From positions 1-57,681 of the IMG/VR virus record IMGVR_UViG_3300010403_000007: a stretch of 57,681 nucleotides of DNA, one strand, 5' to 3'. Shown one piece after another: positions 1 to 57,681 of this stretch. Position numbers and translations under genes: made by a program. Numbering within the stretch: position 1 is the first letter of the stretch; each line of letters opens with the position of its first letter. The notes below the pieces were generated by a model that was not told where the DNA came from, searched no databases, and saw only the letters and a program-made list of their open reading frames with translations. Source of the stretch: a virus. Its lineage: Duplodnaviria > Caudoviricetes.

Positions 1-123
1 CGACGGTGCCGTCGGTCTCGTCGTACTTGATCTCGTCGTTGGTGTGTCCGAGCTTCATGGGGTGCCTCCTGGTTTGGTCTGTCGTCGTGCTGTAGACCAA
101 TAGTAGACACCCCTTGACGCGTC
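1..123. repeat. 123-bp terminal direct repeat (identical to 57559-57681); most likely the circular-assembly overlap
   Basis: First 123 nt equal the last 123 nt; the repeat begins inside the 57290-57616 ORF. Confidence 0.9.
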
Positions 124-129
124 TGTCAA
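100..129 (-). promoter_or_regulatory. SigA/HrdB-type promoter TTGACA-N18-TACTAT with overlapping TTGAC-N6-GTCAA palindrome
   Basis: Minus strand reads TTGACAGACGCGTCAAGGGGTGTCTACTAT, upstream of an AGGAGG RBS and the 57616 ATG across the junction. Confidence 0.7.
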
Positions 130-326
130 CCCTTGCGGGTTACCGCCTTCGCCGCCGACGCCAGCGACTGCCTTACCCGCAACACCGGCCGCAGGTTACG
201 CAGGAACGTGCGTGCCTCCTTGCCGCTCATCCCCGGCCCGTCATCCTCGTCATCGTCGTCGACCAGACGGAACCCGACGGTCCCGTAGTGGTCGTCCAAC
301 TCCTGAAGCGGATTCTTCTCAGCCAT
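126..326 (-). CDS. small hypothetical protein
   Basis: 66-aa ORF coupled (TGATG) to the ART gene. Confidence 0.6.
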   Translation of the reverse strand: MAEKNPLQELDDHYGTVGFRLVDDDDEDDGPGMSGKEARTFLRNLRPVLRVRQSLASAAKAVTRKG

Positions 327-3300
327 CAGACCCCCTCATTCGTCTTGACTCCCACGACGCGGACACGCATGTGCGTCTTGCCGTTCTTCTGCTCGACAGA
401 GATGACCTTGAACTTCAGCCCGGCCGCCAGCAGCATCTCGTTCTCACCGCCGTAAGCGGAGATCGGCTGAACGAACGCTCCCGGGGTGCCCGCCGGGGCC
501 TCGATGGTCAGCTGAAGCGGGTGACTGGAGAAGTGCCCGCCCGACCCCGCCACTGACGTCGACACGAAGCCCTTGTCCTCGAACGTCTTGCCGACCATGT
601 CCTCCGGGTGCGACTGGAAGTTCGCGATGTCCGGCGGCCAGCCGGTGCCCCGCAGAAGCAGCATGTGCTTCGGCATCGGGATCATCGACGCCTGAACATC
701 CAGGACGTCCTGCTTGACGTTCTTGGCGAACGATCCGTCGCCGCGAAGCCAGTTGTTCATGCCGGTGAACGCGTGCAGCCCGTTCTCTGTGTACCGCTTG
801 ATCGCAGCCTTCTGCTTCGCCGAGTGGACGATGCCGTTGGCCTTCAAGTATTCGTCCTGCCACGCCTTGGCCTGCGCCGACGTGGCCGCGTGGAAGGCCG
901 ACGCGGCCAGGCTCTTGTCGAACTTGCCGGGGCCTGCCAGGTCCTGAACCTTCTGGCCCGGGGCGAGGGTGACGCCCTTCGGCATGGTCAGTTCGCCGGT
1001 GAGTTCCTTGACGACCTTCGGGTCGGGCGTGCTGTTCGCCTGCGCGTACGCCTTACCGGCGGGGGTCGCCAGCCAGTCGGTGACCTTCTTCTCCATCATG
1101 TGGGCGTTGGCGACGCCCAGACTCTTGGAGTGCTTCTCGTCGATCGACTTGAGCACCTGGTCGACGGACAGGCCGCCGGGCACGTCCTTGCTGTAGGCGG
1201 CGGTCAGGTTGACCAGGTTGTCGAATACGTCCTCGGTCGGGTCGGCCAGGTACTTGCCCTTGGGCATGCCCTTGAAGTTGCTGAGGATGCTGCCCTTGAT
1301 CGCGTCCGGGACGTTGGCGGTGGAGCTGCCGCCGCCGAGCGTCACCGGCGCTCCGGTGGCCTTCTTCGCGGCGGGCGTGGCGGCCTTCGTGGCGGCCGGG
1401 GCGGCAGGATTGCCGAGCTTGCCGAGCTTCTTATCCTGCGCCGTCAGATGGGCCACACCGAGCTTCGGGCCGACCTTCGCGGCCATGTACTGCTTGGCCG
1501 AGGCGGTCTTGCCGAAGTTCGGGCCGTTGTAGCTAGCCGACTTGTAGTAGCCGCCTTCGGCCGCTGCCGCCTTGACCGCCGGAGAGTCGATCTTCGGCAG
1601 GGAGCGCTTCTTCAGCCCGGCCGCCGTCCGGATCGTGTCCAGCTGCTTCTGCGCCGCGTACAGCTTGCCGCTGAACTGCGATTCGAGGGTGTCCCGTTCG
1701 TTGACCTTCTGGTGCCAGACCTTCCACTCCGGGCCACCCGTGATGATGATGCCGGTGTCCGGTTCCGTGGGAACGTTCGCCTTCGCCGCTTCCGCTTCGG
1801 CGTGCGCGAGCGCCACCTTCCCGGACAGTTCCCTCAGGTCCGTCACGTTCTGGCTGAACGCCGGGTACTGCGAGTGCTCCTTCATCTTCGCGCTCGCGAG
1901 ACCGGTGGTGCCGTAAGAGACCGCCTTCAGGGCGTTGTCGCCCCACGCCTTCGCGTAGACGGTCCCGATCGTCTGCTTGTCGAAATCGGACAGCGTCACC
2001 TGCGGCTTCGCCGGGACAGGCGTCTTGTCGGCAATCTCTTTGAACGCGGCCTTCGCCTCGTTCAGCTGCTTCAACTGGTCGGCGCCCTGCTTCGGGAGGT
2101 AGCTGTACTTGTCGGCCAGCTGGTCCTTGTGAAGCGCGATGATCTTCTTGTCATCGGCGGTCAGGACACCGCCGTTGACGTCCTTGCCGGTCAGCAGCGT
2201 CTTGTTGTGGTTCTTGCCGATGTGGTTCTTCAGGTGAGTCTCGATGAAGGTGGTCTTCATGTACTGCTCACCGAGACCCTGCACCACTGCGAGCTTCGCG
2301 GCGACCGCCGGATTGGCCAGCACCGCCGGGTCGTAGCCGGAGCTGACCTGCTTCGCCAGATCACCCGAGAGGCTTGACGCACTCTTCAGGTCGTCCGGAG
2401 TCAATACCAAGCTCGGAGAGACCGCGTCCCAGCCGAGGATCTCCCCCGCCCGGTCGGAGATCTGCGCCGGGCTCATCTTGTCCGGCGCGGGCGCGTTGGC
2501 CTTCTTCAGGGCGGCCTGAAGCTTGTCCTCCAGGCCCTTCTTGGCCTGCTTCGCCTCGTCGCTGAGATCGTCCATCTCGGCAGGCCCGGTCTTGACCGGG
2601 TGGTCCAGAAGGTGCTTCTGGTAGCGGAGGAGGGCGGCCTTCTCGATGGGGCTGAGCTTGTCGGTGACCATCGGCGAACTGTCGGCGTACAGGGTCTTCG
2701 AGACCTTGTTGTACGCCTTCTTCTTCGCTTCGGCGACGTACTTGGCGTACAGCTCGGCACTCTTGGCCTTCTTGAACTCGGCCATGGCCTGCTTGATGTC
2801 GGGCTGCCCGGTGATCGACGAGTCGTACAGGCTCGTGATGCCGTCGGTGAGGCTCTGCGCATCCGAGGTGGCACTCTTCAGGCGGGCCGGGCTGTCCGGG
2901 TCTTCCAGGTCGCTGACACCGGCCCTCAGGAACGCGACCGACTGGAGGGCGGAGATGGGTGCGGCGTCAGCAAGCTGCTTCGCTTCGGCCTGAGACACCG
3001 AGTGGTTGAGCATGTCCTTCGCGAAGGACGCGGGCGCCTTCGCGGCGGGCTTCGACTCGGGGGCGGCCGACGTCTTCGCCTTGCTGAACTTGTCGGCCAG
3101 GGCGGCCGCCGCAGCCTTCTTCTTCGGGTCGAGGAACTTCGTCTCGCCCTTCTTCAGCTCCGCGAGGATCTTCGACTTCGTGTCCGGGTCGAGGGTCTGG
3201 AATTCCTCGGGGGTGAGCTTCTCGTAGGCGGCGAGGTGATTCTTGGACCAGGACGCGCCGAGGGCCTTGCCGTTGGCCATGTCGACGGCGTGCTTGATGT

Positions 3301-4783
3301 GCGCGGGCTGGCTGGTCTTGGCGACCGCCTTCGCGACGGCTGTATCCGCGCTGGACGGCTTCGGGAGACCGTTCTTGATCAGGTCTTCGACGGCCTTCTT
3401 CACCGTCGGCTTCGGAGTTGCGTCGCCCAGCTTCGGGGCGGCAGGCTCCGCCTTCTTCAGTCCGGCGTTAGCTGGAGTGAACAGGTCCGACGGGGTCTTG
3501 CCGTCGGCGGGCTTGTAGTGCCCTGCCTGCTTGTCCCAGATGATCAGGCCCTTGTTGTGCAGGGCGTCGAGGGTGAGCTTGTTCACGCCGGGCTGTCCGG
3601 CGGCGGGGGTGAACTTCTCACCGGCAACGATCTTGGCGAGGGCTTCCTTCTGTGCCGGGCTGGACGGCTCGTTCGGGCCGCCGAGCTTCTGAGCGGGCTT
3701 GTCCGCCGCCGGAGCGGCCGGGGCCTTCTTCTCCGGCTTCGGCTTCGGGGTGTACGTCTCGGACAGCTTCGGCTTCGCCTTGTGCGCCTCCAGGGCGGCC
3801 TTGGCGTCGGCCACCTTCTTCTCGGCCGCCGACACCTTGGACTCGGCTTCGGCGACCTTCTTCGCCTGGGGGGCGAGAGCCTTCTCTTCGGCGGGGGTGG
3901 CGGGTGCCTGTTTGCGGTCGAGGCTTTCGAGGAGGTCGGTGGCCTTCTTCTGCTGTGGGCCGAACCCATCCTTTTTGATCTTGGCGAGTTCGCCCCGGAT
4001 CACGTCCTGCTCGGAACCGGACAGCGCCTCCCACTGCTCCGGCGTGATCTTCGCGGCCTTGTCCAGCTTGTACTGCGGGGTGACCTTGTCCTGTGCGATG
4101 ACCGCCGCGATGCCCTTCGACGCCACGGTGGGCTTCTTGCCCTTCGCGCCCTTCTCGTCGGTGGCGTCGGTGACCTTTACCGTCTTCACGGCCTGCCCCA
4201 GCGTGTGCTTGCCGGGCTCGTTCGTCTTCACGCCGTTGGCCTGGCTGATGGCCTTACCGGCCTCGTGCGCCTCACCGCCCGCGCTGGCCGCTTCCTTCCC
4301 GGCGTTCGGGTGGGGCTTCGCGACGATCGGCGTGAGCAGCTTCTTGGGGATCGGCTTGCCCTGCGCCTTGAGTTCCTGGATCTTCGCGACCCGCTTGGCG
4401 TTGGCTTTTGCGACCCGGGCCGCTTCGACCTGCTTCCACGCTCCGGGGGCGACCTTGTGCAGGGTGCCCTTCCAGCCCTTGCACGGGCCCGGGTGCAGCG
4501 GGTTGAGGCAGGCGGTCAGCGAGCAGGTGTCGTGGGCGTCGTCGTCCTGGTACGTCCACGCCTTCAGGGACGCGATGATCTGGTCGGTCTTGCCGAGGGG
4601 AAACGGGGCGGTTCCTGAGGCGACGGCCGCGACGATGGCGTCGTTGGCAACCTGAACGGCGATGGCGATCACGTCGAGCCCTGGCGGCGTTGCGCTGGCG
4701 TAGAGGGTGAAGGTGCTGTCCGCGGCACCGTCGAACGCGATCACGTGATAGGTGCTCTCGCTGAGGTCACCGAGCTTCGCCAT
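326..4783 (-). CDS. giant (~1,485 aa) Ala/Lys/Pro-rich protein with C-terminal VIP2/Alt-like ADP-ribosyltransferase domain; probably virion-associated
   Basis: C-terminal R-S-E motifs LLLRGT ... KGFVSTS ... GENEMLL, preceded by AIKRYT...MNNWLRG; lies in the head gene region; start taken as ATG 4783 (TATGCT 6 nt upstream). Confidence 0.85.
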   Translation of the reverse strand: MAKLGDLSESTYHVIAFDGAADSTFTLYASATPPGLDVIAIAVQVANDAIVAAVASGTAPFPLGKTDQIIASLKAWTYQDDDAHDTCSLTACLNPLHPGPCKGWKGTLHKVAPGAWKQVEAARVAKANAKRVAKIQELKAQGKPIPKKLLTPIVAKPHPNAGKEAASAGGEAHEAGKAISQANGVKTNEPGKHTLGQAVKTVKVTDATDEKGAKGKKPTVASKGIAAVIAQDKVTPQYKLDKAAKITPEQWEALSGSEQDVIRGELAKIKKDGFGPQQKKATDLLESLDRKQAPATPAEEKALAPQAKKVAEAESKVSAAEKKVADAKAALEAHKAKPKLSETYTPKPKPEKKAPAAPAADKPAQKLGGPNEPSSPAQKEALAKIVAGEKFTPAAGQPGVNKLTLDALHNKGLIIWDKQAGHYKPADGKTPSDLFTPANAGLKKAEPAAPKLGDATPKPTVKKAVEDLIKNGLPKPSSADTAVAKAVAKTSQPAHIKHAVDMANGKALGASWSKNHLAAYEKLTPEEFQTLDPDTKSKILAELKKGETKFLDPKKKAAAAALADKFSKAKTSAAPESKPAAKAPASFAKDMLNHSVSQAEAKQLADAAPISALQSVAFLRAGVSDLEDPDSPARLKSATSDAQSLTDGITSLYDSSITGQPDIKQAMAEFKKAKSAELYAKYVAEAKKKAYNKVSKTLYADSSPMVTDKLSPIEKAALLRYQKHLLDHPVKTGPAEMDDLSDEAKQAKKGLEDKLQAALKKANAPAPDKMSPAQISDRAGEILGWDAVSPSLVLTPDDLKSASSLSGDLAKQVSSGYDPAVLANPAVAAKLAVVQGLGEQYMKTTFIETHLKNHIGKNHNKTLLTGKDVNGGVLTADDKKIIALHKDQLADKYSYLPKQGADQLKQLNEAKAAFKEIADKTPVPAKPQVTLSDFDKQTIGTVYAKAWGDNALKAVSYGTTGLASAKMKEHSQYPAFSQNVTDLRELSGKVALAHAEAEAAKANVPTEPDTGIIITGGPEWKVWHQKVNERDTLESQFSGKLYAAQKQLDTIRTAAGLKKRSLPKIDSPAVKAAAAEGGYYKSASYNGPNFGKTASAKQYMAAKVGPKLGVAHLTAQDKKLGKLGNPAAPAATKAATPAAKKATGAPVTLGGGSSTANVPDAIKGSILSNFKGMPKGKYLADPTEDVFDNLVNLTAAYSKDVPGGLSVDQVLKSIDEKHSKSLGVANAHMMEKKVTDWLATPAGKAYAQANSTPDPKVVKELTGELTMPKGVTLAPGQKVQDLAGPGKFDKSLAASAFHAATSAQAKAWQDEYLKANGIVHSAKQKAAIKRYTENGLHAFTGMNNWLRGDGSFAKNVKQDVLDVQASMIPMPKHMLLLRGTGWPPDIANFQSHPEDMVGKTFEDKGFVSTSVAGSGGHFSSHPLQLTIEAPAGTPGAFVQPISAYGGENEMLLAAGLKFKVISVEQKNGKTHMRVRVVGVKTNEGV

Positions 4784-4824
4784 GCCGTCAGCATAGCGAT
4801 TGTTTTTGATCATGGTCGGCGCCG

Positions 4825-4862
4825 TTCCACGGTGTCCCGGGACGTTTCAGGACACCGTGGAA
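4825..4862. terminator. stem-loop, putative terminator after the epimerase gene
   Basis: TTCCACGGTGTCC ... GGACACCGTGGAA inverted repeat. Confidence 0.55.
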
Positions 4863-4873
4863 AAGGCCGGACG

Positions 4874-5752
4874 TCACAACTTCAGCGCGCGGGCGATGCC
4901 CTCTTCGAGCGTGACCTCAGGCTGGTAGTAACGGTGGAAACGGCCCGGATCACCGACCCGGTACTGGACACCGTTCGGGCGGTTCGACAGCGTCTTGACG
5001 ATCGCCTTGTGACCGGCCTGGCGAGCCGCCATCAACACCAACTCCCCCATCGACGTGCCGACGCCGGTGCACAGGTTCACCGGATCGGTGGTACCCGACT
5101 CCGCGACCGCGAGCATGCCCTTGACGACGTCGGAAATGTGGATCCAGTCCCGGGTCTGGGATCCGTTGCCCCACACGGTGAGCGGGTCCTCACGGCGTTT
5201 CACGCGCTCGACGATGGCCCGGAACGGGAAGTTCTCCGACTGGTCCTCGCCGTAGCCGGAGAACGGCCGCACCACGGTGACCTTCACGCCACTACGGCGG
5301 GCGGCGGCGGCCAGCTTCTCCCCGGTGATCTTCGTCCACCCGTACGCCGCATCAGGGGCGCTGAAATCGTCCAGGTCAAGGTCGTCTTCGGAGAGGTGGC
5401 CGTAGATGCTGGACGACTGCATCTCCACCGGGTACGCGGCCGAGGAGGACAGGTAGATGACGTGCCGCTGCTCGGTGCGTGCCGCCCATTCGAACATGGC
5501 CGAGTCGAGAAGCACGTTCTTGGCGAAGTGTTCGGCCTCGTTGTCGATGGCCTCGCGGTGCGGGCTGGACGCGGCGGCATGAACGACCAGGTCGTACGGC
5601 TGCGTGGACCCACGGAAGTAGTCGGCGGCGTCGCGGGGCATGCTCGGGTGGGCGATGTCGCAGCGGACGACCGCCCATCCCCTGGCCTGCAGTTCTGCAA
5701 CCATGTGGCGGCCGACGAAGCCGTGCGAACCGGTGACGAGAGCCTTCTTCAC
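4874..5752 (-). CDS. NAD-dependent epimerase/dehydratase (extended SDR)
   Basis: VTGSHGFVG Rossmann motif, YLSSSAAY, YGWTK catalytic YxxxK, RDWIHISD; GTG start overlaps the upstream TGA. Confidence 0.9.
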   Translation of the reverse strand: MKKALVTGSHGFVGRHMVAELQARGWAVVRCDIAHPSMPRDAADYFRGSTQPYDLVVHAAASSPHREAIDNEAEHFAKNVLLDSAMFEWAARTEQRHVIYLSSSAAYPVEMQSSSIYGHLSEDDLDLDDFSAPDAAYGWTKITGEKLAAAARRSGVKVTVVRPFSGYGEDQSENFPFRAIVERVKRREDPLTVWGNGSQTRDWIHISDVVKGMLAVAESGTTDPVNLCTGVGTSMGELVLMAARQAGHKAIVKTLSNRPNGVQYRVGDPGRFHRYYQPEVTLEEGIARALKL

Positions 5753-6354
5753 TTCTGCACCTCCGCGAGGACGAGCTGGAACGGGCCGACCGGCTCGTGG
5801 ATGAGGATGGTGAACCCGGCGCCCTGGATCAGTTCGGCGTATCCGGGCGGGTCGAATGCCCACGCGTGGCATTCGTCGTGGTTGTCGGCGTTCTCGATCC
5901 ACGGTGACGACGCGACCAGGAACCGGGAGTTCCCGGCGATCCAGGCGAGGGCTTCGGCCGGGTCGGTGAGGTGCTCCAGGACTTCGGTGACGACGGTGAT
6001 GTCCCCGAACGCGACGAGGTCCCGGTCGTCGTCACAGCCGAACACGTCGAGGGCGAACGCCTGCACCTGCCGCTGGCGCCAGCCTTCCGCGTTCGACGGC
6101 TGGAAGTCGTAGCCCCACGCCTTGACGCTGGGGCCTTTCTGGAGCAGGGACAGCAGGCCACCGTCACCGCAGCCGAGGTCGGACACGGTCGGGGATTCGA
6201 GGCGGGCGGCGGCGAGCCGGACGAACTCGGCCGCCTTCTCCAGGCGGGGCCGGTGGTGGGGCTGGTCGACGTGCGGGGCCCGTTCCCGGTGTTCGTGGAA
6301 TTCGGCGGTGGACACGTGCGCGGTGTCGCCGTCGAACAGCTTCCAGGCGGTCAC
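5749..6354 (-). CDS. class I SAM-dependent methyltransferase
   Basis: VSDLGCGDGG motif I and EVLEHL motif. Confidence 0.85.
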   Translation of the reverse strand: MTAWKLFDGDTAHVSTAEFHEHRERAPHVDQPHHRPRLEKAAEFVRLAAARLESPTVSDLGCGDGGLLSLLQKGPSVKAWGYDFQPSNAEGWRQRQVQAFALDVFGCDDDRDLVAFGDITVVTEVLEHLTDPAEALAWIAGNSRFLVASSPWIENADNHDECHAWAFDPPGYAELIQGAGFTILIHEPVGPFQLVLAEVQK

Positions 6355-7064
6355 TTGCGCAACTCCTGAACCTTCTCGATGTCGCTGAGGAGGTGGCCGT
6401 GCGCGTAGTCCTTGCCGATGTATTCGGCGTACGCGGCTGCGTCCTGCTGGTACATCGTCCTGGCGTTCACGCGGTGGTAGCCCTCGTCCATGGCGGCCTT
6501 ACCCGCGAACGGGTGCACGTGCTCCACGATCACGTCGGGCAGGTAACGGATGCAGTTCGCGCCTTTGCCGAGGTCGCGCCAGTAGTTGTCGACGAACAGG
6601 TGCGTCAGCCTGGTCGGGGCGATGTGCCCGAGGGCGCGGGGGATGTCGGCGGTCATGGCGACCTGCGTGGGGATCCGCTCGCCCTGGAGCAGGTCGTTGC
6701 CGTAGACGAGGCCGGTGCCCATCTCGCGGAGCGTTTCGAGGTACGAGCGGTCCCAGCCTTTGGTGCGGGGCCGGTGGTCGTCGCCCATGAAGCCGACGGC
6801 GTACGGGAAGGCGGTCTTCAGGAAGAAGGCGGCGGCGGAGTTGAGGGCGCCGACCATGGTGGGGGTGCCCTGGTTGACCCACAGGTCGATGTTTGCGGCG
6901 GACCGGACGATCGCCGAGTAGGCGGGCAGCTCGGGGTCGGTCTGGTCAACGGCGGCGACGAGGCGCGTGTCGGAGGTGCAGGTGTTGCGGAACGCTTCGG
7001 TGAGTTCGGCGATGGCGCCGGGGCGGCTCCGGGTTGGCACTATGACCAGCAGGTCAGCACCCAT
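6351..7064 (-). CDS. GT-A (family 2-like) glycosyltransferase
   Basis: LLVIVPTRSRP N-terminus, FMGDDH acidic motif, VIVEHVHP. Confidence 0.8.
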   Translation of the reverse strand: MGADLLVIVPTRSRPGAIAELTEAFRNTCTSDTRLVAAVDQTDPELPAYSAIVRSAANIDLWVNQGTPTMVGALNSAAAFFLKTAFPYAVGFMGDDHRPRTKGWDRSYLETLREMGTGLVYGNDLLQGERIPTQVAMTADIPRALGHIAPTRLTHLFVDNYWRDLGKGANCIRYLPDVIVEHVHPFAGKAAMDEGYHRVNARTMYQQDAAAYAEYIGKDYAHGHLLSDIEKVQELRK

Positions 7065-7226
7065 CTTCTCTCCTCCGTTTTTGATCATGGTTTGCGGCGT
7101 GCTCGTATGCCATGAACATACGCTTCTCTGTCACCCGGGCGTACCGGGCGGTCGCCCGGTCCCGCGCAACCTCGCACCGGATGCCGTGACCGGGCACGTC
7201 ACAGTGCGAACGTTTGCGCAGCATCC

Positions 7227-8663
7227 TCACGACTTGGCGGCCTTCTTCAACGTGTCGTTCTCGGCCGCCTCGCGCGCCTTCTTCCCGGCGGCGGCCTTCG
7301 CCTTGCGGTACGCGGCCCGCTGCTTCTTCGACATGCCCGCGAGCTTCTTCTGCTCGGCACGCCGTTCGAGGATCTTCGCGGCCCGCTTCTTCAGGGTCTC
7401 CTTCTGCCGGGCTGCACGCCGGTCCAGGCTGTCCTGTTCCCGCGCGTCGCGGTCGCCCTGGCGGGTGGCGCCCTTGTCGGCACGGGCCGCCTCAGCGAGC
7501 TTCTGCTTGTGCGGGCCGAGGGCCTTGCGGTAGCCGGAGATCGCCTTGCGGGCCATCGCGGCGAGCTTCGGGTTGCCGGGGTTCTGCGCGGCGACCGCCT
7601 GCGCCTGCTGGATGGCCTTGGTGAGGCCGGACACGGCGGTCTGCGCGACCTGCGCCGGGGTCTTCTTCGTCTCCTCCTGATACCCGGGTTCGCGTTCGCC
7701 GCGCTTCTGGCCCTTGCACAGGCCCGGCTTGTGGGTCTGCATGCAGAACTGCCCGTCGGTGCACGCCGCCTGCAGCAGGCTCACCCCGGACGCGGCCAGA
7801 GACGGAGGGCCCTTGTACTGCCGGTTGGACATGTCCGTCGGCTCGCCTGCCACTTCGAGGAGCATCACGCAGCGGCAGTTGATGACCTGGTTCGCGGGTC
7901 CGGCCGGGTCGTGTGGGTACATCATCTCGACGCCGACGATCGCGTCGCCGGTCTTCTCGTCCACGCCCGCGCCGAGAACGAACGGTTCGGCCCACGGGAC
8001 GGTCTGGCCGTCGGCTTCACGATGGTCGGGCCGGGTGCGGTGGTCTTCGGTGGCCAGCCACCGCTTCACGTATTCGGTGTCCGGGTCCGCTTCGACGATC
8101 ATCGCGAACGCGTCGTACAGGCCGCCGTTGTAGGCGCCGACAACCTCCGTGCGGGCGATGGTCCGGGCCCGGTTCTTCCACGTCTTCTGGTCGGTGCCGG
8201 TGAGGAGTTCTTCGATCTGTTCCTGCACGTCGGGGATGCTGGCGCCGTTCGTGGTACCAGCGTCGATGATCGTCTGAACGAGGCCGAACACCTCGTCCGG
8301 GACGTTCTTGAGCCGGTTCTCGGTGCCCGCGATCCAGTTCCTGACGAACGGCCGCGAATCGAACACGACGTTGTCGCCGAACAGATCCTCATACGGGGCG
8401 GCGAGAACTTCCCGGGCGACCTTCTCCGAGTAGCGGCTGACGATGTCGGCCCACTTCTGGCCCTGGGAGAAGACGGTCATCGGGTCGGGTACGAGGGCGA
8501 GCTGCGCGACACCACCGGCGAACATGGCCGCCTGCACGGCGGCGAGCCATTCGGTGATCATGTCGAGGTACGCCTCATACAGGGCGGGCTCGTACTGCGC
8601 GAAGACGTCAACGGCCGCCTGCTGCTGCGCGGCGGCGTCGGGCAGCTGCTCCGGTGTCGGCAT
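7227..8663 (-). CDS. MuF / phage minor head protein with basic C-terminal extension
   Basis: RARTIARTE, KRWLATEDHRTRPDH, YPHDP...INCRC motifs; downstream of the portal. Confidence 0.88.
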   Translation of the reverse strand: MPTPEQLPDAAAQQQAAVDVFAQYEPALYEAYLDMITEWLAAVQAAMFAGGVAQLALVPDPMTVFSQGQKWADIVSRYSEKVAREVLAAPYEDLFGDNVVFDSRPFVRNWIAGTENRLKNVPDEVFGLVQTIIDAGTTNGASIPDVQEQIEELLTGTDQKTWKNRARTIARTEVVGAYNGGLYDAFAMIVEADPDTEYVKRWLATEDHRTRPDHREADGQTVPWAEPFVLGAGVDEKTGDAIVGVEMMYPHDPAGPANQVINCRCVMLLEVAGEPTDMSNRQYKGPPSLAASGVSLLQAACTDGQFCMQTHKPGLCKGQKRGEREPGYQEETKKTPAQVAQTAVSGLTKAIQQAQAVAAQNPGNPKLAAMARKAISGYRKALGPHKQKLAEAARADKGATRQGDRDAREQDSLDRRAARQKETLKKRAAKILERRAEQKKLAGMSKKQRAAYRKAKAAAGKKAREAAENDTLKKAAKS

Positions 8664-8835
8664 CGTCGGGTCCTCTCAGCGTTTGCAGGCCCCAGATGAG
8701 GGCGTCTACATCTTCGGCGGTCAGGAACGCCCCGCCGTTACGATCCTTGGCCTGCTTCAGCTTCAGGGTGGCTTGGGCGAACCGAGCCACCTTCCCCGCC
8801 GCGACCGCCAGGGCGTCCCGTTCCTTCTCGTCCAC
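8608..8835 (-). CDS. hypothetical protein
   Basis: 75-aa ORF, GAGG RBS, between portal and MuF. Confidence 0.5.
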   Translation of the reverse strand: MDEKERDALAVAAGKVARFAQATLKLKQAKDRNGGAFLTAEDVDALIWGLQTLRGPDDADTGAAARRRRAAAGGR

Positions 8836-8912
8836 GGTTCACCTCTGCGAGGGCGAGTGCCAGACAGCGCCGACGATACGAGCGGTGTCGGCGAGAAAGC
8901 AGGACAGCCACC

Positions 8913-9179
8913 TCACGCCCAGATCCAGACGGCCAGCAGCGCCAGGATGGCGAGCAGGAGGAGGCTGAGCACGAAGGCGGTCTTGCTGTGGCGCGAGCAC
9001 GGCAGGTCTTCGGCATGCACGGGCGCGTTGTTGAGGGCGGCGACGACCCGGGCGGCGTGCAGCGCGGAGAACATCACGCCGATGTATTCGTCACCGTCGT
9101 AGAGGTTCTGCGGCTGGTGGTGGCCGACCCGGTAGCGGGGAGCCTGTTCGGGCGCCATCTCGTCGTCGTTTTCGATCAT
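8913..9179 (-). CDS. hypothetical membrane protein
   Basis: C-terminal hydrophobic helix; ATGA overlap with the portal stop. Confidence 0.55.
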   Translation of the reverse strand: MIENDDEMAPEQAPRYRVGHHQPQNLYDGDEYIGVMFSALHAARVVAALNNAPVHAEDLPCSRHSKTAFVLSLLLLAILALLAVWIWA

Positions 9180-11113
9180 GGAATGAGGTCCCCTCGGGCT
9201 TCGTTCAGGGCGGCCTTCAGCCACTCCCTTTCGTGAGTGAGGCCGCGCTGGAGCAGGACGGTGCAGTAGTTCCCGAGCGTCGTCTCCAGGGCGTCCGGGT
9301 CGACGCCGAGCGTGGACGCCTGCTCCCGCACGTACGTCCATGCCCCGGCGAGCAGGGTCGGGATCCTCTCGCTGTTGGTGGTGACCCGGGTGTGCAGTTC
9401 GTGCTTAGGGACGCCGTAGCGGGCCCGGGCGGGGCCGGGCACAAGCTTGCCCCCGGCGATCTCCAGAGCACGCCGTACGGCGCTGTCAGCGGCGTAGAAC
9501 AGGGGCGTGCCATCCAGGACACCCGCCGACGCGGCGAGCGCTCCCAGTTTCTGGCCGCCGACCTTGCCCTGTGCGGCGTCTTCCGGCGACGGGAACTGGG
9601 GCAGGCTCCGCTCGCCCGCGTCGGCCGGTTCGGTACCCGCCTCGTCGTATCCGGGGTCGCCGGGCATCAGCGATTCCTCGGCTGGGGCCGCGTTCGGGTT
9701 GGCGATGGCGGGCAGGCCGAGGATCTCCTGGAAAGCGGGGTCGCTGGCGAACTGCGGCTGCGCCAGGACCAACTGCTTCATCAGGTGGTAGACCTGCTCC
9801 TTTTCGTTCGGGGCGTCGTCCTCGGTGAACGCGTTCGCCTCACGGACGGTCTTGTCGGACAGCAGGCCCTTGTCGGACAGCTGCATGGCCTGCTCCGACC
9901 GGTTCGGCCGGACGGCGAGGGGGGAGATGTCGAACCAGAGCGTGTACTGCTCCGGGTTTTCGACTCCGGCGGCACGCAGAGCGGGCTGGAAGTAGCCGAT
10001 GTTGAGGGCGTCAGCGAGCTGGATGAGCAGCGGTTCGACGTGGATTTTGATCGAGGATTCCTCGATCTGCCAGCCGGACCAGTGGTTCGCGGATCCCATG
10101 CCGGTGAGGACTTCCGGCGGGATGTCGAGGCTCATGGCCATGCGTTCGACGGCGGCCTTGCGCATCTCGATGATCTTGTCGCTGATCTGCGAGTCGAACG
10201 TCAGATGCTTGATCTTGTCGAGAGCCTCGGTCGGCACCTGCAGCGTGATCGGCACCAGCGCGGCGGCACTGTCACGCTGCTGCAGCGACGTGGCCATGGT
10301 CCGCTGCAGCAGGGCGGCGAACCCGTCGATGCCGGTCGGGCGGGACTCGCCCGGCACCTCCGGCTGCGTCGGGAAGTCGATGCCGTCAGGCAGCAGCAGG
10401 ATCCCCGCACCGGCCAGACGCGAGTCCAGCTCGGCGAAGATCCGCTTCGTGCACTGCTCCATCTCCCGGAGCACCGGAAGGATGGCCCGGACCGTGGAGT
10501 CGGCGGCGTCATACAGGCGCGGGTGCGGGTTCCATGCCCGGATCAGGAGATCCTTGGCCGGGTTCAGGGTGTAGGTGCCGCCGCCGTGGGTGATGGAGCG
10601 GCGAACGATGATCTCCTCGCCGCGCCGGTTCACCTGCGAGCTGGAGCAGACGTACCACTTGTCTTTCACGCCGAGCGGGTCCGGCGACGTGTCGTTGTAG
10701 CCTTCGGCGACGATGAACACGTCCCCGGCGGTCATCATGTTGATGCCCATCAGGCGCTGCGCCTGTGCCTTGCTGGCGGGGCTGCCGAACATCTTCTCAG
10801 CGATGGCCCGGACGCGTTCGTCGGTGGCCTCGTCGCCTACGACACCGTCCTTGGAGATGACCGCCCCGTACATGCGGCACCGGGACAGGGCGGACCCGAT
10901 CCAGTTGACGACGAATCGCATCTCGCCGCAGATGTCGTAGTGGCGCCACGCTTCCAGCTGCCAGCGGTGGTCACCGAGCTTGAACATCTGCCAGCTGGAT
11001 GCGTCTTTGAGGTCGATCGGAACGGCGGCGCCGACGAGCGCGTTGGCCGGTCGCGTGCCGGGGCCGTTCTCTCCTCCGGCCGGAACGGTCTTGCGCTTGG
11101 TCAGCAGCCCCAC
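9176..11113 (-). CDS. portal protein
   Basis: 645 aa; WQLEAWRHYD, SRLAGAGIL, LDIPPEVLTG, NHWSGWQI motifs typical of actinophage portals; upstream of MuF. Confidence 0.85.
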   Translation of the reverse strand: MGLLTKRKTVPAGGENGPGTRPANALVGAAVPIDLKDASSWQMFKLGDHRWQLEAWRHYDICGEMRFVVNWIGSALSRCRMYGAVISKDGVVGDEATDERVRAIAEKMFGSPASKAQAQRLMGINMMTAGDVFIVAEGYNDTSPDPLGVKDKWYVCSSSQVNRRGEEIIVRRSITHGGGTYTLNPAKDLLIRAWNPHPRLYDAADSTVRAILPVLREMEQCTKRIFAELDSRLAGAGILLLPDGIDFPTQPEVPGESRPTGIDGFAALLQRTMATSLQQRDSAAALVPITLQVPTEALDKIKHLTFDSQISDKIIEMRKAAVERMAMSLDIPPEVLTGMGSANHWSGWQIEESSIKIHVEPLLIQLADALNIGYFQPALRAAGVENPEQYTLWFDISPLAVRPNRSEQAMQLSDKGLLSDKTVREANAFTEDDAPNEKEQVYHLMKQLVLAQPQFASDPAFQEILGLPAIANPNAAPAEESLMPGDPGYDEAGTEPADAGERSLPQFPSPEDAAQGKVGGQKLGALAASAGVLDGTPLFYAADSAVRRALEIAGGKLVPGPARARYGVPKHELHTRVTTNSERIPTLLAGAWTYVREQASTLGVDPDALETTLGNYCTVLLQRGLTHEREWLKAALNEARGDLIP

Positions 11114-11117
11114 TCTG

Positions 11118-11426
11118 TCACCCCTTCACGCGCGCGAGCGCCCCGGCAGCCGCCGACAGGACCAGTCCGAAAGCGGGCCAGAACAGCCAGGGCGAATCGC
11201 CGTAAGCGTAGATGATCGGGGTGGCGGGAATGGCGAGCCAGATGCTGATGCACCAGGGGCAAAGAAACAGGTAGGCCAGCATGTTGTGACCCCTGTCTTT
11301 GAGGGCGGTGACGAACGCGTCGCGGGGCCGGGCGGTGATCATGTCGCTGGTGATGAGCACGACGAGGCGCGCGAACGCGAGAACGTAGATGGTGAGGGCG
11401 AAAGAAAGACCGGGCATGGCCACCAT
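11118..11426 (-). CDS. DUF1360-like membrane protein
   Basis: RLVVLITSD, LCPWCISIW motif; typical position before the portal. Confidence 0.7.
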   Translation of the reverse strand: MVAMPGLSFALTIYVLAFARLVVLITSDMITARPRDAFVTALKDRGHNMLAYLFLCPWCISIWLAIPATPIIYAYGDSPWLFWPAFGLVLSAAAGALARVKG

Positions 11427-11467
11427 CGTAGGTGGTCATGCCCGGTCCCGGGTGTGCTGGTGTTGCC

Positions 11468-11644
11468 TCAGGTGAGGTACGTCAACGCAAGGCCGACGCC
11501 GGTCGCCGCGAGCACGACCATTCCGGCCAGGGCGACGGCTACGACTGCGCATCCGTCGAACGTCGACCGGGTGGTGCCGCCCCACTTCGGGGCCGGTGGC
11601 TTACGCCCGTGGCTGGTCTTGCGCGGTTGCGGCTTGCGGGCCAT
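11468..11644 (-). CDS. small membrane protein
   Basis: basic N-terminus plus one TM helix; TGATG coupling. Confidence 0.5.
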   Translation of the reverse strand: MARKPQPRKTSHGRKPPAPKWGGTTRSTFDGCAVVAVALAGMVVLAATGVGLALTYLT

Positions 11645-12051
11645 CAGAGCGCGCAGATGGAGGTGATGCGGTCGTTCCAGCCGTTCGCGAAACCGCCGCC
11701 GGACACGGCCAGGTCGTTGTCGCTGAAGTTGCCGGTCTTGCCGATGTTGGAGCCGCCCCCGGCGAGGTCGAAGAACGTCATGGGGCCGCCGATGCTGCTC
11801 ATCGTGGACAGGATCGACGAGGTCTTGTTGTCGATGCCGGACGAGAAGACGACACAGTGTCCGGAAGCGGCCCGCACCTGGCTGTACGACCACTTGTACA
11901 TGTTGCCGCTGTAGTTCCGGTCCACCCAGAAGCAGACGTAGCCGCCGGTGGGGCAGTCGGCGGCGGATGCCTGTGCGGGGGTGGCGGTGAAGCCGATCGC
12001 GGCGATGGCGAGGGCGAGGACCGCGAGGACCCTCATGATCTTGTCGTGCAT
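11644..12051 (-). CDS. secreted peptidase inhibitor I36-like protein
   Basis: Sec signal peptide ending AQA, then ADCPTGGYVCFWVDRNYSG and DNKTSS/WNDRITS repeats; AGGAGG RBS. Confidence 0.75.
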   Translation of the reverse strand: MHDKIMRVLAVLALAIAAIGFTATPAQASAADCPTGGYVCFWVDRNYSGNMYKWSYSQVRAASGHCVVFSSGIDNKTSSILSTMSSIGGPMTFFDLAGGGSNIGKTGNFSDNDLAVSGGGFANGWNDRITSICAL

Positions 12052-12080
12052 TGGTTCTCCTCCTGTGAGGTGAGCTGACG

Positions 12081-12362
12081 TCAGCTCCGGATTTTTACAC
12101 CCCGCACGATGTTGGTGCAGGACGGGCAGGTGTTGTACGGGCCGGTGTGCTGGATCTCGTCGGCGGGGTAGAAGGTGCCGCACCGGCCGCATTTCTCGGC
12201 GGTGGACGGCGGGAACATCCGTACGACGAACGCGGCGATCCGGTCGGCGGCGGTTTGGACCCCGTCGATTTCGGTGATGCCGCAGCAGCTGCACGGGCCG
12301 CTTTCGGTCACTTCTTCGTTGATGACGTCCTTGACGAAGGCGGTGAATTCTTCGGGGTTCAT
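12081..12362 (-). CDS. hypothetical Zn-finger protein
   Basis: CSCC, CGRC and CPSC motifs. Confidence 0.55.
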   Translation of the reverse strand: MNPEEFTAFVKDVINEEVTESGPCSCCGITEIDGVQTAADRIAAFVVRMFPPSTAEKCGRCGTFYPADEIQHTGPYNTCPSCTNIVRGVKIRS

Positions 12363-12383
12363 GGTGGGGGTCCTCTTTCGGGG

Positions 12384-12512
12384 TCAGCGGTTGCGGATCT
12401 TGGTGATCAGGAAGAAGAGGCCGATGAGGGCCGGGCCGAGGAGGAGCGTCCACGGGTGGTCGAGTTGCCATTCGATCAGTGCACACCTGCTGAAGAGGAT
12501 GTCCCAGTTCAT
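12384..12512 (-). CDS. small membrane protein
   Basis: 42-aa ORF with RBS and TM helix, downstream of a promoter. Confidence 0.45.
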   Translation of the reverse strand: MNWDILFSRCALIEWQLDHPWTLLLGPALIGLFFLITKIRNR

Positions 12513-12543
12513 TTCGGCTCCCTTTGTCGGTCTGTCCGTGGAC

Positions 12544-12585
12544 AGCATACAGCCCCCTTGACGTGAATGTCAAGGGGGCTGTATG
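12544..12585 (-). promoter_or_regulatory. promoter TTGACA-N18-TATGCT embedded in a perfect 17-bp inverted repeat
   Basis: CATACAGCCCCCTTGAC-GTGAAT-GTCAAGGGGGCTGTATG. Confidence 0.7.
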
Positions 12586-12591
12586 GGCCGG

Positions 12592-13344
12592 TCAGAAGGC
12601 GACGTCGTCGTCCTCGTCGTCGACCAGCTGCAGGCCCAGCGAGGTGCCGAACGGCCGCTTCCAGGTAGCCTCCCCCAGCTCCTCCGGCTGGACGTAGACG
12701 GACTTCGCGCCCGCCAAGTGCGCAGCGGCAGCCCGCTTGATCTTCTCGTCGTCGTCACCCTCGAACACCGGCACCGAGATGCGGGTGAAGCCGGTCACGG
12801 GCACGTCGACGGTCTTGGTGTGCAGGGCGGGCAGCGTACCCAGACCCATCTCGTCGAGCGTGTGGGCGGCGTAGGCGTAGCCCCAGTAGTGCTCGGTGAT
12901 GGCCGCCTTGAAGAACGCGACGATGGCTTCCTTCAGTTCGGCGAGGGTCATCTCCTCCGGCTGGAGGTCGTCGGGGACGTCGGCGGGGCCGCTGTAGAAC
13001 GTGACGTCGTGCAGGTCGGGAACGGCGACCTGGAACGCCCGGACGCAGCCGGTCCCGTCGATGATGCCGGTGTCCAGGGTGCGCTGGATGGCGGCGGTGA
13101 ACTTGGCGTGCGCCTCGGTCCGGCTGCTGGCCTTGATGGTGGCGCCGATGACGCCGGTGATGGGCGTGTTCACCTGGTAGGTGGCGCTGCCGGTGACGGG
13201 TGTCGCGCCGAGGCGGATCAGGTTGGTGTTGAGCCAGGTCCGGTCGATCTTGGTGTTGTAGGCGGCGCTGGCGGCGGCCTCGCTGAGGGTGGCGCGGAGC
13301 TGGCTCGCGGCGACGGCCTCGTCGTAGTCGTCGGGCTCGGTCAT
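12592..13344 (-). CDS. hypothetical protein
   Basis: 250-aa ORF with GGAGGAG RBS. Confidence 0.7.
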   Translation of the reverse strand: MTEPDDYDEAVAASQLRATLSEAAASAAYNTKIDRTWLNTNLIRLGATPVTGSATYQVNTPITGVIGATIKASSRTEAHAKFTAAIQRTLDTGIIDGTGCVRAFQVAVPDLHDVTFYSGPADVPDDLQPEEMTLAELKEAIVAFFKAAITEHYWGYAYAAHTLDEMGLGTLPALHTKTVDVPVTGFTRISVPVFEGDDDEKIKRAAAAHLAGAKSVYVQPEELGEATWKRPFGTSLGLQLVDDEDDDVAF

Positions 13345-13479
13345 GCTGTCTCCTCCTGAAGTAACTGTCTATGCATAGCATACACCATGCGTCAATCTCA
13401 CTACCCGTATACCGTTTCCCGGGCCATCTCAAAAACTGGGATGTAGGGCCGTGAAAAACGGCACCCGTTTAACTCTGTG

Positions 13480-13554
13480 TGACACGGCCGGGATTCGAAC
13501 CCGGACCTTCCCCCTTCTTCGCCAGGGGACGCTCTCCCGTTGAGCCACCGTGCC
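13480..13554 (-). ncRNA. tRNA-like RNA with enlarged (9-11 nt) anticodon loop
   Basis: Acceptor GGCACGG/CCGTGTC-A, D arm GCTC-AACGGGA-GAGC, T arm CCGGG-TTCGAAT-CCCGG; anticodon arm TCCCC-TGGCGAAGAAG-GGGGA. Confidence 0.8.
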
Positions 13555-13556
13555 AT

Positions 13557-13659
13557 GAATCCCCTCGGGGCGGTTCGCTACCGGCCTGCCGTTGAGCCCG
13601 TGATCTCCGGCGGGTCTCCGCACTCCGGCGGTGAGGCTGCCGTTCGACCGAGGGGATTC
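13557..13659 (-). ncRNA. putative structured RNA between two tRNA-like elements
   Basis: Ends pair over 12 bp (GAATCCCCTCGG / CCGAGGGGATTC); internal AACGGCAG occurs twice. Confidence 0.45.
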
Positions 13660-13708
13660 GCCATGATCCCGCAGGGGCGCGAGCCCAGGGCGCTGGGGAT
13701 GATGAACG

Positions 13709-13781
13709 TGCCCCGAGCAGGAATCGAACCTGCTGTCCCCACCCCAGGCGAGCCCTGAGGGGAGCATTGACCAACCGGGGC
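13709..13781 (-). ncRNA. tRNA-like RNA with degenerate D arm and elongated anticodon hairpin
   Basis: Acceptor GCCCCGG/TCGGGGC-A, T arm GCAGG-TTCGATT-CCTGC. Confidence 0.65.
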
Positions 13782-13892
13782 CACCCTGCTCACGGCCTAC
13801 GACGGCCAGCAGGGCGACGGTTCAGGAACCAATTCCAGGTGACCAGCGGCGGCGTGCACCGCTTCCCCGACTTCGGGGTCTTGGCCGGACCC

Positions 13893-14081
13893 TTAGACAT
13901 CGAACTCGCCCGCCTTGACGCCCTCCACGAACGCCGCCCACTCGTCCCGGGTGAAGTAGACCCTGTACTCGGGCTGCTTGGAGTTGCGAACGATGAAGTG
14001 CCCGTGCTGCTGCGACTCCGCGACCTCAACACAGTTGTTGCCGCCGTTGCCGTTGCTCCGGCTCGACTTCCGCCACTCCAT
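13893..14081 (-). CDS. DUF397 family protein
   Basis: WRKSSRS...NCVEVA...VRNSK...EWAAFVEGVKAGEFD signature. Confidence 0.9.
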   Translation of the reverse strand: MEWRKSSRSNGNGGNNCVEVAESQQHGHFIVRNSKQPEYRVYFTRDEWAAFVEGVKAGEFDV

Positions 14082-14203
14082 CAGCTGTCCTTCCTTCGCA
14101 TCGGGTCGGACAGCCACGCCGCCGCGTAGACGAGCTGCACGAGCAGCCACGTCAGCGTGAACCGCTTGTCGCCGCAGAACGTGCCGTTGTCGTAGGCGCT
14201 CAC
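14081..14203 (-). CDS. small hypothetical protein
   Basis: 40-aa ORF coupled at both ends (GTGA, TGATG). Confidence 0.45.
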   Translation of the reverse strand: MSAYDNGTFCGDKRFTLTWLLVQLVYAAAWLSDPMRRKDS

Positions 14204-14781
14204 TTGCTCTCCTCGGTCTCCACCAGCTTGTCGGCCGCGCCGCGCGCAGCGACAACCACGGCATTGCCGGTGTCGATCGCGTCCTTCAGGTGCCGCGTGA
14301 ACGCGTCCAGCAGCAGGATCGTGTCGTTCGAATCGGCGCCGTCCCACTTCGGCGCGTGCTCCAGCTCCGGAACGGCGGAGAACCGGTCCCAGTGCTCCAG
14401 CTCGAAGTGGTACGCGATCGTGCCGTCGGGCAGCTCGATACCGACGATGAAATGCCCGTCGAACATCGGGCCGTCGTCGGGGTGGTGCCGCTTCGACCGC
14501 CAGCTGTCCTTGTTGATCGCGCCGATCGTGGCGAGCACGGACGTCAGGGCGCGCCGGTGCTCATACAGCTCGTCGAACGTGTGGTAGCCGTCGGAGGTGT
14601 CGCCGGGCGCCTCGTCTTTGAACACCATCTGCCGAGGGCCGGAGACGGCCAGTGCAGGCCCCTGAAGGCTGTGAACGACGATGTCGTCGGGGCCGATCAG
14701 CTGGTCCGGATCGAACGACTCCAGCGGGGAGCCTGCGTGCCCGCCGTCGACCATGCCGTCAGCGTCGTAGGGGTCGGTCAT
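14200..14781 (-). CDS. WDGH-domain-like phage protein
   Basis: SDGYHTFDELYEHR, WRSKRHH, IAYH and APKWDG motifs. Confidence 0.65.
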   Translation of the reverse strand: MTDPYDADGMVDGGHAGSPLESFDPDQLIGPDDIVVHSLQGPALAVSGPRQMVFKDEAPGDTSDGYHTFDELYEHRRALTSVLATIGAINKDSWRSKRHHPDDGPMFDGHFIVGIELPDGTIAYHFELEHWDRFSAVPELEHAPKWDGADSNDTILLLDAFTRHLKDAIDTGNAVVVAARGAADKLVETEESK

Positions 14782-14957
14782 GACTTGTCTCCGAAGGGGG
14801 CGTTGAACCAGCCGTTGCGGGTTCCGGGCATGTTGGGGGGTCCTGCACGCATTCCGCCGGGCTTTGAGAGGTCGGCGGAGGTGTCGCAGCGGCGGCAGAT
14901 GGTGATGCCTTGGGTGAGGGGTGTTTTGCTGAATCCGCAGGCGTTGCAGTCGGCCAT
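14778..14957 (-). CDS. small Zn-ribbon protein
   Basis: CNAC...CRRC; RBS upstream; first ORF after the RNA array. Confidence 0.55.
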   Translation of the reverse strand: MADCNACGFSKTPLTQGITICRRCDTSADLSKPGGMRAGPPNMPGTRNGWFNAPFGDKS

Positions 14958-15147
14958 TTGAGGGCATCCTCCCTGGTCACGTGGGTAGGTTCCGGACTGG
15001 CCCGTCCACGCCGTGGCCACGGGGGGCGGTCTAGGTGCCAGTCCGGAACCCGCCTGGCCTGCGGTGTTGCGCGCCTCCAGGGCGTTGCTGGCCAGACAGC
15101 GGAGCGCGAGATCAATCTCTGGACTGCTTTGCTCTTCTCCGCATCCG

Positions 15148-15216
15148 TGCCGTGGAGGGAGTTGAACCCTCGACTCCGGACTCTCGCCCGGCGCTGTTGC
15201 CATCCAGCTTCACGGC
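15148..15216 (-). ncRNA. tRNA-like RNA with GNRA-capped hairpin in place of the anticodon loop
   Basis: Acceptor GCCGTG/CACGGC-A, D arm GCTG-GATGGCAA-CAGC, CCGGGC-GAGA-GTCCGG, T arm GAGGG-TTCAACT-CCCTC. Confidence 0.75.
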
Positions 15217-15371
15217 GGTACTTGGCAGGCCGGGGTGTCGGCTCCTCAGCGCGCTCACCCGGTTCCGTAGGTTGCGGGGGTGGGTCCCGTCCTGCCGTTC
15301 CTGTTACCAGATCACCGGGCCGCTACCCGCCTCGTCGCCGTGCACGGCTTGGACGGACAACCCGGTGTTCG

Positions 15372-15453
15372 CGCTCGGCGCGGGACTCGAACCCGCACGG
15401 CCGCACCCTCGCGGGTCGCCTTCTGCCAGACGGGCCGCCTTAGGCCCCCGAGC
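15372..15453 (-). ncRNA. tRNA-like RNA (T arm and acceptor conserved, other arms remodelled)
   Basis: GCTCGG/CCGAGC-G stem, T arm GCGGG-TTCGAGT-CCCGC, ACCC-GCGA-GGGT extra arm. Confidence 0.6.
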
Positions 15454-15643
15454 TAGGTGGGGACTTTCGCGGCCTGGATGCTCCGCAAGTAGGTCCCCTG
15501 CACTCCTGGATGGTGCACCACCTCTGGTGGCCGTCACGCCAGCTGGACCGGCGTCCTCCACGGTTCCCTCGCGTCCGTCCCTGTGCTCCCTTAAACGGGC
15601 GCTGGGGCGGTTTCACCTGCCGGGTACCGCTAACTCGTTTCGG

Positions 15644-15742
15644 TGGCGGCGAGGGCAGGGTTCGCACCTGCGTCACCGGGACGGCCCCGGCATCCTGGCT
15701 ACGGCTTCAAGCGCTCTCCACCGTGTTCTAGACGACCTCTCC
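15644..15742 (-). ncRNA. tRNA-like RNA with encoded CCA end and expanded D region
   Basis: GGAGAGG/CCTCGCC-G-CCA, T arm GCAGG-TGCGAAC-CCTGC, anticodon arm GCCGGG-GCCGT-CCCGGT with no U33. Confidence 0.65.
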
Positions 15743-15745
15743 TCT

Positions 15746-15846
15746 GGCTGACTCGACCCGCTCGACACTCCGAACCGAATCCTCTCCCGTGTGGCGGGAG
15801 GGTGACACTACGCGGGCCACACCCGACACGACGGATCGAGTCAGCC
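15746..15846 (-). ncRNA. putative structured RNA closed by a ~15-bp stem
   Basis: GGCTGACTCGATCCG ... CGGGTCGAGTCAGCC; ends 3 nt before the 5' end of the 15644-15742 tRNA-like element. Confidence 0.45.
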
Positions 15847-15938
15847 CCCGTCTCTCCGGGGTGTCACAAGCGCCTACGCCTGTCTCCGGGCATCTTGCCG
15901 CACCGGATTTTAGGTCCGGTACGACCTGTTGCGATACG

Positions 15939-16009
15939 TGACGCTGGACGGATTTGAACCGCCGACCTCCTGCCGGTGGCAGGTGCTCTTTCCTCTGAGC
16001 TACAACGTC
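15939..16009 (-). ncRNA. tRNA-like RNA with truncated (3-5 nt) anticodon loop
   Basis: Canonical acceptor GACGTTG/CAGCGTC-A, D arm GCTC-AGAGGAAA-GAGC, AGGTC variable loop, T arm GGCGG-TTCAAAT-CCGTC; anticodon arm CCTGCC-ACC-GGCAGG. Confidence 0.85.
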
Positions 16010-16107
16010 CGTCGCTTGCTGAAGGCGACGGCTTCGGTTGCCGCCAGGTTCAGCGTCCGGACTACGCCGCTTTTGCGCGACGTGACCGGCCCTGACGGCC
16101 CTCTGCG

Positions 16108-16218
16108 AGGTGGGAGGTGGATTCGAACCACCATCACTACGCGATCCGCTCCACGGGCCTTCCCGGGGTTCCAGGGAGCATTCCTCGCGTGGTAGCTCTC
16201 CCGTTGAGCTATCCCACC
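16108..16218 (-). ncRNA. tRNA-like RNA whose anticodon arm is replaced by a ~58-nt extended stem-loop
   Basis: Perfect acceptor GGTGGGA/TCCCACC, D arm GCTC-AACGGGA-GAGC, T arm GGTGG-TTCGAAT-CCACC. Confidence 0.8.
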
Positions 16219-16258
16219 AGTGGCTGTACCCGACCCCTCAGCGGGTACAGCCGGTCTT

Positions 16259-16492
16259 TCAGCCCTCGAACGGGGCGGTCTGTTCGTCGTCGGCGGTGCC
16301 GGGGATGGGGTCCTGGTCGAGCGGGTCGGCCTGTCCGCGCTTGGAGGCGCCGACGATGTTGACGGGGGTGAGGGTGATGACGCCTTCGCTGTCCTTGGAG
16401 GCCCAGTAGTACTCGGAGGTGGCGAGGTCACCGAGGGCTACTCGGTTGAGGTTGCCGACGGCGCGGTAGAGGGTGAGGTCGATGGTGGCGAT
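16259..16492 (-). CDS. hypothetical protein, probable ATC start
   Basis: AGGAGGAG RBS 7 nt before an in-frame ATC; no nearby ATG/GTG/TTG. Confidence 0.5.
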   Translation of the reverse strand: MATIDLTLYRAVGNLNRVALGDLATSEYYWASKDSEGVITLTPVNIVGASKRGQADPLDQDPIPGTADDEQTAPFEG

Positions 16493-16697
16493 GGGGCTTC
16501 TCCTCCTGTGCGGTGGGCCGGGCACAGGCGCCTGAGAACGTCTGTGCCCGGCCCGCTTCTTTGCGGCGGTGGTCGGCTGCTCGGTCCGCTCCCTGAACCG
16601 GTGACTTGAGCGGCGAGGATGCCTCTCATTTCATGGTTCTGGTTGACAGACCGGGGAGGCTACGGACTCGTTCAGCCTCCCACCGTCTACTGAGACC

Positions 16698-17048
16698 CTA
16701 CACCACTCCGCACGGGGCGTTCTCTGCGACCTTAGCGTGTGGGGTTTTCGGATCTCGCCGGGCCAGGATGGCGGCCCGGAAGTGCTGGAAGAAGTTGTCC
16801 CAGTCGCAGTCGGCGGGGCAACCGTCGAACGCGATGCCGGGGATCCCGGCAGCGAGGTGACCGATGATCCATGCCTGGTCAGGGCGAATCGCATCGTCTT
16901 CGCGCATGATCACGTCGGCCATGTTGTCGTTCCACCAGGGCTTTGCGGCGGGAGTGATCTTCAGCGCCCGGTGGTGCAGGGCGTCGAGCTTGGCGACCAT
17001 GAAAGTCACGTCGCGCCGGTTGATGGCGTCTGCGGCGCCCGGGTTCAC
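16698..17048 (-). CDS. hypothetical protein
   Basis: GTGA-coupled to the upstream ORF. Confidence 0.6.
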   Translation of the reverse strand: MNPGAADAINRRDVTFMVAKLDALHHRALKITPAAKPWWNDNMADVIMREDDAIRPDQAWIIGHLAAGIPGIAFDGCPADCDWDNFFQHFRAAILARRDPKTPHAKVAENAPCGVV

Positions 17049-17254
17049 TCGATCACCGTCACGGGGGTGTTGCGGAAGACGGCGCAGTCGCGTCCGCCGA
17101 CGGTCTTGAGGGTGGCGTAGGCGGCGCTGGCCGGGGCGGTGGCCTTCTCCAGGATTCCGGTGACCGTGCGGCCGTGGAAGTCGGGGAAGCTGATGGCCTT
17201 GCCGATGTACTTGTTGCCCGCGTCGGCGATCTTCCCGGCGGTGGGGTGCTGCAT
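17045..17254 (-). CDS. hypothetical protein
   Basis: AAGGAGG RBS, downstream of a promoter. Confidence 0.65.
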   Translation of the reverse strand: MQHPTAGKIADAGNKYIGKAISFPDFHGRTVTGILEKATAPASAAYATLKTVGGRDCAVFRNTPVTVIE

Positions 17255-17285
17255 GTGCTACCTCCTTGTTGGTCTGTCTACTCAC

Positions 17286-17314
17286 AACGTACAGAGGTGG
17301 GGGATCGTTGTCAA
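17286..17314 (-). promoter_or_regulatory. SigA-type promoter TTGACA-N17-TACGTT pointing into the accessory/RNA island
   Basis: Consensus -35 hexamer with 17-nt spacer. Confidence 0.65.
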
Positions 17315-17374
17315 CCCTTGATGCACACGGCACGTTTTAGGCTTGATCTTTCCTAATGTCCCAGTCACCCTGGA

Positions 17375-17668
17375 ATGCACGACAACCCCCGAGGGAGCGC
17401 GGGCGCCATGGGAACACAGCAGATGGAACGGGACACCGTCGAACGGCCGCACGTCAACGGCTGGCGGCAGCGGCCGACCGAGCGGCAGACGTCGTACGCG
17501 ACGTCGCTATGCCGGTCCGAGCTGCCGTACGCCGAGCGGCAGGCCACCATCGCAAGCTTCCCGGCGCTGGACTTCGGTGCCATGTCGGACCTGATCGATG
17601 AGCTTGCCGCTGTACGCGCGAAGCGGATGGCACGTTTGCGGCGTACGGTGCACGGCCGCCGTCGGTAG
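17375..17668 (+). CDS. hypothetical protein
   Basis: Isolated plus-strand ORF (PTERQTSYATSL) followed by a hairpin. Confidence 0.5.
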   Translation: MHDNPRGSAGAMGTQQMERDTVERPHVNGWRQRPTERQTSYATSLCRSELPYAERQATIASFPALDFGAMSDLIDELAAVRAKRMARLRRTVHGRRR

Positions 17669-17680
17669 GGTCACACGAAT

Positions 17681-17718
17681 AGGGCCCGGCAGCCTCCCCC
17701 GTTCGGCTGCCGGGCCCT
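17681..17718. terminator. bidirectional terminator hairpin
   Basis: AGGGCCCGGCAGCC ... GGCTGCCGGGCCCT between convergent ORFs. Confidence 0.65.
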
Positions 17719-17732
17719 CTCGCGTCTCTGGG

Positions 17733-17885
17733 TTACGACTTGCCCTTCCTGAAGACCAGCTTCACGGCGTCGAAGATCGAGCGGGTGGTCTTGCCGTCTC
17801 CGGTGTAGGGCTTCGACGGGGACAGGTGCTTGTCGGTGCTGGCCTGCCCGGTCGTGTAGCCGAGGTTCTTGGTGCGCTTCGTCAT
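17733..17885 (-). CDS. small basic hypothetical protein
   Basis: GGAGGAG RBS, TATGCT -10 upstream. Confidence 0.55.
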   Translation of the reverse strand: MTKRTKNLGYTTGQASTDKHLSPSKPYTGDGKTTRSIFDAVKLVFRKGKS

Positions 17886-18085
17886 CGTGTTCTCTCCTCC
17901 GTCGGTACTGTCTGCTTTAAGCATACACCATGGCGTCGACGGGAGTGGAACGGGGAACGCCCCGGGCCTCCAGGACCTGAACGGTCGACCGTGAGGTAGC
18001 CGGGGCGCCTTTAGTGTCGCAGCACTGCCGCGATTCAACCCGTGTAACCCGGGCAGGCCCGTAAGCCAGCTCGTTACCGGCCAGC

Positions 18086-19543
18086 TTAGTACGGCGAGGA
18101 CACCGGCATAAAGACGTCCGTCGGCGGCGCGGCCACCTTCACCAACTTGTTCTCCTTGCCCATCAGGAACAGACCGGCCTGCACGAGCGCGTCGATACGG
18201 TCGGGGCTGGCCGCCTCGCCGGGCACCCAGGTGCACTGCTGGTCCTCCAGCTCCAGGAACGTGCCGACGTGCTTGACGCGACCCTGCTCGTAGCGGGCGG
18301 CGACCGGTTCGGCGCGCAGCTTCTTGCCCGCCAGGGAGGTGACTTCGCGGATCGGAACGGGCCCGGGTTCGAACAGGCATCCGTCGCACTCGTCGGGGTC
18401 GCGGCAGTCGGGGGCGTGTTCGCGCTGCATCTCCCGGTAGGCGTCGGTCATGACCTGCATGAGCCACTTCTTGCCCATGTTCGTTTCGATGATCAGCCAG
18501 GTGGCGCCTTGCTGGCGAAACATCTCCCAGGCGCGGCGGGCGGCGGCGTTGCCGACGAGCTTGCAGGTCCAGTCGGCCAGGACGTAGTCGTTGCCGTCGT
18601 AGCCCCGGCCGACGGCGAGCAGGCCGGTCTCGTCTCCGGCTCAAGTGGCGCCGGGGTCCATGGAGACGACGACCTGCTTGAGTTCGGGGAGGTCGGAACG
18701 CTTCACCCGATTGTTTTCGATCATGGGCCGGGTCCACAGGGCGCCCTCGATCTCTTCCAGCAGGTGCCCGTACAACTCCTGAAGCCCGGCCCGGGTGCCC
18801 TCGTAGAGCTTCTTCAGTTCTTCGACGACGTGCTTCGACAGGTTCATGATGTTGTCGAAGATCGAGCCGGTCGTGATGACCACGGTGCCGTCGGTCTTGT
18901 GCTGCCATTCGATCAGCAGCTTGATCGGCTTCGGGGTAGTCGTGACGACGGCGCGGGGATGGTCGTCGATCAGCGGGGCGCGCAGCGACGGCAGGATGCC
19001 CTCGTACCAGGCGGCGTACGTGTACCGCCACTTCGCCAGCTCGTCGGCCCACAGCCCGGCCAGGTTGAAGCCACGGCCGACGTCGGCGTTGTCGGCGCCC
19101 TCGAAGTAGATGAGCTGACCCGACGCGAACGTGATCATCAGCTTCGGGCTTTTGTTGTACGTGAAGTCGCGGCCCTTCTTCATCCCCATGCGGGCGAGGA
19201 TGGAAAGGATGCCGGAGTTGCCCTCGATGCAGGCCGTGCGGCAGTCGTTGAGGGTTTCGGCGATGACGAGCCACTCGGTGCGCTGGCCGACCATGTCGAC
19301 CGGGTGCTGGAAGACGCGGTCGAGGAGATCCTCGGCGCCGGTGCGGGTCTTGCCCCAGCCACGGCCGGACCGGATGAGCCAGACGAGCCAGTCGCCGGGC
19401 GGCCGGAACTGCTCGGGGCGACCGACCCACCACCAGGCGCCCTTCTCGATGTCGTCGAGGGTGTGGCGCTGCTGTGCGGCGAGCCAGCGGCGGCGCAGCG
19501 GGGCGGGGAGCAGGGCGAGCTTCTGTGCGGCGGACAGGCTCAT
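18086..19543 (-). CDS. terL: terminase large subunit, interrupted by an in-frame TGA at 18641-18643
   Basis: Walker A GRGWGKT, Walker B LWADE, VTTTP motif C, LQELYG; nuclease VSMDPGAT*AGDETG ... IIETN ... SPDRIDA in the same frame. Confidence 0.9.
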
Positions 19544-19661
19544 GATCGAAAACTATCCGAGTAGGCCGCTTCCAGGGCTGGGACTCCCCTCCGCCCGTCG
19601 CGCGGTGCCCGGGGGGTGCCGGGCTGCCCGGCACGCGGCACACCCCCGGCCGCGCTCGCCA

Positions 19662-20414
19662 TCACGGCCCCGGAGGAGGTGGGGACGGGAGGGCGGCGTC
19701 CAGCTCGGCGGCGACCTGCTCGTTGCCTGCCGTCAATTCTTCGTACCCGGCGGCGATCTGTTCCGGGCTCATCCGGGACACCATCGCATCAAGAGTGGCC
19801 ATGATCTTGTTGTGCTGCACGCCGACCTCAACCCGTACTTCAGGGTTGCCGGTGTCGTCGGTCTTCGTGGACGCGGCCACGGTGACGGTCGTAGCCGACG
19901 AGGCGCCCTTGTTGAGGGTCTCTAGGCCGAGAGCGGCGCGCTCGATCTTCGCGGCGGTGTCGAGCATCAGGATCAGCGCGTGCGGGCTGATGTCCTTGAT
20001 GTTGAGGGTTTCCAGCCGCTGCAGGGCGGCGGTCATCAGCTTCCCGGCGGCCTTGGCGTGACGCTTGGCCATCTCCTCACGGGCTTCCTGGAGGCGGATG
20101 GCGGTGATGCGATCCTGCTCGGCGTCCCAGAGGGCGGCGCGCTGAGCCCACAGGTTGTAGCGGGAGATCTTCGCGATGGTGGCGAAGGTCAGGGTGTTGT
20201 GCATCGCGGCGATCTGAGCGACGCTGCGCAGTCGGCCCATTTCCCGGTACATCTGGAACAGGCCGAAGTTGCGCTGACTCTCGCCGGGCTGCGAGACCCA
20301 CGCATCGTGGGCGGGAGAGAGTTCGAGCTTCTTGCTCCCGCCCAATGCGTTGAGCGCTTCGGTGGTTCTGGTGTGATCGTTGCTTCCCCGGTGTCCCGGT
20401 GGGCGGCGTGTCAT
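19662..20414 (-). CDS. terS: terminase small subunit (probable)
   Basis: WVSQPGES...FQMYREMGRLRS...WAQRAALWD motif; immediately upstream of terL. Confidence 0.65.
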   Translation of the reverse strand: MTRRPPGHRGSNDHTRTTEALNALGGSKKLELSPAHDAWVSQPGESQRNFGLFQMYREMGRLRSVAQIAAMHNTLTFATIAKISRYNLWAQRAALWDAEQDRITAIRLQEAREEMAKRHAKAAGKLMTAALQRLETLNIKDISPHALILMLDTAAKIERAALGLETLNKGASSATTVTVAASTKTDDTGNPEVRVEVGVQHNKIMATLDAMVSRMSPEQIAAGYEELTAGNEQVAAELDAALPSPPPPGP

Positions 20415-20446
20415 GTGATCTCCTCCTACGCCGCCCAGGATACGGG

Positions 20447-20755
20447 TTACCGGTGTAGCGGTCCGGGTGCGAGGTCGACGGGCGGGTTCGGCTTCCGCGA
20501 GCGGGGCAGGCGCGGCGTCGGCGCCCGCCACGACTCGTGCGCGATGGCGTTGGTCGCGGCGGTGTAGGCGCGTTCGGCGGCCTGCACCTCTTCCTGGTGG
20601 ACCAGGGTCAGGGTGATCCCGGCCCGGCCGCATTCGCGGACCTGCTGCCGGGCCCGTTCCAGCTGAACGGCGGCTTCGTACCGGTCGATCATCTTCTCTC
20701 TGACGAGGCGCCCCCAGGCCATAGCGGCGGCGGCGCGTGCTTCAAGGTCGGGCAT
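20447..20755 (-). CDS. hypothetical protein
   Basis: GAGGAG RBS before ATG 20755. Confidence 0.55.
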   Translation of the reverse strand: MPDLEARAAAAMAWGRLVREKMIDRYEAAVQLERARQQVRECGRAGITLTLVHQEEVQAAERAYTAATNAIAHESWRAPTPRLPRSRKPNPPVDLAPGPLHR

Positions 20756-20781
20756 CGTCTTCTCCTCGTTTTTGATCATGG

Positions 20782-21159
20782 TCAGCGCCGGGCACCCCAG
20801 CGCATGCCACCCCGGACCGGCCGCGCGGTGAGGCGCTGGATCAGGTCGACGCCGTCGGCCCACAGGTCGGCGGCATCAGCGATGGCGGGCGGGATCTCGG
20901 CGGCGGCGATCCGGCGGCCGGTGAACCGGAAGATCAGGGCATCGGTGCGGCCATGATCGAAGGTGGTGTCGCCGTGCCATTCGTACAGGCACGCGTCGAA
21001 TCCCCAGGGCATCCACGTGGACCAGACGACCTGGATGGGCGGCGACGTGTCGGGCGGCACGAAACCGGCCTGCTCGCCGTCGGCGGGACCGCCGGTGAGC
21101 AGGATCCGGGCGAGGTTGCTGGACGGGGTGTGCGGCCAAGCCCAGTTGGCCATGGTCAT
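20782..21159 (-). CDS. hypothetical protein
   Basis: LTGGPADG motif; coupled ORF. Confidence 0.55.
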   Translation of the reverse strand: MTMANWAWPHTPSSNLARILLTGGPADGEQAGFVPPDTSPPIQVVWSTWMPWGFDACLYEWHGDTTFDHGRTDALIFRFTGRRIAAAEIPPAIADAADLWADGVDLIQRLTARPVRGGMRWGARR

Positions 21160-21446
21160 CCCTTCTTCCGGGGCCGGGTCGGCACGTCGTGGAGGCGGTC
21201 GTAGTGGTTTCTGCCGACGGTGAGCGCGGCGGGGATGCCGAGCCGGTGGCGGATGCGGATGACCGAGCGGCGGTATATCCCCAGCCGGTGGGCAATCTGT
21301 CCGTCCGAGTAGCCACGACGGGCGAGACGGCGGGTGGCTTCGGCGGCGTCGGCCGCCCGGATCGGCTCGCCCGGGAGGCGGTCATCCAGCAGGCGCTGAA
21401 CGACCACCTCGTCGTAGGCGGCGTAGTCGGGTGGCTTCCCGGCCAT
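21156..21446 (-). CDS. helix-turn-helix DNA-binding protein
   Basis: RGYSDGQIAHRLGIYRRSVIRIRHRLGI. Confidence 0.7.
   Translation of the reverse strand: MAGKPPDYAAYDEVVVQRLLDDRLPGEPIRAADAAEATRRLARRGYSDGQIAHRLGIYRRSVIRIRHRLGIPAALTVGRNHYDRLHDVPTRPRKKG
21218..21265. repeat. 48-bp exact direct repeat (second copy at 23967-24014)
   Basis: CGGTGAGCGCGGCGGGGATGCCGAGCCGGTGGCGGATGCGGATGACCG at both loci. Confidence 0.9.
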
Positions 21447-21628
21447 CAGTGACTCCGCATGAAGTCGCGGGCCGTAGCCGGGCAGTCGATGGCGTAGGCC
21501 CAGCGGGTACCGAAGTACGTGGCGGAAAGGTCCGACATCCGCCACGAGAGGACTTTGACCCGGTGCCCGTGCAGGATGGCATGTGCGCGGGCCTGGCGCA
21601 TCAGCCGGTCCCATTCCCTCGGGTTCAT
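21446..21628 (-). CDS. small basic hypothetical protein
   Basis: Coupled ORF. Confidence 0.5.
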   Translation of the reverse strand: MNPREWDRLMRQARAHAILHGHRVKVLSWRMSDLSATYFGTRWAYAIDCPATARDFMRSH

Positions 21629-22002
21629 CCTTTGGCCTCTCGCTCGTTTTCGATCATGATCTGGCGGGGGCAGCGGGTGTACCGGCACGGGTCGTCCCGG
21701 AACACGTGCTCGTACGTGTCGGCGTCTTTGCGGTGGTGGAACGCCCAGTGCTTCAACCCGCCGGGGTGGCCGCAGGACGAGCGGACCCACCACGAGAAAG
21801 AGTCGTCGCGCGGTGAGTTCTGTTCCGGCGGCCACTGCCCGTCGGGCATGGGCCTTATCAGCCACGTGACACCGGCCGACGACGTCGGCGCGTCGGACCC
21901 GATCCACTTGCCGGAAGGGGCCGAAGCCCAGCTCTCCGAGGGGAGAGCCGGGCTCTGGCGTGCTTCGTTCAGTTCTCGTTTGGTACGGCGCTTCTCGGTC
22001 AC
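21625..22002 (-). CDS. hypothetical protein
   Basis: Coupled ORF with Cys/His motifs. Confidence 0.5.
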   Translation of the reverse strand: MTEKRRTKRELNEARQSPALPSESWASAPSGKWIGSDAPTSSAGVTWLIRPMPDGQWPPEQNSPRDDSFSWWVRSSCGHPGGLKHWAFHHRKDADTYEHVFRDDPCRYTRCPRQIMIENEREAKG

Positions 22003-22781
22003 TGCCAGGCGGGCAGGGCCGAGGTGCGGCGCCGCTGGTTGTAGAGGTTGGTGATCGCCCAGGCGATCTGGGTGGACAGGTTCCCGGACCGGGCGAGTTT
22101 CTGGCCCCGGGCGTAGCCGACGAGGGCGTCCGGGCCGCCCGGCGAGGCGGCGAGCCGCTGCGCGAGATCGGTCAGGTTGACGGCGCTGCCGTACTTGGCG
22201 AGCATCCGGCCGAGACCTTCGACCATGGCTCCCTGAACGGCCGCCGGGATGTGCCCGTAGGCGGACGTCAGGGTGGCGATGGTCGCGGCGGCAGCATTCG
22301 GGTCCAGGGCGTAGACACGCTCCAGGGCCCGGATGGCGGAGATCTTCCCGGTGGCGGTGCTGGTCGCCAGGGTCCAGCCGTTGTCGGTCAGGACCCGACT
22401 CAGGAAGAGGGATTCGGGGCGGCCCTCGATGCAGGCGACGAAGAACTGGTCGACGGGGGAGACCTTCTCGGTGGCGTTCAGCTTCCGGAAGAGGGCGGCT
22501 TCCTGCGGGATGCTGAGGCCGTGGTACTCGTTGGTCGTGATCAGGTCGGTGTATCCGGCGGCCTCGGCGGCCTCGTAGCGGTGCTGGCCGTCGATGATGT
22601 GGATGCGTTCGGCGGACCGGTACGAGGTGGTGAGCACGCCGAGGGCGGCCGGGGTGAAGTCGGCGGCCATCTTGGCGACACGGCTGCGCTTGATGGCGCG
22701 CTGGACCTGCGGGTCGACCCAGAGTTCGCCGACCTTGCGGTTGACGATGGTGTGGGTGACTTCGGCCGGGGGGTTGATCAT
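21999..22781 (-). CDS. ParB/Srx-superfamily (DUF6551-like) protein
   Basis: VDPQVQR, IIDGQHR and EAALF..LN motifs. Confidence 0.75.
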   Translation of the reverse strand: MINPPAEVTHTIVNRKVGELWVDPQVQRAIKRSRVAKMAADFTPAALGVLTTSYRSAERIHIIDGQHRYEAAEAAGYTDLITTNEYHGLSIPQEAALFRKLNATEKVSPVDQFFVACIEGRPESLFLSRVLTDNGWTLATSTATGKISAIRALERVYALDPNAAAATIATLTSAYGHIPAAVQGAMVEGLGRMLAKYGSAVNLTDLAQRLAASPGGPDALVGYARGQKLARSGNLSTQIAWAITNLYNQRRRTSALPAWQ

Positions 22782-23719
22782 GACTGGATGTGCTCCTTCA
22801 TGCCGTTGATGACCTTCTCGATGTCCCGGCGGATCTTCATCAGCCGGGCGTGGACCGGCGCGACCTGTTCCGAGGTCAGGCCGGGGTTCGGGGTGCCGAG
22901 CTGGGTGAGGCCGTCGGTCAGGCCCTCCAGTTGCGGCAGGATGCGATCCCAGCTGGCCCGCTGCTTCGCGGGGGAGGCCGGTTCCGTGGGCGGCGCCAGG
23001 CGAGCCCGGGTGCTGCCGTTCGGGCGTTTGACGATGAGCGAGTCGTAGCTGGCCCAGATGCTGCTCTTACCCTCGTCCAGAGCGATCATGGCGGCGGCGG
23101 CACGTTCACGCCGGTCCGCCGGGAGAGCGGCGTCGTTGATCATGCGGTGGATCATGTGCAGGCGCGACGCGGTCGCCTCGGCCATGCCGAACGGCTCACC
23201 GAGAACACCCATCAGGTACTCGGCGGCGGTGCCCTTGTTCTTGGAGCGGCCCGCTTTGCGCTGGCCGAGTTGAGTCTGCTTGCGCAGCTCGACTCCCCGG
23301 CGCCGCGCTTCGTTGCGGCGCACGGCGGCCGCCGGTGCGTCCAGCTCGATCAGGACGTCCCAGAGGCGGCACATCTCCGACGGGAGCAGCGGGACGGCCA
23401 GGTGCTCGTTGCCGTTGTCCGAGAGCAGGCGCTTGGCCGCATCCTCGATCGTGTCGACGGTCACAGCGGGGATCGTGGTCCTGTTGAGCGACACGCAAGC
23501 GCGAAGGCGCCGGTATCCGGAGACCAGGGTCCCGTCGGACCAGATCGTGATCGGGATCAGCAGGCCCTCTTTCTCGATGCTGTCGATCAGGTCGGCGCTG
23601 GCCGCGTAGTTGGAGTTGGAGTCGTTGCGGATCAGCGGGACGTTCACGTCCGCGACAGGAACAGGCTTCTCGGGTCCCACGGGCGCCTTCTCTCGCAGTA
23701 TGTCTTTCAGGGTTTTCAC
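22778..23719 (-). CDS. ParB N-terminal domain protein
   Basis: LIDSIEKEGLLIPITI...LVSGYRRLRA. Confidence 0.75.
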   Translation of the reverse strand: MKTLKDILREKAPVGPEKPVPVADVNVPLIRNDSNSNYAASADLIDSIEKEGLLIPITIWSDGTLVSGYRRLRACVSLNRTTIPAVTVDTIEDAAKRLLSDNGNEHLAVPLLPSEMCRLWDVLIELDAPAAAVRRNEARRRGVELRKQTQLGQRKAGRSKNKGTAAEYLMGVLGEPFGMAEATASRLHMIHRMINDAALPADRRERAAAAMIALDEGKSSIWASYDSLIVKRPNGSTRARLAPPTEPASPAKQRASWDRILPQLEGLTDGLTQLGTPNPGLTSEQVAPVHARLMKIRRDIEKVINGMKEHIQS

Positions 23720-24225
23720 GGAAGGATTTCCAGCTGGCGGGTGTCGCCGCTGGGGGTTTCGAACCAGGCGACGGGAGTGTCGGGCCGGTCGGACGGGTCG
23801 GGGGCGTCGGCGGGCGGCTGGGGGGTGACGCTCTCCAGGAAGGTGCGGTCGTCGGGGCCGATCAGCGGGGCGGGTGGCATCGGGACGTCGACGACGGCCG
23901 TGGCGTCGCTGCGCCACGCGGGTTCGGCTACCGGCATGGGGATGACGCGGGCCTTCTTCTCGTCGTCGGTGAGCGCGGCGGGGATGCCGAGCCGGTGGCG
24001 GATGCGGATGACCGCAGGCGGGGCGGAGATGGGCCGGTACGGCTCGCTGACGTCCGCGAGGCGGTGTCGGCCTCGCTTCAGGTCGGCGGGCGTCTTCTCG
24101 CCGGTCTGGGGCCAGATGAGGGGCGTCCAGCGGTTCCGGGTGGACCAGACGGCCAGGGTGATGACGAAGATGGCGAGGTCGGCCATCAGCAGAGCGGGGG
24201 CGTGCCGGGCGATCAGGTCGAGCAT
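23716..24225 (-). CDS. hypothetical membrane-anchored protein
   Basis: N-terminal TM helix, Pro-rich tail; contains the second 48-bp repeat copy. Confidence 0.55.
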   Translation of the reverse strand: MLDLIARHAPALLMADLAIFVITLAVWSTRNRWTPLIWPQTGEKTPADLKRGRHRLADVSEPYRPISAPPAVIRIRHRLGIPAALTDDEKKARVIPMPVAEPAWRSDATAVVDVPMPPAPLIGPDDRTFLESVTPQPPADAPDPSDRPDTPVAWFETPSGDTRQLEILP

Positions 24226-24386
24226 GGTGGGCCTTTCCGGGGTGGGTCGTGCTGACGCCCATCAGCTTGCGCTTCTTGGCCCGCTCTGTCAACTGCAACC
24301 TTACAGCAAGATCCGGCCCTGGCGCTCACCGGGGGGTGCACCTGTATGCTCATGGCTAACGTTCACCCGTTACCGAAGGACACACC

Positions 24387-24767
24387 ATGAGCAAGGTCAG
24401 CTACAAGACCCTGTGGCGGGAGGTCAGTGACGAGCGCGACCGCCTCGCAGCGGAAATCACCCGGCTGAAAGAGCGCATCGAGCACATCAACGGCCTGATC
24501 GCCGCAAGCCGCAACGACCTGGCCGAATCCCGGCCGCTCGTCGACCTCGCCGGGATCGCCCGGCACATGCGGGCCGCCCGCTACACCCCGCAGCAGTGGT
24601 CCCAGCGTGGCCTGCTGCCGCCCGTCGACTTCCCCGAGATCAAAGAGCCGCTCTGGTACGCGGCCACCGTCCGGGATCAGTTCGCCATCCCGACCGGCAG
24701 GCCCTGGTACGACCACCCGGAGGACGTGCCGGAGGATGCGCCCGAGGCACTGTCCCCTGTAGCCTGA
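24387..24767 (+). CDS. putative DNA-binding protein (coiled coil + HTH-like)
   Basis: LVDLAGIARHMRAARYTPQQW...PLWY; first gene of the divergent plus-strand operon. Confidence 0.55.
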   Translation: MSKVSYKTLWREVSDERDRLAAEITRLKERIEHINGLIAASRNDLAESRPLVDLAGIARHMRAARYTPQQWSQRGLLPPVDFPEIKEPLWYAATVRDQFAIPTGRPWYDHPEDVPEDAPEALSPVA

Positions 24768-24894
24768 CAAGGCAAAGAAAAAACGCCCCGGGCGGCAACC
24801 CGAGGCGTCGAACCATGTTCATGCGTTCCGCAACGCACCCCGAAGTCTACCGACGGCATACAGCCGGGACAACTTCGCAGGGTGCCCTGTTCAA

Positions 24895-25182
24895 ATGAGG
24901 CACCAAATGAACGCTCGAATTCAGCGCATCGCAGCACCCGTCGGCTACGTGGGCATCGACAGGGAGCTTTTCTCCAGCCTCTCGCTGCAAGCAGGCGGGA
25001 TGGTGATGTGGTTTTTGACTCTCCCCAGTCAGGAGGAGGTCGCCATGGAGCGTCTTGTGGCTGCCGGGCCTGACGGCGAGAACGTCGTGCGCGAAATTGT
25101 CCAGGAGCTGATTGAGCAGGGATGCCTGCGTGAAGCAGTGGGCCAGGACGGTATCTCCACGTACGCCCTGATCACCAAATGA
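24895..25182 (+). CDS. winged-helix-like hypothetical protein
   Basis: LSLQAGGMVMWFLTLP...VREIVQELIEQGCL resembles the N-terminal domain of the next gene. Confidence 0.5.
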   Translation: MRHQMNARIQRIAAPVGYVGIDRELFSSLSLQAGGMVMWFLTLPSQEEVAMERLVAAGPDGENVVREIVQELIEQGCLREAVGQDGISTYALITK

Positions 25183-26042
25183 GCACGATCCGTCGCGGCC
25201 CCCTGCCGACTGACCACTTCACAATCATCTCCAACGCCTGGACGCGGGATGCCGCGCTGCCATGGGAGGCACGTGGCCTGCTGGCGTGGCTTGCTGGACA
25301 CACAGAGAGCCACAACATCACCGAGGAGACCATCGTCAACGCGGGACCTGCTGGCGTCCGCGCCGTCCGGTCGATGATCAAGTCCCTGGAAGATGCCGGA
25401 TATCTGCGGCGCGACCGCACGCCGATCCTGACCGGCGGATCGACCGTCGACTACGTCCTGACCGACCCCGGAGAGTGCCGCAACAGCACCCTCCCGAGGG
25501 TGCTGCAACAGCACCCTCGGGCTGACCAGGGAAAACAGGCCGAAAACGGGGAAGATCCGCAGGTCAGCCCGAAGGTGCCGCAACAGCACCCTCGTTCCTC
25601 ATCAGAAAACCAGAAGAAGAACAAAGAGACTTTGTCTCTTGGTCGCGCTCCGCGCTCCGCAACAGCGACACGTGTTCCAGACGACTTCATCCCGACGCAG
25701 CAGCTGCGGGACTGGTTCGCCGCCGAGAGGCTGCACACCGTCATCGACGCCCGGACCGAGCACGAGAAGTTCATGGACTACTGGCGGGCCGAACCCGGCG
25801 CCCGTGGCCGCAAACTGGACTGGCCCGCAACGTGGCGCCGCTGGATGCGCACCGCTGCCGAGCGGGCCTCCCGGTACGGCAACCGCCCCGTGTCCGCCCC
25901 GCCCGGCACGTCGGTGATGCCGTCGGCCGGTGCCCCGTACCGCCCCAGCACCACCGATCAGAAGATCGCCCAGACGCTTGAACTGGGACGCCGTTTGCAG
26001 ATGGAGGAGGACGCACGCAATGAATCTTCAGGAAGTCACTAA
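25179..26042 (+). CDS. replication initiator (lambda O-like wHTH plus DnaT-like C-terminal domain)
   Basis: FTIISNAW..DAALPWEARGLL, LEDAGYL; VPDDF..EKFMDYW..KLDWPATWRRW; internal iterons. Confidence 0.8.
   Translation: MSTIRRGPLPTDHFTIISNAWTRDAALPWEARGLLAWLAGHTESHNITEETIVNAGPAGVRAVRSMIKSLEDAGYLRRDRTPILTGGSTVDYVLTDPGECRNSTLPRVLQQHPRADQGKQAENGEDPQVSPKVPQQHPRSSSENQKKNKETLSLGRAPRSATATRVPDDFIPTQQLRDWFAAERLHTVIDARTEHEKFMDYWRAEPGARGRKLDWPATWRRWMRTAAERASRYGNRPVSAPPGTSVMPSAGAPYRPSTTDQKIAQTLELGRRLQMEEDARNESSGSH
25475..25640. repeat. iterons (3 x GTGCYGCAACAGCACCCTC) plus A-rich tract: putative replication origin
   Basis: Copies at 25475, 25500 and 25575; A-rich stretch 25601-25630. Confidence 0.75.
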
Positions 26043-26709
26043 CGCGCTTGGCTTGGCCCAGGCATTTGACAACCGGACCGTCGGTGAGGGCAACGTCAGG
26101 GCCTGGCATGCCGTCCTGTCGAAGCTGGACGGGGCCGACGTGATGGAGGCCATCCGGCGCCACTACCGGACCGAGTCGGCGTGGATCATGCCCGCGCACG
26201 TCGTCCGCATCGTTGGCGAGATCGACCGGGAGCGGGCGAAGGCCGCCCGGCAGTGGGCGCCCGGCCAGTACGGGATCCCGAAGGACGAGGCGCTTCCGGA
26301 GATCGAGCGCGTCGTCCGCCTGACGGCCGACGACGTGTCGCCCGCTGTCCTGGATCTCCTGTCGCAGCTGCGGGCCGAGCTGCCGGACGTGGACCGGTCG
26401 AAGCTGTTCCCGCGTCAGGCGTACTGGGAGCAGCAGCAGCGGACGTTCGCTCGGCCGGACGCGGCGGCGAACCCGCTCTATCGGTTCACCGCGACCGCCG
26501 ACGCGAAGCGGATCCTGGACGAAGCGGAGCGGGACGAGACGATCAGGCTGGAGGGGCTGGAGACCGCTCTCGCTGAGTGCCGGACGAACGGGCCGCACGA
26601 CTCCGGAATCCACATCGTGACGTGCCCGGTGGCAGTTCATTGCCACTGCAAGGGTCTCGACCTTCCCCACGCTCCCGGTCTGCGCGGGTGCGTTCAGGGA
26701 CCGGCATGA
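26020..26709 (+). CDS. helicase loader/inhibitor-like protein
   Basis: AFDNRTV....AWHAVL.....DVMEAIRRHY...WIMPAHV; follows the initiator. Confidence 0.65.
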   Translation: MNLQEVTNALGLAQAFDNRTVGEGNVRAWHAVLSKLDGADVMEAIRRHYRTESAWIMPAHVVRIVGEIDRERAKAARQWAPGQYGIPKDEALPEIERVVRLTADDVSPAVLDLLSQLRAELPDVDRSKLFPRQAYWEQQQRTFARPDAAANPLYRFTATADAKRILDEAERDETIRLEGLETALAECRTNGPHDSGIHIVTCPVAVHCHCKGLDLPHAPGLRGCVQGPA

Positions 26710-27134
26710 CCGCCATCGGGGAGAACGGGCGCCTCGCGCCCGGCGAAAGCTGGCAGCGGGCCATGGACCACGTCGCGCAGCAGTTCGCGCGAGGGGCCAA
26801 GCGCCGGTACCGGGTGGAGGCACGCCTCGTGGAGCCGGGCTGGTGGGCCTACAACGCGGTGAAGCTCCCGAAGGACCGGCCCGGCCTCGCAGCCACGGAA
26901 CCGCTGCCGATGACCCAGGAACGGCTCGATGATCTCGCCGCGCAGCTGCCCCGGTGCGCGGCGAGGGCCAAGGGGAGTCACGGCGGCGGGTCGAAGGTGG
27001 CGTATCCGCGCGAAAGGCTGGCGCGGCAGGCGGCCGATTTCCTTGGGCAGAGGGCCTACCCGTGCCCGTTGCCTGCCCCGGCGATCGGTGAGCACTGGCA
27101 TACGACGTCGGAGGGCGGGCGGCGGCGGGCTTGA
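26706..27134 (+). CDS. hypothetical protein with C-terminal C2H-type motif
   Basis: RC...KVAY...RAYPCP...HWHTTS. Confidence 0.55.
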   Translation: MTAIGENGRLAPGESWQRAMDHVAQQFARGAKRRYRVEARLVEPGWWAYNAVKLPKDRPGLAATEPLPMTQERLDDLAAQLPRCAARAKGSHGGGSKVAYPRERLARQAADFLGQRAYPCPLPAPAIGEHWHTTSEGGRRRA

Positions 27135-27197
27135 TCGTTGCGCGGCGGCACGATTGGTGTATGCTGGGAGCTGACAGTCAATCACGGAGGTACAGAT

Positions 27198-28184
27198 ATG
27201 ACCGAGCACCCCACCCTTGCCGCCGCGCTCGCCGCGATGCAGGCCCAGCTGCCGAGGATCCGAAAGACCGAGACCGCGAAGGTCACCGGCGACGCGAAGA
27301 ACGGTGGCAAGGTCAGCTACTCGTACGGGTACGCCGGGCTGGACGAGGTCGTCGAGACCGTTCTCCCGGCACTCGGTGAGCACGGCCTGTCCGTCACCGC
27401 GAAGACCGCCATCAGCGAGATCGCCGGGTTCGTGCTGGAGGTCAAGTTGATGCACACGTCCGGCGAGAGCGAGATGGGCGTGTGGATGCTGCCGGACCCC
27501 CGCCGGGCCGGTGCGCAAGAGATCGGTTCGGCCATGACTTACGGCCGCCGGTACCTGACCCTGTCGCTCACCGGGACGTTCCCGGGCGGCGAGGACGACG
27601 ACGGCGCGAAGGCACAGGCCAGTCACGTGCGAGGCGGCATCAGCCCGGAGGAGTTCGAGAACCTCCCCCGCGAGCGGCCCCAGCGCCAGCAGCAGCAGAA
27701 CGCGCCGACCAGCCCCGCCGCGCCGCCCGCGAAGAAGGTGTGGACCGACGACGAGGTGCTGGAGCAGCACGCCAAGCTCGACTCGCTGGAGCTGGACAAG
27801 GCCGGATCCCTGTACGACTGGATGGCCTCCCGCGACCTGCACGTCCGCAAGGTCGGCACCCTGACCGAAGAGGGCGTGGAGCCGGTCAACGCGACCACGC
27901 GCCTCGCGATCCGGCTCGCAACCATCGCGCTCGCCGAGGACACCAGCATCGAAAACCTGTCCTGGATCCGCGAGTTCGCCGACGGCCGGGGCCTGCTGAA
28001 GACGCAGGTGTCCCCGAAGTCGAACCTCGACCAGTGGCTGGCCGAGCAGCGGAAGATCCGCACCGACGTGGAGCTGGCCAAGTCGGAGACGGCACAGGCC
28101 ATGCGGTCGGCGGCGGCCGATAGCTGGGACGACGACAAGCACCCGCAGCCGACGCCCGAGCAGGACGGATCCGATCCGTCGTGA
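27198..28184 (+). CDS. ERF family single-strand annealing protein
   Basis: YGYAGLDEV, LMHTSGE, AQEIGSAMTYGRRY...EDDDG signature. Confidence 0.9.
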   Translation: MTEHPTLAAALAAMQAQLPRIRKTETAKVTGDAKNGGKVSYSYGYAGLDEVVETVLPALGEHGLSVTAKTAISEIAGFVLEVKLMHTSGESEMGVWMLPDPRRAGAQEIGSAMTYGRRYLTLSLTGTFPGGEDDDGAKAQASHVRGGISPEEFENLPRERPQRQQQQNAPTSPAAPPAKKVWTDDEVLEQHAKLDSLELDKAGSLYDWMASRDLHVRKVGTLTEEGVEPVNATTRLAIRLATIALAEDTSIENLSWIREFADGRGLLKTQVSPKSNLDQWLAEQRKIRTDVELAKSETAQAMRSAAADSWDDDKHPQPTPEQDGSDPS

Positions 28185-28414
28185 AGATCATCAAGGATAA
28201 GGACCTGAAGGACGTGATCGGGCTGTACGTCAGCAGCGGTCTCACCCTGATCAGGGACAAGAACCATCAGGTGTGGCGATGCCCGTGCGGCCACACACAG
28301 GTCGTCCTCAGGTGCTCCCCGTCCGGGGGGCGAGGCGACAAGAACGCCAAGGCACAGCTGAAGCGCACCCTGCGGGAGTGCGCCGAACGCAAGCAGGAGG
28401 AGAAGGCGGCATGA
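28181..28414 (+). CDS. small protein, HicA-like fold possible
   Basis: KNHQVWRCPCGH..V...SPS..RG.KN. Confidence 0.5.
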   Translation: MKIIKDKDLKDVIGLYVSSGLTLIRDKNHQVWRCPCGHTQVVLRCSPSGGRGDKNAKAQLKRTLRECAERKQEEKAA

Positions 28415-28998
28415 CTGAACAGACGACGGGCGGCGCCATCACCGGCGCCGCCCCGGCGGCCGGGATGACGAACGCGGAGAAGCTCGTCGCTCTCCAGACG
28501 TACAACAAGGCGCTCAAGCCGATGGAGGAGCACCTCCGGGCCGCCACCCTCACCGACATGCAGGACGCCCGCGCGGAACGGGTCGGCGCGTACCTGCCCG
28601 GGGGCGAGAAGATCGGCACGGTCGGCGTCAACGCCGGGCGCAAAACCGCCCGGGTCACCGACGCCCGCGCCGCCCTCCTGTGGGCGATGAACAAGTACCC
28701 GGACGAGATCACTCGCATCGTCAACCCGGCGTTCCTGAAGGCGCTCACGGACTATGCCGCCCTGTTCGCCGAGGCCGGGGAGCCGGGTGTCGACCCGAAG
28801 GACGGCGAGTTGCTGGACTTCATCCAGGTGCAGCAGGGCGCCCCGTACGTGACGGTGACGACGACCAAGGAAGGCGTCGCGCACATGACCAAGCTCGCGC
28901 ACGGCTTCGCCGGGATGCTGGAGACCCCGGCCAAGCGGACCCCCGCGTACGACTCCGACTTCGCGGACCGGCTGGAGAACGGGGCGTACGGGCAGTGA
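28411..28998 (+). CDS. hypothetical protein
   Basis: RBS and ATGA coupling. Confidence 0.65.
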   Translation: MTEQTTGGAITGAAPAAGMTNAEKLVALQTYNKALKPMEEHLRAATLTDMQDARAERVGAYLPGGEKIGTVGVNAGRKTARVTDARAALLWAMNKYPDEITRIVNPAFLKALTDYAALFAEAGEPGVDPKDGELLDFIQVQQGAPYVTVTTTKEGVAHMTKLAHGFAGMLETPAKRTPAYDSDFADRLENGAYGQ

Positions 28999-29453
28999 GG
29001 CAGCAGCAGTCCGAGGTCGTCGTGAAGGTCATCGCCGAGATGTCCGACGAGCTGCGGGTGGTCTTGGAGGACATCCGGGCACGCCTGATCAAGACTGCCG
29101 GATCGCCCACGCTCCAGCCCGTGCCGCTCTGGCGGGGGCCGATCCGCGAGGACAGGCCCGCGCGGCCCGCTGAGGCGGCCGTGAAGGCGTCCATGCCGGA
29201 AGCCGTAGCACTGGGGCAGCGTCAGGCCCTCGCGGCGTTCCTGGGCGTCCTGGATGGCCACATCGAGGGCACCTGGGACAACCACGTGGCGTTGGACCAC
29301 CGCAACGAGGGGCGCGGCGAGGAGTGCTGGACCCGCTTCCACCCGGCCGACATCCGGAACATGGTCAACGACGCCGCCCGCGCAGTCGGCATCCCCGAAT
29401 TCGTGAAACCCAAATGGCCGCGTGAGGACAACCCGGGCGGGATTCCCGAATGA
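28995..29453 (+). CDS. hypothetical protein
   Basis: GTGA-coupled ORF. Confidence 0.5.
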   Translation: MRQQQSEVVVKVIAEMSDELRVVLEDIRARLIKTAGSPTLQPVPLWRGPIREDRPARPAEAAVKASMPEAVALGQRQALAAFLGVLDGHIEGTWDNHVALDHRNEGRGEECWTRFHPADIRNMVNDAARAVGIPEFVKPKWPREDNPGGIPE

Positions 29454-29752
29454 AGCCGCAGCGCAAGATCCTTCGCTGGGATGAGCCGCCGAACACGTAC
29501 GTGCCCGTCGCCCGCAAGCAGGCCGGATCGCAGTGGGACGCGGTCGCGGCCACCCTGCGGGCCGAACCCGGACGGTCGGCCGTCATCTACGAAGGATCCC
29601 GGTCGGCGGCCACCGGCATCGCGTCGGTCGTCAACGACGGCCGGACCAAATGCTTCACCCCCGCCGGGTCGTTCCGTGCAACCCTGCGGACCGTGCCCGG
29701 AACCAAGACCGTAGAGGTCTACGCGAAACACGTTGGAGGAGAAGAAACATGA
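29450..29752 (+). CDS. hypothetical protein
   Basis: WDEPP...VAATLRAEPG, coupled ORF. Confidence 0.6.
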   Translation: MKPQRKILRWDEPPNTYVPVARKQAGSQWDAVAATLRAEPGRSAVIYEGSRSAATGIASVVNDGRTKCFTPAGSFRATLRTVPGTKTVEVYAKHVGGEET

Positions 29753-30225
29753 ACAAGACTCGCGCCGCCGCGACCATCGCCACCCTGGCCGCATCCATCG
29801 GTCTCGCCGGGGCCATCGCCTGTGGCAGCGGCGGCGGCGACACCGGCGTTCCGTACGCCACCAGCAGCACGACCCAGCCCGCCGCCTCGGCGTCGGCCGC
29901 CCCGGCCGCCAAGAAGGCCACCACGAAGCCGGTCAGCGTGGAGCAGGCCAACGCGGCCAAGTCCGCCGAAAGCTACCTCAGCGGCAACTCGTCGTTCTCC
30001 CGCAAGGGCCTCATCGGGCAGCTGAAGTACGAAGGGTTCTCGGTCAAGGCCGCCACGGCCGCCGTCGACTCGCTGCACGTCGACTGGAACGAGCAGGCCG
30101 CGCTCTCCGCGCAGAGCTACCTGGACATGGGCGGCTTCTCCCGCAAGTCGCTCATCGGGCAGCTGAAGTACGAGGGCTTCACCCAGTCGCAGGCGGAATA
30201 CGGGGTCAAGAAAGCCGGGCTGTGA
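29749..30225 (+). CDS. Ltp-family lipoprotein (superinfection exclusion)
   Basis: Lipobox AIAC; two tandem A..SA.SYL...FSRK.LI.QLKYEGF repeats. Confidence 0.85.
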   Translation: MNKTRAAATIATLAASIGLAGAIACGSGGGDTGVPYATSSTTQPAASASAAPAAKKATTKPVSVEQANAAKSAESYLSGNSSFSRKGLIGQLKYEGFSVKAATAAVDSLHVDWNEQAALSAQSYLDMGGFSRKSLIGQLKYEGFTQSQAEYGVKKAGL

Positions 30226-30479
30226 TCGCCCGGTCGCGGCGGCACCGGTTCGGTCGGCGGCGCGTCGGCGTGGTGCTTCGGCCCCGCCGGACCGCCGTCG
30301 ACCGGACCGGCCCGGTCCACGTCACGCTGACCCTGTCGTACGGCATCCGGCCCATGCCGCAATCGTTTTTGATCATGCCCGGGGATAGTCAGCTCGCGCT
30401 CATCCCCGCCGTCCACGAGACCGCCAACGGCCGTGAGGTCGTATCCGTTCCCGTCGTCATCAACGTCCGCGTAGCCTGA
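30222..30479 (+). CDS. hypothetical protein
   Basis: GTGA-coupled ORF. Confidence 0.4.
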   Translation: MIARSRRHRFGRRRVGVVLRPRRTAVDRTGPVHVTLTLSYGIRPMPQSFLIMPGDSQLALIPAVHETANGREVVSVPVVINVRVA

Positions 30480-30483
30480 TCGC

Positions 30484-30768
30484 ATGAAGCTCGCCGCCCT
30501 CGCCGCCGACCTCGGGTACGCCCTGCGGGCCGCCGTCACACCGAAAGGCGCGGCAGGGGCCGGGAAGCTGGACGCGTACTGGACCGAAGGCGAAGGCGCC
30601 GCAAAGATCCGGTGGGCCGAACCGTGCGCGTTCTGCCGCTGCAAGACGCACCTCGGGAAGTACATCCACGGCAACAGGCTGGACGGGCACTGCGCGAACC
30701 TGGAGAAACGGGCCACCGGCCACTGGCCGAACCCGGAACACTCCCGCACGAAGCACTGCCCCTGCTGA
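30484..30768 (+). CDS. small Cys/His-rich protein (YW..G.GAAKIRW domain)
   Basis: LDAYWTEGEGAAKIRW...RC..HLGKY...GHCANL..RATGHWP. Confidence 0.65.
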   Translation: MKLAALAADLGYALRAAVTPKGAAGAGKLDAYWTEGEGAAKIRWAEPCAFCRCKTHLGKYIHGNRLDGHCANLEKRATGHWPNPEHSRTKHCPC

Positions 30769-30777
30769 GATGAAAAC

Positions 30778-30813
30778 GAGCCCCGCCGGGCTGACACACC
30801 CGGCGGGGCTTTT
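30778..30813 (+). terminator. intrinsic terminator
   Basis: GAGCCCCGCCGGG-N8-CCCGGCGGGGCTT followed by T tract. Confidence 0.75.
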
Positions 30814-30857
30814 CCTTGCCCGGCGGTGTATGCTGTGAGCAGACAGAGGGAGGAAAC

Positions 30858-31046
30858 GTGACCTACACGACCCAGGGCCTGATGAGCCCCGCCGACATGG
30901 CCGACCACCACGCCCTGCACGACACCGGCATCTATCCCAGCTGCCCCGGCCACTACGAAGAACCGGGCCCGCTGGCCTACTGCTCGGTGGCCGACGACTG
31001 CCCCGGCGACGATGAGCCCGACAGCTACGACGTGGAGGTCGCGTGA
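30858..31046 (+). CDS. hypothetical protein
   Basis: GGAGG RBS, TATGCT -10 upstream. Confidence 0.55.
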   Translation: MTYTTQGLMSPADMADHHALHDTGIYPSCPGHYEEPGPLAYCSVADDCPGDDEPDSYDVEVA

Positions 31047-31447
31047 CCTTCGAAGCGGCCAAGGCCCTAGCTCAAGCCCGCTCAAACGGCTTCTGTGAGG
31101 GCTGCGGCTTTTCCGGACCCCTGGACCCGCACCACCGCATGACCCGTGGCTCCGGGGGCGTACACGGCGCGGCGGCGGCCGATTCCAACAACGTGCGCAA
31201 CCTGCTGATGCTGTGCCGGGTCTGCCACGACTACACGCTCTCTGACGCCGGGGCGTGCATCGCCATCGGCTGGGTGGTCGAGCGCCGATCCGGAATCGAC
31301 CCACGTGAGGTCCCCGCCCGGATCTACACCATCAACGGCCGGGGATGGTGGGTTCTCACCGAGGATGCCGGATACCAGTGGGATGACGTGGCCAACGCAG
31401 ACCCCTGGTTCGAGCTGAAGTACAAGATCGAAAACGAGGAGGCTTAA
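31043..31447 (+). CDS. HNH endonuclease
   Basis: CEGC...HHR...NLLMLCRVCH. Confidence 0.85.
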   Translation: MTFEAAKALAQARSNGFCEGCGFSGPLDPHHRMTRGSGGVHGAAAADSNNVRNLLMLCRVCHDYTLSDAGACIAIGWVVERRSGIDPREVPARIYTINGRGWWVLTEDAGYQWDDVANADPWFELKYKIENEEA

Positions 31448-31794
31448 GGCCCGAGCAGCGAGTAGGCCGCGATCTTGACCTGAGCTGAGTCGGCATTCAG
31501 CAGCAGCTGAGGACCGTAGAAGTGGATCGGGAACGGGCCGACGATCTGCACACCGGACGCCGCCACCGGAACCGTGAAGGGGCGTGGACCAGCCGTCAGG
31601 CCGTCCACGCCCCTTTCGACTTGAACCGTCAACTGATGGGTAGCCGCATCGCCGGAAACGACCGCGAGGAACGTGAAGCCGTCGTTCGTGACCGCGTTCC
31701 CGTTCGTCACATCCCCGGCCGTCGTCGGCGTCGGGAACGGCACCAGCGCCGTCCGGCCGACAACCGTCGAAGCGATCAAGGTGCGTCCGGCCAT
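31444..31794 (-). CDS. hypothetical, possibly structural beta-rich protein
   Basis: GN...NDG.TFL.V...V.GPFP pattern. Confidence 0.6.
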   Translation of the reverse strand: MAGRTLIASTVVGRTALVPFPTPTTAGDVTNGNAVTNDGFTFLAVVSGDAATHQLTVQVERGVDGLTAGPRPFTVPVAASGVQIVGPFPIHFYGPQLLLNADSAQVKIAAYSLLGP

Positions 31795-31839
31795 CAGGAC
31801 CCCGTTTCAGGTAGCAGCAGCAGCGGGTATCAGGATGCC

Positions 31840-32001
31840 ATGTTTGCCCTGATCGCAGCGATCATCTGGTTCCTGGCCGCCTTCGGCGTGCACCTCGGCG
31901 GCATCAACATGCTTCTGTTCGGCCTCGGGTTCTTCGGCCTGCACTTCGCGTTCACGTGGGGGCTGCCGGTCGCCGCTCCGTGGGCGAACCGGCAGCCCTG
32001 A
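31840..32001 (+). CDS. small membrane protein
   Basis: Two TM segments. Confidence 0.55.
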   Translation: MFALIAAIIWFLAAFGVHLGGINMLLFGLGFFGLHFAFTWGLPVAAPWANRQP

Positions 32002-32005
32002 TCCG

Positions 32006-32251
32006 TCAGTACCTTGACGGGGTGAGCGGCACCAGGGGGCGCCCCTCGTTGTCCTTCGGGTTCGCGACCGGCGTCACCTGCGTCTTCGCGATCGCCGTCA
32101 GCAGCACCTGCAGCAGGGCCGCCGCCACGTTCACGTACTGCGCGGCCCGGCCGGTCAGGGTGCCGCTCGTGTTCAGGTAGACGAGCACGGCCAGGACCGT
32201 CGTGCCCCAGGTGATGATGCTGGCCAGCGGATACCGCTTGAAGAAGGGCAT
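32006..32251 (-). CDS. holin-like membrane protein
   Basis: Two TM helices, QVTPV motif, downstream of the endolysin. Confidence 0.65.
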   Translation of the reverse strand: MPFFKRYPLASIITWGTTVLAVLVYLNTSGTLTGRAAQYVNVAAALLQVLLTAIAKTQVTPVANPKDNEGRPLVPLTPSRY

Positions 32252-32252
32252 G

Positions 32253-33035
32253 TCAGCTCCCCGCGAGGATCTGGCCGACGGCCTTGGCGCGGTCACCGAG
32301 GGCGGCCCGCAGCGCGGCTGCGACCTGCGCGGCCGGAGTGTTCGGGTCGGACAGCGAGTTGACCCACTTCTCGATGACGGACAGCCGCGCGTCGACCGTC
32401 ACGTACCGATCGTTCGCGGCCGACGCCTTGTCGTCGCCCCGGGCTGCGAAGATGACCGCGAGCTGGAGCAGGGTGGCGGCGGCCAGCTTGTCGCCCGCCT
32501 TCCTGCCGATCTCCTTGGCCGTGTCGGCCGTGAGCGTGATCATGTCGGAATCGAGTGCCATGTCGTCGTCTCCTCCCAGCAGCCCCCACGGGCTGGTGTC
32601 GGACTCCTGTGCCGTCGTGTACCGGGCGCTGAAGTGGGCGTGGTTGGTGTGCGGGTCGGCAGTTCCGGTGTAGGTCCGCCACCGCCAGTTGTCGATGTCG
32701 CGGTTGGCGATCTTCCGGTTCCAGATGACGTACTGGAGCCGGTCGTCCCGGCCGTCCTTGTGCCGGGCCACGATCCCCTTGATCGCGGCGTCGAACCATG
32801 CCGGGCCGCCGGGCCACGGGCCCGCGCTGTCGATGTCGAGGGCGTGGACCTCGTTCTTGCTGTCGGCGTCGCGTCCGCGAAGGACGTTCGAGTCCTCGTC
32901 GGGCGTGTGGTCCGACGAGGACGTGTGTGCGCCGTCACCGATCGCGCCGTCCGCGCCCTTGCGGCGGCCAGGCGCAACGATGTTGAACTCGGTACGCAGT
33001 CCCACCAGGCATGGAACCAGGATCCAGTCACTCAC
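32253..33035 (-). CDS. endolysin (Zn-peptidase type)
   Basis: DGAIGD.AH..SDHTP, HALDID, YVIWNRKI, W..YTG..PH..HAHFS. Confidence 0.8.
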   Translation of the reverse strand: MSDWILVPCLVGLRTEFNIVAPGRRKGADGAIGDGAHTSSSDHTPDEDSNVLRGRDADSKNEVHALDIDSAGPWPGGPAWFDAAIKGIVARHKDGRDDRLQYVIWNRKIANRDIDNWRWRTYTGTADPHTNHAHFSARYTTAQESDTSPWGLLGGDDDMALDSDMITLTADTAKEIGRKAGDKLAAATLLQLAVIFAARGDDKASAANDRYVTVDARLSVIEKWVNSLSDPNTPAAQVAAALRAALGDRAKAVGQILAGS

Positions 33036-33379
33036 GTGGCGTTCTCCTCCCTGTCTGCTGCAACCATACGCTCGGCGGCGTTCTGATCCCGGCGGCCCTT
33101 CAGCTGAAGATCGAAAACGAGCCAGCTGCGCCACGCCAAGACGATCGGGAAGCCGACCGCGAACGTCAGCGTCCGAGTCCACACGAACCACGGCGGGTCG
33201 AACAGGTGCGCGACCGACCACATGTCCAGCACCCATGCGATGACGAGCATGTACCAGAAGACGTGCCAGCCGCCCCGGGACGCCCAGAAGCGGGCCATCA
33301 GGGCGAAGCCCAGGAATCCGATCGTGGCGATCACGGCGGAGAGGTAGAGGCCGAACGTGCCGACTTCCTGTGGCGTCAT
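33032..33379 (-). CDS. membrane protein (putative holin)
   Basis: Three TM helices, in the lysis cassette. Confidence 0.6.
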   Translation of the reverse strand: MTPQEVGTFGLYLSAVIATIGFLGFALMARFWASRGGWHVFWYMLVIAWVLDMWSVAHLFDPPWFVWTRTLTFAVGFPIVLAWRSWLVFDLQLKGRRDQNAAERMVAADREENAT

Positions 33380-33588
33380 TTGTTTCCTCGCAGAATGCTG
33401 TCGATCATCGGGCCGAAGTGGTTCTCACTCCGCAGCTTCTGGAGCCTTTCGGCCGCTGCATCTACGCGAGGGGTCAACGCCTCCACCCTGCGGTTCTGTT
33501 CCTGCGCGCGGTCGCGGATGGCTTCGGCCGCCGTCACCGCATCACTTGAACGTTCAACTGCGCGACGCCATGGCCGCCACCACGTCAT
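33376..33588 (-). CDS. small lysis-cassette protein
   Basis: WWRPW...ENHFGP motif common in actinophage lysis cassettes. Confidence 0.6.
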   Translation of the reverse strand: MTWWRPWRRAVERSSDAVTAAEAIRDRAQEQNRRVEALTPRVDAAAERLQKLRSENHFGPMIDSILRGNK

Positions 33589-33890
33589 GACCCGCCCCGA
33601 TTCCGGGCCCGCGACGCGCTGTCCCGCAGCGCCTGAAGCACCCGTTCCTGATTCTCCGCCAGCACCATCAGCTTCCCTAGCATGTCCACCATCGCTTCGA
33701 GGGACCTAGTATTGGCTTCGGTGCCCGCTTCGGATACCTCGGCACGCTTTTCTTCGCTTTCTCGCAATTGATCCGCAACCGTGCGCGGCACGAGGTTGCC
33801 TCGCAGCACGTTGTAGAAAACCGCGAGGACAGCTGCAAGCAGCAGGCCGATCAGAACCCAAGGCAGATTGTCTGCGTTGACTTGTATCAT
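33585..33890 (-). CDS. membrane protein of the lysis cassette
   Basis: TM helix plus GNLVPR and coiled coil. Confidence 0.6.
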   Translation of the reverse strand: MIQVNADNLPWVLIGLLLAAVLAVFYNVLRGNLVPRTVADQLRESEEKRAEVSEAGTEANTRSLEAMVDMLGKLMVLAENQERVLQALRDSASRARNRGGS

Positions 33891-33947
33891 TTCGCCCCGT
33901 TCTTTTAACCCCTTACTGGCAGCATCCTTTCATAAGCATCTAAGTGA

Positions 33948-34574
33948 TCAGGGAACAGACGGAAGCGCGACCATCATCAATGAGATCGACGGCGGGATCA
34001 CCGTGTTCGTGTTGAACGGGCCAGCCGGAGAGCCCGTCCACAACTCCTTAAGCTCCAGGAAATCACCCGCGCTGAGGCGCCACATCGACAAGACCTGATT
34101 CCATACCTGGCCCTGCTGCGCGGGCAGCGGCTGATACTTCGACGACTGCACGCCCGGCGCCGCTGACGCCCCGTTGAGTGCGACCGTCACCTGCAACGTC
34201 GCCGGGGTGCTGAACGGCGAGGTGGCGTTGATACTGCCTACCCCGTTGGCCAGCACCACACACGCAACCGGGGCGGTCAGACGTGTCGGCGCTGACGCGT
34301 TCCACCATGCCCCGTTGGACAGCGGGCTGTTCGGGCCGTTGTCCGTGAAGATCGTGTCGAACGTGATGGTGGTCAGTGTCGCCTTGGTGACGCTCTGCAC
34401 GGCCGCGCGGCGGGCGATCACCGACGAGAAGCGCGAGAAGTCGGCGGCCAGGTTCGCGGTCTGTACGAACGCCTGGTCGATGTCGGACCCCATCGACTGC
34501 ACGTCGGCCGGGTTCACGACGTCGGACGCCCACGGGTAGCGGATCCGCTGGAAGGGGGTCAGTCGCATCCCCAT
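33948..34574 (-). CDS. minor tail protein
   Basis: IRYPWASD N-terminus, C1q/TNF-like LSAGDFLEL; tail region. Confidence 0.6.
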   Translation of the reverse strand: MGMRLTPFQRIRYPWASDVVNPADVQSMGSDIDQAFVQTANLAADFSRFSSVIARRAAVQSVTKATLTTITFDTIFTDNGPNSPLSNGAWWNASAPTRLTAPVACVVLANGVGSINATSPFSTPATLQVTVALNGASAAPGVQSSKYQPLPAQQGQVWNQVLSMWRLSAGDFLELKELWTGSPAGPFNTNTVIPPSISLMMVALPSVP

Positions 34575-35167
34575 CAGATCACCGGCCCGAGATACATGCC
34601 CCACAGGCGGGAGCCGGACGCGATGTTTTTCGCGGTGGCCCCGGCGACCCTCATCGAAACGTTCACGCTGGAACGGTAGACGGAGGCCATCGCGTACACG
34701 TTGAGGGCTTCGCCGCTGGTGTTGCTGTCGTCGTTGCGCTGCCAGAAGACGGTGTCGGTGTAGACGCCGGTCACCGGGTCGGCCGACGAGGTCGTCAGCT
34801 CCGCGATGATCATGTCGTTGACGGTGGGGGTGGCCGCTTCGGCGACGAGGAGGTCGGCGCCGAACAGCCACCAGGAGGGTCCCTGCGCGTTCGGCTGGAT
34901 CCAGGAGATCGCCCCGGCCGTCAGCCCGCCGGTGTTGTCCCACTCCACGGCGTCGTTCGTCAGGTACGCGGTGCCGTTGGTGACGTTGCTGCCCGCCGAC
35001 GTCGACCGCCCGATGAAGCTCGGCCTGCCCAGGAAGGCGCGCAGCGGGGCCTGCCCGGCGCGCAGATCCGTGTCGATCGCCGTGGCCAGGCGGAACGTGT
35101 CCTGCACGTCCAGGAAGTCGGATGTGAGTGGGTACGGATATCCCTGAGTGGTGGTCGTCCCCGTCAT
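34574..35167 (-). CDS. minor tail protein
   Basis: GYPYP...RLATAID N-terminus. Confidence 0.6.
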   Translation of the reverse strand: MTGTTTTQGYPYPLTSDFLDVQDTFRLATAIDTDLRAGQAPLRAFLGRPSFIGRSTSAGSNVTNGTAYLTNDAVEWDNTGGLTAGAISWIQPNAQGPSWWLFGADLLVAEAATPTVNDMIIAELTTSSADPVTGVYTDTVFWQRNDDSNTSGEALNVYAMASVYRSSVNVSMRVAGATAKNIASGSRLWGMYLGPVI

Positions 35168-36396
35168 GCGAAGTAGTCCGAAATCTTGAAGGCGGACAGG
35201 GCCGCGTATTTGACCGTGTAGGTGGCCAGGGTGTTGCTGAATACGACGTTCGACGTGACCGTCACGGTCGATGCCGGGTCCGTCGAATAGCAGAGGTACG
35301 AGACGCGCCCGGATCCGCCCCGGCCGTTGTCGTTGGCGTTCGTCGCGTTGATCCTCATGTTGATGCGCGGGCCGCCGCCGAATCCCGGGCCGCCCGTGAT
35401 CTGCAGCTGCCCGTCAGTCAGGCTGAGGACACCCTGCATCTCGAATTCGAACTGCACCATCCAGATCCCGGTCGGCAGCAGCAGCGACGTCGGGACGTAG
35501 CCGAGATTGGTGGACGTGCCGATGTTGAATTCAGTCGTGTTGTAGACGGGGTTGTACGAGCCCGTCGTGGGGCTGACCGTGAAGTTGGAGGCGCTGACCC
35601 GCACGCGCGGAAACAGCCCGGCGAGGGAGATGCGCGGATCGAGGGTGGTCATGGCCGCGTCGGCACCGACGGCCAGGGACTGGATGACGGTCTGCTGCGG
35701 GTATGCGACGGACGGGTCGGCGCACATCGGATCCGTCCCGGCGGGAATCGCCAGGCCGTACGTCTTCGCCACAACGTTTTGGATCTTGGCGGTGATCGTT
35801 CCCGGACTCGCCTGCTCGTCCCGGGCGAACGGCCCCGCCTGGTTCCCCGCCACGTACTGCGTCAACGTCGCATCGGTCGCCGTGGCCATCCAGCCACCCG
35901 GCTCCGTGCCGCCCACCACCCACAACTTGCTGCGCAGCACATGGGCCTGCAGCGCGTTCGACCAGAACGACACCACCCGCAGGTTGTAGACGACGTTTGC
36001 CACGTACGTGAGACCGGTCGCCACGGTCGCCACCGTCGAAAGGCCGCCGCCGACACCCTTCGAGAAGCGCAGCGAGATCGCCCCGCCCGTGGCCACCAAC
36101 ATCGTCGCGTTGTAGTAGTTGTTGACGTCGGCCCGCTTGAAGATGAACCCGACCGTCATCAGGTTCGACGCCGGGATGCCCGTCAGCGACACCTGGCCGG
36201 TGATGTCGATGTCGGTCGTCTGCCGGTCGACCCATCCGTACCGCTCGGCCGTCGCCGTCGGCAGGATGTTGGCCGTGCCCGGGGTGACGCTGTACTGCGA
36301 CGCGGTGCCCTGCAGGCTGTACACCTGGCCGGAGGTGGCCGTGCCGAATCCGCTGGCCACAGTCCGGTTGAAGTTGTCGTTGTAGCCGGTGATCAT
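35164..36396 (-). CDS. minor tail protein
   Basis: DNFNRTV..GFGTA.SG; beta-rich; tail region. Confidence 0.6.
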   Translation of the reverse strand: MITGYNDNFNRTVASGFGTATSGQVYSLQGTASQYSVTPGTANILPTATAERYGWVDRQTTDIDITGQVSLTGIPASNLMTVGFIFKRADVNNYYNATMLVATGGAISLRFSKGVGGGLSTVATVATGLTYVANVVYNLRVVSFWSNALQAHVLRSKLWVVGGTEPGGWMATATDATLTQYVAGNQAGPFARDEQASPGTITAKIQNVVAKTYGLAIPAGTDPMCADPSVAYPQQTVIQSLAVGADAAMTTLDPRISLAGLFPRVRVSASNFTVSPTTGSYNPVYNTTEFNIGTSTNLGYVPTSLLLPTGIWMVQFEFEMQGVLSLTDGQLQITGGPGFGGGPRINMRINATNANDNGRGGSGRVSYLCYSTDPASTVTVTSNVVFSNTLATYTVKYAALSAFKISDYFA

Positions 36397-36428
36397 TTCG
36401 CCTCCCTCCGGTCAGGTCGAATCGCTTC

Positions 36429-36647
36429 TTACGGGTAGACGGGCCGAGTCTCGTCGATTCCCACCGAGGTCAGAGACGGCGTTCCGCCCCACTGAGCGGA
36501 GTGATTCAGCAAGACGTCGCTGCCCTCGATCAGCTGCGCCAGCTCGATGATGTCGGCATCGGACGGGTTGGTGTTGGTGAACCCGGCCTCGATGACCATT
36601 CCGACGCCGGGCCCGATCCCATCCTCAAAATCCATGCGGATCTTCAT
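36429..36647 (-). CDS. hypothetical protein
   Basis: GAGGAG RBS; coupled. Confidence 0.5.
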   Translation of the reverse strand: MKIRMDFEDGIGPGVGMVIEAGFTNTNPSDADIIELAQLIEGSDVLLNHSAQWGGTPSLTSVGIDETRPVYP

Positions 36648-36660
36648 GCGTTCTCCTCTG

Positions 36661-37161
36661 CTACCGGGGTGTCGCCACCCACTCGATGTTTCCAGTGAAC
36701 GTGGCCGACGTTCCGTCGCCCGAGTAGAGCCAGATATTGAAGGTGCTGAGCGTCGTGTTGTAGGCGCGACAGCTCCACTTGACGGCCGTCGACGCGTTCA
36801 GGTTGGTCGTCACGATCGGAATGGCCGAGAATGTGGCGCCCAGCGACACCGTCGCGATGATGAGGTTGTTCGCTGCGGAGACAGAGAACGGCGTGATTCC
36901 GGTGATGACCGCCTTCGGCTGCGGGCCGAGGCTTGTACCGATGGCGCCGAGGATCAGCCACGACGAGTCCTGCCGGAACACGGCGACCACGTCACCGACG
37001 TACGGGGAATACGTGCTGATGCAGCCGACGCCGGAGGAGATCCGGCCGCCGGACACCAGGATCGTGATGACACTCCCGGACACCGCGACGATCGTGGCCG
37101 TGCGCATCCCGTTCGGGATCCCGGCCGTCTTCTGCGTCTGCGCCGCCAGCTTGTTACTCAC
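36661..37161 (-). CDS. minor tail protein
   Basis: YSPYVGDVV...WLILGAI OB-like N-terminus plus H-lectin-like C-terminus. Confidence 0.6.
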   Translation of the reverse strand: MSNKLAAQTQKTAGIPNGMRTATIVAVSGSVITILVSGGRISSGVGCISTYSPYVGDVVAVFRQDSSWLILGAIGTSLGPQPKAVITGITPFSVSAANNLIIATVSLGATFSAIPIVTTNLNASTAVKWSCRAYNTTLSTFNIWLYSGDGTSATFTGNIEWVATPR

Positions 37162-38300
37162 GCCGTCACCGGCGCGTAGGCACGCAGGTTCAAGGTCATG
37201 TCCCCGTCCTCCCGCAGCGGCAGGGTGAACCCCGTGATCACCTGCGTGTCGGCGGCCCCGTCGGCCCGCACCGTCACCAGGTCCCCCAGCTCCAGCGAGG
37301 CGTCCGGAACGATCGTCAGCGGGTCCCACACCTGCGTGATGGCCTTCGACTGCCTCAGCAGGCTCTGAGCGGCGGCGAGGCACTGCGACTGCGACATGGC
37401 GATCTGGTTCTGGACCAGCAGCGGCTTGCGGCCGAAGTTGCCCAGGAAGTACGTCGGCGAGTTCGGGTCGACGTCCCGGACCGTCGCATAGACCGGCGGC
37501 GTGCCGTCCTGACGCTCGGCGGTGAAGACGACCGAGTTGTAGACGTTGGTCCGCGACACCGTGATCGTCCAGTCCGCGATCGTTCCCTGCACCCCCGGGG
37601 CGGCGTTCAAGCCGTCGACGAGAGTGATCGACGCGGTCTGTCCGGGCTTCGTCCACGGGGTCAGGCGCTGCACGAACGAGCCGTCAGCGAGCGGATACCA
37701 GGTCATGGCGGCGGTCGCGGACATGTCGTCCAGAGCCCCGGCCCGGTCCGACTGCCACACCACCGGGGCGATCTTCAGGCCGGTCAGGTCGGACGTGCCG
37801 AACGTCGCGTCGTCGAGGGCGCCACGCACCAGCCGCCGGAACTCGGTGCTGATCGAGTTGGCCGGGTTCGACTGCTCCGGCGTTTCGAACAGCGCGTCGA
37901 CGACGTCGGCGGAGAGGTCGTTCGCGGCGACGGACACCTGCCCGTTACGGCCCATGGAGACGGTCTCGATGCGACCGTAGAAGACGGGGAAACTGACGAT
38001 CGACCCGTCGCCGTAGATGATGCCCCGGTACGAGCGGAGACGGTTCCCGAACGGCGTCAACAGGCCGCCTGTATCGATCGCTCCGGACGCGGTGAGCGGA
38101 AACCAGGACCGGTCCACCGACAGGGACAGAACACGCGCCACGCGGCTGCTGAGGGTCGCCCTGACGTTGCCGTCGATGAACGGCAGGCCCGCCTGCAGAA
38201 CGTTGCCCTGCCGGTCGAGGACATCCGTGCGCGTGTAGACGATGTGCGACCGGGACAAGGCGTCCCGGTACTGCGCGTCCAGACCACCGGCCCACACCAT
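37158..38300 (-). CDS. minor tail / baseplate hub protein
   Basis: PFGNRLR..RGI, SRTNVYNSV, LELGDLV. Confidence 0.7.
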   Translation of the reverse strand: MVWAGGLDAQYRDALSRSHIVYTRTDVLDRQGNVLQAGLPFIDGNVRATLSSRVARVLSLSVDRSWFPLTASGAIDTGGLLTPFGNRLRSYRGIIYGDGSIVSFPVFYGRIETVSMGRNGQVSVAANDLSADVVDALFETPEQSNPANSISTEFRRLVRGALDDATFGTSDLTGLKIAPVVWQSDRAGALDDMSATAAMTWYPLADGSFVQRLTPWTKPGQTASITLVDGLNAAPGVQGTIADWTITVSRTNVYNSVVFTAERQDGTPPVYATVRDVDPNSPTYFLGNFGRKPLLVQNQIAMSQSQCLAAAQSLLRQSKAITQVWDPLTIVPDASLELGDLVTVRADGAADTQVITGFTLPLREDGDMTLNLRAYAPVTA

Positions 38301-39580
38301 CAGGCAGCCGCCCCGTCGAGGACCTGAATCCAGGTGAGCCCGGCCGTATTGACGGCCGCCCACGTCTTGCACACGTCCTGCCAGCGGGCACCCACCGTGC
38401 CCTGCATCGGGCCGCCCGGCGACGCGACGGACGCGAACGGCAGCGAGAACACCCGGATCGGGAACCGGTGATCCGGCAGGACCCGGGCCACGTTGGTCGT
38501 ACCGATCGACAGGTAGCGGGGCGGCACCCCGAACTCGGCGGGGACCTGGAACAGCAGCGGCGACCCCAGGTGCAACGCCACGTTCAGCCGGTCCCTGTCG
38601 GCCAAGGTCCGCGACACCAGCGTCAGCGTCGACGTGACGGAGCTGCGCACCTTGGCCACCGTGATCAGCTGCGACTGGTTCGCGATGTTGAACGTGGACC
38701 CGTTCGCGGCCCGCTGCTCCTGATCCATGCTCTGGAAGAACACGCCCTCGGTCGGCGTACACAGCGGGTTCGGGTCGAAGTTGAAATCCACCTTCACGTT
38801 GTTGCCGGGCCGCAACGGGTCCTTCAGCCAGGACGCGCCGAGGGACTGCACGGTCGCCCCGGCCGACTGCGCCGAACCGGCCACGTTCGTGACCGCCGCC
38901 GAGAACACGGACAGGACGACCCCGGCCGCCGGAGTGCCGTTCATCTGAATGAACGGCTGCGCGAACGCCGTGTTGGCCGGGGCGACCTGCGTCGTCGAGT
39001 AGGTGGCCTGCGCCAGCACGGTGACGCTCGTCGACAGGGTCGACAAGACGGCCCCGGCCGCATCCCGGAAGATCATGCCGAACGTGACACCGGTCGACAC
39101 GGAACAGCCCATGCTGACGGTGAACGTGAGCGACGGGCCGGGCGTGGCCGGAATGCTCTCGGCCCGGACGGTAGGCGTCGCCGCGCCGTCAGCGATGACG
39201 GCGAGCGACCACACCCCCGCCCGCGACGACCGAACCTGCGTCAGCACCGCCGACGACGTCGCATACCACGGGTCGGCGTACCCGCCGGAGAACGAGGAGG
39301 TGGCGTTCAGCGTTACCGACGGGGCGACCGCCTGGTAGTAGAACGCCTGGTCAAGGGGGGCTTCCGTGTCGTACAGGACGGCCTTGTACCCGGCCTGCAT
39401 CGGCGCGTACGGCAGGCCGGAGATCGTGGTCGACGACCCGTGGCCGCGCACGGCCGTGGCCGCACCAGTCACCGCGTCGACGCGGGTCACGTACACGTAC
39501 GGGGCGTCGATGTCCGTGAAATCCAGATCGAGCCGGACGTGCGATTTCGCGTTGTCGGCGGTCGCCGTGATCGTCGACAC
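38300..39580 (-). CDS. minor tail (distal-tail-like) protein with CBM-like insert
   Basis: YDTEAPL, WLKDP.RP, VAPANTAFA; directly after the tape measure gene. Confidence 0.65.
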   Translation of the reverse strand: MSTITATADNAKSHVRLDLDFTDIDAPYVYVTRVDAVTGAATAVRGHGSSTTISGLPYAPMQAGYKAVLYDTEAPLDQAFYYQAVAPSVTLNATSSFSGGYADPWYATSSAVLTQVRSSRAGVWSLAVIADGAATPTVRAESIPATPGPSLTFTVSMGCSVSTGVTFGMIFRDAAGAVLSTLSTSVTVLAQATYSTTQVAPANTAFAQPFIQMNGTPAAGVVLSVFSAAVTNVAGSAQSAGATVQSLGASWLKDPLRPGNNVKVDFNFDPNPLCTPTEGVFFQSMDQEQRAANGSTFNIANQSQLITVAKVRSSVTSTLTLVSRTLADRDRLNVALHLGSPLLFQVPAEFGVPPRYLSIGTTNVARVLPDHRFPIRVFSLPFASVASPGGPMQGTVGARWQDVCKTWAAVNTAGLTWIQVLDGAAA

Positions 39581-39583
39581 CCG

Positions 39584-41986
39584 TCACCTCGTCCCGTAAG
39601 CCAGCTCGTTTGCCTGACCGTCAAGCTTCTTGTCGATCCGCACGTCGAGGATATCGGTGATCTCCCGAGTTCCCAGGTAGACCTTGACGTTCGGCATCTC
39701 GGAGTGACCGGCGCGAGAGCCGAGCATGTCGAGCAGGCCGGTCTTCTGCGCGACCCGGGCGGCGGTCGCCGGGTTCGACATCGGGATGACCGCCTCCTTG
39801 CCCGCTTCACCGACGACGGCGAGGGTCGGGGAGGTGATCAGGCCACCGGATGCCAACAGGGGGATGTTGGGCAGGCCGATGTGCACGGCCGCGCCAACCC
39901 GGTTGATGCCGGAGTTGAACCCGGCGATGACCGAGTTGATGCCGGACTTCAGACCGGACAGGATGTCGTGGCCGACGTTGCGCATGAAGCCGGAGATCCG
40001 CCGGGGCAGGGCCGAGACGAAACTGACGATCGCGTCAGCACCCTGGCGCACCTCGCGCTTCGCCCAGTCCCATGCGGTACGGAACGCGCCGCCGATGATG
40101 TTGGGGAGGCGGTTCATGAAGTCAGCGATCTTGATGGGGAGCTTCACGAACGTCCAGATCACAGCCGTGACAGCCGCATCGAGGACAGCCTGCCCGGCCG
40201 CGAACGCCATGTTCCACAGGGTGACGAAGAAGCCGCCGATGGCCTTGATGGCGTCCCAGATCTTGCCGGGCAACAGGATGATCGCGGCCAGGATCAGACC
40301 GACCCCGAAGCCGATGGCCTGCCCGGCCGCGACGAGCGCGTCCGTGAACAGATTCCACAGCATCCCCGGGAGCGCGGACAGGGCGGACCAGATGGCGCCC
40401 GGGATCGCCGCGAAGAACCCCGGCAGGGTGACGGTGAACCAGTTCCCGATCGACTTGCCCACGTCGGAGATCCAATGCCAGATCCCGACGAAGAAGTCCT
40501 TGATGGCACCCCCGGCGGACTTCAGCGCGTCGGACACCACCGACCAGTTCTTGTAGATCAGGTACGCCCCGGCCGCGATCGCGGCGACCGCCAAGACGAT
40601 CCACGTGATCGGGTTGAGGCCCGCAACGATCGCCTCATAGATGGCCACGACCTGCAAGGCACTCTTGTAAGCCATCCATGCGACCACGGCCGCCGCCAGC
40701 AGGTCCGGGTGCTTACCCAGCCACTCGGCCGCGTCCTGCAAGTACGGGGTGGCCGCCTTCAGGGCATCGGTCAGGCCACCCGCGAACGTCTGCGTCAGCG
40801 TGGCGATGGCGGGCAGCAGCGGCGTGACGATGGCCAGCATCGCCGCCAGGGCCACGTTCATCAGGGTGAACAGGGACACCAGCGTGTCCTGCCCGTCCGC
40901 CGACTTCAGGAAGTCGTCGATCATCGTCACCAGGGTGCCGAGCACCCCGAGGGTCTCCCCGCCCATCGACGTAGCCGCGCTGACGATGTCCAGGAAGATG
41001 CTGATGATGCCGCCGAGGATCCGGCCGACCTGCTGCAGCACGACGAGCATCTCGTCGAAGAAGTTGGTGAGCGCCCCGGACTGAGCGGCCTGTTCGATGA
41101 ACAGGGAGAACTGGCCGATCATGTCGGCGAAGGCTGCGGACAGGTGCGCGAACAGCGGCCCGGCGGTCGCGCCCAGCGTCAGGAAGATGCTGGCCAGCTG
41201 CCCGATGGCCGGGATGAAGGGCTTCAGCGCGTTGTGCGCTGAGACGAAGATCGACGCGAGGTCTTCCTTGCCGTTCCCGAACGCCGTGAGCAGACTCTTG
41301 CCCATCTTGCCCAGGTCGCTGGACAGCGTTCGCAGACCGGACCGCAGCGTCGGCAGCAGTTGCCGGGACACTCGGGTCAGGCTGCCTTGAAGCTGGACGA
41401 AGAAGGTCTGCTGCACGTCCTGCTGAAGATCGTGGAAGGCGGGACGCAATGCCTGGATCTCGCGCACGAACGACTGCGCGGCCGGGGAGAGCTTCTTCAT
41501 CGCCTCCTGGAACTGCTTCGCCTTCGTCGGGTCGAAGGCGTACTTCAGGGCGTCCCCGACACCCTTCGTCGCGATGGTCAGCGTGGCGAAGGTGCCGACC
41601 AGGGTGAAGATCGCAGCAGGGATGGTCGCGGACAGGGCCAGGATCGCGGGGGCGAGTGCCCCGGCCGCCGAGATGCCGAAGGTGATGAGGGCGGGCATCA
41701 GCATCGCCGACAGGCCGCCGACGACGGCCGCCATGCCCTTCGCGAACGCGTCGCCGCCCTTCTTCCCCGACTTCTTCATGTTCGTTTCGTTCTTGCGGTC
41801 CACGCCCTCCGCAAGCTTGTCGGCCGCCGACTCGCCAGCCTTCTCCATCGACTTGTCGAGTTCGGTCAGCGTCAGATTCTTGGTCTGCCCATCGAGGGCG
41901 GCCTTGATCTTCTGCTTCATGCCCGGCGTGAACTTCGACAGGTCCGCTACAACCTGCACCATCGCCTTGCCGAGAGTTCCCGCCAT
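39584..41986 (-). CDS. tape measure protein
   Basis: 800-aa Ala/Leu-rich helical protein, W-periodic repeats, IPLLASGG and VGEAGKEAVIP. Confidence 0.9.
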   Translation of the reverse strand: MAGTLGKAMVQVVADLSKFTPGMKQKIKAALDGQTKNLTLTELDKSMEKAGESAADKLAEGVDRKNETNMKKSGKKGGDAFAKGMAAVVGGLSAMLMPALITFGISAAGALAPAILALSATIPAAIFTLVGTFATLTIATKGVGDALKYAFDPTKAKQFQEAMKKLSPAAQSFVREIQALRPAFHDLQQDVQQTFFVQLQGSLTRVSRQLLPTLRSGLRTLSSDLGKMGKSLLTAFGNGKEDLASIFVSAHNALKPFIPAIGQLASIFLTLGATAGPLFAHLSAAFADMIGQFSLFIEQAAQSGALTNFFDEMLVVLQQVGRILGGIISIFLDIVSAATSMGGETLGVLGTLVTMIDDFLKSADGQDTLVSLFTLMNVALAAMLAIVTPLLPAIATLTQTFAGGLTDALKAATPYLQDAAEWLGKHPDLLAAAVVAWMAYKSALQVVAIYEAIVAGLNPITWIVLAVAAIAAGAYLIYKNWSVVSDALKSAGGAIKDFFVGIWHWISDVGKSIGNWFTVTLPGFFAAIPGAIWSALSALPGMLWNLFTDALVAAGQAIGFGVGLILAAIILLPGKIWDAIKAIGGFFVTLWNMAFAAGQAVLDAAVTAVIWTFVKLPIKIADFMNRLPNIIGGAFRTAWDWAKREVRQGADAIVSFVSALPRRISGFMRNVGHDILSGLKSGINSVIAGFNSGINRVGAAVHIGLPNIPLLASGGLITSPTLAVVGEAGKEAVIPMSNPATAARVAQKTGLLDMLGSRAGHSEMPNVKVYLGTREITDILDVRIDKKLDGQANELAYGTR

Positions 41987-41988
41987 GG

Positions 41989-42558
41989 TCAGGATCCTAC
42001 GGGGGCGGGCGGCACGGCCTGCCCCATCAGCGCGGTGAACGCGGCGGTGGCCGCCACCTCGTCGTACATCTCCTCGGTCTTCACGCCCTCAACACCGATC
42101 GGCGGGAGCCGAAGGTCGATGTCGAACTTGTTGCGCTCCTTCTCGTCCATCGTCCGCACGCAGATGACGTAGATGGCGTTGAGGGCGGCGGCCAGGCTGA
42201 CGTCGCGCAGGTCGACGCCGACCCGGGTCAGTTCACCACCGATGACCTGCCACGACGCGGCGGACGACCGGATGAGGCGGTCCGCCTCCCACCATGGCCG
42301 CCCGGCGGCGGCCGACAGGGCCTCTCGGCTTCGGGTGACGACCTCGTCGACGTCCAGCGTCCCGTCCAGAAGCATGTCCGTGATGCGCTCCTCCGCATCG
42401 CTGTCCATCAGGCCGGGAACGATGGGCAGCGGAACATCATCGCTGAGGATGGCCAGGAACCAGTCGACGGCGGGCAGCGGCGGGACGACGAAGGTCTCCC
42501 CGGCCAGGTCGACGTCGAGGGCCCAGATCCTCAGCGCGGCGAGCGCATCAGCGGACAT
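41989..42558 (-). CDS. tail assembly chaperone (second)
   Basis: AAGRPWWEA motif; immediately upstream of the tape measure gene. Confidence 0.6.
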   Translation of the reverse strand: MSADALAALRIWALDVDLAGETFVVPPLPAVDWFLAILSDDVPLPIVPGLMDSDAEERITDMLLDGTLDVDEVVTRSREALSAAAGRPWWEADRLIRSSAASWQVIGGELTRVGVDLRDVSLAAALNAIYVICVRTMDEKERNKFDIDLRLPPIGVEGVKTEEMYDEVAATAAFTALMGQAVPPAPVGS

Positions 42559-42830
42559 CAGACCGTGATCTTCGGATCGAGGCGTGCGCAGGCGTTGTCC
42601 GGCAGCGCCTGCTCATCGACGGATACGACGAGGGTGGCCATGCCTTCATGGGTCAGCACGAAGTCGCCTACCTCCCACACCGCCACGGTCGGGCCTTCCT
42701 GCCCCTCCGGAACCATCACGTGGCTGGTGTCGTAGTCGAGCAGGATTCCGCCGCACCAGGCACAGCGCTGCCTGATGACAGCGCCGACCTGCATGTGGAC
42801 CCCGGCAACGTGAGTGATTCCTTCGCTCAC
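42558..42830 (-). CDS. hypothetical protein (RQRCAWCG)
   Basis: Coupled ORF between the two chaperone genes. Confidence 0.55.
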   Translation of the reverse strand: MSEGITHVAGVHMQVGAVIRQRCAWCGGILLDYDTSHVMVPEGQEGPTVAVWEVGDFVLTHEGMATLVVSVDEQALPDNACARLDPKITV

Positions 42831-43207
42831 TTGCGCCGCCGGACGGTCGCCGCCTTCTTCGGTCCCGCCGGGGCGCCCGAGCCGTTGAACCTTTCGCCCG
42901 CGATCCGGATCGAATCGAACACGTCCTCGATCGGCACGGACCCGTCGATCATGGCCTCTTCGAGCCATTCCTTGTCGTCGTCTTTGACGATCATGGCGTC
43001 GACGATCGAGCCGATCGTGCCCATGTTCCGGACGAGCTTGGCGGTCATCTCCTCACGCATCTCCTGCGTGATGTCCGACTCCGCAACGTTTTCGATCTTG
43101 GGCAGGCTGCGGACGACACGGGACAGGACGACCAGTGCGCCCTCGGTCGGCTTGCGCATCTCGATCTGGCGGCCACCGAGCGGCACCAGCACCGTCAGTT
43201 CGCTCAC
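42827..43207 (-). CDS. tail assembly chaperone (first)
   Basis: Position and size. Confidence 0.55.
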   Translation of the reverse strand: MSELTVLVPLGGRQIEMRKPTEGALVVLSRVVRSLPKIENVAESDITQEMREEMTAKLVRNMGTIGSIVDAMIVKDDDKEWLEEAMIDGSVPIEDVFDSIRIAGERFNGSGAPAGPKKAATVRRRK

Positions 43208-43425
43208 GACCCGGCCTCCACGTCGGTCAGAACGACCGAGATCAGCCGACTCGCCGGGATGGCCAGCTGTACGCGGTCGCCGGATCCCAGGATGAAGACC
43301 AAGGTCTCGTCACCGAGGGGGCGGATCCGCGTGTCTACCGGAACATCGGCCGTCTTAACCGGCTGCTCGCCACTGAAGCTTGTGTCCCACGGCGCGTCGT
43401 ACCACGTAACCCTGAGCTTCTTCAT
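43204..43425 (-). CDS. hypothetical protein
   Basis: GGAGGAG RBS. Confidence 0.55.
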   Translation of the reverse strand: MKKLRVTWYDAPWDTSFSGEQPVKTADVPVDTRIRPLGDETLVFILGSGDRVQLAIPASRLISVVLTDVEAGS

Positions 43426-43443
43426 TTCTCCTCCTCCAGGCTG

Positions 43444-43887
43444 CTACTCGTCGGGAGCAGCAGCCGTCGTCACCTGCATTGTGTACCCCTCAGCGGCGGC
43501 GACCTCGCGCAAGGCATCTCGCAGCCACGGCTTCCCCGGGCGGGCTGGCTGCGACACCGACTTACGCACGTACTGCACGCCGTGCCACGTGAACCTGAGG
43601 GCCTTCTTCTTGTTCGGGTAGATCGTCCGGGCGGCCACCCCCTCATGCAGGGGCGGCGCATATTTAACCTTGGTGAATACCTCGCCGACGACCTTGCTCT
43701 TAAAGGTCCGGATCTTGAACTGATGCGACGCCCGCAGATTGCCGGTACGGACGGGCGTCAACACCCGGGCACGGTTCAAGACCTTCAGCGTGGTCCGCAT
43801 GACCTCCTTGCCGACGAGACCCTGGAGGATCTCGATGATCTCGGCCCGGTAGAGGTCAACGCGGACTGATGTGACCCTGCTCGCCAT
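43444..43887 (-). CDS. HK97 gp10-like head-tail protein
   Basis: PVRTGNLRAS, YAPPLHEG, PWLRDAL. Confidence 0.8.
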   Translation of the reverse strand: MASRVTSVRVDLYRAEIIEILQGLVGKEVMRTTLKVLNRARVLTPVRTGNLRASHQFKIRTFKSKVVGEVFTKVKYAPPLHEGVAARTIYPNKKKALRFTWHGVQYVRKSVSQPARPGKPWLRDALREVAAAEGYTMQVTTAAAPDE

Positions 43888-44089
43888 CAGGGATCTCCCG
43901 GCCCGGCTCCTCGTCCTGGAGCACGCGCAAGTAGCCGGTCGCGACGTGCTTCTGCGCCCAGTCGTCGTCGGCGGCCGAGAAGAAGTCGCCCTTGTCGAGT
44001 CCGTCGAAGCTGACCAGCACCTCGTACCGGTTCTCCCTGGCGGGCGCCTTCTGTGCTTCGTTTTCGATCTTGGCCACCGGGTCCTCCAT
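43856..44089 (-). CDS. hypothetical protein
   Basis: Coupled 77-aa ORF. Confidence 0.5.
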   Translation of the reverse strand: MEDPVAKIENEAQKAPARENRYEVLVSFDGLDKGDFFSAADDDWAQKHVATGYLRVLQDEEPGREIPDGEQGHISPR

Positions 44090-45336
44090 CAGCAGTCCGA
44101 GCAGGGGTTCATCACAGAAACCGTCACGGTCAGCGTACCGCCGGTACAGCCACCCTCCACCGGAAGCGGCGCCCACTCCCCCACCGCACGGCGCTGCGTC
44201 GGAAGGAAGCAGCACGCCGCCGTCTGCCGCATCAGGTTCTGGTGCTGCATCTGCGTCGAGAACGCCGACGCCCAATCCTGCGTGTTCGGCGGATCGACGT
44301 CGTCGAGCACGCCATCAGAGTCGGACCACGGCATGCAGAACGCCATGCCCATCTCCAGCTGCACCGCATAGGCGAGCGGGCCGCACGGCGTCCACGTGTT
44401 GTCGGCGGCCGGAAAGCTGTCCCATGACGGATACACGGACGCCACCCGGATCCAGGCGAGCCCCGAGCAGCACTCGTCCACGTTCGGGCCGAACAGCGGG
44501 CCCGTGGCCGCCCCGGCCCGCATCTGGATGTACTTCGGCGGTGACGGCAACTCGTTGAGCTTCTCCGTGAAGCAGGCGAGCAGCTGCTCCGCGACCGGCG
44601 TGGCGATCAGGTCGGGCGGCCCGGTCGGCACGTTGAACGACACGCTCAGGTTGCCGCTGGCCGACAGGGACGTCGCCAGGGTGGTCGAGGTAGACAAGGC
44701 GGCCGACAGTGTGCCGGTGCCCACCAGGGACGCCGCGAGGCGCGGCTGCGGGGCCAGGGCCGCCGTCATGGTGCCGTTCGCGCTGAACGAGGCGGCCAGG
44801 ATCACGTCGGTCCCGGACGGGTCGAACAGCACGTCGATGAAGTAGCCGTTGGACCCGAACGTGTTCGGCGGGTAGTTGACCAGGCCGGACGTGAACCGGC
44901 CGTTGACCAGGTTCGCGAAGCCGCCCGCAGCCGACGCGTCCTTGACGCCGGTGATGGGCGCGTTGACCAGTGCCGACGTGAACAGGCCGCCGGTGGCCGC
45001 GTACCGGCCCTCGCTGGTCCGCAGACCGATCACGTACGCCTTGGTCGTATCGATGACCACCGGGGACGAGAACGTGACGTTGTTCCACGCGCCGGGGGTG
45101 AGGGCCCCGAACGTGGCGGTCGCCAGCAGCGTGCCCGCGCCGCCCGGATCTCCGGCGGTGACCTGCCAGAACGCCGCCTCGAACGTTCCCGCGCCGATGG
45201 TCGCGGGCGCGTAGACACGGGCACCGGAAACGGACCCGGCCACGCTGAAGGTCAGCGTGGTGCCGACGGTGACCGGAACGCCTTCGGAGACGTTCGGGAG
45301 CGTCGGTGTCTGCGACGTGAACAGGGACACGCTCAC
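44089..45336 (-). CDS. DUF4082-like domain fused to a Cys-rich head-tail/tail-completion domain
   Basis: N-terminal TLLATATF...WNNVTFSSPV...YFIDVLF; C-terminal DECCSGLAWIRV...LEMG..FC...GGC. Confidence 0.65.
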   Translation of the reverse strand: MSVSLFTSQTPTLPNVSEGVPVTVGTTLTFSVAGSVSGARVYAPATIGAGTFEAAFWQVTAGDPGGAGTLLATATFGALTPGAWNNVTFSSPVVIDTTKAYVIGLRTSEGRYAATGGLFTSALVNAPITGVKDASAAGGFANLVNGRFTSGLVNYPPNTFGSNGYFIDVLFDPSGTDVILAASFSANGTMTAALAPQPRLAASLVGTGTLSAALSTSTTLATSLSASGNLSVSFNVPTGPPDLIATPVAEQLLACFTEKLNELPSPPKYIQMRAGAATGPLFGPNVDECCSGLAWIRVASVYPSWDSFPAADNTWTPCGPLAYAVQLEMGMAFCMPWSDSDGVLDDVDPPNTQDWASAFSTQMQHQNLMRQTAACCFLPTQRRAVGEWAPLPVEGGCTGGTLTVTVSVMNPCSDC

Positions 45337-45346
45337 GAGCGGTCTC

Positions 45347-45751
45347 TCACTGCTCCGCGAGGATGAGCGTCCCGGCCAGGATCCGCAGCGGGTCACCCAG
45401 GTTGGTCGTCTTCGCGGCGGTGGCCGCGCCCCACCACCAGCGGAACGGGGTCCCGGCCGAGTCCCAGATCTCCACGCCGACGACACCGGACCCGCCGACG
45501 GCGGGCATGTTCGTGAAGACGATGTCGGCGAGGTTGCTGGCAGGCACGCCCGCCGACGCGGCCGAGAACGCGGCCGACTGTGGCGTGTACGCCGATCCGC
45601 CACCGTTGGCGACCTCGGTGCCGGGAGTGCTGTCGGATCCGTTCGCGGACATGAGCCGCACCATCAGCGGCAGCGTCGGCGCGACGGTCGTGTTGCCGGT
45701 GAGCCAGTTGACGACGCGGGCTTCTGCCGCATCGGTCAGGTTGTCAGCCAT
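45347..45751 (-). CDS. virion structural protein
   Basis: GTEV..G.Y.PQ, IWDSA.T pattern of small tail/neck proteins. Confidence 0.55.
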   Translation of the reverse strand: MADNLTDAAEARVVNWLTGNTTVAPTLPLMVRLMSANGSDSTPGTEVANGGGSAYTPQSAAFSAASAGVPASNLADIVFTNMPAVGGSGVVGVEIWDSAGTPFRWWWGAATAAKTTNLGDPLRILAGTLILAEQ

Positions 45752-45759
45752 TTGCTACC

Positions 45760-46569
45760 TCACACAGGCCAGGTCGTGACGGAGAGCGGGGAGATGTCCG
45801 GGGACAGGATCTTCGGGGCCTGCGTCAACCGGTTCGGGTTGAACTGCACCACCAGCTGATCGACTTCGTTGAGGCCGGTCAAGCCCCGGTCGAGGTAGTT
45901 GTCGACGGACGGGAACTGCACGCTGACGCCCTGCCGGGTCAGGGACTGCATGCGCTGCGGGAGGCGGCACGGCTGACCGGCGAGCGACTTACCGATCTCG
46001 CACGCCAGGATCCCGACCGCGTCGAGGGCCTCGGCGGGCACGGCCCGGCCGAACACCCCGGTGACGGTGAACGTGTTCGTGGCGCCGGGGTTCTTGCCCA
46101 TGTCCTGGCACTGCGGCCAGCACGCTCCGTCGGTCCGGACGAGGATCCGGCCGTTGTCGATGCGGTACGCCGACGGGTCGACGGTCGCCCCGTCGACGAT
46201 CGCTGAGGTGATCGACACGGTCAGTGGCAGCTGGAGTTCGCACGCGGCACCGCAGCACTGGATGCCCCGGCATCCGGCGTTGTGCCAGACGCCCTGCCAG
46301 ATGTAGGCGGCCGGGTAGCTGCCGGAGTCGTCGACACCCCACGGGTTCAGGATGTTGACCGGGTAGGTCTGGTAGAGCGGCGGGAGCTGCGCGGCGTTGC
46401 ACGGCCGGAACGTCATGGCCCGGGTGCCGAACTGGCGGCCGGTGAGCGCGTACACGGTGAACGCGGCCAAGCGCAGCGCGAGCGCCTTCTGGTCGGATGT
46501 GAGCCCGGACCACACGGTGGAGCACGGCGGGTCGGTGACGGTCCAGCCGTCCGGCGTCGCGTTGACCAT
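45760..46569 (-). CDS. head-to-tail adaptor
   Basis: LTGRQFG, WPQCQD, LACE, CRLP.R..SLTRQGVS, TGL.EVD. Confidence 0.8.
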   Translation of the reverse strand: MVNATPDGWTVTDPPCSTVWSGLTSDQKALALRLAAFTVYALTGRQFGTRAMTFRPCNAAQLPPLYQTYPVNILNPWGVDDSGSYPAAYIWQGVWHNAGCRGIQCCGAACELQLPLTVSITSAIVDGATVDPSAYRIDNGRILVRTDGACWPQCQDMGKNPGATNTFTVTGVFGRAVPAEALDAVGILACEIGKSLAGQPCRLPQRMQSLTRQGVSVQFPSVDNYLDRGLTGLNEVDQLVVQFNPNRLTQAPKILSPDISPLSVTTWPV

Positions 46570-46659
46570 CTCGTCTCCCCCTGGTGATGCAAGATCCCGG
46601 CCCCCGCCTCACTGCCCCCTCGCGGGTAGCCAGTTGACCGGTTGGGGGCCGGGATCAGA

Positions 46660-47352
46660 TTAGGACGCGCAGCCGCACGAGGCGGCGGGCGGTGCCAAAT
46701 ACGTCCACTGCAGGTGCCGGTGGGTGTCGCTCGGAAGTGCGACGAGCAACTTCTGCGCGACACCGGTCGTCATGTTCGCCAGGACGTTCTTCGGGCCGGT
46801 GCCCCAGCCGGTGCCCTGCTTGGTACGGCCCATCACCGTGAAGCTGACCGCACCGTTTTCGATCTTGAGATCTCCGACGGTCCCCTCCACCACGTTCGGC
46901 AGCAGGAAGTACCCGTACGGGGTCAGCGAGAACGTACCGACGGTCGTGCACGTCGAACCGGAAAGGTTCGTCCACACTTCCAGCCCGAACGCCCCCGCCG
47001 CGTAGTTGCTGGTCCGCGTCTGGAAACCGACGGCGGCCGGAGAGGCCGCGTCGTTGAGGACCAGCGTCGAGCCGGTGACCAGGTTGAACAGCTCCGGGTC
47101 GACGTTGCAGAAGGTGATCGTGACATCGATCCACTTCAGCTGCTTCGGGGACTTCTCGTTGACGCACATCAGACCGGCGGCGTTCTGGACGATGATCTCC
47201 GTCCCGGACTCCACCTGATCCTGCATCTCGACGGATACAAAGCCGGACGAGACGGCCGACACGCAGGATCCCACGGAAGGGGTGCCACACGAGTTGACCG
47301 CCTGGACCCGCATGGTCGTGCCCTGGATCGGGGCCTGACACACGGCAACCAT
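46660..47352 (-). CDS. major tail (tube) protein
   Basis: MRV...CG, SGFVSV, NAAG..CV, FCNVDP, GLEVW. Confidence 0.8.
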   Translation of the reverse strand: MVAVCQAPIQGTTMRVQAVNSCGTPSVGSCVSAVSSGFVSVEMQDQVESGTEIIVQNAAGLMCVNEKSPKQLKWIDVTITFCNVDPELFNLVTGSTLVLNDAASPAAVGFQTRTSNYAAGAFGLEVWTNLSGSTCTTVGTFSLTPYGYFLLPNVVEGTVGDLKIENGAVSFTVMGRTKQGTGWGTGPKNVLANMTTGVAQKLLVALPSDTHRHLQWTYLAPPAASCGCAS

Positions 47353-47355
47353 GGG

Positions 47356-47712
47356 TTACTCCTTCGGTTCCTTGCCGGTCCGCTCCTTGCGTCCCGGCGT
47401 GGTGTCGGAGCTGGCCGGAGCCTTCTCCGTCTCGTTTTCGATCTTGGCCTCGTCGGGGACGGTACCCAGCTCGGCCCGCTTCGCGCTGTCGTCCGGCCAC
47501 CGGTCGGAGCGATCCGCGTTGAACTCGTCGGCCACGTCCTGCGGGACACGGAACGACAGGGCGGCATCGTGCTCTCCGCGCTGCGCCTCCACGACCCGGA
47601 AGCTGTAGCCCTTCTCGTCGGCGATCTCCAGCAGGCGCCCGGCGGTCGCACCCTCCGGCTCGTGCTGGTCGACGATGACGACGGCGATCTTGTAACCCTG
47701 CTCAACAGCCAT
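47356..47712 (-). CDS. hypothetical protein
   Basis: LLEIA...FRVP motif. Confidence 0.6.
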   Translation of the reverse strand: MAVEQGYKIAVVIVDQHEPEGATAGRLLEIADEKGYSFRVVEAQRGEHDAALSFRVPQDVADEFNADRSDRWPDDSAKRAELGTVPDEAKIENETEKAPASSDTTPGRKERTGKEPKE

Positions 47713-47759
47713 GACAGCCCCTCGGCTTGTAGTTCCTCTTGATGTACCCCATCAGCGCC

Positions 47760-48692
47760 TCAGTACAGCCGTGCGGTGACGGCGGCGCCGGTGGAGACGG
47801 TCATTGCGTCGAGGCCCACGAGAACGAAGAACGCCACGCAGTCGATCGTCGTGGCGTACGCCTGCTGTGCAGTGGTCTGCCACGCGTTCCCGGACCGGTC
47901 AAACGAACGCTCCGGCGGGTTCACGTAGATCTCGGAGTCGCGCCAGATCGTGACGGCGCCAGTGCCGACGAGGTAGGCGGTTCCGGCCGCCGGAGCGGAC
48001 GCGTCGTTGTTCGGCTTGTTCCCGGAGTAGCCCCGGCCGAACGACCAGACCGACCCCATCGGGGTGTACAGCCTGCCCGGCTGCCCGGTCGTGGCCCGGA
48101 CCGGCTTCGGCATGAGGGACCGCTCCGCCAGGTACGGCGTGACGATCGGCTGGCAGTGGATGACGCCCGGGTACGAGTACTGGGCGAGAGCGTTCTCCAG
48201 CAGGCCGAGCCCGTACTCCAGGGTGACCGGCGTTCCGGGCGTCGGCGTGACGTCCAGGATGCCGGTGCCGCCGTTGAACTCCGGGCGGAGCAGGGCGGCC
48301 TGCACGTCGGCGTTGCCGCCCCAGAACGCCTGCTCGGCGACGTACTGCGCGTTGTCCCCCAGCCGGACCCGGGCGCGCCGCTCAACCTCGGTGGCGTCGT
48401 ACGGGAACGCACCGGCCTTGATGCCCGCGACGACCTCGAACGGCAGGCCGATCGCGTAGATGTCGCACGGGTCAAGGGCCGACGATGCCGGGATTGTCGG
48501 CGTGGTGCACGAGGCGGCGGCCAGCAGGTGCCCCTGCGCGCAGTGTTCCTGCGGGTAGGTCACCCCGCCGATCGCACCGTGGTCCGGCAGATCGAAGGGG
48601 CCGTTCGCGGCCGTGAACAGGCCGTACCGGATGTTCCCGACGGCGGGCTGGTCGACGATGACCGGCCCGGCCATTGGCGTCAGGGTCGCCAT
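47760..48692 (-). CDS. minor capsid / cement-type protein
   Basis: YGLF.AA, EQAFW, GVIH, TP.G....G.GY; follows the major capsid gene. Confidence 0.65.
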   Translation of the reverse strand: MATLTPMAGPVIVDQPAVGNIRYGLFTAANGPFDLPDHGAIGGVTYPQEHCAQGHLLAAASCTTPTIPASSALDPCDIYAIGLPFEVVAGIKAGAFPYDATEVERRARVRLGDNAQYVAEQAFWGGNADVQAALLRPEFNGGTGILDVTPTPGTPVTLEYGLGLLENALAQYSYPGVIHCQPIVTPYLAERSLMPKPVRATTGQPGRLYTPMGSVWSFGRGYSGNKPNNDASAPAAGTAYLVGTGAVTIWRDSEIYVNPPERSFDRSGNAWQTTAQQAYATTIDCVAFFVLVGLDAMTVSTGAAVTARLY

Positions 48693-48721
48693 GTAAGCGC
48701 CCTCCCTTCCATCGTGAGAAA

Positions 48722-48755
48722 CCGCCCGGCCGTCGGGGCGCCGACGGCCGGGCGG
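48722..48755 (-). terminator. hairpin after the major capsid gene
   Basis: CCGCCCGGCCGTCGG-GGCG-CCGACGGCCGGGCGG. Confidence 0.65.
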
Positions 48756-48762
48756 GTCAGGA

Positions 48763-50658
48763 TCACGGGTTGGACGGGAAGACGCCCTGCGTGGTGATGA
48801 CGGCCTGCGCGTTCGGCGCGTAGTTCGCCGCGCCGGTCGGGATCAGGCCACCCGGGACGGTGCCGATGGTGTAGACCCGGCTGTCGAAGCAGGTCTTCGC
48901 GGCGAGGATGCCCTGCTCGGTGAACAGCTGGGTGGTCTTGTTCTGCGCCAGCAGGGTGCTGTCGTAGACGGTGTCCAGGGTGATGATGTCGGCGTTGCCG
49001 CGCACCCAGGTACCGGCCGCGTAGACCAGGAACTGGAGGCTGTGCGGGAAGTCCTGCACGAAGTCGGTCGAGGTCGGGTCGGCACCGAAGCGCTGCCACA
49101 CCGACGGGGCGCCGGTCGGGTACGCCGCCCAGTAGAACGAGTCCTGCCAGTCGTACACGTACTGGGCGCGGGCGCCACGGGCGGCGAGCCAGTCGTTGAT
49201 GCGGCTCATGGTGACCGCGAACTGGTCGTCGGCGTTGCCGCCGTTGTAGAACGCGCGGCGCTGCACGTCGGACCGGATCCAGGCGAGGACCCAGTACGGG
49301 AACACGACTTCCAGGGTCGCGTTCAGCTGCATGCGCTGCCGGTACTTGTAGTCCGTGATCGCCATGTCGGCGGCTTCGAGCAGGGTGGACACGACCGAGT
49401 GGTCGGTGTACCAGGTGGAGCCGGTGCCCGGGGTGTGGCTGGTGACGTTGCTCGGCAGGGAGAGCGCGGTCGAGCCGGTGACCAGGGCGTTGATCATGAA
49501 CATGTTGATCTTGTGGTTGTGCGCGACCATCGCACCCCGCACGAACCGGGCGATCAGCTCCGGGTAACCCCGCAGCTGGAGCAGGTCCGCCTGGATCGCC
49601 AGACCGTCAGCCTCCAGCCGCGTGTCGGTGAACGACGGGCACGGCACCTGCATGACCGGCTTCGTCACACCGGTGATGACCTGCGCCTCGGTGTAGTGGA
49701 AGTAGCCCGCACCCGAGTAGATGGACGAGAAGTCCGGCCCGGTCGTGTACTTGATGCCACCCCGGGAGACGTTGATCTCCGGGATGTCCAGCATGCCGTC
49801 CGACGACTCCAGCTCGCACAGGTCGTACAGCACCTCGGACGGGGCACACCAGCCCGCACCGGCCGCCGTCAGCGACATGGGAGCGGAACCGCTGGCCGCC
49901 GCCGCCCGCCGCTTGATGTCGAGCGACGCGAGCAGGGAGCCACCCGGGAGGCGCTTCTCGCTGGCCGCGTAGTCGAGGATCGCGGTCGCGTCCTCGCCCG
50001 GGCCACCGGAAGCGGTCAGCTCCTTCGGGTAGTCGATCTTGAACTGCGCGACCGCGTCACGCCGCGCCGCGCCGCCACCACCGGCCGCCCCGTACTGGAT
50101 GATCCGCTTCTCGACGATCGCGCCGACGCGCTCCCAGGACATCTCCTCACCGACCTGCGCGTCCGCGTTACCGGCGGCGGCGAGGATCACGGCGGGGGCG
50201 CCGATGGTGCGGTCCGGAACGGTCGCCATGGCCTGCGAGCCACCCGACGCGGTCTGCGCGGCCACGGCCGCCACGTCCGGGCTGGACGCAGGAGTGGACG
50301 GCGCCGGAGTGGGCGCCGGGGCGGGCGGGGCCGGGGGTGCCGGGGGCGTCTCGACGACCGGCTCGTCCTCCGAGTCGTCGTCACCCAGCGACTCGGTCAG
50401 GGCCGCGAAAGCAGCGGCGGCGCCGGACCGGCGCTCGCGCTCCTCGTCGATGCCCCGAACGACCTTGTTCAGCTCGCGGATCGTGTCGATGTCGGCCTGC
50501 GAAACGTCGGACACATCCATGTCCGAGAACGTTTCGGCGGCCTGACGGGCCTGTGCGCGAATGTTGGTCAGCTCGTCGGCCGACATCGTCGCGAAGGCGT
50601 AACTGCCGTCGTCGAGAGTCGGGACCGAGAAAGGCAGCTTCACCTTCGGGTCTCTCAT
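48763..50658 (-). CDS. major capsid protein with N-terminal scaffold region
   Basis: LTAAGAGWCAPSE.LYD, RGGI, K....PCP.F, RGYPE, YDS.LL..N....LFTE. Confidence 0.9.
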   Translation of the reverse strand: MRDPKVKLPFSVPTLDDGSYAFATMSADELTNIRAQARQAAETFSDMDVSDVSQADIDTIRELNKVVRGIDEERERRSGAAAAFAALTESLGDDDSEDEPVVETPPAPPAPPAPAPTPAPSTPASSPDVAAVAAQTASGGSQAMATVPDRTIGAPAVILAAAGNADAQVGEEMSWERVGAIVEKRIIQYGAAGGGGAARRDAVAQFKIDYPKELTASGGPGEDATAILDYAASEKRLPGGSLLASLDIKRRAAAASGSAPMSLTAAGAGWCAPSEVLYDLCELESSDGMLDIPEINVSRGGIKYTTGPDFSSIYSGAGYFHYTEAQVITGVTKPVMQVPCPSFTDTRLEADGLAIQADLLQLRGYPELIARFVRGAMVAHNHKINMFMINALVTGSTALSLPSNVTSHTPGTGSTWYTDHSVVSTLLEAADMAITDYKYRQRMQLNATLEVVFPYWVLAWIRSDVQRRAFYNGGNADDQFAVTMSRINDWLAARGARAQYVYDWQDSFYWAAYPTGAPSVWQRFGADPTSTDFVQDFPHSLQFLVYAAGTWVRGNADIITLDTVYDSTLLAQNKTTQLFTEQGILAAKTCFDSRVYTIGTVPGGLIPTGAANYAPNAQAVITTQGVFPSNP

Positions 50659-50750
50659 TCCTCGAACACTCGGCCGGACCGTAGCAAGCACCGATGCGTC
50701 TGGACCGGATCATAGCCGGTAACCTGCGGTTCCTGGAGGAGGAGGTTCAT

Positions 50751-51677
50751 ATGGGGCTGGAACACGGCACCGAAATCACGCATTCACGGGATGTCAGCGG
50801 CGAACAGGTGTGCATCGGATACCCGCACCTGGACACGTTCGGCGCCAACTTCGTCGACTCGGTTCTGCGCGCCGTCGCCTACGACCGGACGCACGGAAAC
50901 CACCTGATGCACAGCTCCGGGCTGCGCAACACGGGCGCCCTGGCCGCCGCGTGGGGCCGGTCCGTGGAGCTGTCCCACGCCCGGAACACCATCGCTGCAG
51001 CGTTCATGGCGTCCGACGCCGACTGGCTGCTGTGGTGGGACACCGACATCGGCTGCGAACCGGACGCCGTCGAGAAGCTTCTGGCCGCCGCCGACCCGGT
51101 CGAACGGCCGATCGTCGGCGGCCTGTGCTTCATCGAAACCGAGTTCGAGCACGACTGGATGGGCGGACTCCGGTCACGGCTCGCGCCGACGCTGTACGAC
51201 TGGTCGTGGGTGGAGCCGGGGCTCGGCATGCCGGGCGCGTTCAAGCTGTCCACCCGCACCTCATGGCAGCCCGGCGAGGTGACCCGGGTCGCGGCCACCG
51301 GATGCGGGCTGCTGCTGGTGCACCGCTCCGTGTTCGACAAGATCTCCGACTGGCTGATGGACCAGGGCGCCCCGGGGCACATCTGGTTCGAACGGATCCC
51401 AGGACCGGACGGCGAGAAGTGCGGCGAGGACATCTCGTTCTGCATGCGCGCCCATCAGGTCGGGATTCCCGTCCACGTCCACACCGGCGTCGGGACCACG
51501 CACCAGAAGTCGGCCTGGTACGGGGCGCGGGAGTACGTGGACAAGCCGTTCACGCCGCCGGAGACGGTCACGGCGCTGCCGTCGGACCGGTGGCCGATGT
51601 TGATGATCAATCCGGAAACCGTCAAGGACGCCGAACGGGACACGCCGATCCATCGGCACGAGCACGGCCCGGTTTAG
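50751..51677 (+). CDS. glycosyltransferase (GT-A)
   Basis: ARN, WLLWWDTD, IVGGL, ATGCGLLLVHRSVF, GEDISFC, IPVHVHTGV...H. Confidence 0.85.
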   Translation: MGLEHGTEITHSRDVSGEQVCIGYPHLDTFGANFVDSVLRAVAYDRTHGNHLMHSSGLRNTGALAAAWGRSVELSHARNTIAAAFMASDADWLLWWDTDIGCEPDAVEKLLAAADPVERPIVGGLCFIETEFEHDWMGGLRSRLAPTLYDWSWVEPGLGMPGAFKLSTRTSWQPGEVTRVAATGCGLLLVHRSVFDKISDWLMDQGAPGHIWFERIPGPDGEKCGEDISFCMRAHQVGIPVHVHTGVGTTHQKSAWYGAREYVDKPFTPPETVTALPSDRWPMLMINPETVKDAERDTPIHRHEHGPV

Positions 51678-51767
51678 CTCATCCCGAACAGGCACTGACC
51701 GTCCTGAGTGGATCCTCGGAGAATTCCCCCTGCTGCCACCACCCTCGCGGCAGGGGGAATTTCTGCC

Positions 51768-52349
51768 ATGGCATCAGCAATGGCCAAGTTCTACACCTAC
51801 ACCCCGTACGCCCTGTTCGACGGCTCGAACGCCGCCGACGTCGTCTCCACCTTCAACGCCGCCCCGGCCGCCTACACCAACGGCTGCACCGGCACACTCC
51901 TCAGCTCCAGCGCGGGCACCTGCACCATCCGCTTCAGCAACATCAACGGCGGCGGAACCCTGGACGTCATCGCCATCACCGGCGACTGCATCACCCTCAA
52001 CGACTACCCGTACGCCATCGCCTCATCGGTCCTCGGCCTGAACGGCACGATCCTCACCAACGGCGCGTCGATCGTGAAGTACGGCGGGTTCGGGCAGCGC
52101 ATCATCGGCGCGCTGGCCGTCGGCAGCCAGAACCTGGCCATCAACATCGAGCCGGTCCAGCCGGACACCGGGTACGTCGCGAAGGCGTTCCTGGACGGCC
52201 CGGCGCTGGCCCTCGGCACGGTCACCCTCGGCACGCCGGTCAAGACCTCGGCGTCCGTCGTCACAGTCCCGGTCACCCTGACCGGGATTCTCCCGATCAC
52301 CCTGAGCACGTCCACGATCAGCGTAAATATCACGGCCCCGCAGTCCTAA
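51768..52349 (+). CDS. hypothetical Thr/Gly-rich, possibly virion protein
   Basis: Beta-rich ORF; QPDTGYV motif. Confidence 0.55.
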   Translation: MASAMAKFYTYTPYALFDGSNAADVVSTFNAAPAAYTNGCTGTLLSSSAGTCTIRFSNINGGGTLDVIAITGDCITLNDYPYAIASSVLGLNGTILTNGASIVKYGGFGQRIIGALAVGSQNLAINIEPVQPDTGYVAKAFLDGPALALGTVTLGTPVKTSASVVTVPVTLTGILPITLSTSTISVNITAPQS

Positions 52350-52360
52350 CCCCGGAAAGA

Positions 52361-52396
52361 CGAGAGGCTCCCGGCCACAGCGCCGGGAGCCTCTCG
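52361..52396. terminator. terminator hairpin
   Basis: CGAGAGGCTCCCGGC-N6-GCCGGGAGCCTCTCG between convergent ORFs. Confidence 0.65.
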
Positions 52397-52410
52397 ATCC
52401 GCATCCGATC

Positions 52411-52590
52411 CTACACTCGCGCCTTGACCCTCAGGCTTCGAGCGTTGTGCGGGTGTTCCATCACGGTCCGGCCGCCGACCGGCTGCCCGTCTTCAATTCG
52501 GGCATGCGCTGTGGTGCATAGCTCTCCGGTCAAGGCGCCGTCGATCGGGCATTTGCGGTACAGGTCCCAGTCGGTCACGGGCTGAGTCAT
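52411..52590 (-). CDS. small Zn-finger-like protein
   Basis: CPIDGALTGELC...PH..R. Confidence 0.45.
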   Translation of the reverse strand: MTQPVTDWDLYRKCPIDGALTGELCTTAHARIEDGQPVGGRTVMEHPHNARSLRVKARV

Positions 52591-52636
52591 CGCTTCTTCC
52601 TAACTTGAGGGCCGTTCTTCCTAAATTGGGGGGTCG

Positions 52637-52753
52637 TTACAGCAGCAGTCCGGCCATGTCGGCGAGAACCACGCCCGCCAGGATCAGCGCGGCGAGAACG
52701 AGCGGGCTGAGGATCACGGCGGCGAGAACAAAGGCGATTCGGCTGGCGCTCAT
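52637..52753 (-). CDS. small membrane peptide
   Basis: AAGGAG RBS; hydrophobic 38 aa. Confidence 0.45.
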   Translation of the reverse strand: MSASRIAFVLAAVILSPLVLAALILAGVVLADMAGLLL

Positions 52754-52806
52754 AGCGTCTCCTTCAGGCTGTATGCCCTAAGACTACACGAGTCTGGCAG
52801 GCATGG

Positions 52807-52842
52807 AAAAGCCCCCGCACCGGGGAAGGATGCGGGGGCTTT
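52807..52842 (-). terminator. intrinsic terminator
   Basis: AAAGCCCCCGCA ... TGCGGGGGCTTT with T tract on the minus strand. Confidence 0.7.
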
Positions 52843-52855
52843 CTGCCGTTCAGGG

Positions 52856-53011
52856 TCAGCTGGTCTTACGCCAGGTCGATCCAGGGTTCTTCGCGGCGAA
52901 CGCTTTCGCCTCGGTCTCCTTCACGGCCGAGAACGTCTTCAAGACCGTTCCGTCGGCCGCCTTCACCTCGTAGTTACCGAGGCCCGAACCTCCACCACAG
53001 TTGCATCCCAC
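52856..53011 (-). CDS. small GCNCG protein following the protease
   Basis: MGCNCGG...EAKA; AGGAGGAG RBS. Confidence 0.65.
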   Translation of the reverse strand: MGCNCGGGSGLGNYEVKAADGTVLKTFSAVKETEAKAFAAKNPGSTWRKTS

Positions 53012-53026
53012 GTCGTTCTCCTCCTG

Positions 53027-54562
53027 CTACTCCACCAGGGTGTCGAGCAGATCACCCATGGCCTCATCGTATTCCGATCGCAGGTCGGGCGCCGTGGCCC
53101 CGGCCACCAGCTCCGCCCACTCGGCCGCCACAGAAGCCCTCAGGGCCGCTTCCTGCTGCTCCAGGAACAAGCCCCGGGCGATGGCGCGACCCAGCTCCTC
53201 CGTGTCCGGCATCCCGGCCTGTGCGGGCGCGGGCGCCTCGTCAGCGACGAGAGCGAGCGCCCCGGCCGCGACGAGGGAGAACATGTCGTCCTCGGCGGCC
53301 GACGCGACCAGCATGCGCGGGATCGGGAACCCGGCCGTGTTCACGTGCAGCGCGGCGACCATCTCCAGGTTGCCGCCGATCCGGCGCCAGTCCCCGGACA
53401 GCGGGGTGGACCGCATCGACCGGACGGCGGCGTCGTCGGCTTCGGGAACGAGTGCCCCGGCGACCCAGATGCCGTGCTCGTCTTCACCGGCACGCACGAT
53501 GGCGCCGGTGTTGTTCGAGTTGTCGTAGTGCTCGGCGGCGGCCCGGTAGCCGAGGTTCGGCCCGGCGTGCCCACCGGCCCCGTACGTGAGGCGCCCGACA
53601 GGGATGCGGCTGCCGTCGGCGGTGATGGTTTCGCCGGTGTGGAAGTACGCGTAGTCGGTCTGCGACTTGGGCGGCTTCACGCACGACGATCCGATGCCGA
53701 CGTGGCAGGTGTCCCAGACGGCGACGTGCCCGTAGACGCGGCCGTCTTCGCCGATGTGCATGGGGGTGGGCCCGGCGAGCTTCGGGTCTTCGAACCATTC
53801 GCGGGGTGGCGCGGCCGGGGCGGCGGCGGCCATGAGTGAGCGCATCTTGTCCCGGGCCTCCTGTTCGTACGTCATCTCGTCGTCGTTTTCGATCTTGGTC
53901 TTGAACTCGACGTCGACCATGTAGCCGCCCGCGACTGTGGTCTCCGCGATCGGCTCCGGCGCGGCCTTCGGCGCCTTCGCCGGGGTGAGTACGGCCTCCC
54001 CGGCCAGCTCGGCGAACGCCGGGATGTGCACGAGGGTTGCCGACGCGAAGCGGCCCTTGCGGACCATCTTCAGGCGCGGCCCGTCGTACGCCTCTTCCGC
54101 GAAGACCGGCTCGACCGTGTCGCCGCAGCCGCAGTCGGATCCGGTCTTGCTGGCGTGCGCCATCTTCGCGGCCTTGATCTTGCCGCGCTGCTCCCGCTTC
54201 CAGTCCGCGTACGCCTTCGGTTCCGGCACGTGTTCCATCTCGGCCTGATCCAGGTCGACGGACGGGCCGATCACCTTGTTCTGAGTGAACTTCATCGCGG
54301 CGATGGCGTGGTTCCGGACGTCCTCGGGCCACTCGTCGTCGTCGTAGAACTCGCCGGACGCGGGCAGCATCCCGTCGGTTTCCTTGCCAACCTTGCTGAT
54401 GTGCCCGACGATCACGGCGTTCTGATGGCCACCAGAATCGCTCGGGACGTACCGCAGGGGCAGCGGCAGGTCGCGGTGCGACAGTGCGCCCTCGTCGAAC
54501 TGGCGGCCGTCGCCGGTCGGCTTGCCGATGACGGCGAGCGGCATCTTCCAGGCAGTGCCCAC
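53027..54562 (-). CDS. capsid maturation protease
   Basis: TGDGR, LPLPL, PSVDLD, ATLVHIPAF, GRVYGH.A.W..CH, HYD, LSGDWR, VNTAGFP. Confidence 0.85.
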   Translation of the reverse strand: MGTAWKMPLAVIGKPTGDGRQFDEGALSHRDLPLPLRYVPSDSGGHQNAVIVGHISKVGKETDGMLPASGEFYDDDEWPEDVRNHAIAAMKFTQNKVIGPSVDLDQAEMEHVPEPKAYADWKREQRGKIKAAKMAHASKTGSDCGCGDTVEPVFAEEAYDGPRLKMVRKGRFASATLVHIPAFAELAGEAVLTPAKAPKAAPEPIAETTVAGGYMVDVEFKTKIENDDEMTYEQEARDKMRSLMAAAAPAAPPREWFEDPKLAGPTPMHIGEDGRVYGHVAVWDTCHVGIGSSCVKPPKSQTDYAYFHTGETITADGSRIPVGRLTYGAGGHAGPNLGYRAAAEHYDNSNNTGAIVRAGEDEHGIWVAGALVPEADDAAVRSMRSTPLSGDWRRIGGNLEMVAALHVNTAGFPIPRMLVASAAEDDMFSLVAAGALALVADEAPAPAQAGMPDTEELGRAIARGLFLEQQEAALRASVAAEWAELVAGATAPDLRSEYDEAMGDLLDTLVE

Positions 54563-54598
54563 GCGCTACCCCTTTCTCTTTGCTGGCCAGGATACGGG

Positions 54599-55039
54599 TC
54601 AGGCTTGCGGGTTGTCCTTGATCGGGCGGGGCCGGACGGCATCCGGCTGGCGGTCCTCGATGGGGCGACCGAAGTTCGGGCCGATCCGGTTGTCCAGCAG
54701 CGGCGGATCGACGACTTCCTGCGGGCGCGGAACGGATCCGGCACGGCCGGTGTCGTTGCGGATGCCAGCACGCATGGCCGCATCCTTCACGGCGATCAGG
54801 CCGTTGATGGCCGTGGTCAGCTCCGGCGGGTCCAGGCTGATCTCCTGGATCAGCTGGCACGCCGCCTCGTACAGGGGAGCGCTGAAACGCTGAAGGTTCG
54901 CAGGCAGGTGGCTGTAGCAGAGCCACTGAAGGCCGTCACGGATTCCGGCGAACCGGCCGACGGTCAGGGCTTCAGCGTGATCGGGGGTGCCGTGGTTCTT
55001 CGGGCCGTCGGCGGTGAGTATGGGCAGGTACTCGGGCAT
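54599..55039 (-). CDS. hypothetical protein, Acb2/Tad1-like helical hairpin possible
   Basis: YSHLPANLQRFS.P...PELTTAINGLIAVKDAAMRA. Confidence 0.5.
   Translation of the reverse strand: MPEYLPILTADGPKNHGTPDHAEALTVGRFAGIRDGLQWLCYSHLPANLQRFSAPLYEAACQLIQEISLDPPELTTAINGLIAVKDAAMRAGIRNDTGRAGSVPRPQEVVDPPLLDNRIGPNFGRPIEDRQPDAVRPRPIKDNPQA

Positions 55040-57681: not shown

Follow-up and report, generated by a model that had tools for sequence, protein, structure and literature searches.

Folded spacers between the tRNA-like units of a soil phage genome: at least five are conserved as RNA structures

Phage tRNA islands are usually interpreted as codon-supply or anti-defence sets of tRNAs. The window, i.e. 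the whole stretch of DNA that was analysed (57,681 nt), is a complete virus record of 57.7 kb with terminal repeats; its source is an uncultured soil phage. In the original prediction, the spacers were described as closed RNAs folding on their own and as a possible cargo (protein sponges, antitoxin RNAs or RNA-polymerase mimics) released by processing at the flanking tRNA mimics. Our best reading, to which we give roughly even chances, is a non-coding, polycistronic array made of tRNA mimics together with structured modules, with 16252-13454 on the (-) strand forming one transcription unit interrupted by four small genes. Two types of parts alternate along this stretch, tRNA-shaped units unable to decode and closed, folded RNA modules, distributed between array 1 (about 1.25 kb) and array 2, the second cluster that includes 13557-13659.

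The claim that the ~1.3-kb stretch holds no credible gene was borne out. GC3 is flat in the arrays (0.66-0.72) as compared with 0.90-0.96 in the four adjoining genes, and all array ORFs of at least 40 aa have a GC3 of at most 0.76 and a GC2 of at least 0.57, whereas GC2 is 0.40-0.52 in these four real genes. Small protein-coding ORFs were rejected on this basis, the codon-position GC skew of the neighbouring genes being absent from every array ORF. No sigma-70-like promoter was found in 13300-16700 (0.2 expected) and a scan of the (-) strand of this region returned no canonical intrinsic terminator (G + C-rich hairpin followed by a T run). The sole hairpin with a T run, located by reading the sequence and having too few G-C pairs for the scan, lies at 13454-13470 (-), downstream of the last tRNA-like unit, and is likely the terminator of the array transcript. 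Two runs contained 13400-16300, both of the DNA type and one of them possibly the source sample, and no RNA run was listed.

All tRNA-like units lie on the (-) strand and four of them are supported by the Rfam tRNA model, none with a normal anticodon loop. Unit A (16108-16218; 41.7 bits for a gathering score of 29) has its 17-nt anticodon arm replaced by about 57 nt; the unit hereafter called TLS (15939-16009; 56.9 bits) has an “anticodon arm” made of a 6-bp stem and a 3-4-nt loop, this loop length being found in 14 of 14 relatives; unit E (15147-15217; 39.2 bits) has a 6- or 8-nt “anticodon” loop and gene G (13480-13554; 54.2 bits) an 8-nt one. Units C, D and F were not recognised by this model at E <= 10. 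Unit C (15648-15745; fold z-score +0.98) is cloverleaf-like with a long extra arm, and its T-arm part resembles a tRNA match found elsewhere in the relatives G002 and G003; unit D (15378-15456, approximate ends) is tRNA-like by its T arm and fold only; unit F (13710-13781) is so by its acceptor and T arm only, with a weak match of 19.1 bits to the tRNA-Sec model. An encoded CCA is absent from the 3' side of the units. Since these three units are not recognised and the T loop of TLS has lost the usual TTC letters in G002 and G004, recognition by RNase P and RNase Z is uncertain for about half of the units. Every unit of the window has a closed hairpin 0-8 nt upstream, in agreement with the prediction that several spacers abut tRNA-like ends.

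The folding of the spacers was the first ground on which they had been singled out. When the eight elements initially listed were folded on the (-) strand and compared with shuffles, all eight stems were present, with z-scores of -5.08 (14988-15050), -1.82 (15224-15296), -2.71 (15313-15368), -1.84 (15459-15498), -3.65 (15746-15846), -5.34 (15897-15925), -3.93 (16018-16089) and -2.14 (13557-13659). These energies are however ordinary beside those of 60 stem-closed control segments chosen outside the arrays (mean z -2.04), of which 52% reach -1.8 or below, 25% -2.7, 15% -3.6 and 7% -5. Unbiased 100-nt sliding windows over the first 30 kb of the (-) strand gave a mean z of -0.45 in the arrays (n = 31) against -0.36 in the rest (n = 559; Mann-Whitney p = 0.24), and stem-closed segments of at least 9 pairs (Watson-Crick and G-U) occur at 11.8/kb outside versus 13.2/kb inside the arrays. 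By fold energy, the arrays cannot be told from the rest of the genome or from coding sequence, and fold-energy z-scores carry no information in a genome of 67% G + C. The expectation of a folding better than that of shuffles held for stem length in two cases only. A boundary-free count gave 16 stems in array 1 against 9.35 +/- 3.2 in 200 shuffles (P = 0.03) and 7 against 6.4 in array 2 (P = 0.47), where long stems are not in excess; perfect stems of at least 10 bp occur at 2.31/kb in the arrays (4 stems) versus 0.57/kb elsewhere (32 stems). The longest stem of array 1 (16 bp, 15746-15846) was reached by none of the 200 shuffles and the 15-bp stem of 14987-15051 is far above the mean longest stem of shuffles (11.2); among closing stems, only these two beat the shuffles.

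Comparison with relatives was more informative. About twenty related soil phages, drawn from IMG/VR and metagenome phages, keep several of the folded spacer elements; the phages carrying the array are high in G + C and their hosts are probably actinomycetes. To look for cultured relatives, 13350-16300 was compared by blastn with 50,697 phage records; the matches were limited to a protein gene in Actinoplanes phage phiAsp2 and a chance one of 53 nt. The gene 14200-14967 used as protein query led to four loci devoid of arrays and of ARAGORN tRNA calls, the gene 12592-13344 led to no relatives, and an 88-aa gene is the only neighbouring protein leading to a relative (one). A pattern built on the P0 element described below matched 18 stretches, corresponding to five new true relatives, five known loci (L007, L011, L063, L066 and L067) and eight stretches rejected as chance for lying in unrelated sequence; a pattern scan with the X element gave no new contig. 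Near-duplicates were dropped or counted once (G005 of G002, L061 of L059, L065 of L064). The number and order of the units vary among relatives, and the window carries an insertion of about 500 nt (15311-15843), while each type of module moves between genomes as a block with one type of tRNA-like unit.

This comparison supports selection for RNA structure, on the transcribed (-) strand, in at least five spacer elements: M1, P0 with M2, hairpin B plus helix A, M9 and M8. Covariation in homologues was thus found for four of the spacers initially listed (14988-15050, 15224-15296, part of 16018-16089 and 13557-13659), strongly for the first, for 13557-13659 and for a hairpin at 16009-16031, and moderately for 15224-15296; none of the relatives has a homologue of the four others (15313-15368, 15459-15498, 15746-15846 and 15897-15925). 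Half of the original examples are therefore specific to the window, and their case depends on fold energies that are ordinary among the controls.

M1 (14984-15054) is a three-tier hairpin with a 15+2-bp lower stem. In 15 sequences (14 distinct), 97.2% of 392 cells are paired, compared with 38-52% when the partner strand is slid, and 13 of the 28 pairs have changed on both sides. Its covariation score is 0.481 against 0.157 in shuffles, of which none out of 500 reached 0.481, keeping in mind that the shared ancestry of the relatives makes shuffle controls overstate significance, the slid-partner control being fairer yet partly derived from these same sequences. The alignment was re-cut around the M1 core to replace an out-of-register MAFFT alignment, and the outer stem was also predicted in all 15 single-sequence folds. 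With 30 G-U for 4 A-C cells, the strand test points to the (-) strand, the same counts being uninformative on strand for M2 and M7b. The 21-nt apex (15005-15025), which contains a perfect 12-bp palindrome, shows no change in 7 of 15 homologues and 1-3 substitutions in each of the others. The core is present in a single copy per genome: a second partial copy in G003 was discarded for lying inside a gene, and an exact 20-mer of the core found in seven MAG contigs of unrelated phyla and in four unrelated metagenome contigs was attributed to chance, having no M1 context. In all 15 phages M1 comes last in the array, 10-35 nt upstream of the ribosome-binding site of the next gene; the first genes downstream are unrelated in different phages, so M1 belongs to the array and not to one particular gene.

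P0 (15298-15310, -) is a 3-bp hairpin with a GTAA tetraloop whose 13-mer, CTGGTAACAGGAA, is exact in 15 of 16 aligned homologues (G003a has two mismatches) and has a single exact copy in the window. It precedes M2 (15224-15296, -), a three-way junction with a 6-bp closing stem, in fixed surroundings: the 13-mer lies in front of this module, and AGTACC and then a tRNA-like unit follow it. Although M2 alignments are small (6-8 sequences, several of them closely related), 85% of cells are paired versus 20-46% when slid, with 6 of 20 pairs compensatory in six sequences, and the fold is also supported in a 7-sequence alignment from which G004 was left out because its longer stem misaligns.

In the spacer 16018-16089, for which two hairpins had been proposed, part of the structure proved conserved and the second hairpin (16018-16054) mispaired. 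The conserved fold is hairpin B (16009-16031, -), with a 7-bp stem and a 9-nt loop, in which 95.9% of cells are paired over 14 of 14 sequences and 5 of 7 pairs are compensatory; it was independently predicted by RNAalifold, which did not return the second hairpin of the original prediction. The 5' strand of a further helix, helix A (16049-16054, -), pairs with 16018-16023, which belong to the loop of hairpin B; over 14 sequences its 6 pairs have 86.9% of their cells paired, and 3 of them have changed on both sides, in what would be either a pseudoknot or an alternative fold. Taken jointly, both helices have 91.8% of cells paired versus 28-40% when slid, and 8 of 13 pairs compensatory (14 sequences). 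Where the first hairpin proposed, M7a (16057-16089, -), lies in the window, relatives appear by eye to carry a hairpin whose sequence differs. The 3' strand of hairpin B ends at the first base of TLS, and the leader is paired up to position -1 of this unit in all 14 phages. A leader without any single-stranded part should hinder rather than help cleavage by RNase P.

Array 2 conforms to the same organisation, as had been anticipated for 13557-13659. This module, M8 (103 nt, -), has a 12-bp closing stem located 2 nt upstream of the last tRNA-like gene, and a closed module of 87-116 nt is found at this place in seven of seven genomes with six different closing-stem sequences. M9 (13661-13705, -), absent from the initial list, combines an 8-bp stem, a near-invariant 6-nt bulge and an apical hairpin; the same fold was predicted singly in seven of seven homologues (six distinct), the judgement resting on single-sequence folds only as the MAFFT alignment was out of register.

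Unpaired or apical sequences are invariant or nearly so in several of these modules, which argues for a function beyond spacing, and the modules lie flush against tRNA-like units, the geometry that a release by tRNA-processing enzymes would need. Such a release is plausible from the sequences at hand. Host tRNA-processing enzymes would cut the long transcript where a unit has retained its T arm and a 7-bp acceptor stem, with RNase P acting on the 5' side of the unit and RNase Z or exonucleases on its 3' side, and the modules would end either as free RNAs of 60-110 nt, their paired ends protecting them from exonucleases, or as 5' domains attached to the units. The latter would likely be the fate of hairpin B, whose leader is paired to -1. 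Together with the movement of module and unit as a block, this pairing suggests that modules may not be freed cargo but parts of composite RNAs, in which they would form the 5' domains. The invariant apices could serve as contact surfaces for a protein or RNA partner. Located too near the next ribosome-binding site for a promoter in between, and always last, M1 probably stays with the downstream mRNA, at or near its 5' end, as a boundary element acting as a double-strand-specific processing site, as a 5' stabiliser, or both. RNase III-type processing hairpins of phage early transcripts consist of about two turns of coaxial helix broken by an internal loop, and M1 has this shape (15+2-bp lower stem, 7-nt one-sided loop, 11 pairs above). 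As to the cargo idea, the selection of at least five spacers as RNA, their near-invariant apices and their position against the units speak for it, but nothing was found that points to a role as sponge, antitoxin or RNA-polymerase mimic. That the locus represents an undescribed type of phage non-coding RNA locus, where non-decoding mimics alternate with at least five new families of modules that are freed by host tRNA-processing enzymes and act in trans through their invariant apices, is possible, though we would rather bet against it; in trans, the modules might be components of an RNA assembly, or might serve as decoys or sponges that engage host enzymes or defence nucleases specific for tRNA ends.

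Modules could instead act in cis only, as insulators or processing guides for the folding of the units within a precursor of 67% G + C, with no role once removed. Their location 0-8 nt before the units with which they move fits this explanation, as does a pairing that is kept while the stem sequence drifts freely, which is expected if the fold alone matters. It remains somewhat unlikely in our view: the most conserved letters are unpaired or apical (M1 apex, P0 13-mer, M9 bulge) while an insulator needs no fixed loops, and the units, being unable to decode, offer no obvious product to insulate.

A further explanation would turn the whole of array 1 (~1.25 kb) into one large composite RNA, with units and modules as uncut domains. 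Precedents exist beside tRNA islands: published descriptions present GOLLD and ROOL as structured RNAs of phages and prophages, often close to such islands, with tRNAs sometimes in the GOLLD linker and with GOLLD reported in Mycobacterium tRNA arrays. The GNRA-type tetraloop of P0 and the loop-to-tail helix A also recall the long-range contacts of large RNAs. But GOLLD and ROOL, structured non-coding phage RNAs near tRNA islands like the present array, each form one RNA of 580-800 nt or longer, whereas the elements described here are separate cassettes of 30-110 nt. Neither model matched at E <= 10, and both families were rejected. The variable number and order of the units and the tolerated insertion of ~500 nt fit better with independent cassettes, making a composite RNA distinctly unlikely.

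The simple hairpins (H0, M6, perhaps M1) might also be terminators or attenuators without a T run. H0 (16222-16252, -; 11 bp, z -4.53 with chosen ends) directly follows the stop of the gene 16525-16259, 3 nt before the first tRNA-like unit, and the phage has hairpins of comparable strength in other intergenic positions. Tail-less terminators have reportedly been observed in an actinophage and proposed for actinomycetes and their phages. Against this, no hairpin-plus-T-run site occurs inside the arrays on the (-) strand, the multi-branched M2, M8 and M5 are not terminator-shaped, and the genes whose ribosome-binding site lies 10-35 nt beyond M1 must be transcribed through it; moreover, mycobacterial RNA polymerase requires a U-tract, according to the abstract of PMC3993855. 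We consider this explanation highly unlikely for the locus.

Part of the locus may be explained by decayed tRNA genes or by GC-rich non-coding DNA that folds by chance. Three of the window-specific hairpins M3 (15313-15368, -), M4 (15459-15498, -), M5 (15746-15846, -; 101 nt) and M6 (15897-15925, -) sit within the insertion, M3 at its 3' edge and M5 at its 5' edge, and these hairpins would belong to this recent event. M3, M4 and M6, without homologue and with stems and z-scores within the range of cherry-picked controls, may be no more than GC-rich folding, like the arrays overall, which fold no better than the genome; M6, in particular, has a 7-nt loop on an 11-bp stem, the mean length of the longest stem in shuffles. 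M5 is an exception by its 16 contiguous closing pairs. For M1, M2, hairpin B, M8 and M9, however, chance is excluded by conservation and compensatory change, and no tRNA-model match lies inside any spacer at E <= 10, leaving this explanation very little probability for the locus as a whole. An action of the elements as DNA (operators, origin hairpins or recombination sites), evoked by the palindromic, nearly invariant M1 apex that resembles a protein-binding site, is hardly probable at all, given a compensatory pairing over 28 positions far beyond the needs of a dimeric operator, a single copy per genome, and G-U cells that would be mismatches on the opposite strand or in a symmetric cruciform.

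The array reading was also compared with known RNA families. A search with 4227 Rfam models, covering the window (both strands of 13300-16700 at E <= 10) and four relatives, matched no spacer, neither with the 6S/Ms1, SRP and HDV-like ribozyme models suggested beforehand nor with other self-cleaving ribozymes, T-box, 6C or raiA; remaining matches were of the tRNA clan, or at chance level (E 0.01-7) and overlapping tRNA-like units or a hairpin at 16510-16559. Spacers as tRNAs or tRNA remnants were rejected, RF00005 matching only at 16108-16218, 15939-16009, 15147-15217 and 13480-13554. Dispersed palindromic repeats (REP, MITE-like) were rejected as well, the M5 arm (without a second copy in the window or in any of the loci) and the M1 core being single-copy and the repeats common to spacers being limited to pieces of T and D arms and a single word of 11 nt.

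Murine gammaherpesvirus 68 transcribes a tRNA-like unit followed by pre-miRNA hairpins that are freed by tRNase Z. As in the original prediction, non-aminoacylated tRNA mimics act there as handles for the processing of adjacent hairpins; this system is however eukaryotic, relies on polymerase III and has its hairpins 3' of the mimic, while the present conserved modules lie 5' of it and are known from sequence. RNAC and RNAD lie in the tRNA cluster of phage T4 and mature together with the tRNAs. Also named species 1 and 2 stable RNAs, they are small phage RNAs of unknown function according to PMC9697503. The present locus differs by its neighbours, which are non-decoding tRNA mimics, by its modules, which form at least five families, and by its phages, high in G + C and probably infecting actinomycetes. 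YrlA RNAs are similarly modular, with a tRNA-like domain joined to a protein-binding stem, and some are cut by RNase P (PMC4201824); their order is permuted (T arm, closed acceptor stem-loop, D arm) and both ends are in a Ro-binding stem, whereas the units here keep the usual order of arms and their acceptor ends are open. Y RNA/YrlA was rejected, since Ro60/TROVE (PF05731) is found nowhere in the complete genome, control genomes giving matches in the same search, and no Rfam model matched. VIPR arrays, described in bioRxiv 10.64898/2026.04.26.720920 as 9-16 tandem pentamers (GGY and two variable bases) with a Vipr protein gene, were rejected too, no run of at least four such pentamers being present on either strand of the arrays; the sole similar run of the genome has four units (8024-8043). 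No description of such an array was found in the literature, on which supplementary lists of phage YrlA and GOLLD loci might bear.

As a whole, the island recurs in about twenty soil phages; a normal anticodon loop has been shown for none of its units, and it has a conserved grammar of handle and module. If modules were released and active, it would constitute a bacterial-virus counterpart of the herpesvirus processing at tRNA handles, with several new RNA families. M1, P0 with M2, hairpin B with TLS, M8 and M9 are suited to covariance models, by which the locus could be charted in viromes and metatranscriptomes and its processing made directly testable.

Three small elements complete the (-) strand inventory. 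The X element (15575-15610; z -2.88), a two-tier hairpin, is homologous to the D-loop insert of TLS in L062, L066 and L067; an 11-bp hairpin (13780-13818), returned by the stem scan, overlaps the 5' end of unit F by 2 nt; and a small hairpin of 5 bp with a 6-nt loop (15846-15861) is kept in M44, G002 and G004.

With its 57,681 bp and direct terminal repeats, the window is a complete virus record, and it carries on its minus strand all the elements discussed here. WDGH and DUF397 domains in the genes adjoining the two arrays, together with a protein gene of Actinoplanes phage phiAsp2, the sole cultured relative at the DNA level, make an actinomycete the likely host. At default settings, ARAGORN and Rfam called two tRNAs in the window, and with permissive filters four units exceeded the gathering score of the Rfam tRNA model: unit A (16108-16218), in which about 57 nt replace the 17-nt anticodon arm; the unit TLS (15939-16009), with a 6-bp stem and a 3-nt loop at the position of this arm; unit E (15147-15217), with an anticodon loop of 6 or 8 nt; and the last tRNA-like gene, G (13480-13554), with an 8-nt loop. 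None of these four has the normal 7-nt anticodon loop. Units C (about 15648-15745), D (about 15378-15456) and F (about 13710-13781) are tRNA-like just by their T arm and cloverleaf-like fold. ARAGORN read a four-base anticodon at 13479-13554. The 6-bp stem of TLS, with a loop of 3-4 nt, is kept in 14 of 14 relatives; its homologues in L006 (about 6900-6945), L060 and L062-L067 bear a D-loop insertion of about 40 nt, itself a small hairpin, and the usual TTC letters of its T loop have been lost in G002 and G004.

Each tRNA-like unit of the window is preceded, 0-8 nt ahead, by a closed hairpin or module: 16222-16252 for unit A, hairpin B (16009-16031) for TLS, M5 (15746-15846) for unit C, M4 (15459-15498) for unit D, M2 (15224-15296) for unit E, 13780-13818 for unit F and M8 (13557-13659) for the last gene. 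The spacers of the window and of four relatives matched none of the 4227 Rfam families, no repeats were found among spacers or against the rest of the genome, and searches revealed neither VIPR guide-array pentamer repeats in the arrays nor a Ro60 gene in the phage genome. An array of such composition was not found described in the literature, supplementary tables lying outside the search; the nearest precedents include T4 RNAC and RNAD, GOLLD and ROOL next to phage tRNA islands, and herpesvirus units joining a tRNA mimic to a hairpin.

Relatives were collected by several routes: the 88-aa upstream gene led to one syntenic phage, L006; a 21-mer common to the window and L006 led to five IMG/VR contigs and three true metagenome contigs; a pattern built on TLS gave ten further stretches and one built on the 13-mer at 15298-15310 five further true relatives. 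After removal of near-duplicates (e.g. G005, 99.9% identical to G002), parts of the arrays were present in about nineteen distinct contigs. In the closest relative the flanking genes are 72-82% identical to those of the window, hence the relatives are divergent enough to reveal compensatory change.

Sequence comparison shows the conserved modules to be strand-specific RNA folds whose apical sequences are fixed, as is their placement beside non-decoding tRNA mimics. RNase P and RNase Z act on tRNA ends, and units that retain the T arm along with an acceptor stem of 7 bp would be cut at their ends by these enzymes. The modules in between would become separate RNAs, their paired ends resisting nucleases; if pairing takes up the whole leader, as ahead of TLS, mimic and module would probably remain one RNA. 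Insulators acting only in cis are disfavoured by the invariant loops, and a single large composite RNA with one fixed fold by the variable order of the cassettes. Other, less likely readings are tail-less terminators, DNA sites and chance. Neither canonical terminators nor sigma-70-like promoters were found inside the arrays.

The terminal module M1 (14984-15054) was aligned over 15 sequences, 14 of them distinct. Its 28 proposed pairs are realised in 97.2% of 392 cells, versus 38-52% when the 3' partner is moved by 1-3 columns, and 13 of the 28 pairs show two-sided changes, bearing out the stem originally predicted at 14988-15050. Folded singly, all 15 sequences give the 15-bp outer stem, and the inner tiers deviate in about five. 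In the lower stem, the seven uppermost pairs exist in at least 10 different sequences, and the apex (15005-15025) is identical in 7 of 15 sequences with 1-3 base differences in the others. The cells contain 30 G-U against 4 A-C combinations, an excess indicating that the fold is that of the minus-strand RNA and not of the DNA or the opposite strand, which argues against DNA sites. The covariation score of M1 (0.481, versus 0.157 in shuffles) was equalled in none of 500 shuffles. M1 is always the final array element, with the ribosome-binding site of the next gene 10-35 nt downstream, and this first gene differs from phage to phage. Most likely it would be retained on the mRNA downstream, where it would mark a boundary or stabilise the transcript; in shape it is also compatible with a double-strand-specific processing site.

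Energy was far less discriminating. All listed hairpins fold as first described (z -1.8 to -5.3), with ends that had been picked at complementary sequences, so three controls were run. Unbiased 100-nt minus-strand windows averaged z -0.45 in the arrays (n=31) versus -0.36 elsewhere in the first 30 kb (n=559; p=0.24). Segments closed by at least 9 contiguous pairs occurred at 13.2/kb inside the arrays versus 11.8/kb outside, and 60 such control segments had a mean z of -2.04 (25% at or below -2.7, 7% at or below -5). A boundary-free stem count exceeded dinucleotide shuffles in array 1 (16 vs 9.35 +/- 3.2, P=0.03), with no excess found in array 2 (7 vs 6.4, P=0.47). The longest stem of array 1 (16 bp, 15746-15846) was matched in 0 of 200 shuffles, and the 15-bp stem at 14987-15051 lies well over their mean longest stem of 11.2. 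Perfect stems of at least 10 bp occur at four times the density in the arrays, a ratio based on four stems. Judged by energy alone, most listed elements therefore do not exceed what chance gives at the 67% G+C of this genome. The predicted absence of genes is confirmed by codon-position GC, which shows a strong skew in the flanking genes and none in the arrays.

The invariant 13-mer P0 (15298-15310), which the window contains once in exact form, folds into a hairpin of 3 bp capped by a GTAA loop, and opens in 16 homologues a block ordered as 13-mer, closed module, fixed AGTACC and tRNA-like unit. The module M2 exists as a long three-way junction (the window and seven others) and as a short rod (eight homologues). 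In six long-type sequences 85% of cells pair, versus 20-46% when slid, with 6 of 20 pairs compensatory, and RNAalifold on seven sequences likewise recovered the closing stem and arms; the short type is compensatory at 5 of 12 predicted pairs. Ahead of TLS, RNAalifold on 14 sequences placed the conserved 7-bp hairpin B at 16009-16031 (95.9% of cells pairing, 5 of 7 pairs compensatory), its 3' strand stopping at the first base of TLS in 14 of 14. Six bases of its loop, 16018-16023, are able to pair with 16049-16054 (helix A; 86.9% of cells, three compensatory pairs); the two helices would make up a loop-to-tail pseudoknot or else be alternatives to each other. Two hairpins had been proposed at 16018-16089: one, at 16057-16089, has positional counterparts of other sequence (judged by eye, uncounted), and the other differs from the conserved pairing; its inner helix is missing in e.g. 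G004.

In array 2, M8 measures 87-116 nt in all seven genomes, where 9-12 contiguous pairs close it and the next tRNA-like gene begins 2-8 nt after it, which supports the element foreseen at 13557-13659; its closing stem has six different sequences, and the 12-bp stem by itself is within shuffle expectation. Directly upstream, the previously unlisted M9 (13661-13705) combines a stem of 8 bp with a 6-nt bulge of nearly invariant sequence and a hairpin at its apex, a structure predicted for each of seven homologues (six distinct) folded singly. An 11-nt word is directly repeated in M9 and in the X element (15575-15610), whose folds are unlike; both may have a distant common origin.

About 500 nt of the window (15311-15843) are an insertion missing from every relative, containing M3 (15313-15368), M4, M5 and two tRNA-like units, with closed hairpins at both ends. 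In all relatives only about 40-50 nt span the interval from the small hairpin 15846-15861 to the 13-mer. No homologues of M3, M4, M5 or M6 (15897-15925, just upstream of the insertion) were found in the relatives compared, and among these four the 16-bp closing stem of M5 alone is statistically outstanding. Of the eight spacers in the original prediction, 14988-15050, 15224-15296, 13557-13659 and part of 16018-16089 are conserved; the other four are these elements, seen in the window only. The X element, inside the insertion, is homologous to the D-loop insert of a tRNA-like unit in three other phages, indicating that modules move between contexts.

Around the arrays, a 13-bp perfect hairpin (16515-16554) directly precedes the ribosome-binding site of the gene 16525-16259, and L006 showed no counterpart at this position. 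The extended -10-like box TGTATGCT (13377-13384, minus strand), 5' of the gene 13344-12592, follows a hairpin-plus-T-run (13454-13470) and is conserved in L006 (about 8158-8170). The long minus-strand ORF 17733-19643 has the GC pattern expected of the opposite strand (0.84 at position 1, 0.53 at position 3); it is probably the plus strand that encodes the real gene, which would place the start of the array-bearing minus-strand operon near 17.3-17.7 kb.
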